From a virus: a DNA stretch of 21,082 nucleotides. The translations under genes were made by a program, and so were the position numbers. The notes below the pieces were generated by a model. That model made no database searches and was not told the DNA's origin. It saw only the letters and a program-made list of their open reading frames with translations. The DNA is taken from positions 1-21,082 of IMG/VR virus record IMGVR_UViG_3300033512_000347; one strand, given 5' to 3'. Positions 1 to 21,082 of the stretch are shown piece by piece (position 1 is the first letter of the stretch; each line of letters starts with the position of its first letter).

Positions 1-30
1 ATACGAAAGAGGATTATAATATCCTCTTCC
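1..30 (-). promoter_or_regulatory. Truncated copy of the hairpin + promoter module
   Basis: The - strand reads AAGAGGAT-attata-ATCCTCTT-TCGTAT, the same architecture as the copies at 6047-6083 and 13919-13955. Confidence 0.7.
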
Positions 31-46
31 TAATTTAAAAAATATT

Positions 47-362
47 AGCACCCTCTTGTCTCATTGTTAACTAAACCAAGTAGGATTCGCACCTAAATGA
101 TGAGAGTAGGGTCACGTAGTTAATTACCTCCTTTCGATGTGTATATGGGAGGATTACTGAATCCACATCTGGTTAACTACTGCTGAGAACTCATTTGTAT
201 AGTTAGTAGGCATCAAAACTACTTTTACCGCCAATTCATATCTCACATGAATCTATGCATCTACCATTACTGATAGCATCTTTGTGTAAATTATAAAAGG
301 TACGTTTCAACCTCAGTTATAGTTTCATCCGCTTACATTTAAGTAAGTAACCATTTGGTGCT
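47..362 (-). ncRNA. Candidate large structured non-coding RNA (unassigned family)
   Basis: ORF-free and less AT-rich than its flanks. It has a closing helix 47-52/357-362, helix 116-123/173-180, interleaved stems 127-131/148-152 and 136-141/164-169, a GUAA-tetraloop hairpin 261-276 and a T-arm-like hairpin 81-95. Confidence 0.55.
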
Positions 363-409
363 TCTTTTATTACAATTTACAAAGGTATTCAATGTTTAAC
401 CTTTTATTT

Positions 410-763
410 TTAGCAAGGACTTCCTATTGGCATTTGTTGCCCAGGATAATAGGCAGTTACATGTATATCTCCATCACAATATGTAGCTGAATACATACTT
501 CCATCAGAACATCTTACACCATATACATTACTACCAGGTGTATGAATAACAACCTTACAAGTAGTTTTACATGTTTCACACTCTGTTCCTTGCATATAAG
601 CAAGTACTACTGATTGAACATTTTCAATTTCTTCTTGTGTAATAGGTAAATCTTCTTTAAATTGTTCTGTTTGCACTTGGGATTTAGAAATAGTTGTTTC
701 ACTTTCACATGAGACAAATCCGATAGAAAATAATACAACAAATAATAATAATAACTTTTTCAT
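410..763 (-). CDS. Cys-rich lipoprotein
   Basis: MKK + hydrophobic stretch + FVSC lipobox, followed by acidic residues (ESE) typical of Bacteroidota lipoproteins. Confidence 0.8.
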   Translation of the reverse strand: MKKLLLLFVVLFSIGFVSCESETTISKSQVQTEQFKEDLPITQEEIENVQSVVLAYMQGTECETCKTTCKVVIHTPGSNVYGVRCSDGSMYSATYCDGDIHVTAYYPGQQMPIGSPC

Positions 764-792
764 TTTAAGTGATTTTTAGATTTTTAATTAGA

Positions 793-1191
793 TTAACGGC
801 AACTACAGCCTGAAGAGATTGATGATGATTCATATACATGTGTGTTGCCAACAGTCATGTATTCAGGAGTATAAGTGACATAGAAATTACTACCTCCTGT
901 GGTAACACATGCTGTAACAACTGGATGTGATACACCATAAGCATCAATAGCAGATCCTACAGACATACAGTTAACTTTTGATGTAACATTTCCATATTGA
1001 CCAATTGTTAAATTATGTTTATCGTACACTGCTTGTGCACTTAAATCGTCAAAAACATTTTCTTCTAAAGGAAGTAATTCTGTTCTTGAGGTTGAAATAG
1101 ATTCTTTTGTTTGTTCCATCTCTGAATCACAAGATGTGAAGCTAATCATCCCAATTAGCAACATAGAGAACATCAATTTAATTGATTTCAT
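793..1191 (-). CDS. Lipoprotein
   Basis: Signal peptide ends FTSC, followed by acidic DSEMEQ. It lies in tandem with 410..763. Confidence 0.8.
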   Translation of the reverse strand: MKSIKLMFSMLLIGMISFTSCDSEMEQTKESISTSRTELLPLEENVFDDLSAQAVYDKHNLTIGQYGNVTSKVNCMSVGSAIDAYGVSHPVVTACVTTGGSNFYVTYTPEYMTVGNTHVYESSSISSGCSCR

Positions 1192-1208
1192 CTTTTATAG
1201 TTTTTAAA

Positions 1209-1427
1209 AAATCACTTGTCCATCACTAGTTATGGAATACTATATAATAATCTTGTTACTAATGTTGTTCCAACTCATTAGGAACTCAAAATAAACTAGC
1301 GTTTAAAACCCATCAGATTATTTAATAATATCTTTACAATAAACACAACTGCTAGTACAGTTTAAATACTACTAACTACTGTTGCAACAGCACTGATCTA
1401 TTTTGTTTATCTTCAAGCAAGTGATTT
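1209..1427 (-). ncRNA. Candidate structured RNA / leader of the lipoprotein pair
   Basis: A perfect 10-bp closing inverted repeat (1209-1218/1418-1427) encloses several hairpins and a possible H-type pseudoknot. There is no long ORF. Confidence 0.4.
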
Positions 1428-1514
1428 ATTCTTCATCTATGTTTTTACAAGAATACTTTAAAAGTAATAATGTAATTATAAGAGATATTACTAAATAACC
1501 TATAAACCATTCCA

Positions 1515-1853
1515 TTATAAAATAATTTTATCAATTAATACACAATTATCTTGATTAATTACAAGATGTTGGAACTTTTCATAGAATTTATAATCATTTG
1601 ATTCGTAAACGTGAATAAACCATCCATGTTCTTGCAATCTCTTAATATCTTCTTGTGGAAACCAATTATATAAATCATCAAGTGAATCAGTAGCAGATAG
1701 CCAACCTACTAAATTACTATCAAAATCCATAGCTAATGAATTATGTTTACAGAAATTGAATTCATTATGAATTAATCCACTAACTAATCCATTGAATTGA
1801 TACCACAAACCCTGTTGAGTTTCTGTATTACATACTCTGTAAAATCTTTTCAT
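1515..1853 (-). CDS. Hypothetical phage protein
   Basis: 112-aa ORF with the recurrent AAATTAAGGTTATG start context. Confidence 0.8.
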   Translation of the reverse strand: MKRFYRVCNTETQQGLWYQFNGLVSGLIHNEFNFCKHNSLAMDFDSNLVGWLSATDSLDDLYNWFPQEDIKRLQEHGWFIHVYESNDYKFYEKFQHLVINQDNCVLIDKIIL

Positions 1854-1871
1854 AACCTTAATTTTGCCACC

Positions 1872-1901
1872 AAAAGCCGCAACGTTATGTTGAGGCCTTT
1901 T
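1872..1901 (-). terminator. Probable intrinsic terminator
   Basis: The - strand reads GCCTCAAC-ataac-GTTGCGGC-TTTT just downstream of the 1921..2373 stop. Confidence 0.55.
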
Positions 1902-1920
1902 AAATAATTTGGGGTTGGAA

Positions 1921-2373
1921 TTATGCTCCTAATGAACCCATCAATTTTTGTAAGAAAATTGCTTTTTGATCTTCTTGTGATAAGAATTGAGACGCTTCTT
2001 TCTCTAAATCTTTTAATTTTTTCAACTCATCACTATGAGTAACGATTTGGATTTGTAAGTCGATATCATGTTTCCATTCTTCAACTGTACTTCCAGCTTC
2101 AGTGAATGTACCAGCTTCCCTACCTAATTCACCAGCAGCTTCAGCAAACGCTTTACCTTTACTTCTCACAAATGAGAATGCTTTAATTAAGTTTTCAACT
2201 TTCTTCTCATTCTTAAGATCTCCAAACGGACCTCCTAAATTCATTGAAGTTTTGAATTTTGTTGTTTCGATGTTTTTCATCGTAGCAATCTTAGCTTTAA
2301 TTGCTGATAATACATCTGGAATTGATGTGAATTGACCTTCTACTGATAATCCTGTTTCTCCTGCTTTTGACAT
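1921..2373 (-). CDS. Hypothetical helical protein downstream of a promoter cluster
   Basis: 150-aa Ala/Lys/Glu-rich ORF, preceded by at least three tandem promoter motifs. Confidence 0.85.
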   Translation of the reverse strand: MSKAGETGLSVEGQFTSIPDVLSAIKAKIATMKNIETTKFKTSMNLGGPFGDLKNEKKVENLIKAFSFVRSKGKAFAEAAGELGREAGTFTEAGSTVEEWKHDIDLQIQIVTHSDELKKLKDLEKEASQFLSQEDQKAIFLQKLMGSLGA

Positions 2374-2433
2374 AACGTGTTTAAATTTAAATGATTAATT
2401 AATTAATTGTTTTTGTTACTTATTTTAACTTTT

Positions 2434-2910
2434 GTAAATATACGAATTTAATTTATGGAATCCAAATATTTTTTATAAGACTTTTTAAATATTTTTTGTA
2501 TTTTTAATACATTTCTTATTTTGTAAATATACGAATTTCAAATCTTAAATCCAAATTTCTTTTTAAGAAAGTAATAAAATGTTCTTTTTGGAATTAATTT
2601 GAACTATTATTGCGTCTTTTTATTACTTAGTGGATTTTTATTCTCAATAATTTTATGAACTTATTACTTTGTAAACATACGAAAACCTTTTAGGTAATCA
2701 AAATATTTTTAAAAAATGCTTATAAAAACTCAGTTGTTTAACATCCGAGATAACTTAGCATTGATGACATCAGATTATAACATAGCCTTAGTGGCATAAT
2801 CTTATCAAGTTATTTTGGAAAATAAGTTATAGGAGTTTACAACCTACGGGCAACGAAAAATAGATATCGTACTTAATTTTATAACTTATTATCTTTTGTA
2901 AACATATGAA
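2434..2910 (-). promoter_or_regulatory. Tandem Bacteroidota-type promoters (cores at 2434-2446, 2523-2535, 2671-2683, 2898-2910)
   Basis: The - strand shows TTTG (TTG at 2898)...TTC(G/A)TAT(A/G)TTTAC. This resembles the Bacteroidota -33 TTTG / -7 TAnnTTTG consensus with a G>A change. Confidence 0.75.
2725..2890 (-). ncRNA. Candidate small structured RNA or attenuator
   Basis: It lies just downstream of the promoter at 2898. It has an 11-bp inverted repeat (2821-2831/2880-2890), a second long hairpin, and a CTCGG..CTGAG-TTTTT terminator-like end. Confidence 0.4.
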
Positions 2911-2933
2911 ATTAAATTTTAAAATCCAATTCC

Positions 2934-3176
2934 TTACTTAAACTCTATTGAACCTTCTAAAACACCAAAAGATGATTTTTCATTCATATAAAACACTCCA
3001 GTGATAGTATCTTGAGTTACAACCCAAAGATTCGTCTCTTTCCAGGTAGCATTTATGAAACGGTGATTAGCAGGTAATGTAATTTCCTCACTACCTCCAA
3101 AGTTTCTAGCTCGTGCATTATCCGTACATGATAATAGGGATAATCCTAATCCTAATAGTAAAATAATTTTTTTCAT
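2934..3176 (-). CDS. Small lipoprotein (start revised to 3176; possibly leaderless mRNA)
   Basis: MKKIILLLGLGLSLLSC lipobox. The promoter core 3180-3192 lies only 3 nt upstream of the ATG. Confidence 0.85.
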   Translation of the reverse strand: MKKIILLLGLGLSLLSCTDNARARNFGGSEEITLPANHRFINATWKETNLWVVTQDTITGVFYMNEKSSFGVLEGSIEFK

Positions 3177-3215
3177 ACTGTAAACATACGAATAAAATTT
3201 TAACAATCTCTTCCC

Positions 3216-3470
3216 TTAATAAATTTCATAATCTAATTCATTATGGATTATTTCTGCCCAAACACCATTCTTCCAAATAGTATGACGACCTCCATAACCT
3301 CCTACTCCAATTACATCAATAATATAACCATCACAAACAGGCTCAAAATCAGTAATAGTGATATTTTTTCCTCCACGAGAATATATATTATCATTTGAGA
3401 ATATAACTCCAGGTCCAAATCCTCTACTTATTACTTCATCCAATAGTTTTCTAACTTCACTCTGTTCCAT
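3216..3470 (-). CDS. YEIY-tailed small protein, family C (GxWA)
   Basis: Ends ELDYEIY; contains IWKNGVWAEII. Confidence 0.85.
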   Translation of the reverse strand: MEQSEVRKLLDEVISRGFGPGVIFSNDNIYSRGGKNITITDFEPVCDGYIIDVIGVGGYGGRHTIWKNGVWAEIIHNELDYEIY

Positions 3471-3472
3471 GG

Positions 3473-3745
3473 TTAATAAATTTCGTAATTATTTTCCTCA
3501 AAAGATTTTAAATAATTATATATTTTAGTTAGTTCTTCTAATGTTTCTGTTGGAGGAAAATCCCAATTTTCTGTTTGTTCAGTTTCAAACATTGAATTCA
3601 AATCTTCTTTATCCAAACCAAATTGAATAAATAATTCATCATTATCCTCAATATTATTCTTTAAATAATACCCACCACTACAACGATCTACTGTAGCCTC
3701 ATATTTACCAATGGTTAATTTCTGTCCTTTATATAATGGTTCCAT
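3473..3745 (-). CDS. YEIY-tailed small protein
   Basis: Ends ENNYEIY; acidic. Confidence 0.85.
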   Translation of the reverse strand: MEPLYKGQKLTIGKYEATVDRCSGGYYLKNNIEDNDELFIQFGLDKEDLNSMFETEQTENWDFPPTETLEELTKIYNYLKSFEENNYEIY

Positions 3746-3748
3746 ATC

Positions 3749-3997
3749 TTAATAAACTTCATATTGTGGGTCCATATTTACTTCTTGGTTTGGATCGGCC
3801 AATATTAGGTCTCTCATTTTATATGAATTAGCATAAGTGTTAAATTTCACTTCCATCCAACCTTCATCAAATTTACTGTATTCCTTCACTACACCAACCA
3901 CCATTTCACCATCCTCATCAAATTTTTGTTGGTATTTATATCCACTTTCATCAGAAATGAATACTTTAGTCCCTATAGGATATAATTGTTCTTTCAT
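3749..3997 (-). CDS. YEVY-tailed small protein, KOW/SH3-like (family B)
   Basis: N-terminal YPIGTKV; ends DPQYEVY. Confidence 0.85.
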   Translation of the reverse strand: MKEQLYPIGTKVFISDESGYKYQQKFDEDGEMVVGVVKEYSKFDEGWMEVKFNTYANSYKMRDLILADPNQEVNMDPQYEVY

Positions 3998-4197
3998 AAC
4001 TTAATATATTTTCTTTTTAGTTTGTTTTGATTTTTATTTAAAATAATAATATAATATTTATCGTTATTCGTTTTATATACTTGATATTTAATGTTGTTTT
4101 CATAATACCAATACTCTGTATAACTATTTTCTGTTATGCGCTGTTCTACGTTACATGAAAAGAAAATAAACAATAAAATTATACTAATATACTTCAT
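3994..4197 (-). CDS. Small lipoprotein (start revised to 4197)
   Basis: MKYISIILLFIFFSC lipobox. The ATG lies inside the upstream YEVY codons. Confidence 0.7.
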   Translation of the reverse strand: MKYISIILLFIFFSCNVEQRITENSYTEYWYYENNIKYQVYKTNNDKYYIIILNKNQNKLKRKYIKL

Positions 4198-4399
4198 AAT
4201 GATTGTCATCTAATGGTTGTAAATCATCAACTAATTCTAAATCTTGAATAATTGAAACCCATCCTGATATATTAGGAAAATTAACATAGAGTTTAGAACC
4301 AGATATTGATTTTATCACCCCCAAACTACCTATTTGTACATAGTTCCCAAAACCATAATAATCTCCAATCGCTCTTACTTTGTCTCCAACTTTCACCAC
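4184..4399 (-). CDS. YEVY-tailed small protein, family B
   Basis: KVGDKV; ends DNHYEVY. Confidence 0.85.
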   Translation of the reverse strand: MVKVGDKVRAIGDYYGFGNYVQIGSLGVIKSISGSKLYVNFPNISGWVSIIQDLELVDDLQPLDDNHYEVY

Positions 4400-4566
4400 T
4401 ACTCTTCTTTAAATAATCCATCTGTTATTTTCATAACTCTTTCAAAACAATCCAAAAAATATTTATCATCCCAATGCCAAACCGACATAGCAAAGAATAT
4501 CAAAAACGTGGGAATATTAAATATAATAATTAGTAATCCTACTAAAACACTTGCGAAATATTTCAT
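4399..4566 (-). CDS. Small membrane protein, 55 aa (not in ORF track)
   Basis: Manual translation gives MKYFASVLVGLLIIIFNIPTFLIFFAMSVWHW...FKEE*; it fills the gap in the operon. Confidence 0.7.
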   Translation of the reverse strand: MKYFASVLVGLLIIIFNIPTFLIFFAMSVWHWDDKYFLDCFERVMKITDGLFKEE

Positions 4567-4570
4567 AACT

Positions 4571-4737
4571 CTAAATTTTATTTAGTTGGTTTAATTTTTC
4601 CTGTACTTCTTCAATTCTTTGAAGAATAAGTAATAACATTTCTGGTACACTCATTGGACTCCATGTTTAGTTTCGTAAAGATATAATTCAAGTTGCTCTT
4701 CATCCATATCTAATATAGATATGTTAGTATATTTCAT
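4571..4737 (-). CDS. Two coupled micro-ORFs (4651..4737, 28 aa; 4571..4654, 27 aa)
   Basis: MKYTNISILDMDEEQLELYLYETKHGVQ* then, via an ATGA overlap, MSVPEMLLLILQRIEEVQEKLNQLNKI*. Together they fill the gap almost exactly. Confidence 0.45.
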
Positions 4738-4969
4738 ATTGTGGTGTATTATCGTTATTGGAGCGAGATAAATTTACTGCCCAAACCTTATTATCTCCAC
4801 AATATATTTGATTTCTACCCAAGTAAATATCTTGATAATAATGATGATGACCTTGATTCCCACTTTCTATTATTACTGTATCACAATTGGTTTTAAATCC
4901 TTTTCTACTTATTCTATCACCAATAGAATAATTATCTTTTGCATATTGCAACATTTCTTCTCTTGTCAT
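4724..4969 (-). CDS. YEIY-tailed small protein, family C
   Basis: MTREEMLQYAKDNYSIGD...KVWAV; ends DNTPQYEIY. Confidence 0.85.
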   Translation of the reverse strand: MTREEMLQYAKDNYSIGDRISRKGFKTNCDTVIIESGNQGHHHYYQDIYLGRNQIYCGDNKVWAVNLSRSNNDNTPQYEIY

Positions 4970-4972
4970 AAC

Positions 4973-5314
4973 TTATGATATATGAATTATTTTACCGTCT
5001 TTATCCTCAACCTTAGTTACCATAAATTTTTTATCCAAAAATTCAAGTATATCATTTGCATACATAGTCATGGATAAACCAAAAGCTTGTGCAAATTGTT
5101 CTCTAGTTATTTTTTCTGTATCCTTTTCTTTTACTAAATATCTAAAAGAACCAGGCATTCCTGGTATTTCTTCTAATAGTAAATTACCATGCATGTCTTT
5201 TACAAATGATAGGTATTTATTTGGGATATTTTCAAATTCTTGTTCATAATAAGCGTAAAACCACTCCATATGGAGCTGTCCACTTTGTCTCATTTCAATG
5301 TAAGATTGTCTCAT
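4973..5314 (-). CDS. Hypothetical protein
   Basis: 113-aa ORF tightly coupled to its neighbours. Confidence 0.8.
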   Translation of the reverse strand: MRQSYIEMRQSGQLHMEWFYAYYEQEFENIPNKYLSFVKDMHGNLLLEEIPGMPGSFRYLVKEKDTEKITREQFAQAFGLSMTMYANDILEFLDKKFMVTKVEDKDGKIIHIS

Positions 5315-5316
5315 AA

Positions 5317-5688
5317 TTATTTAATTTTTTTATAAACACCCAACATAATATCACTTTTTCTACCTTTTATTTCACTTTCCATTTTTTCAATCTGCAAACA
5401 CTTTTTCTTCTTAATCACGTCAATAGCTCGTTCATAAACATTTTCGTTAACTCTAATAGGACAAATATTATCATTAACTATTTCGGCCATAGTGTGATCA
5501 ATAATTAAATCAAATCCAATTTTAGGATTACGAATGAAATATCTAGTTTGTTTTTTTGTTACATCTAAAATAGGTTCACTTGCATTTTTATGATACACTA
5601 ATTTTAGGATATTTCGATAAGCAAGAATGTCTTCTCTAGATAATTTTTTATAGAATGTTTTTCTAAACCAAATATTAAATTTTCTCAT
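5317..5688 (-). CDS. Hypothetical basic protein
   Basis: 123-aa ORF directly downstream of promoter 5703-5715, with the AAATTAAGGTTATG context. Confidence 0.8.
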   Translation of the reverse strand: MRKFNIWFRKTFYKKLSREDILAYRNILKLVYHKNASEPILDVTKKQTRYFIRNPKIGFDLIIDHTMAEIVNDNICPIRVNENVYERAIDVIKKKKCLQIEKMESEIKGRKSDIMLGVYKKIK

Positions 5689-5701
5689 AACCTTAATTTT
5701 G

Positions 5702-5753
5702 TGTAAATATACGAATTTTATTTTGAATAAAAAATTCCTTAGTAAACTTCGTA
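5702..5753. repeat. 52-bp direct repeat, copy 1 (YEVY-stop + promoter); copy 2 is at 10562-10613
   Basis: tgtaaatatacgaatttta(t/a)tttgaataaaaaattccttagtaaacttcgta, with one mismatch between the copies. Confidence 0.9.
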
Positions 5754-5993
5754 GTGAGATTCACTTGGAAATGGAATATATTTCTTGGCTGCTAAACAGT
5801 CTTGTAACCAATTTAGTTCTATTTCTGTTAAACTTCTCAATTCACCAATATAAAATCTATTATTCTTAGCGATTAATTGTGTAGATTTTCTAACACCATT
5901 TCCATATATCAAACTTGAATCACTTTTACTTAAATCTATTAATTTAACAAAAGCATCACCATCAGTATAGTATTTATTTTCTTCTAATATCAT
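5739..5993 (-). CDS. YEVY-tailed small protein
   Basis: Ends SESHYEVY. Confidence 0.85.
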   Translation of the reverse strand: MILEENKYYTDGDAFVKLIDLSKSDSSLIYGNGVRKSTQLIAKNNRFYIGELRSLTEIELNWLQDCLAAKKYIPFPSESHYEVY

Positions 5994-6046
5994 GATCTTT
6001 ATTTTTAATATTTAAAATATTAATGTATACACCTTAATCTTATTTC

Positions 6047-6083
6047 GTAAATATACGAAAAGAGGATCATAGATCCTCTTCCT
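6047..6083 (-). promoter_or_regulatory. Hairpin/terminator fused to a promoter core (37 bp identical to 13919-13955)
   Basis: The - strand reads AGG-AAGAGGATC-tat-GATCCTCTT-TTCGTATATTTAC. Confidence 0.8.
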
Positions 6084-6085
6084 AA

Positions 6086-6181
6086 TTAATAAATTGTAAT
6101 TTTTGGTTTGACTTGTGCGTTTCTAACTCTAAGCCATTCTAATAGATTGAAAATTTTACTTTTGTTACTGGTTTTACTCAT
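6086..6181 (-). CDS. Micro-ORF, 31 aa (not in ORF track)
   Basis: ATGA overlap with 6178..6993. Reads MSKTSNKSKIFNLLEWLRVRNAQVKPKITIY* and ends just before the hairpin. Confidence 0.5.
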   Translation of the reverse strand: MSKTSNKSKIFNLLEWLRVRNAQVKPKITIY

Positions 6182-6993
6182 TTTAATTTGGATTTAGCGG
6201 TTTCTTTAAATTGTTTAAATAATGGGGAATTAATAGCATTTCCTTTAGAATTAAATTCCCATCCTGAATCTAATATGTCTTGTAATGATAAACAGGGTTT
6301 ATTCATTAAAATATATTCTTTTGCTTTTTCTTTTGTTGAAAATGATAATACTGTTTTATTTAGTTTTGTTCTTTCTTTACTTGTTTGTTCAAATAAACTC
6401 CATAAATGGGATGCATTATTAACACACCAATATGTATCACCTTCAAAAACATCTACACCATCTTCAGTTGTAAATAATGGAGAATATTTAGTTATATTAT
6501 CAAAATGACAACCTCCTGTGCTAAAATATACCCAAATTCCTTTTTTAAAAGAAGATCCATCTTCCTCACATAGTTTAATTCTATCAATGATTTTAATTTC
6601 ACCAAGTGTTGTTACCTTAATTTTATCACCAATATGAAATATTTCACCATCACTAATTCTTTCAACAGAATGAATAGTGTATTTTCTTCTTAAAACTTCC
6701 TCCCAACTAAGAGCAAATCCACCAGAACCAGAAGTTACATATCTATAATGACCATATTTATCTTTGAATAAAATTCCATAAGCCTCACTATAAACGCTTA
6801 AAACTTCAAACTCAACAACTTTCTCCCAAAATTCAGGCATATCTTCCACCATTCTTTTAAAAATATCACCAGAAGATGAAATTTCCACCTCAGTTTTTCC
6901 ATCAGGATATATATATCCTATAGAACCTTGTTTGTTAATAGCTGTCGTCCCTAGTTTTGGGGACCCCGGATATAATTTAATTAATTTATACAT
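6178..6993 (-). CDS. Hypothetical multi-module phage protein
   Basis: 271-aa ORF with motifs SVERISDGEIFHIGD and LFTTEDGVDVFEGD; no function recognised. Confidence 0.85.
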   Translation of the reverse strand: MYKLIKLYPGSPKLGTTAINKQGSIGYIYPDGKTEVEISSSGDIFKRMVEDMPEFWEKVVEFEVLSVYSEAYGILFKDKYGHYRYVTSGSGGFALSWEEVLRRKYTIHSVERISDGEIFHIGDKIKVTTLGEIKIIDRIKLCEEDGSSFKKGIWVYFSTGGCHFDNITKYSPLFTTEDGVDVFEGDTYWCVNNASHLWSLFEQTSKERTKLNKTVLSFSTKEKAKEYILMNKPCLSLQDILDSGWEFNSKGNAINSPLFKQFKETAKSKLK

Positions 6994-7001
6994 TTTTTAA
7001 T

Positions 7002-7655
7002 TTATTTAAATAGAAAGTTAATTGGGTATTGATATTCACCACCATGATATTCAGTCATGGCTTTACTCCAAGAACCATGTTTATTATATAAATAATTTAA
7101 ATACGCTAACATGACTTTAACTTGTTTCTCTTCTTGGAATCTACCATCTTTAGAATAACCATTTAATTTACATATTTCATTCCATGTTCCATCCAAAAAC
7201 TGGAACATACCTTTGGCTGTAGATGTTTCATTCTTTTGTTCTGGGTCAAATCTACTTTCTTTGTATGCTGTCCACCACACTAATGTAGCAGGTATTTTAG
7301 ATTTTTCTATATCACTTCGATATTTTATTGCTAGATAAGAAAATCTTTTGTATTGTTGTGGTGTTAATTTAAAACCAATATATTTATGTAAATCTTCTAC
7401 ATAATTTTCATTACGTATTGGTTCACTAATATCAGTAATTTTATTAATTTTACCAGCAATTACATCTTCTTTTTTTAATATCTCCATTTGTAATTTTTCA
7501 CTATGTTCTGTTACTTTAAACATAGTAAAAGATAAGAAAAATGTCGATAATAATAAAGAACCAATTATTAATTTATACTTCAACAAAATATCAGTTTGTT
7601 GAAAAGCTAATTTTTCCGAATTATATTTAAATAGTTTACCGTTATTAAATTTCAT
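7002..7655 (-). CDS. Membrane-anchored SLT-domain lytic transglycosylase (start revised to 7655)
   Basis: Shows the catalytic ES motif (KESRFDP), STAKGMFQFLDGTW and YL..HGSWSKAMTEYHGG, plus an N-terminal TM segment. A promoter core at 7682-7694 lies upstream of the revised start. Confidence 0.85.
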   Translation of the reverse strand: MKFNNGKLFKYNSEKLAFQQTDILLKYKLIIGSLLLSTFFLSFTMFKVTEHSEKLQMEILKKEDVIAGKINKITDISEPIRNENYVEDLHKYIGFKLTPQQYKRFSYLAIKYRSDIEKSKIPATLVWWTAYKESRFDPEQKNETSTAKGMFQFLDGTWNEICKLNGYSKDGRFQEEKQVKVMLAYLNYLYNKHGSWSKAMTEYHGGEYQYPINFLFK

Positions 7656-7710
7656 AACTATATATTTTAAAATTATTATTCGTAAATATATGAAAGAATT
7701 TTTGGAAATC

Positions 7711-8019
7711 CTAATAAATTTCATATTGGTTAAACCCAATAATAGATTTTAATTCATCAACAGATATTTCCATTTTGCAACTTTGTCTATTATTATCACA
7801 ACCATATGACATATTAGATGGATCAATTTTTATTTCTTCCCTAATACCCAATCCCCAATTATCAAATAAAAAATATTTATTGTTTTTTAAACCATTATAA
7901 TGATCGCACCAACCCCTTGGGACACCAATACAATTTTGTTTAGCCCAAATCATAGCAGAATTAAATAATTCTTCACTAAATTCTTCCGTATATTTAACGT
8001 AAAATGATATTCTTTCCAT
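7711..8019 (-). CDS. YEIY-tailed small protein
   Basis: Ends FNQYEIY; EISVDEL resembles the family A EITxEEF. Confidence 0.85.
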   Translation of the reverse strand: MERISFYVKYTEEFSEELFNSAMIWAKQNCIGVPRGWCDHYNGLKNNKYFLFDNWGLGIREEIKIDPSNMSYGCDNNRQSCKMEISVDELKSIIGFNQYEIY

Positions 8020-8021
8020 AA

Positions 8022-8279
8022 CTAATAAATTTCGTATTGAGGTTCAGTGGGTTGAGGTTTTATTCCTAAAACTAATATTTTAAATTCTTCAAGGGTGATT
8101 TCAATATAACCTTTTGGTTTTACATCGTCTTCAAAATCAAACCATCCATTATCTTTATAAAAATAATAACTTCCCAAAGAATTGCAACGCCAAGTATTAT
8201 TGGGAATTTGATAGGCATGTGGTTTTAAACAATTATCCGTATTTTTAATACACCATCTTTTTGGTAATTTTGTTCTCAT
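8022..8279 (-). CDS. YEIY-tailed small protein, family A (MRTxLPxxW)
   Basis: MRTKLPKRW...EITLEEF...EPQYEIY. Confidence 0.9.
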   Translation of the reverse strand: MRTKLPKRWCIKNTDNCLKPHAYQIPNNTWRCNSLGSYYFYKDNGWFDFEDDVKPKGYIEITLEEFKILVLGIKPQPTEPQYEIY

Positions 8280-8281
8280 AA

Positions 8282-8548
8282 TTAATAAATTTCATATTGT
8301 GGTTCAATATCTCTAGTATTTCTTCCTAAGACAAAATATTCAAATTCTTCCCAAGTAATTTCTTCCCCATGTTTTATTGAAGTGCTTGTTAATGGAAAAC
8401 TATAATTAGTTATATATGGATTAGGTAATATATTTGATGGTATCCAATTAGTATATGAAGGTTTATTACTTATTACATAATCACATACATCCTGTGCATT
8501 TTCTTTTTTTAATTTAAAATACCATCTTTTCGGTAATTCTGTTCTCAT
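8282..8548 (-). CDS. YEIY-tailed small protein, family A
   Basis: MRTELPKRW...EITWEEF...EPQYEIY. Confidence 0.9.
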   Translation of the reverse strand: MRTELPKRWYFKLKKENAQDVCDYVISNKPSYTNWIPSNILPNPYITNYSFPLTSTSIKHGEEITWEEFEYFVLGRNTRDIEPQYEIY

Positions 8549-8874
8549 AATAAAAATAATTTAGTTGGGTAATATCCAAATATCCATTTAGTAACTCCAC
8601 ATAACCAAGCTTCAAAAGGAGTAATATTATTCCCTTCTACCAAATAAGTAGCACCATCATAATCCTCTTCCCTAAGTTTAGTTAAAGAATATTTATAATG
8701 CTCTATTTCCTGTTCACTCCAATATATAATAGCTTTATTATCACCTTGTGATATAATATCTAATAAAACATCCGCACCACAAACCATTTCCAAATCACTT
8801 CTTTCTCCATCCCAATCAGGTAATACTACATACCATCTCCCATCAAAATCTTTTTCAAATTCAAATCTTTTCAT
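8545..8874 (-). CDS. Conserved hypothetical protein, DUF6717-like
   Basis: The WYVVLPDW...LEMVCGADVLLD...WLCGVTKWIFGYYP pattern is recalled for DUF6717; not verified by search. Confidence 0.6.
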   Translation of the reverse strand: MKRFEFEKDFDGRWYVVLPDWDGERSDLEMVCGADVLLDIISQGDNKAIIYWSEQEIEHYKYSLTKLREEDYDGATYLVEGNNITPFEAWLCGVTKWIFGYYPTKLFLL

Positions 8875-8876
8875 AA

Positions 8877-9401
8877 TTAATAAATTTCGTAATGTGGGTC
8901 TGATGTATTATTTCCTATCATTTGGTTAAATTCTTCAATAGTTAATTCTCTTGCATCATTGTAAAAACTATTTTTAGTACCAGTACCATGAACCCCTTTA
9001 TAACTTTTACAACCATCCATTCCTATATATGGATATTCCCAATCCTTTATATCTTTTTGATCAGTTAATTCCACTAAATAATCTCTAACTTGTTGATAGT
9101 CATTTTTAATAAACCAATATTCAGGTAATTTTGTTTCTTTAATTGGTATATTTTCTTCCTTAATTTTTTTTATTACTAAGTTTTCAAACTCTTTAAATGT
9201 AATTTGTTTAAATCCCTTCTTTTTTAAATTAGATGATTCTGTTCTATCAACCCAATTATTTGTAAAATCACCATTATGATAACCATTAATATTAGTGGTT
9301 TTATGGTAACTCCAACCTTTATTAAATTTTTTATTTATAATATCAAATTCCTCTCTTGAAGAATATAATATAAACCATTTTTCCGGTAATTCTGTTCTCA
9401 T
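8877..9401 (-). CDS. YEIY-tailed protein, family A with two tandem domains
   Basis: TELPEKWFI...ITFKEF and TKLPEYWFI...LTIEEF, with a single terminal DPHYEIY. Confidence 0.9.
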   Translation of the reverse strand: MRTELPEKWFILYSSREEFDIINKKFNKGWSYHKTTNINGYHNGDFTNNWVDRTESSNLKKKGFKQITFKEFENLVIKKIKEENIPIKETKLPEYWFIKNDYQQVRDYLVELTDQKDIKDWEYPYIGMDGCKSYKGVHGTGTKNSFYNDARELTIEEFNQMIGNNTSDPHYEIY

Positions 9402-9403
9402 GA

Positions 9404-9658
9404 TTAATAGATTTCGTATTGTGGTTCAGTTGATTCGGATTCTTCATTGAAAATAGTAGCCCACACACCATCAATATATAAACACCCATTCCCAGAATTT
9501 GCAAAGATTCTATTATGAGCACGATTTTCATAAGTGTGGTCATCTTTCGTTAATGTTCTCCAATTCCCTTTTTTGGGGTCACTAGGATCTTTAAATTTAC
9601 ATCCAATAGGAAACCTTCTTCTAGCTTCCTCTTGTATTTTTTTCATTTCTTCTGTCAT
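9404..9658 (-). CDS. YEIY-tailed small protein, family C
   Basis: EARRRFPIGCKF...LYIDGVWATI; ends EPQYEIY. Confidence 0.9.
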   Translation of the reverse strand: MTEEMKKIQEEARRRFPIGCKFKDPSDPKKGNWRTLTKDDHTYENRAHNRIFANSGNGCLYIDGVWATIFNEESESTEPQYEIY

Positions 9659-9659
9659 A

Positions 9660-10313
9660 TTAATCTAAATTAAAATCTTTTCTTAATGAGGGAAAACCAT
9701 CATATATAGCTTGTTTTAAATCATCAAAATCTTTAACTTTTCTATAAAGATCTAAATCACCATTTATACAATTATGATAAAATAATTCACCTGTTTTATT
9801 ATTATATTCTAAATCCTCCCAATCACCCCAAATATGTTGTCTTGGTGGAGGGTATTGTCTTAATCCTAAATCTTCAAGATCTTTATTAGTAACTTCACTA
9901 ATCTTTTTATTAATTATTAAATTATTTGATACATAACCATTATTAGTCCCTCCATAATCCCCTCTATAATAAATAGAACCTTTTGGAATAGTACATTCAT
10001 ACACAACATAATCATCACATGAACGCAACTCATAATCATTTTTGTTTATTTGGGTGTGATATCCTTGATGTATGTCAATCCAATTACTAAAATGTGCACC
10101 AATCCCTAATTCCACTTGAGGTAATGGTTTACCAACTAAATTTAGAGTTTTTTGGAATGGAGACTTAACCACACCAACTATATCCGTTTCAATATATGCC
10201 TTATAACAAATTATATCTTTCTTTGCTATAAGTGGTTTTAGTTTAGGTTGTATTCCAAATATTTTTTGGAAAATGTTTTTTTCATAATTTCTTGGAGTTA
10301 CTGTTAAACACAT
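9660..10313 (-). CDS. Hypothetical phage protein
   Basis: 217 aa with MCL...IAKKDIICYK...HQGYH...CTIPKGSIYY motifs; function unknown. Confidence 0.85.
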   Translation of the reverse strand: MCLTVTPRNYEKNIFQKIFGIQPKLKPLIAKKDIICYKAYIETDIVGVVKSPFQKTLNLVGKPLPQVELGIGAHFSNWIDIHQGYHTQINKNDYELRSCDDYVVYECTIPKGSIYYRGDYGGTNNGYVSNNLIINKKISEVTNKDLEDLGLRQYPPPRQHIWGDWEDLEYNNKTGELFYHNCINGDLDLYRKVKDFDDLKQAIYDGFPSLRKDFNLD

Positions 10314-10317
10314 AATA

Positions 10318-10545
10318 TTAATAAATTTCGTAAGTTTCTATATATTCTTCTATTACTTCCAAATTATTTATAGTACGGCAAAATAGAGTACCATCATCTG
10401 CTCTTATTTGAGCTTGATCATTAATTCCAATTTCAGCTTTATATTGAACAATAATCCCTTCTTCACCACGTTCCATTGTTCTATCATATGGAAAATCTGA
10501 TGCATTTCCATAAGTTGTTGCTTTAACTCTATCTCCTATTTTCAT
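10318..10545 (-). CDS. YEIY-tailed small protein, family B (start revised to 10545)
   Basis: MKIGDRVK; promoter core 10563-10575 upstream; ends IETYEIY. Confidence 0.85.
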   Translation of the reverse strand: MKIGDRVKATTYGNASDFPYDRTMERGEEGIIVQYKAEIGINDQAQIRADDGTLFCRTINNLEVIEEYIETYEIY

Positions 10546-10561
10546 AACTTTTAATTTATAA

Positions 10562-10613
10562 TGTAAATATACGAATTTTAATTTGAATAAAAAATTCCTT
10601 AGTAAACTTCGTA
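10562..10613. repeat. 52-bp direct repeat, copy 2 (YEVY-stop + promoter)
   Basis: Matches 5702-5753 with one mismatch. Confidence 0.9.
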
Positions 10614-10844
10614 ATCTAATTCTTGGTTTACTAATTTTAAACAATAATATAACGAATCTCCACTACCATCATTTATATTACCATGACCACCAGTTCCATC
10701 AGTAAATCTAATAATATAGTGGTTTTCTCTCTCATTATAATCAAATTCTTTGATTATTTTTATATTACCTGTCCACAGATTATTACCCAAACCTGATACT
10801 TTAAAGCCAGTACTTAATATCTCTACTTTATCTCCTACTTTCAT
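10599..10844 (-). CDS. YEVY-tailed small protein, family B
   Basis: MKVGDKV; ends ELDYEVY. Confidence 0.85.
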   Translation of the reverse strand: MKVGDKVEILSTGFKVSGLGNNLWTGNIKIIKEFDYNERENHYIIRFTDGTGGHGNINDGSGDSLYYCLKLVNQELDYEVY

Positions 10845-11614
10845 AATAATTTTTCTTTTATTAATATATTTTCAATACTTTTAATTAAATCAAATATTGT
10901 TCCATTATTTTGGATTACATAATCGAATTCTGTATAATTATCTAACGCAGTTTCACTGAAATGAGTTAATTGAGTATATAAGTTGATGTCTTTGGTATGT
11001 ACTTCTTCTAAGTTTTGATATTCAGGGAAACGTAAGTTAAAGTCACGTTCGATTCTAAATGTTAACCCATTTTTATTTTTAACAGCTTTAACCTCATTTG
11101 GGAATCTATTATCAGTAACAATCCATTTTGAATCTGGTTTATATCCACTCATAGTACATATAACCCATAAATCTGGATGTATTATGTTACGTCCTGCTTC
11201 TGTACCTAGTAATTGCATTAGTAGGCGAGGAGTCATTACTATTAATTCCCACTGTGGTTGGTTAGATTTATGAATAATTTTATGATAATGTTCACTAGAT
11301 ATAAATGGGGATTCAGAATTCTTAAGTTTATATTTATTCCATTCTTCACCTAATGGAGTATCTTTAAATACTCTATCCTCAAGTTGCTCTCTAGTACAGG
11401 CAAGCATCATACAAACCATATCTTTAAGTTTGTCTGCGAATTTTTTAATTTGCCAAGAGCATGTTAAATGATGATTATTTTTAATAAAAGTATTAAAATC
11501 ATCTTCCGAAATAGGATATTTTACACCTCGTAATTTACGAGCCATCAAATATTGGATTATTTGTCCTGTTAGATCTTTACCTGAATTAATTGATGCACTT
11601 ATAGATATTATCAT
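10841..11614 (-). CDS. Deoxynucleoside monophosphate kinase (T4 gp1-like)
   Basis: P-loop-like SINSGKD, FADKLK, TPRLLMQLLGTEAGR, IVTDNRFPNE, HFSETALD. Confidence 0.9.
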   Translation of the reverse strand: MIISISASINSGKDLTGQIIQYLMARKLRGVKYPISEDDFNTFIKNNHHLTCSWQIKKFADKLKDMVCMMLACTREQLEDRVFKDTPLGEEWNKYKLKNSESPFISSEHYHKIIHKSNQPQWELIVMTPRLLMQLLGTEAGRNIIHPDLWVICTMSGYKPDSKWIVTDNRFPNEVKAVKNKNGLTFRIERDFNLRFPEYQNLEEVHTKDINLYTQLTHFSETALDNYTEFDYVIQNNGTIFDLIKSIENILIKEKLL

Positions 11615-11617
11615 AAT

Positions 11618-12220
11618 TTATTTTATATTTGGTCTGAAACTTGTAACCTTGTTGAAACCTTTATTTTCCAATTTCTGGATATCAGTTAGGAATGGTACTT
11701 GTTCTAATAATTCGTCTAATTGTTTGGATAAGTATTCTTGAATCCAAATATATATTTCTTCTGCTCCGATAAATGAACCTAAATTTAATTCTTCTAATTT
11801 TGGAAATTTAGAATAAGTATCATTATTATGTTTTATTAATATAGGACAATTTTGTTTTTTATTAATATTAATATAACCATCAACAGGCTCTAAAGCATAA
11901 TAATAATTTTTACTGTATCTTCTTCCATCTTCTCTTATGGTAATATAAGGATAATCAATTCCATCCCATTTATTATTTTCATCCGTTTTGAATTGAATTA
12001 AATCTTTACCATAATAAATTTTATTTTGGAATCTATAACCCTCAATCATTCTACCACAAATAATTAAGGTAATTTTATAAGATTTATCTTTTTCAAAATC
12101 ATATTTTTCTCCTAATGGTTTAGGATTACCATCACGTCTGTCTAATATCAGTTTAGGATCTTCACCCCAAATACCTGTTATATAGTCATAGTAATCTTTA
12201 TATTTTGACAACAACTTCAT
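11618..12220 (-). CDS. Hypothetical phage protein
   Basis: 200 aa; KDYYDY...GEDPKLILDRR N-terminus and KGFNKVTSFR C-terminus. Confidence 0.85.
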   Translation of the reverse strand: MKLLSKYKDYYDYITGIWGEDPKLILDRRDGNPKPLGEKYDFEKDKSYKITLIICGRMIEGYRFQNKIYYGKDLIQFKTDENNKWDGIDYPYITIREDGRRYSKNYYYALEPVDGYININKKQNCPILIKHNNDTYSKFPKLEELNLGSFIGAEEIYIWIQEYLSKQLDELLEQVPFLTDIQKLENKGFNKVTSFRPNIK

Positions 12221-12229
12221 GTTATTTTA

Positions 12230-12478
12230 TTATAATATTTTATCAGTTATTTTCTTTAGAATATAGATCAATAATATTGAACCACAAACTCCAAAAACTA
12301 AACCATTGGATGTTGATTCAGATTCATTATTATTTATCCTTGCATTACAAGGGATTAATTCAGTATATGGTGGAACTTTACCATTACACTCATATTTAAT
12401 AAACTTAACTTGTTTTACATGAGGTGTTTGTGAATATGTATTATGAATATTACCTTCATGACATGATATATAAGGCAT
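12230..12478 (-). CDS. Hypothetical protein with C-terminal TM helix
   Basis: Hydrophobic segment GLVFGVCGSILLIYIL. Confidence 0.65.
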   Translation of the reverse strand: MPYISCHEGNIHNTYSQTPHVKQVKFIKYECNGKVPPYTELIPCNARINNNESESTSNGLVFGVCGSILLIYILKKITDKIL

Positions 12479-12480
12479 AA

Positions 12481-12753
12481 TTATATTATTTCTCCCCTTT
12501 CAATTTCCAATCCTCTTTGCCATTTATTAAAAGCCTTAGTAATACATTTTATTACTTCAATTTTACTATAGTTAGGATCTTCTATATCAATATGAGTCCA
12601 AAATACCATTTTAGGTATTTCTTTCATTTTTCCAAACTCAATAAACCAATTTCTATAAGAATGAACAAATTCTGTTCCTTTATAAAAATGAGTACAACCA
12701 TCAGAATCAATTTCATATTGAAATTCAATATCGTTAAATATAATTTTCTTCAT
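12481..12753 (-). CDS. Hypothetical protein
   Basis: 90-aa ORF with TAATTATG coupling. Confidence 0.8.
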   Translation of the reverse strand: MKKIIFNDIEFQYEIDSDGCTHFYKGTEFVHSYRNWFIEFGKMKEIPKMVFWTHIDIEDPNYSKIEVIKCITKAFNKWQRGLEIERGEII

Positions 12754-12755
12754 AA

Positions 12756-13037
12756 TTAATAAATTTCGTATTGTGGTTCAGCATATTTGTTTAAAACAAG
12801 CGTTTTAAATTCTTCAAATGTTAATTCTACATAACTTGAGTAGTCGTAAGCTTTTCTAATATTAGAATTATAATAGTATGAGCCGTCTTCTAAATGTTTG
12901 GACAATAAAAAATCCCCAGGTTGAAAATCTGCGGTTTTTAAATATGATGTAGCTTTTTGTAGTCTCCAACCATTTAATACCTCTCTGTTAAGTTCATTAC
13001 ATTCAACAAACCATTTTTTCGGTAATTTTGTTCTCAT
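12756..13037 (-). CDS. YEIY-tailed small protein, family A
   Basis: MRTKLPKKW...ELTFEEF...EPQYEIY. Confidence 0.9.
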   Translation of the reverse strand: MRTKLPKKWFVECNELNREVLNGWRLQKATSYLKTADFQPGDFLLSKHLEDGSYYYNSNIRKAYDYSSYVELTFEEFKTLVLNKYAEPQYEIY

Positions 13038-13039
13038 AA

Positions 13040-13252
13040 TTAATAAATTTCATATTGAGGTTCATTATATTTAAATCCCCATTTAATTAATAATAAATTT
13101 GCTTTATCTCCACAATACTTACCAGGTAGGTTTTGATAAATCCCATCTTGCAAACCATAGTTTAAAATATAACATAATTCATCATAATCTCCTGTTTTGG
13201 GAATATTACATAGATTATAATTTTTATTATAATATTTATCAAAATTTCCCAT
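13040..13252 (-). CDS. YEIY-tailed small protein
   Basis: Ends NEPQYEIY. Confidence 0.85.
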   Translation of the reverse strand: MGNFDKYYNKNYNLCNIPKTGDYDELCYILNYGLQDGIYQNLPGKYCGDKANLLLIKWGFKYNEPQYEIY

Positions 13253-13254
13253 AG

Positions 13255-13644
13255 TTATTTAGATTTTGTATATTTAATTGTTTTCATCGATAATAAACGC
13301 TCATTTATTCTTTGTTTTATAATATCATTGGCTTCAGCTGTAGCTTCCCAATCATTCATTAAATTAATTGGAATATCTTCAAAACTATTATGTTTGCTTT
13401 CAATATCAAAACCACGTGCAATACATTCATTATATAATAGTTCGTATCTATTTTTAATAAATCCTACTTTATTATAAAAGAATTTAACATGACCTATTCC
13501 TAAAGTAAATTTTTTAGGAATATCTTTAATAATAGCACGACCAGATCTAATGGTATTTGGTACTCTAGTTATTTCTCTATGTTCTGCTAATAAATGAGTA
13601 TCACATAATTCGAATGGAGGGATAGAAGCATTTATTCTCGTCAT
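13255..13644 (-). CDS. denV: Pyrimidine dimer DNA glycosylase / endonuclease V
   Basis: MTRIN N-terminus, HLLAEHREITR and FTLGIGHVKFFYNK match the T4 DenV signature. Confidence 0.95.
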   Translation of the reverse strand: MTRINASIPPFELCDTHLLAEHREITRVPNTIRSGRAIIKDIPKKFTLGIGHVKFFYNKVGFIKNRYELLYNECIARGFDIESKHNSFEDIPINLMNDWEATAEANDIIKQRINERLLSMKTIKYTKSK

Positions 13645-13898
13645 TAGTATATCTCGTAATTAGGTTCGTTGTTTAATACTTCTGAAAGGGAGAATAATTT
13701 ATATTCTTTTTTTGTTGCATATTTTAGATCACTGGTTTCACCTTCATATGGGTATAATATTATTTCATCAAAATAAAAATCATAACGTAAATTTCCATTA
13801 TTGTATTTAATTTCATTAAGATAATCAATTAGTTTTTTGAAATCTTCATATGAATCAATAATAATACCCTGCTCGTATTCTAAGTTTTTTATATTCAT
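13644..13898 (-). CDS. YEIY-tailed small protein
   Basis: Ends NEPNYEIY. Confidence 0.85.
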   Translation of the reverse strand: MNIKNLEYEQGIIIDSYEDFKKLIDYLNEIKYNNGNLRYDFYFDEIILYPYEGETSDLKYATKKEYKLFSLSEVLNNEPNYEIY

Positions 13899-13918
13899 AA
13901 CCTTAATTTTTATATATT

Positions 13919-13955
13919 GTAAATATACGAAAAGAGGATCATAGATCCTCTTCCT
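13919..13955 (-). promoter_or_regulatory. Hairpin/terminator fused to a promoter core
   Basis: 37 bp identical to 6047-6083. Confidence 0.8.
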
Positions 13956-14079
13956 TATAAAAATTTTTAATATCTTCTTCTAATTCTAGTTGTATTCTCT
14001 CTAGATCCTTAATAACTTTTTTAGGTAATGGTTTACCTAAAGTAATAGTTTCAGACCAAGATTTAATACATTCCTCTCT

Positions 14080-14274
14080 TCATTTCTCACCCTCTATTAT
14101 ATCAGCATCTAACATTCCCCGAAACGTCATAAAATCCTCTATAACATTACCATCATGTTCTTCATCCGGTTTGTATTGAGGTGATTGAAAAAACTGTACT
14201 AATTCTCCTTTACTCGCTGATACGTTGGGAGTTGATGATAAAAGTTCCGCTATTTTAACTTTAGTAAATTTCAT
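14080..14274 (-). CDS. Hypothetical protein
   Basis: 64 aa; the ATG is embedded in the upstream YEIY codons. Confidence 0.7.
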   Translation of the reverse strand: MKFTKVKIAELLSSTPNVSASKGELVQFFQSPQYKPDEEHDGNVIEDFMTFRGMLDADIIEGEK

Positions 14275-14521
14275 AGTGGGTTTCTTCAGTTTGTGAGATT
14301 TCGTTTGGGGTAGCTAATCTAAAAGCACGAATATCATTGGAACATTGAGAATATTTCATTTTTGAATCTTTATTAATAATATTATGTATTCCTAAATTAC
14401 TACCTATACTACAAACTTGCCCAACAACACCTTTCATCCAAAATCCTACACCGGTATCATACCCCCCAAATTCACCTCCTAAATAGTAAACCCAATCTCC
14501 AATTTTAAAATTTGTTTCCAT
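14261..14521 (-). CDS. YEIY-tailed small protein, family B
   Basis: FKIGDWV...RLATPNEI; ends ETHYEIY. Confidence 0.85.
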   Translation of the reverse strand: METNFKIGDWVYYLGGEFGGYDTGVGFWMKGVVGQVCSIGSNLGIHNIINKDSKMKYSQCSNDIRAFRLATPNEISQTEETHYEIY

Positions 14522-14523
14522 AT

Positions 14524-14793
14524 TTAGTAAATTTCATATTGTGGTGTATTATCTTCTATCTCTCCATCAAACCAAACACCTTTTTCATACATTATATAAC
14601 ACCCTCTACCTCTATTATACACAACATCTCTTATTTCACAATAGTCAAAACTACTACCAAATCTTGCATCATTTTTAGAATATGGTGGTGTATCTTTATC
14701 TTCACGGGTTGTATCTCTTAGAGCTATATATCTCTCCCCATTTCCGGTACTTTTGGATTTGGCTTTAGCTAATAATTTTTGTTCTTTATTCAT
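14524..14793 (-). CDS. YEIY-tailed small protein, family C
   Basis: MYEKGVWF; ends DNTPQYEIY. Confidence 0.85.
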   Translation of the reverse strand: MNKEQKLLAKAKSKSTGNGERYIALRDTTREDKDTPPYSKNDARFGSSFDYCEIRDVVYNRGRGCYIMYEKGVWFDGEIEDNTPQYEIY

Positions 14794-14795
14794 GA

Positions 14796-14984
14796 CTATT
14801 TAATTTTTATACCACCCCAACGGAGCATGTTATTAATTCTGTTTTCTAATGTTATAAAATCTTGGATTTCAATACAATATAGTAGTTGTTCGTGTTGAAA
14901 TTGGGAAGTGGTATTTAACATATCACCTTCAAAATAATCTTCATCTATTATATAAGTTTTACCTTTATAATTAATAGATTTCAT
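14796..14984 (-). CDS. Hypothetical protein (start revised to 14984)
   Basis: MKSINYKG...; the ATG is embedded in the upstream YEIY codons. Confidence 0.7.
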   Translation of the reverse strand: MKSINYKGKTYIIDEDYFEGDMLNTTSQFQHEQLLYCIEIQDFITLENRINNMLRWGGIKIK

Positions 14985-15216
14985 ATTGTGGGACCATATT
15001 GGTTTGTTGGTTTGATAAAATAATTTCAACATCTTTCTTAAAAATACCTAAATATCTATCACTATCAATAGAATAAACAATAAAATTATTTAAATAATCA
15101 CGTTTTCTTATTATTCCTTCTCTACCCACATCTCCATCAGGTTTACCATAATCAACACCTCCAGTATGATTTCCTGGTATTCTTTTAACTACAAGTACTC
15201 TATCTCCTATTTTCAT
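14971..15216 (-). CDS. YEIY-tailed small protein, family B
   Basis: MKIGDRV; ends VPQYEIY; promoter core 15234-15246 upstream. Confidence 0.85.
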   Translation of the reverse strand: MKIGDRVLVVKRIPGNHTGGVDYGKPDGDVGREGIIRKRDYLNNFIVYSIDSDRYLGIFKKDVEIILSNQQTNMVPQYEIY

Positions 15217-15258
15217 AACTTTTAATTTATAGTGTAAATATACGAACTTTGGTTTAAA

Positions 15259-15284
15259 TAAAAAATTCCTCTTTCGAGGAATTT
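15259..15284 (-). terminator. Intrinsic terminator
   Basis: The - strand reads AAATTCCTC-GAAA-GAGGAATTT-TTT right after the 15287 stop. Confidence 0.8.
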
Positions 15285-15286
15285 AA

Positions 15287-16516
15287 TTATTTGCAATTTC
15301 CGGATATTGTGAATCCTGTTTTACCTAATGGTGAATAAACTTTGACTTCTGAATCTCCGTTGCTGTCATTAAATGGAACTGTTATATTGGTTGTTTTTTC
15401 TGTATAAATAACAAATTCTGTCACTCCACCATCTATAAGTTGTTGGAGTTTTTGTAATCCTACTTGTACTTCTTGTCTAGTGTCTTTCTGGTAATCGTAT
15501 TTTTGGTTTGAAATTTTACCAATTAATTCTTCTAACGATGATGCGGATATTTTTTGTATTTTAGAACCAGATAACGCTTCATTACCTTCTTTTTCAATTT
15601 CTGTTAATTGTGCTACATATAATGGAACGAATTTCCATTCTTTATATATAGATTTCTTAGTAGTGATATACCCAGTATCTGATTTAATGCTTCCATTATC
15701 GTCTGTAATTACTAATCTATCTGGGATGGTACCTGTAGAAAAATTAACACTTCCTTGTCCTGATAATTCTGATGTTGATGTTATATAGTTATTTTCTTTA
15801 ACACCTTGAGTACCACCTTCTTCACTTTTCTTAAAACCACATATACTTTCAGAATCAATATATATTTCAACTCTTACTGATTGTTCTTTTTTGAATTTGG
15901 GGTCTAATGGATTGTCAACACCTTTTTTATATTCTGTAGTACCTATTTCTGTTTTAACTTTAACATCTTTAAAACCAAATTTAGATAATAAGGTTTGAAT
16001 ATTAGATGCTCTTTCTTGGGCTAATTCTCCCTTACCATAACCTTGAGGGTTAGTAACTTTAGACTCAGATGCTACTACTCTAATTTTATAATTAGATTTT
16101 TTATTGGTTTTTAACCAATTTTGTAATTCTTTTATCTTTTGTTGTAATATTTCTTTCCCTGTTAGGTTAGATTGACCACTTTCAAAATTTTCGGAAAAAT
16201 CTATACTTTTTATTACTTTAGAAGATGAACTTGTTTCCCCAACACCTTGAGTTAACTCAGTTTGAATAGCATTAAACGTATCAGGACTATATGTATTTAT
16301 AGCTTTAGCCATAGTTGGATTTAACATTAATGCTGTTAACATAGCTAATGAATAATTTTTCCAATTTTTAGTTAAATACTGTACTCCTTTTTTTATTGAA
16401 TTTTCACTAACCTCAGTTAAAGGTTGAGAAAATATTTTATTGAATTTAATATATTCTTGTCTCTCTTGTGGAGAAAGTTTACCTAAAGAAAGTTTTAATT
16501 GTTCTCTTTTATCCAT
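15287..16516 (-). CDS. 409-aa protein with an OmpA-C-like central domain; possible envelope or virion protein
   Basis: NFESGQSNL...IRVVASES...LAQERASNIQTLL...EQSVRVEI resembles the OmpA-like fold pattern. There is a hydrophobic segment near residues 55-72. Confidence 0.5.
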   Translation of the reverse strand: MDKREQLKLSLGKLSPQERQEYIKFNKIFSQPLTEVSENSIKKGVQYLTKNWKNYSLAMLTALMLNPTMAKAINTYSPDTFNAIQTELTQGVGETSSSSKVIKSIDFSENFESGQSNLTGKEILQQKIKELQNWLKTNKKSNYKIRVVASESKVTNPQGYGKGELAQERASNIQTLLSKFGFKDVKVKTEIGTTEYKKGVDNPLDPKFKKEQSVRVEIYIDSESICGFKKSEEGGTQGVKENNYITSTSELSGQGSVNFSTGTIPDRLVITDDNGSIKSDTGYITTKKSIYKEWKFVPLYVAQLTEIEKEGNEALSGSKIQKISASSLEELIGKISNQKYDYQKDTRQEVQVGLQKLQQLIDGGVTEFVIYTEKTTNITVPFNDSNGDSEVKVYSPLGKTGFTISGNCK

Positions 16517-16522
16517 TATTTT

Positions 16523-16840
16523 TTATTTGATATAAATATATCTTTTTTCTATTTTATTTGGACCTTTTTTATATTTAATTTTAGTTTTAATTAAATATGT
16601 TCCTTCGGGTAAATATTTTAAATTATTTATTTTACCCGAAGTTATGATGTAATTAAAATATATCCCATCATTATTGATATTTTTTAGAAAAATACATTTT
16701 TCTAATTCACCCTCTCTAAGTTCTGTTTGGATATGAAGATGGTTTTTATTTTCCAATTTAATATCGAAACCATTAAAACTATAATCTTGACTATTAATAT
16801 AACCTATATTAAATAGTAATAATAAAAATATACTTTTCAT
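16523..16840 (-). CDS. Signal-peptide protein resembling a stand-alone T9SS type-A C-terminal sorting domain
   Basis: Probable signal peptide ending INS|Q, and a C-terminus NLKYLPEGTYLIK...KRYIYIK. Confidence 0.55.
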   Translation of the reverse strand: MKSIFLLLLFNIGYINSQDYSFNGFDIKLENKNHLHIQTELREGELEKCIFLKNINNDGIYFNYIITSGKINNLKYLPEGTYLIKTKIKYKKGPNKIEKRYIYIK

Positions 16841-16856
16841 AACCTTAATTTTATAT

Positions 16857-16891
16857 GTGAATATGCAAAAGGGGATTTATTATCCCCTTCC
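16857..16891 (-). promoter_or_regulatory. Divergent hairpin + promoter module
   Basis: The - strand reads AAGGGGAT-aataa-ATCCCCTT-TTGCATATTCAC, with a compensatory A-T to G-C pair relative to the other copies. Confidence 0.65.
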
Positions 16892-16898
16892 ATTTTAT

Positions 16899-17735
16899 TT
16901 ATTTTTTATCATCATACCATTCTATAAGAGGACATGCTTTTTTATATGTCATGTATATCATATCACAGATAATTAAAAACCCTTTTCCTAAAAATTTAAA
17001 TGGTGCTAACAAATACTTTCCTAATCCTAATTGACATAATTTACATTTAGGTAATTCAACGCATTTTAATTTATCAACAAGAGGACCTAAAATATATTTA
17101 AATAATAGAACCAATAATGCAGAACCAACAGCAATAATACCAAGTATAGAAGTTACTCTACCAACTAATTCCCAATCCATAGGTTTTAACTCAATCATTA
17201 ATATCAATCTATAAAAAATATATGTTATTAATAAAAATACACCTGTTGATACAGTATATGCTATATATGGAAAATACTTACTTTCCTTTACCTCTTTAAT
17301 CTTTTTAACGTTTTGGATATTTTTTTCTAATTTTAATTGGTAAAGATATTTTGAATATTCATCGGCCATATCTCTAATATCATCCTTAATACCCCAATCT
17401 AAATCATATCTATATAATTTCCAACATCTTGATTTAGTTATCGAGTAAGCTTCTTTAGCTGTTAATCCCGGATTTTTACATTTTGTAATAAAATCTTGAA
17501 TTATTTTATCCCTTTTATCTCGTTTGTAAGATTCTAAATTAGATAATAGATTTGTACCTGTTTTACCAAATAATTTAATTACTAAAATAAGTGGTAGGAA
17601 TAATAATGTAAAAACCATTGACCAAAAATATGGACACATAGTATTAAATGTGTTTGTTGGGTTTTTACCATAAATCCAAGTAAATAATTTTACATGCCAC
17701 GATGTATTTGAAAATCTGTATAAATTATTAATCAT
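16899..17735 (-). CDS. Multi-pass membrane protein
   Basis: At least three hydrophobic helices; promoter core 17793-17805 upstream. Confidence 0.85.
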   Translation of the reverse strand: MINNLYRFSNTSWHVKLFTWIYGKNPTNTFNTMCPYFWSMVFTLLFLPLILVIKLFGKTGTNLLSNLESYKRDKRDKIIQDFITKCKNPGLTAKEAYSITKSRCWKLYRYDLDWGIKDDIRDMADEYSKYLYQLKLEKNIQNVKKIKEVKESKYFPYIAYTVSTGVFLLITYIFYRLILMIELKPMDWELVGRVTSILGIIAVGSALLVLLFKYILGPLVDKLKCVELPKCKLCQLGLGKYLLAPFKFLGKGFLIICDMIYMTYKKACPLIEWYDDKK

Positions 17736-17858
17736 AACTTTTAATTGTTTTTAGTTAATATTAGTTTTTAAATTGTTTTAAATCTCTATGTTGTAAACAT
17801 ACGAATATAATTTATACTTTCAAATTCCTTAAAATGAATTATAAATTAGCTTACAATC

Positions 17859-18035
17859 CTATTCCTTATTCTTAAAGAATTTAATATACGGAAACCAAAT
17901 TAATCCTATAACGCTTAATGGTATTGAAGCGAATATGAGCATTGGGAACTCTGTTCTAAACACAAATTGGTTTATATAAAAAACCAAAACCAATCCTAAA
18001 ATAAATAGGATTGATTTAGATAAAAATTTTCTCAT
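17859..18035 (-). CDS. Small two-TM membrane protein, 58 aa (not in ORF track)
   Basis: MRKFLSKSILFILGLVLVFY...LIFASIPLSVIGLIWFPYIKFFKNKE*, with a TAATG overlap to the upstream gene. Confidence 0.7.
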   Translation of the reverse strand: MRKFLSKSILFILGLVLVFYINQFVFRTEFPMLIFASIPLSVIGLIWFPYIKFFKNKE

Positions 18036-18238
18036 TATAGTACCTCCAAGAATTTAGTTTCCTTAATAGATTTCACAGTAAAATCTAAATTAGAACCTTC
18101 ATCAACAAATTTCTTTGTAATTGTAGTTTCTGCGTCTAAACAAGAAGCAGCATGAATTAAATATTGTTCTCCAATATTTTTAATTTTCCCTTTATCGTCT
18201 TCCATTTTTACAGAGACTTTTACATCATAATATTTCAT
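18035..18238 (-). CDS. DUF4494-like protein
   Basis: The YDVKV...GKIK...EQYLIHAASCLDAE...VKSIKETK pattern matches the Bacteroidota DUF4494 family as recalled. Confidence 0.7.
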   Translation of the reverse strand: MKYYDVKVSVKMEDDKGKIKNIGEQYLIHAASCLDAETTITKKFVDEGSNLDFTVKSIKETKFLEVL

Positions 18239-18240
18239 AA

Positions 18241-18498
18241 TTATCTAGTTTTTGTTGGTATTTGTTTATCTAATAATTCATTTCTGTTATACTTTCTCTC
18301 TACTTCCGATGGATTTTCAAGATATTCAACTAAATATTTAATTAAATCTTTTTTATCCTCAATTGCTATTCTCTGACATCCTACATTAACGATATACCCA
18401 TAATCCAACGGGATTATTTCTATATTTCTTTTAGGTTGATAAGTTTCCTCTCTGCAAGCTTCATTCATTTGTGGTTCTTCTACTAACATTTTTTCCAT
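18241..18498 (-). CDS. Hypothetical protein
   Basis: 85-aa coupled ORF. Confidence 0.8.
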   Translation of the reverse strand: MEKMLVEEPQMNEACREETYQPKRNIEIIPLDYGYIVNVGCQRIAIEDKKDLIKYLVEYLENPSEVERKYNRNELLDKQIPTKTR

Positions 18499-18500
18499 AA

Positions 18501-18875
18501 TTATTTGTTTGTATATTTGGTTACTAATTGATCCATTGTTTCTTGGATATTACCTGAGATATTAGCAATAATTAATTCTCTTTCAATATCATTTTCATTT
18601 ACATAATTACCAGGACTTGGTGGGGTATTTACTTCAATCCAATTATTCCAATTATCATATTGAAACTCAAGGTCTGGGTATTTTTTCTGATATTTAGGAA
18701 GAATATCTCTGACTGCTTTATAACTTTCTTCTTTTAATTCTTCTACTAATTTTTTATGAACATCTAAATTAGCTTTATAAGCTATTTGTTCTGGTGAGTT
18801 AGCGTTTGCTTCTCTAATTTTTTTAATTACTGTTGTTACAACAGCATCAACTTCTCTTTGTGATAATTTTGCCAT
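18501..18875 (-). CDS. Hypothetical protein (start revised to 18875)
   Basis: MAKLSQREVD...; starts 1 nt after the upstream stop. Confidence 0.8.
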   Translation of the reverse strand: MAKLSQREVDAVVTTVIKKIREANANSPEQIAYKANLDVHKKLVEELKEESYKAVRDILPKYQKKYPDLEFQYDNWNNWIEVNTPPSPGNYVNENDIERELIIANISGNIQETMDQLVTKYTNK

Positions 18876-18876
18876 A

Positions 18877-19038
18877 TTAATAATTTTCTTCTTGTTCTTC
18901 AATCATTTTCTCTTTAAGTTCTAAAGCTTTATTATATTTTTCCCACTTGTTTACTCCTAAGGATTTAAGTGCACGAAGCTCTGCTTCCATATCAACTAAT
19001 TCAATAAATCTGTCGATAGTTAATGTAATTTCTGTCAT
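18877..19038 (-). CDS. Small hypothetical protein, 53 aa (not in ORF track)
   Basis: MTEITLTIDRF...LRALKSLGVNKWEKY...EENY*. Confidence 0.75.
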   Translation of the reverse strand: MTEITLTIDRFIELVDMEAELRALKSLGVNKWEKYNKALELKEKMIEEQEENY

Positions 19039-19049
19039 TATTTTGGTTT

Positions 19050-19301
19050 TTAGTATATTTCGTATTGTATTTCTCCGTTGGTTTTATTTTCATCAATCAT
19101 AAGATAATGGAAATTATAATATTCTTTACAAGCTAATCCAACTCTTCCAACGTTTGATATTATAGTTACTTGTTTCCCTCTAATATCTTTTTCACCACTA
19201 TTAATTTTATAATGAGTATCAGTTTTACCATATTTACCCATAGGTATATCTTCTTTAATCCAAACTTTATCACCAACTTTATAATCATTCCTCTTCTTCA
19301 T
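19050..19301 (-). CDS. YEIY-tailed small protein, family B
   Basis: YKVGDKVWI; ends EIQYEIY; ATG at 19301. Confidence 0.85.
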   Translation of the reverse strand: MKKRNDYKVGDKVWIKEDIPMGKYGKTDTHYKINSGEKDIRGKQVTIISNVGRVGLACKEYYNFHYLMIDENKTNGEIQYEIY

Positions 19302-19608
19302 AACCAAATATTTTATTATTAATATCTCTTACTCTTGCAGCGAATTCATAATTTTCAACCTCTTCAGCATATCCAACCATTTCATCAAAGGCTAATCCCC
19401 ATTCATCCTCTAATATCGAAATAAATTTCATTAATGGATTAGTAGGAATTTCTAATTCAAATATATCTACTGTTTTTGTTGATTGAGTTTTATTAAAACA
19501 TTTTTCCATAATATCTAACGTTCGAATATAAATTTCCAAACGATTTTCATCATAGTAATCTTCTAATTCCTCTTCATTATTAAATTTTAGCTTTTTTAAT
19601 CTTCCCAT
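19285..19608 (-). CDS. Hypothetical protein with C-terminal UVR-like motif
   Basis: ENYEFAARVRD resembles the UvrB/UvrC coiled-coil motif; promoter core 19630-19642 upstream. Confidence 0.7.
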   Translation of the reverse strand: MGRLKKLKFNNEEELEDYYDENRLEIYIRTLDIMEKCFNKTQSTKTVDIFELEIPTNPLMKFISILEDEWGLAFDEMVGYAEEVENYEFAARVRDINNKIFGYEEEE

Positions 19609-19644
19609 TTAGTTTAGGTTTTTTGATTTGTAAATATACGAAAA

Positions 19645-20271
19645 TTATTTTGAATAATCTAATAAATTTCGTTTAATATCTCTATTAATTTTAGAGCATA
19701 ATGGTTGAAAGTTAGAGAAATGATTAAGTTTATAAACATCATCCCCACAGGTGGAACTTGATATAGGAATAATATGATCAAAATCCCAACCATAATTAAG
19801 TTCACCATTATATAATCCATGATTTTCCCAAGTCATCCATGATTCAAATTTAGATTCGATATATAATTTGAATTCTTCAAAAGTACAACCAATAATTTCT
19901 AATGTTCGTTTTGATTTAATTTCTTTCCCTTCAAGAATATTTTTAAAACCATAAACTAAATATGATTTAATTAATTTTCTAATTTTACACTCAGGAATAT
20001 TATTATATCTGTAGTTATCATAAATTCTTATTTTATCTTTATTTAATTCATTATATAATTTATTATATTTTGAAATCTTTTCTACATTATTTTCATTCCA
20101 AATTTTATTACTAAAAGTATGATATTCTATATTATCATAATAATATTTTTCACCGTGAATTTTTTTACAAACTTTACATTTACCACCAACACCCCCACTT
20201 CCTTTCTTATCTTTATGAAATTCGTCTAAATTTTTTTCTAATTTACAAGTATTGCATTTTTTAATTTCCAT
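19645..20271 (-). CDS. HNH-family endonuclease with N-terminal Zn ribbon (putative homing endonuclease; start revised to 20271)
   Basis: CxxC...CxxC, followed by MTWENHG...DHIIPIS...NFQPLC..IN. Confidence 0.8.
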   Translation of the reverse strand: MEIKKCNTCKLEKNLDEFHKDKKGSGGVGGKCKVCKKIHGEKYYYDNIEYHTFSNKIWNENNVEKISKYNKLYNELNKDKIRIYDNYRYNNIPECKIRKLIKSYLVYGFKNILEGKEIKSKRTLEIIGCTFEEFKLYIESKFESWMTWENHGLYNGELNYGWDFDHIIPISSSTCGDDVYKLNHFSNFQPLCSKINRDIKRNLLDYSK

Positions 20272-20282
20272 ATCAAAATAAA

Positions 20283-20366
20283 AGGAGAAATTAAGAAATG
20301 TATCTGGTCCATACAAATTCCTAAAATCTCCTATAAAATATCTTTATTAAGCAGGACCAGTGCTTA
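20283..20366 (-). ncRNA. Two-hairpin kissing-loop RNA element in the HNH gene leader
   Basis: The 7-nt loops at 20304-20310 and 20354-20360 are exact reverse complements. Confidence 0.7.
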
Positions 20367-20399
20367 TATGGATATAAATATGTAAGGAGAAAAGAAATA

Positions 20400-20756
20400 T
20401 TAACCTTTCTTTTTCTTTTTTAATGGTAATCTATCTTCTGGGTATAAAGAATAATGAAACTCTTCCAATTCTTTTTGGATAGTTTCCATTCTTAATTTAT
20501 CCTCTTTTGTTACTCTTGGTTTTCTTTCACCTTTTTTAGGTTCATATTTTTTCTCCAACAATTCTAATTCACGTAGTAATTTTTCAGAAATTTGGAATTG
20601 TGGATCTTCAAATTCAACACTAATGGGACCATTACTTTTTAAAGTATTCCATTTCCATGTCTCTTTTTCTCCCTTTATATCTTTAAATATTTGAGTATAT
20701 TCAATTAATGGAGTATCATTCTCGATTGGTCTTCCTCTACCTTTAATAGACTTCAT
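20400..20756 (-). CDS. Hypothetical basic protein (KGRGRP motif)
   Basis: AT-hook-like GRP near the N-terminus; the ATG is embedded in the upstream YEVY codons. Confidence 0.75.
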   Translation of the reverse strand: MKSIKGRGRPIENDTPLIEYTQIFKDIKGEKETWKWNTLKSNGPISVEFEDPQFQISEKLLRELELLEKKYEPKKGERKPRVTKEDKLRMETIQKELEEFHYSLYPEDRLPLKKKKKG

Positions 20757-20946
20757 AATGAGAAGTTTCAGTAATTAATTCTAATTGATGAAATGGAGTC
20801 CAATTACCAATTCCGCTTTTGGTTTCATCACCATATACTCTATAACTATTAATCTCAATTTCTGTAATAGTTCCAATTTCACCAATTTTATTAACAGAAC
20901 TACCACCTAATACTTTTACTCTATCCCCTATTTTAAATTTTGCCAT
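20743..20946 (-). CDS. YEVY-tailed small protein, family B
   Basis: FKIGDRVKV...GEIGTI; ends TSHYEVY. Confidence 0.85.
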   Translation of the reverse strand: MAKFKIGDRVKVLGGSSVNKIGEIGTITEIEINSYRVYGDETKSGIGNWTPFHQLELITETSHYEVY

Positions 20947-21082
20947 ATTCTATATATTTAATAGGAATGTTATTATCTCTACAATAACTCTCTTCATATG
21001 ATATACCAATAGATTTATCCCATCCTTCTAATTTTAAAACATGCATTTCTTCACATTTATTTAAAAATGTTAAACAAAATTC
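20933..21082 (-). CDS. 3' end of a DUF1937/DUF4406-like (NDT-fold) protein, truncated by the window
   Basis: Manual translation ...CEEMHVLKLEGWDKSIGISYEESYCRDNNIPIKYIEYGKI* matches the LxGWxxSxGxxxE...IP pattern. Confidence 0.6.
   Translation of the reverse strand, partial: EFCLTFLNKCEEMHVLKLEGWDKSIGISYEESYCRDNNIPIKYIEYGKI

Follow-up and report, generated by a model that had tools for sequence, protein, structure and literature searches.

What are the 128 nt that separate a 118-aa gene from the ATG of a nuclease gene in this phage genome, and why should they hold two hairpins whose loops can pair with each other? The window, that is, the whole stretch of 21,082 nucleotides analysed here, makes up the opening 21 kb of a virus record of 85 kb in IMG/VR (G000); it has 25-30% G+C, and its (-) strand carries nearly all ORFs. 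An earlier note on this DNA had placed in the gap, correctly in every coordinate, two hairpins with perfectly complementary 7-nt loops, and had read them as an RNA element in front of an HNH endonuclease. Here we show that a conserved sense-strand structure with a loop-loop contact lies between a promoter motif and the start codon, and that it is borne by the nuclease cassette itself. We consider it fairly probable (about 0.6) that a Flavobacterium-type myovirus carries here a mobile, free-standing homing-endonuclease cassette, with these 128 nt as its promoter and 5′ leader, and that the folded leader restrains the expression of the nuclease.

Leader, promoter motif and nuclease gene

The features of the locus are collected in Table 1. 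RNAfold recovered both hairpins (MFE -28.6 kcal/mol, z = -2.5), a stability that 3 of 200 shuffles matched. The leader measures ~95 nt. Its second hairpin reads AGGAGA..TTAGGAA..TGTAT[GGACCAG]ATACA..TTCTTAA..TCTCCT (20332-20283), followed in the window copy by TTTATTTTGAT and then by the ATG. The earlier note had remarked on GC-rich loops in very AT-rich DNA; the loops have 57-71% G+C, compared with ~25% in the surrounding DNA. Within the 21 kb, the loop 7-mer is found in only two places, on opposite strands, a count that is not significant by itself (0.6 expected; two or more in 11 of 100 shuffles). The evidence for the element from this single window is moderate, and the deciding evidence is that of the other copies.

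Table 1. Features of the nuclease cassette and its leader, in window positions.
Feature	Position	Strand	Basis or remark
Whole cassette (promoter, leader, HNH-type gene, 3′ spacer)	19609..20399	(-)	inserted between genes that are adjacent in relatives
Upstream gene, 118 aa	stop at 20400	(-)	borders the cassette
T/C-rich stretch	20383-20399	(-)	directly upstream of the promoter motif
Motif ATATTTATAT, read as late-type promoter	20372..20381	(-)	invariant in 7/7 copies
Hairpin 1, TAAGCA[CTGGTCC]TGCTTA; 6-bp stem, 7-nt loop CUGGUCC (20354-20360)	20348..20366	(-)	sequence, RNAfold
A/U-rich linker AUAAAGAUAUUUUAU, 15 nt	20333..20347	(-)	14-17 nt across copies
Hairpin 2, loop GGACCAG (20304-20310)	20283..20332	(-)	18 bp in segments of 6+7+5, two small internal loops
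Kissing pairing, 20354-20360 with 20304-20310	20304..20360	(-)	covariation, loop energies
U-rich tail UUUAUUUUGAU between hairpin 2 and AUG	20272..20282	(-)	8-11 nt in every copy; terminator-tail-like
Nuclease gene, 208 aa	19645..20271	(-)	ATG at 20271
Cassette 3′ spacer	19609..19644	(-)	promoter-like ATATTTACA, read from sequence

Several simpler accounts of these letters were set aside. The stem of hairpin 1 and the apical stem of hairpin 2 are unrelated in sequence and the complementarity is confined to the loops, so an inverted duplication, in which more than the loops should match, was rejected as its source. A 24-codon ORF from the ATG at 20312, within hairpin 2, was likewise rejected, as the other copies do not conserve it. 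The host lineage is likely to be Flavobacteriia; in F. johnsoniae, mRNA structure modulates initiation, and Shine-Dalgarno sequences play no part in it (PMC6847099, PMC7797042). It is therefore unlikely that the AGGAGA at the base of hairpin 2, which is paired and lies 55 nt from the AUG, acts as a Shine-Dalgarno sequence in a lineage inferred to ignore them (PMC7797042), and it is probably just stem. By eye, the nearly invariant AAUAAA of the linker is complementary to the UUUAUU of the tail 3′ of hairpin 2, with too little variation for covariation to speak.

The nuclease starts at the ATG and not at a TTG at 20316, the ATG position being conserved in all copies. The protein matches PHROG families phrog_1035 (endonuclease VII, E = 2.8e-18) and phrog_2255 (HNH endonuclease, E = 8.8e-05), and combines an N-terminal CxxC...CxxC finger with a C-terminal DH...N...N motif; C6, C9, C32, C35, D165, H166, N187, and N196 are invariant in 15 homologues. 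The Pfam HNH model is marginal (two of the 15 homologues matched, E = 0.0036), and NCBIfam and PDB sequence searches of the nuclease gave weak matches or none. The AlphaFold model has a low-confidence C-terminal domain, and Foldseek found no significant structural match to the model, only a weak one to the zinc finger of Hpy99I. The protein is therefore likely, though not firmly established, to be of HNH type (His-Me finger).

The motif upstream of the leader, which the earlier note had singled out as a possible promoter, appears to be just that. ATATTTATA is found 18 times on the coding strand of the 85-kb genome and twice on the other, and the 10-mer of the motif 12 times and never, respectively, mostly 13-27 nt before ATGs. 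Among the genes it precedes are the tail sheath gene (phrog_23, E = 3.7e-76), a baseplate-hub-like gene, and a third HNH gene that has no such leader. The nearest cultured relative, Flavobacterium phage immuto, infects Flavobacterium, has a tail sheath that is 48.6% identical, and carries the same motif in front of the gene for it. We therefore read ATATTTATAT as the late-type promoter motif of this phage group. Ordinary genes that bear the motif have short A-rich leaders, and a spacing of ~100 nt is found only at the two leader-bearing HNH genes of this genome. The third HNH gene (G000:C1:53629-54084, L109; 151 aa, phrog_2255 E = 6.6e-29) has the motif 13-17 nt upstream and no structured leader, which indicates that the leader is not obligatory for carrying such a nuclease. 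A Cys-rich 218-aa ORF on the same stretch (G000:C1:50473-51129, L109) is arranged in the same way, with the motif 13-17 nt upstream and without a structured leader.

Copies of the leader and the mobility of the cassette

Other copies were gathered by BLAST of the spacer against its own genome, by pattern scans of IMG/VR and metagenomes, and by a covariance model. Seven distinct copies are known: two in the 85-kb genome (the window copy and a second one, hereafter own copy 2), four in three related phages from IMG/VR (L004 and L091 in G002, a phage of 175 kb; L003 in G001; L006 in G003), and one on a 1.4-kb metagenome contig (L103). Own copy 2, at G000:26981-27099, is 72% identical to the window leader by BLAST and adjoins the ATG of a paralogous nuclease gene; its loops, CUUGCC and GGCAAG, differ in sequence from those of the window and keep their complementarity. 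Each of the seven stands right before the ATG of a gene from one and the same nuclease family, of zinc-finger/HNH type.

The loops vary together. Five distinct loop pairs were found (CUGGUCC/GGACCAG, CUUGCC/GGCAAG, AUGGUAC/GUACCAU, CUCGUCC/GGACGAG, and CUGGUAC/GUACCAG), and the one mismatch in the family lies in loop 1 of L003, which carries the AUGGUAC/GUACCAU pair. In the MAFFT alignment of the seven copies (A4), 95.9% of the cells of the kissing helix are paired, four of its seven pairs show two-sided change and none one-sided change, and no G-U pair occurs in it. Sliding the partners by one to three columns lowers the pairing to ~45%, and the values observed for the whole structure were reached by none of 500 shuffles, statistics that rest on ~5 independent compensated changes in seven sequences of one narrow phage clade. 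The cognate loops pair with energies of -5.7 to -11.3 kcal/mol and are always each other's best or tied best partner. The two leaders of the 85-kb genome are orthogonal, their cross-pairing amounting to only -0.5 and -2.1 kcal/mol. Thus, the pseudoknot-type contact that the earlier note had proposed upstream of an HNH-type gene is supported by covariation, and loop complementarity upstream of homologues, on which that note had staked its proposal, is kept in all seven members of the leader family.

The stems differ in how they vary. That of hairpin 1, 4-6 bp long across copies compared with 18 bp for hairpin 2, is different in every lineage and shows two-sided change in three of its six pairs, under loops of 6-7 nt. 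In hairpin 2, whose folding energy ranges from -17.6 to -22 kcal/mol, nine pairs are invariant and six show two-sided change, and the lower stem AGGAGA/UCUCCU belongs to what does not change. The G-U pair that the earlier note had taken as support for the (-) strand, which lies in hairpin 2, is indeed conserved (G-U in six of seven copies, A-U in one), whereas the strand discrimination over all stems is modest, with 92.6% of cells paired on the (-) strand and 90.2% on the (+) strand, and 10 G-U cells in stems. It is therefore mainly the direction in which the gene and the promoter motif point that assigns the element to the sense strand.

The family is narrow. A descriptor for kissing hairpins (two separate hairpins whose loops share at least six complementary bases) returned one match among 400 shuffled 220-nt upstream regions and one among the sequences upstream of 80 other HNH homologues in IMG/VR, and neither it nor covariance model R1 nor inspection by eye yielded a further member among those 80. 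The check that the earlier note had proposed, loop complementarity in front of homologous HNH genes, holds for all seven close copies, but no such leader was found at the 80 more distant homologues. The one descriptor match among them, L054, was rejected for its unconvincing fold; upstream of this distant homologue, at L054:1340-1450, a long-range helix of GGAGAGCCAUUU with AAAUGGCUUUUU encloses a stretch containing CUAUAUUUAUGG, in a sequence unrelated to the leader. No copy was found in Flavobacterium phage immuto (model R1) or in 45 related or HNH-bearing IMG/VR records (model R2). The metagenome scan returned eight stretches, of which L103 is the one true copy, and L096, from the IMG/VR pattern scan, is a chance match in coding sequence. 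L097 and L099 hold a hairpin with a similar base and no partner hairpin, and were not counted. At L097:3868-3990 and L099:3887-4009 (- strand), on contigs 367 kb and 207 kb long, a hairpin GGAGAG...CUCUCC with the palindromic loop UCCGGA comes after ATATTTATA and is itself followed by UUUUAUU; this hairpin could be a distant or degenerate relative, or a plain terminator.

The search of Rfam that the earlier note had suggested (Rfam 15, 4227 families) gave no match at gathering thresholds in the whole window, and a permissive scan of 20200-20450 gave as best match an unrelated lncRNA model (E-value 0.21; score 23 bits, threshold 60). A literature search for kissing loops together with homing endonucleases returned no relevant paper and no published description.

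The genes that flank the cassette in the window (20400-20756 and 19285-19608) have homologues that abut in G002 (67569-67910 and 67909-68232) and, across the terminal repeat, in G003; likewise, G002 and G001 have the two neighbours of own copy 2 side by side. In G002, the leader-bearing cassettes occupy other positions. Both cassettes of the 85-kb genome therefore sit at sites that are empty in relatives, and promoter, leader, and nuclease behave together as a mobile homing-endonuclease cassette. At the DNA level, the two leaders of the 85-kb genome share 72% identity, whereas the paralogous nucleases share 46% at the protein level. The second cassette (G000:C1:26356-27099; L002:876-1630, -) lies between hexapeptide-transferase-like and glycosyltransferase-like genes, and its HNH gene ends in an ATGA, where the stop codon overlaps the following gene's ATG. 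In the 3′ spacer of the window cassette, ATATTTACA is one mismatch from the late motif and lies 21 nt before the ATG of the next gene, so the cassette may supply a promoter to its downstream neighbour, like some T4 cassettes. At L003:3634-3648 (-), in phage G001, the leader is intact, but codon 3 of the nuclease ORF is TAA, compared with GAG in the close relative L006; L003 may be a decaying cassette.

How the leader could act

We infer the start of transcription, an effect on termination or translation, and the role of the kiss from the sequence, as follows. The late-type motif would drive an mRNA beginning at or just before hairpin 1. This leader RNA would fold into the short hairpin 1, an A/U linker of 14-17 nt, and the long hairpin 2, whose apical loops of 6-7 nt would kiss, and the folded leader would hold nuclease expression down. 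Some transcripts may be stopped at the U-tract after hairpin 2, and/or ribosomes may be kept off the start, in a host lineage that appears to pick its starts by lack of structure instead of Shine-Dalgarno pairing. The loop-loop pairing would lock a compact fold, and, given the unequal arms, it would perhaps form only with a free 5′ end. That the leader most likely limits expression follows from hairpin 2, which is terminator-like and ends 8-11 nt before the AUG. In all seven copies, its G+C-containing base UCUCCU is directly followed by UUUAUUUU or close variants. Hairpin 2 with its U-tract has the anatomy of an intrinsic terminator or attenuator, and equally that of a structure obstructing the ribosome; a simple terminator scan did not list it because its stem is interrupted. 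Regulation as such, which the earlier note had imagined as an attenuator, translation control, or a small RNA, is a putative function, the rationale of a toxic nuclease coming from the T4 precedent, in which homing-endonuclease genes are held down by late promoters and leader hairpins (PMC2988022).

There are points on which a restraining leader sits less easily. A strong terminator within an operon would be polar on downstream genes. The invariance of the lower stem of hairpin 2 suggests sequence recognition besides structure, which our preferred model leaves unexplained. In addition, an intramolecular kiss requires the linker to run up a hairpin of ~20 bp between arms of 6 and 18 bp, and the kiss may be intermolecular.

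A timing switch in the manner of T4, possible although we hold it to be rather unlikely, is not exclusive of the preferred reading: in read-through RNA, a P1 helix (20372-20366 with 20273-20267) would enclose both hairpins and bury the AUG, whereas late transcripts lacking the 5′ arm of P1 would be translated, the kiss forming only in them. Such logic is established for I-TevI, segB, and Aeh1 mobE (PMC2988022). RNAfold predicts a P1-like helix in the read-through RNAs of most copies, the AUG has an unpaired probability of 0.01-0.06 in five of the seven, and in six copies its accessibility rises (to 0.25-0.84) when the RNA is started 7 nt after the motif, own copy 2 staying at ~0.2. With 129 natural starts of the same genome serving as background, the P1 duplex is unusually strong in L091 (0/129), L103 (2.3%), and L003/L006 (3.9%), and the same P1 position is C-G in L091 and L103 and U-A in L003 and L006. 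In contrast, it is at background in the window copy, own copy 2, and L004, where 46-53% of controls are as good; moreover, its register varies between lineages, and its A/U-rich, semi-palindromic arms make chance pairing easy. This switch also presupposes a putative late start 3′ of the 5′ arm of P1. The same unequal arms (6 bp and 18 bp) that strain an intramolecular kiss would suit an RNA acting in trans, which we regard as unlikely: termination at hairpin 2 would free a small RNA of ~90 nt, or leaders would join loop 1 to loop 2 'hand in hand' like the phi29 packaging RNA, possibly with the nuclease protein. Mutually complementary, covarying loops within one RNA are the defining trait of pRNA, and the leader has two such loops; paralogous leaders within one genome carry orthogonal ones, and the invariant lower stem could bind a protein. 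Nevertheless, each leader is joined to a nuclease ORF that begins 8-11 nt further on, and no stand-alone copy was found in IMG/VR or the metagenomes; no Rfam family matches, pRNA included; the phage is a myovirus of ~160-175 kb, not phi29-like; and the 14-17 nt linker can extend to the apex of hairpin 2 as long as the 5′ end is free.

The shape of hairpin 2 also allows an account that we find quite improbable, in which it is a processing site (e.g., of the host RNase III) and not a terminator, its cleavage splitting off or reshaping the leader and thereby setting mRNA stability or translation. Hairpins of this shape, with about two helical turns and small symmetric internal loops, resemble the RNase III sites of phages T7 and lambda, and both the length and the lower stem of hairpin 2 are invariant; however, a processing site would need neither the conserved U-tract nor the conserved distance to the AUG. 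A DNA-level element is very improbable. Here, the nuclease would recognise the 7-bp loop words as inverted operator half-sites, as a cruciform, or as a site of recombination, and they would co-evolve with the specificity of the protein. An inverted repeat is indistinguishable from RNA complementarity, the kissing helix is free of G-U pairs, and there is a precedent in I-TevI, which represses its own late promoter through an operator resembling its homing site (PMC2988022). Yet the repeats sit exactly in hairpin loops, on stems that covary independently and include the 10 G-U cells, and the promoter motif lies upstream of the element, which does not overlap it. Neither empty target site in G002 contains the loop words, and an operator mimicking the homing site was therefore rejected. 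The orthogonality of paralogous loops also admits a doubtful proposal, namely a 'loop code' proper to each cassette, in which the kiss would be a switch or an intermolecular contact (terminated leaders pairing with full-length mRNAs, or a leader-nuclease particle) that doses or targets each nuclease apart from its paralogues. If true, this would be an RNA-based self-addressing not known for homing endonucleases.

Related systems and wider meaning

Control by a late promoter together with a leader is of a known kind, while the kissing-loop architecture and the setting in a Bacteroidota phage are new. The closest likeness is the leader control of T-even homing-endonuclease genes (I-TevI, I-TevII, I-TevIII, segB, and Aeh1 mobE; PMC2988022), which have a late promoter right before a mobile nuclease gene, a stable RNA structure before the start codon, and the same presumed purpose, restricting a nuclease able to cut the genome that carries it. 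In T4, however, a single hairpin buries the Shine-Dalgarno sequence and the late start lies inside it (PMC2988022), whereas here both hairpins are downstream of the motif and the host lineage probably ignores such sequences. Only some of our copies support burial of the AUG, and the covarying loop-loop pairing is undescribed for T4 in that account (PMC2988022). In seg43(25) of Aeromonas phage 25, a very stable hairpin likewise stands immediately upstream of the start without covering it, and in T4 mobE and segF, some transcripts (a reported ~30% for mobE) are stopped by a hairpin that lies near the 5′ end of the nuclease mRNA and bears a U-tract (PMC2988022). The terminators of mobE and segF differ in lying inside the coding region, and neither these two nor seg43(25) has a second, kissing hairpin.

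Outside the homing endonucleases, the pRNA of the phi29 family resembles the leader in that two loops of one RNA are mutually complementary and covary between phages. It is a stand-alone RNA of the packaging motor of small podoviruses, whose loops pair between molecules; in contrast, our element is joined to a nuclease ORF as its 5′ leader, in a genome that encodes a tail sheath and is thus that of a myovirus. Purine-riboswitch-type three-way junctions, with their L2-L3 kiss, also join neighbouring hairpins through their loops in a 5′ leader beside an expression platform, whereas the present leader has arms of 4-6 bp and 18 bp, a P1 that is not consistently supported, and no conserved junction core. 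The HEARO or omega RNA of IscB likewise lies immediately upstream of an HNH-domain gene. HEARO measures ~300 nt, and its partner protein (~400-500 aa) has RuvC and HNH domains, in contrast to the ~95-nt leader and the 208-aa zinc-finger/HNH protein described here. The absence of an Rfam match sets the leader apart from all three of these RNAs.

Homing endonucleases are selfish, and need enough expression to spread and too little to harm the phage. Well-studied systems of such control come only from T-even coliphages, and this element would be a different solution in phages of Bacteroidota, hosts whose ribosomes do without Shine-Dalgarno pairing: a portable promoter-plus-leader module with a tertiary loop-loop contact, travelling with the nuclease gene. 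The element is a candidate for a new Rfam RNA family. Small, sharply defined, and provided with natural compensatory variants, it would also be a convenient model for the effects of kissing loops on termination or initiation, and possibly an expression-limiting part for the genetics of Flavobacteria.

Elsewhere in the 85-kb genome, at G000:C1:28750-28790 and 79900-79935 (-), the ordinary intergenic order is hairpin, T-run, and late motif, that is, terminator and then promoter, which is the reverse of the order in the HNH leaders.
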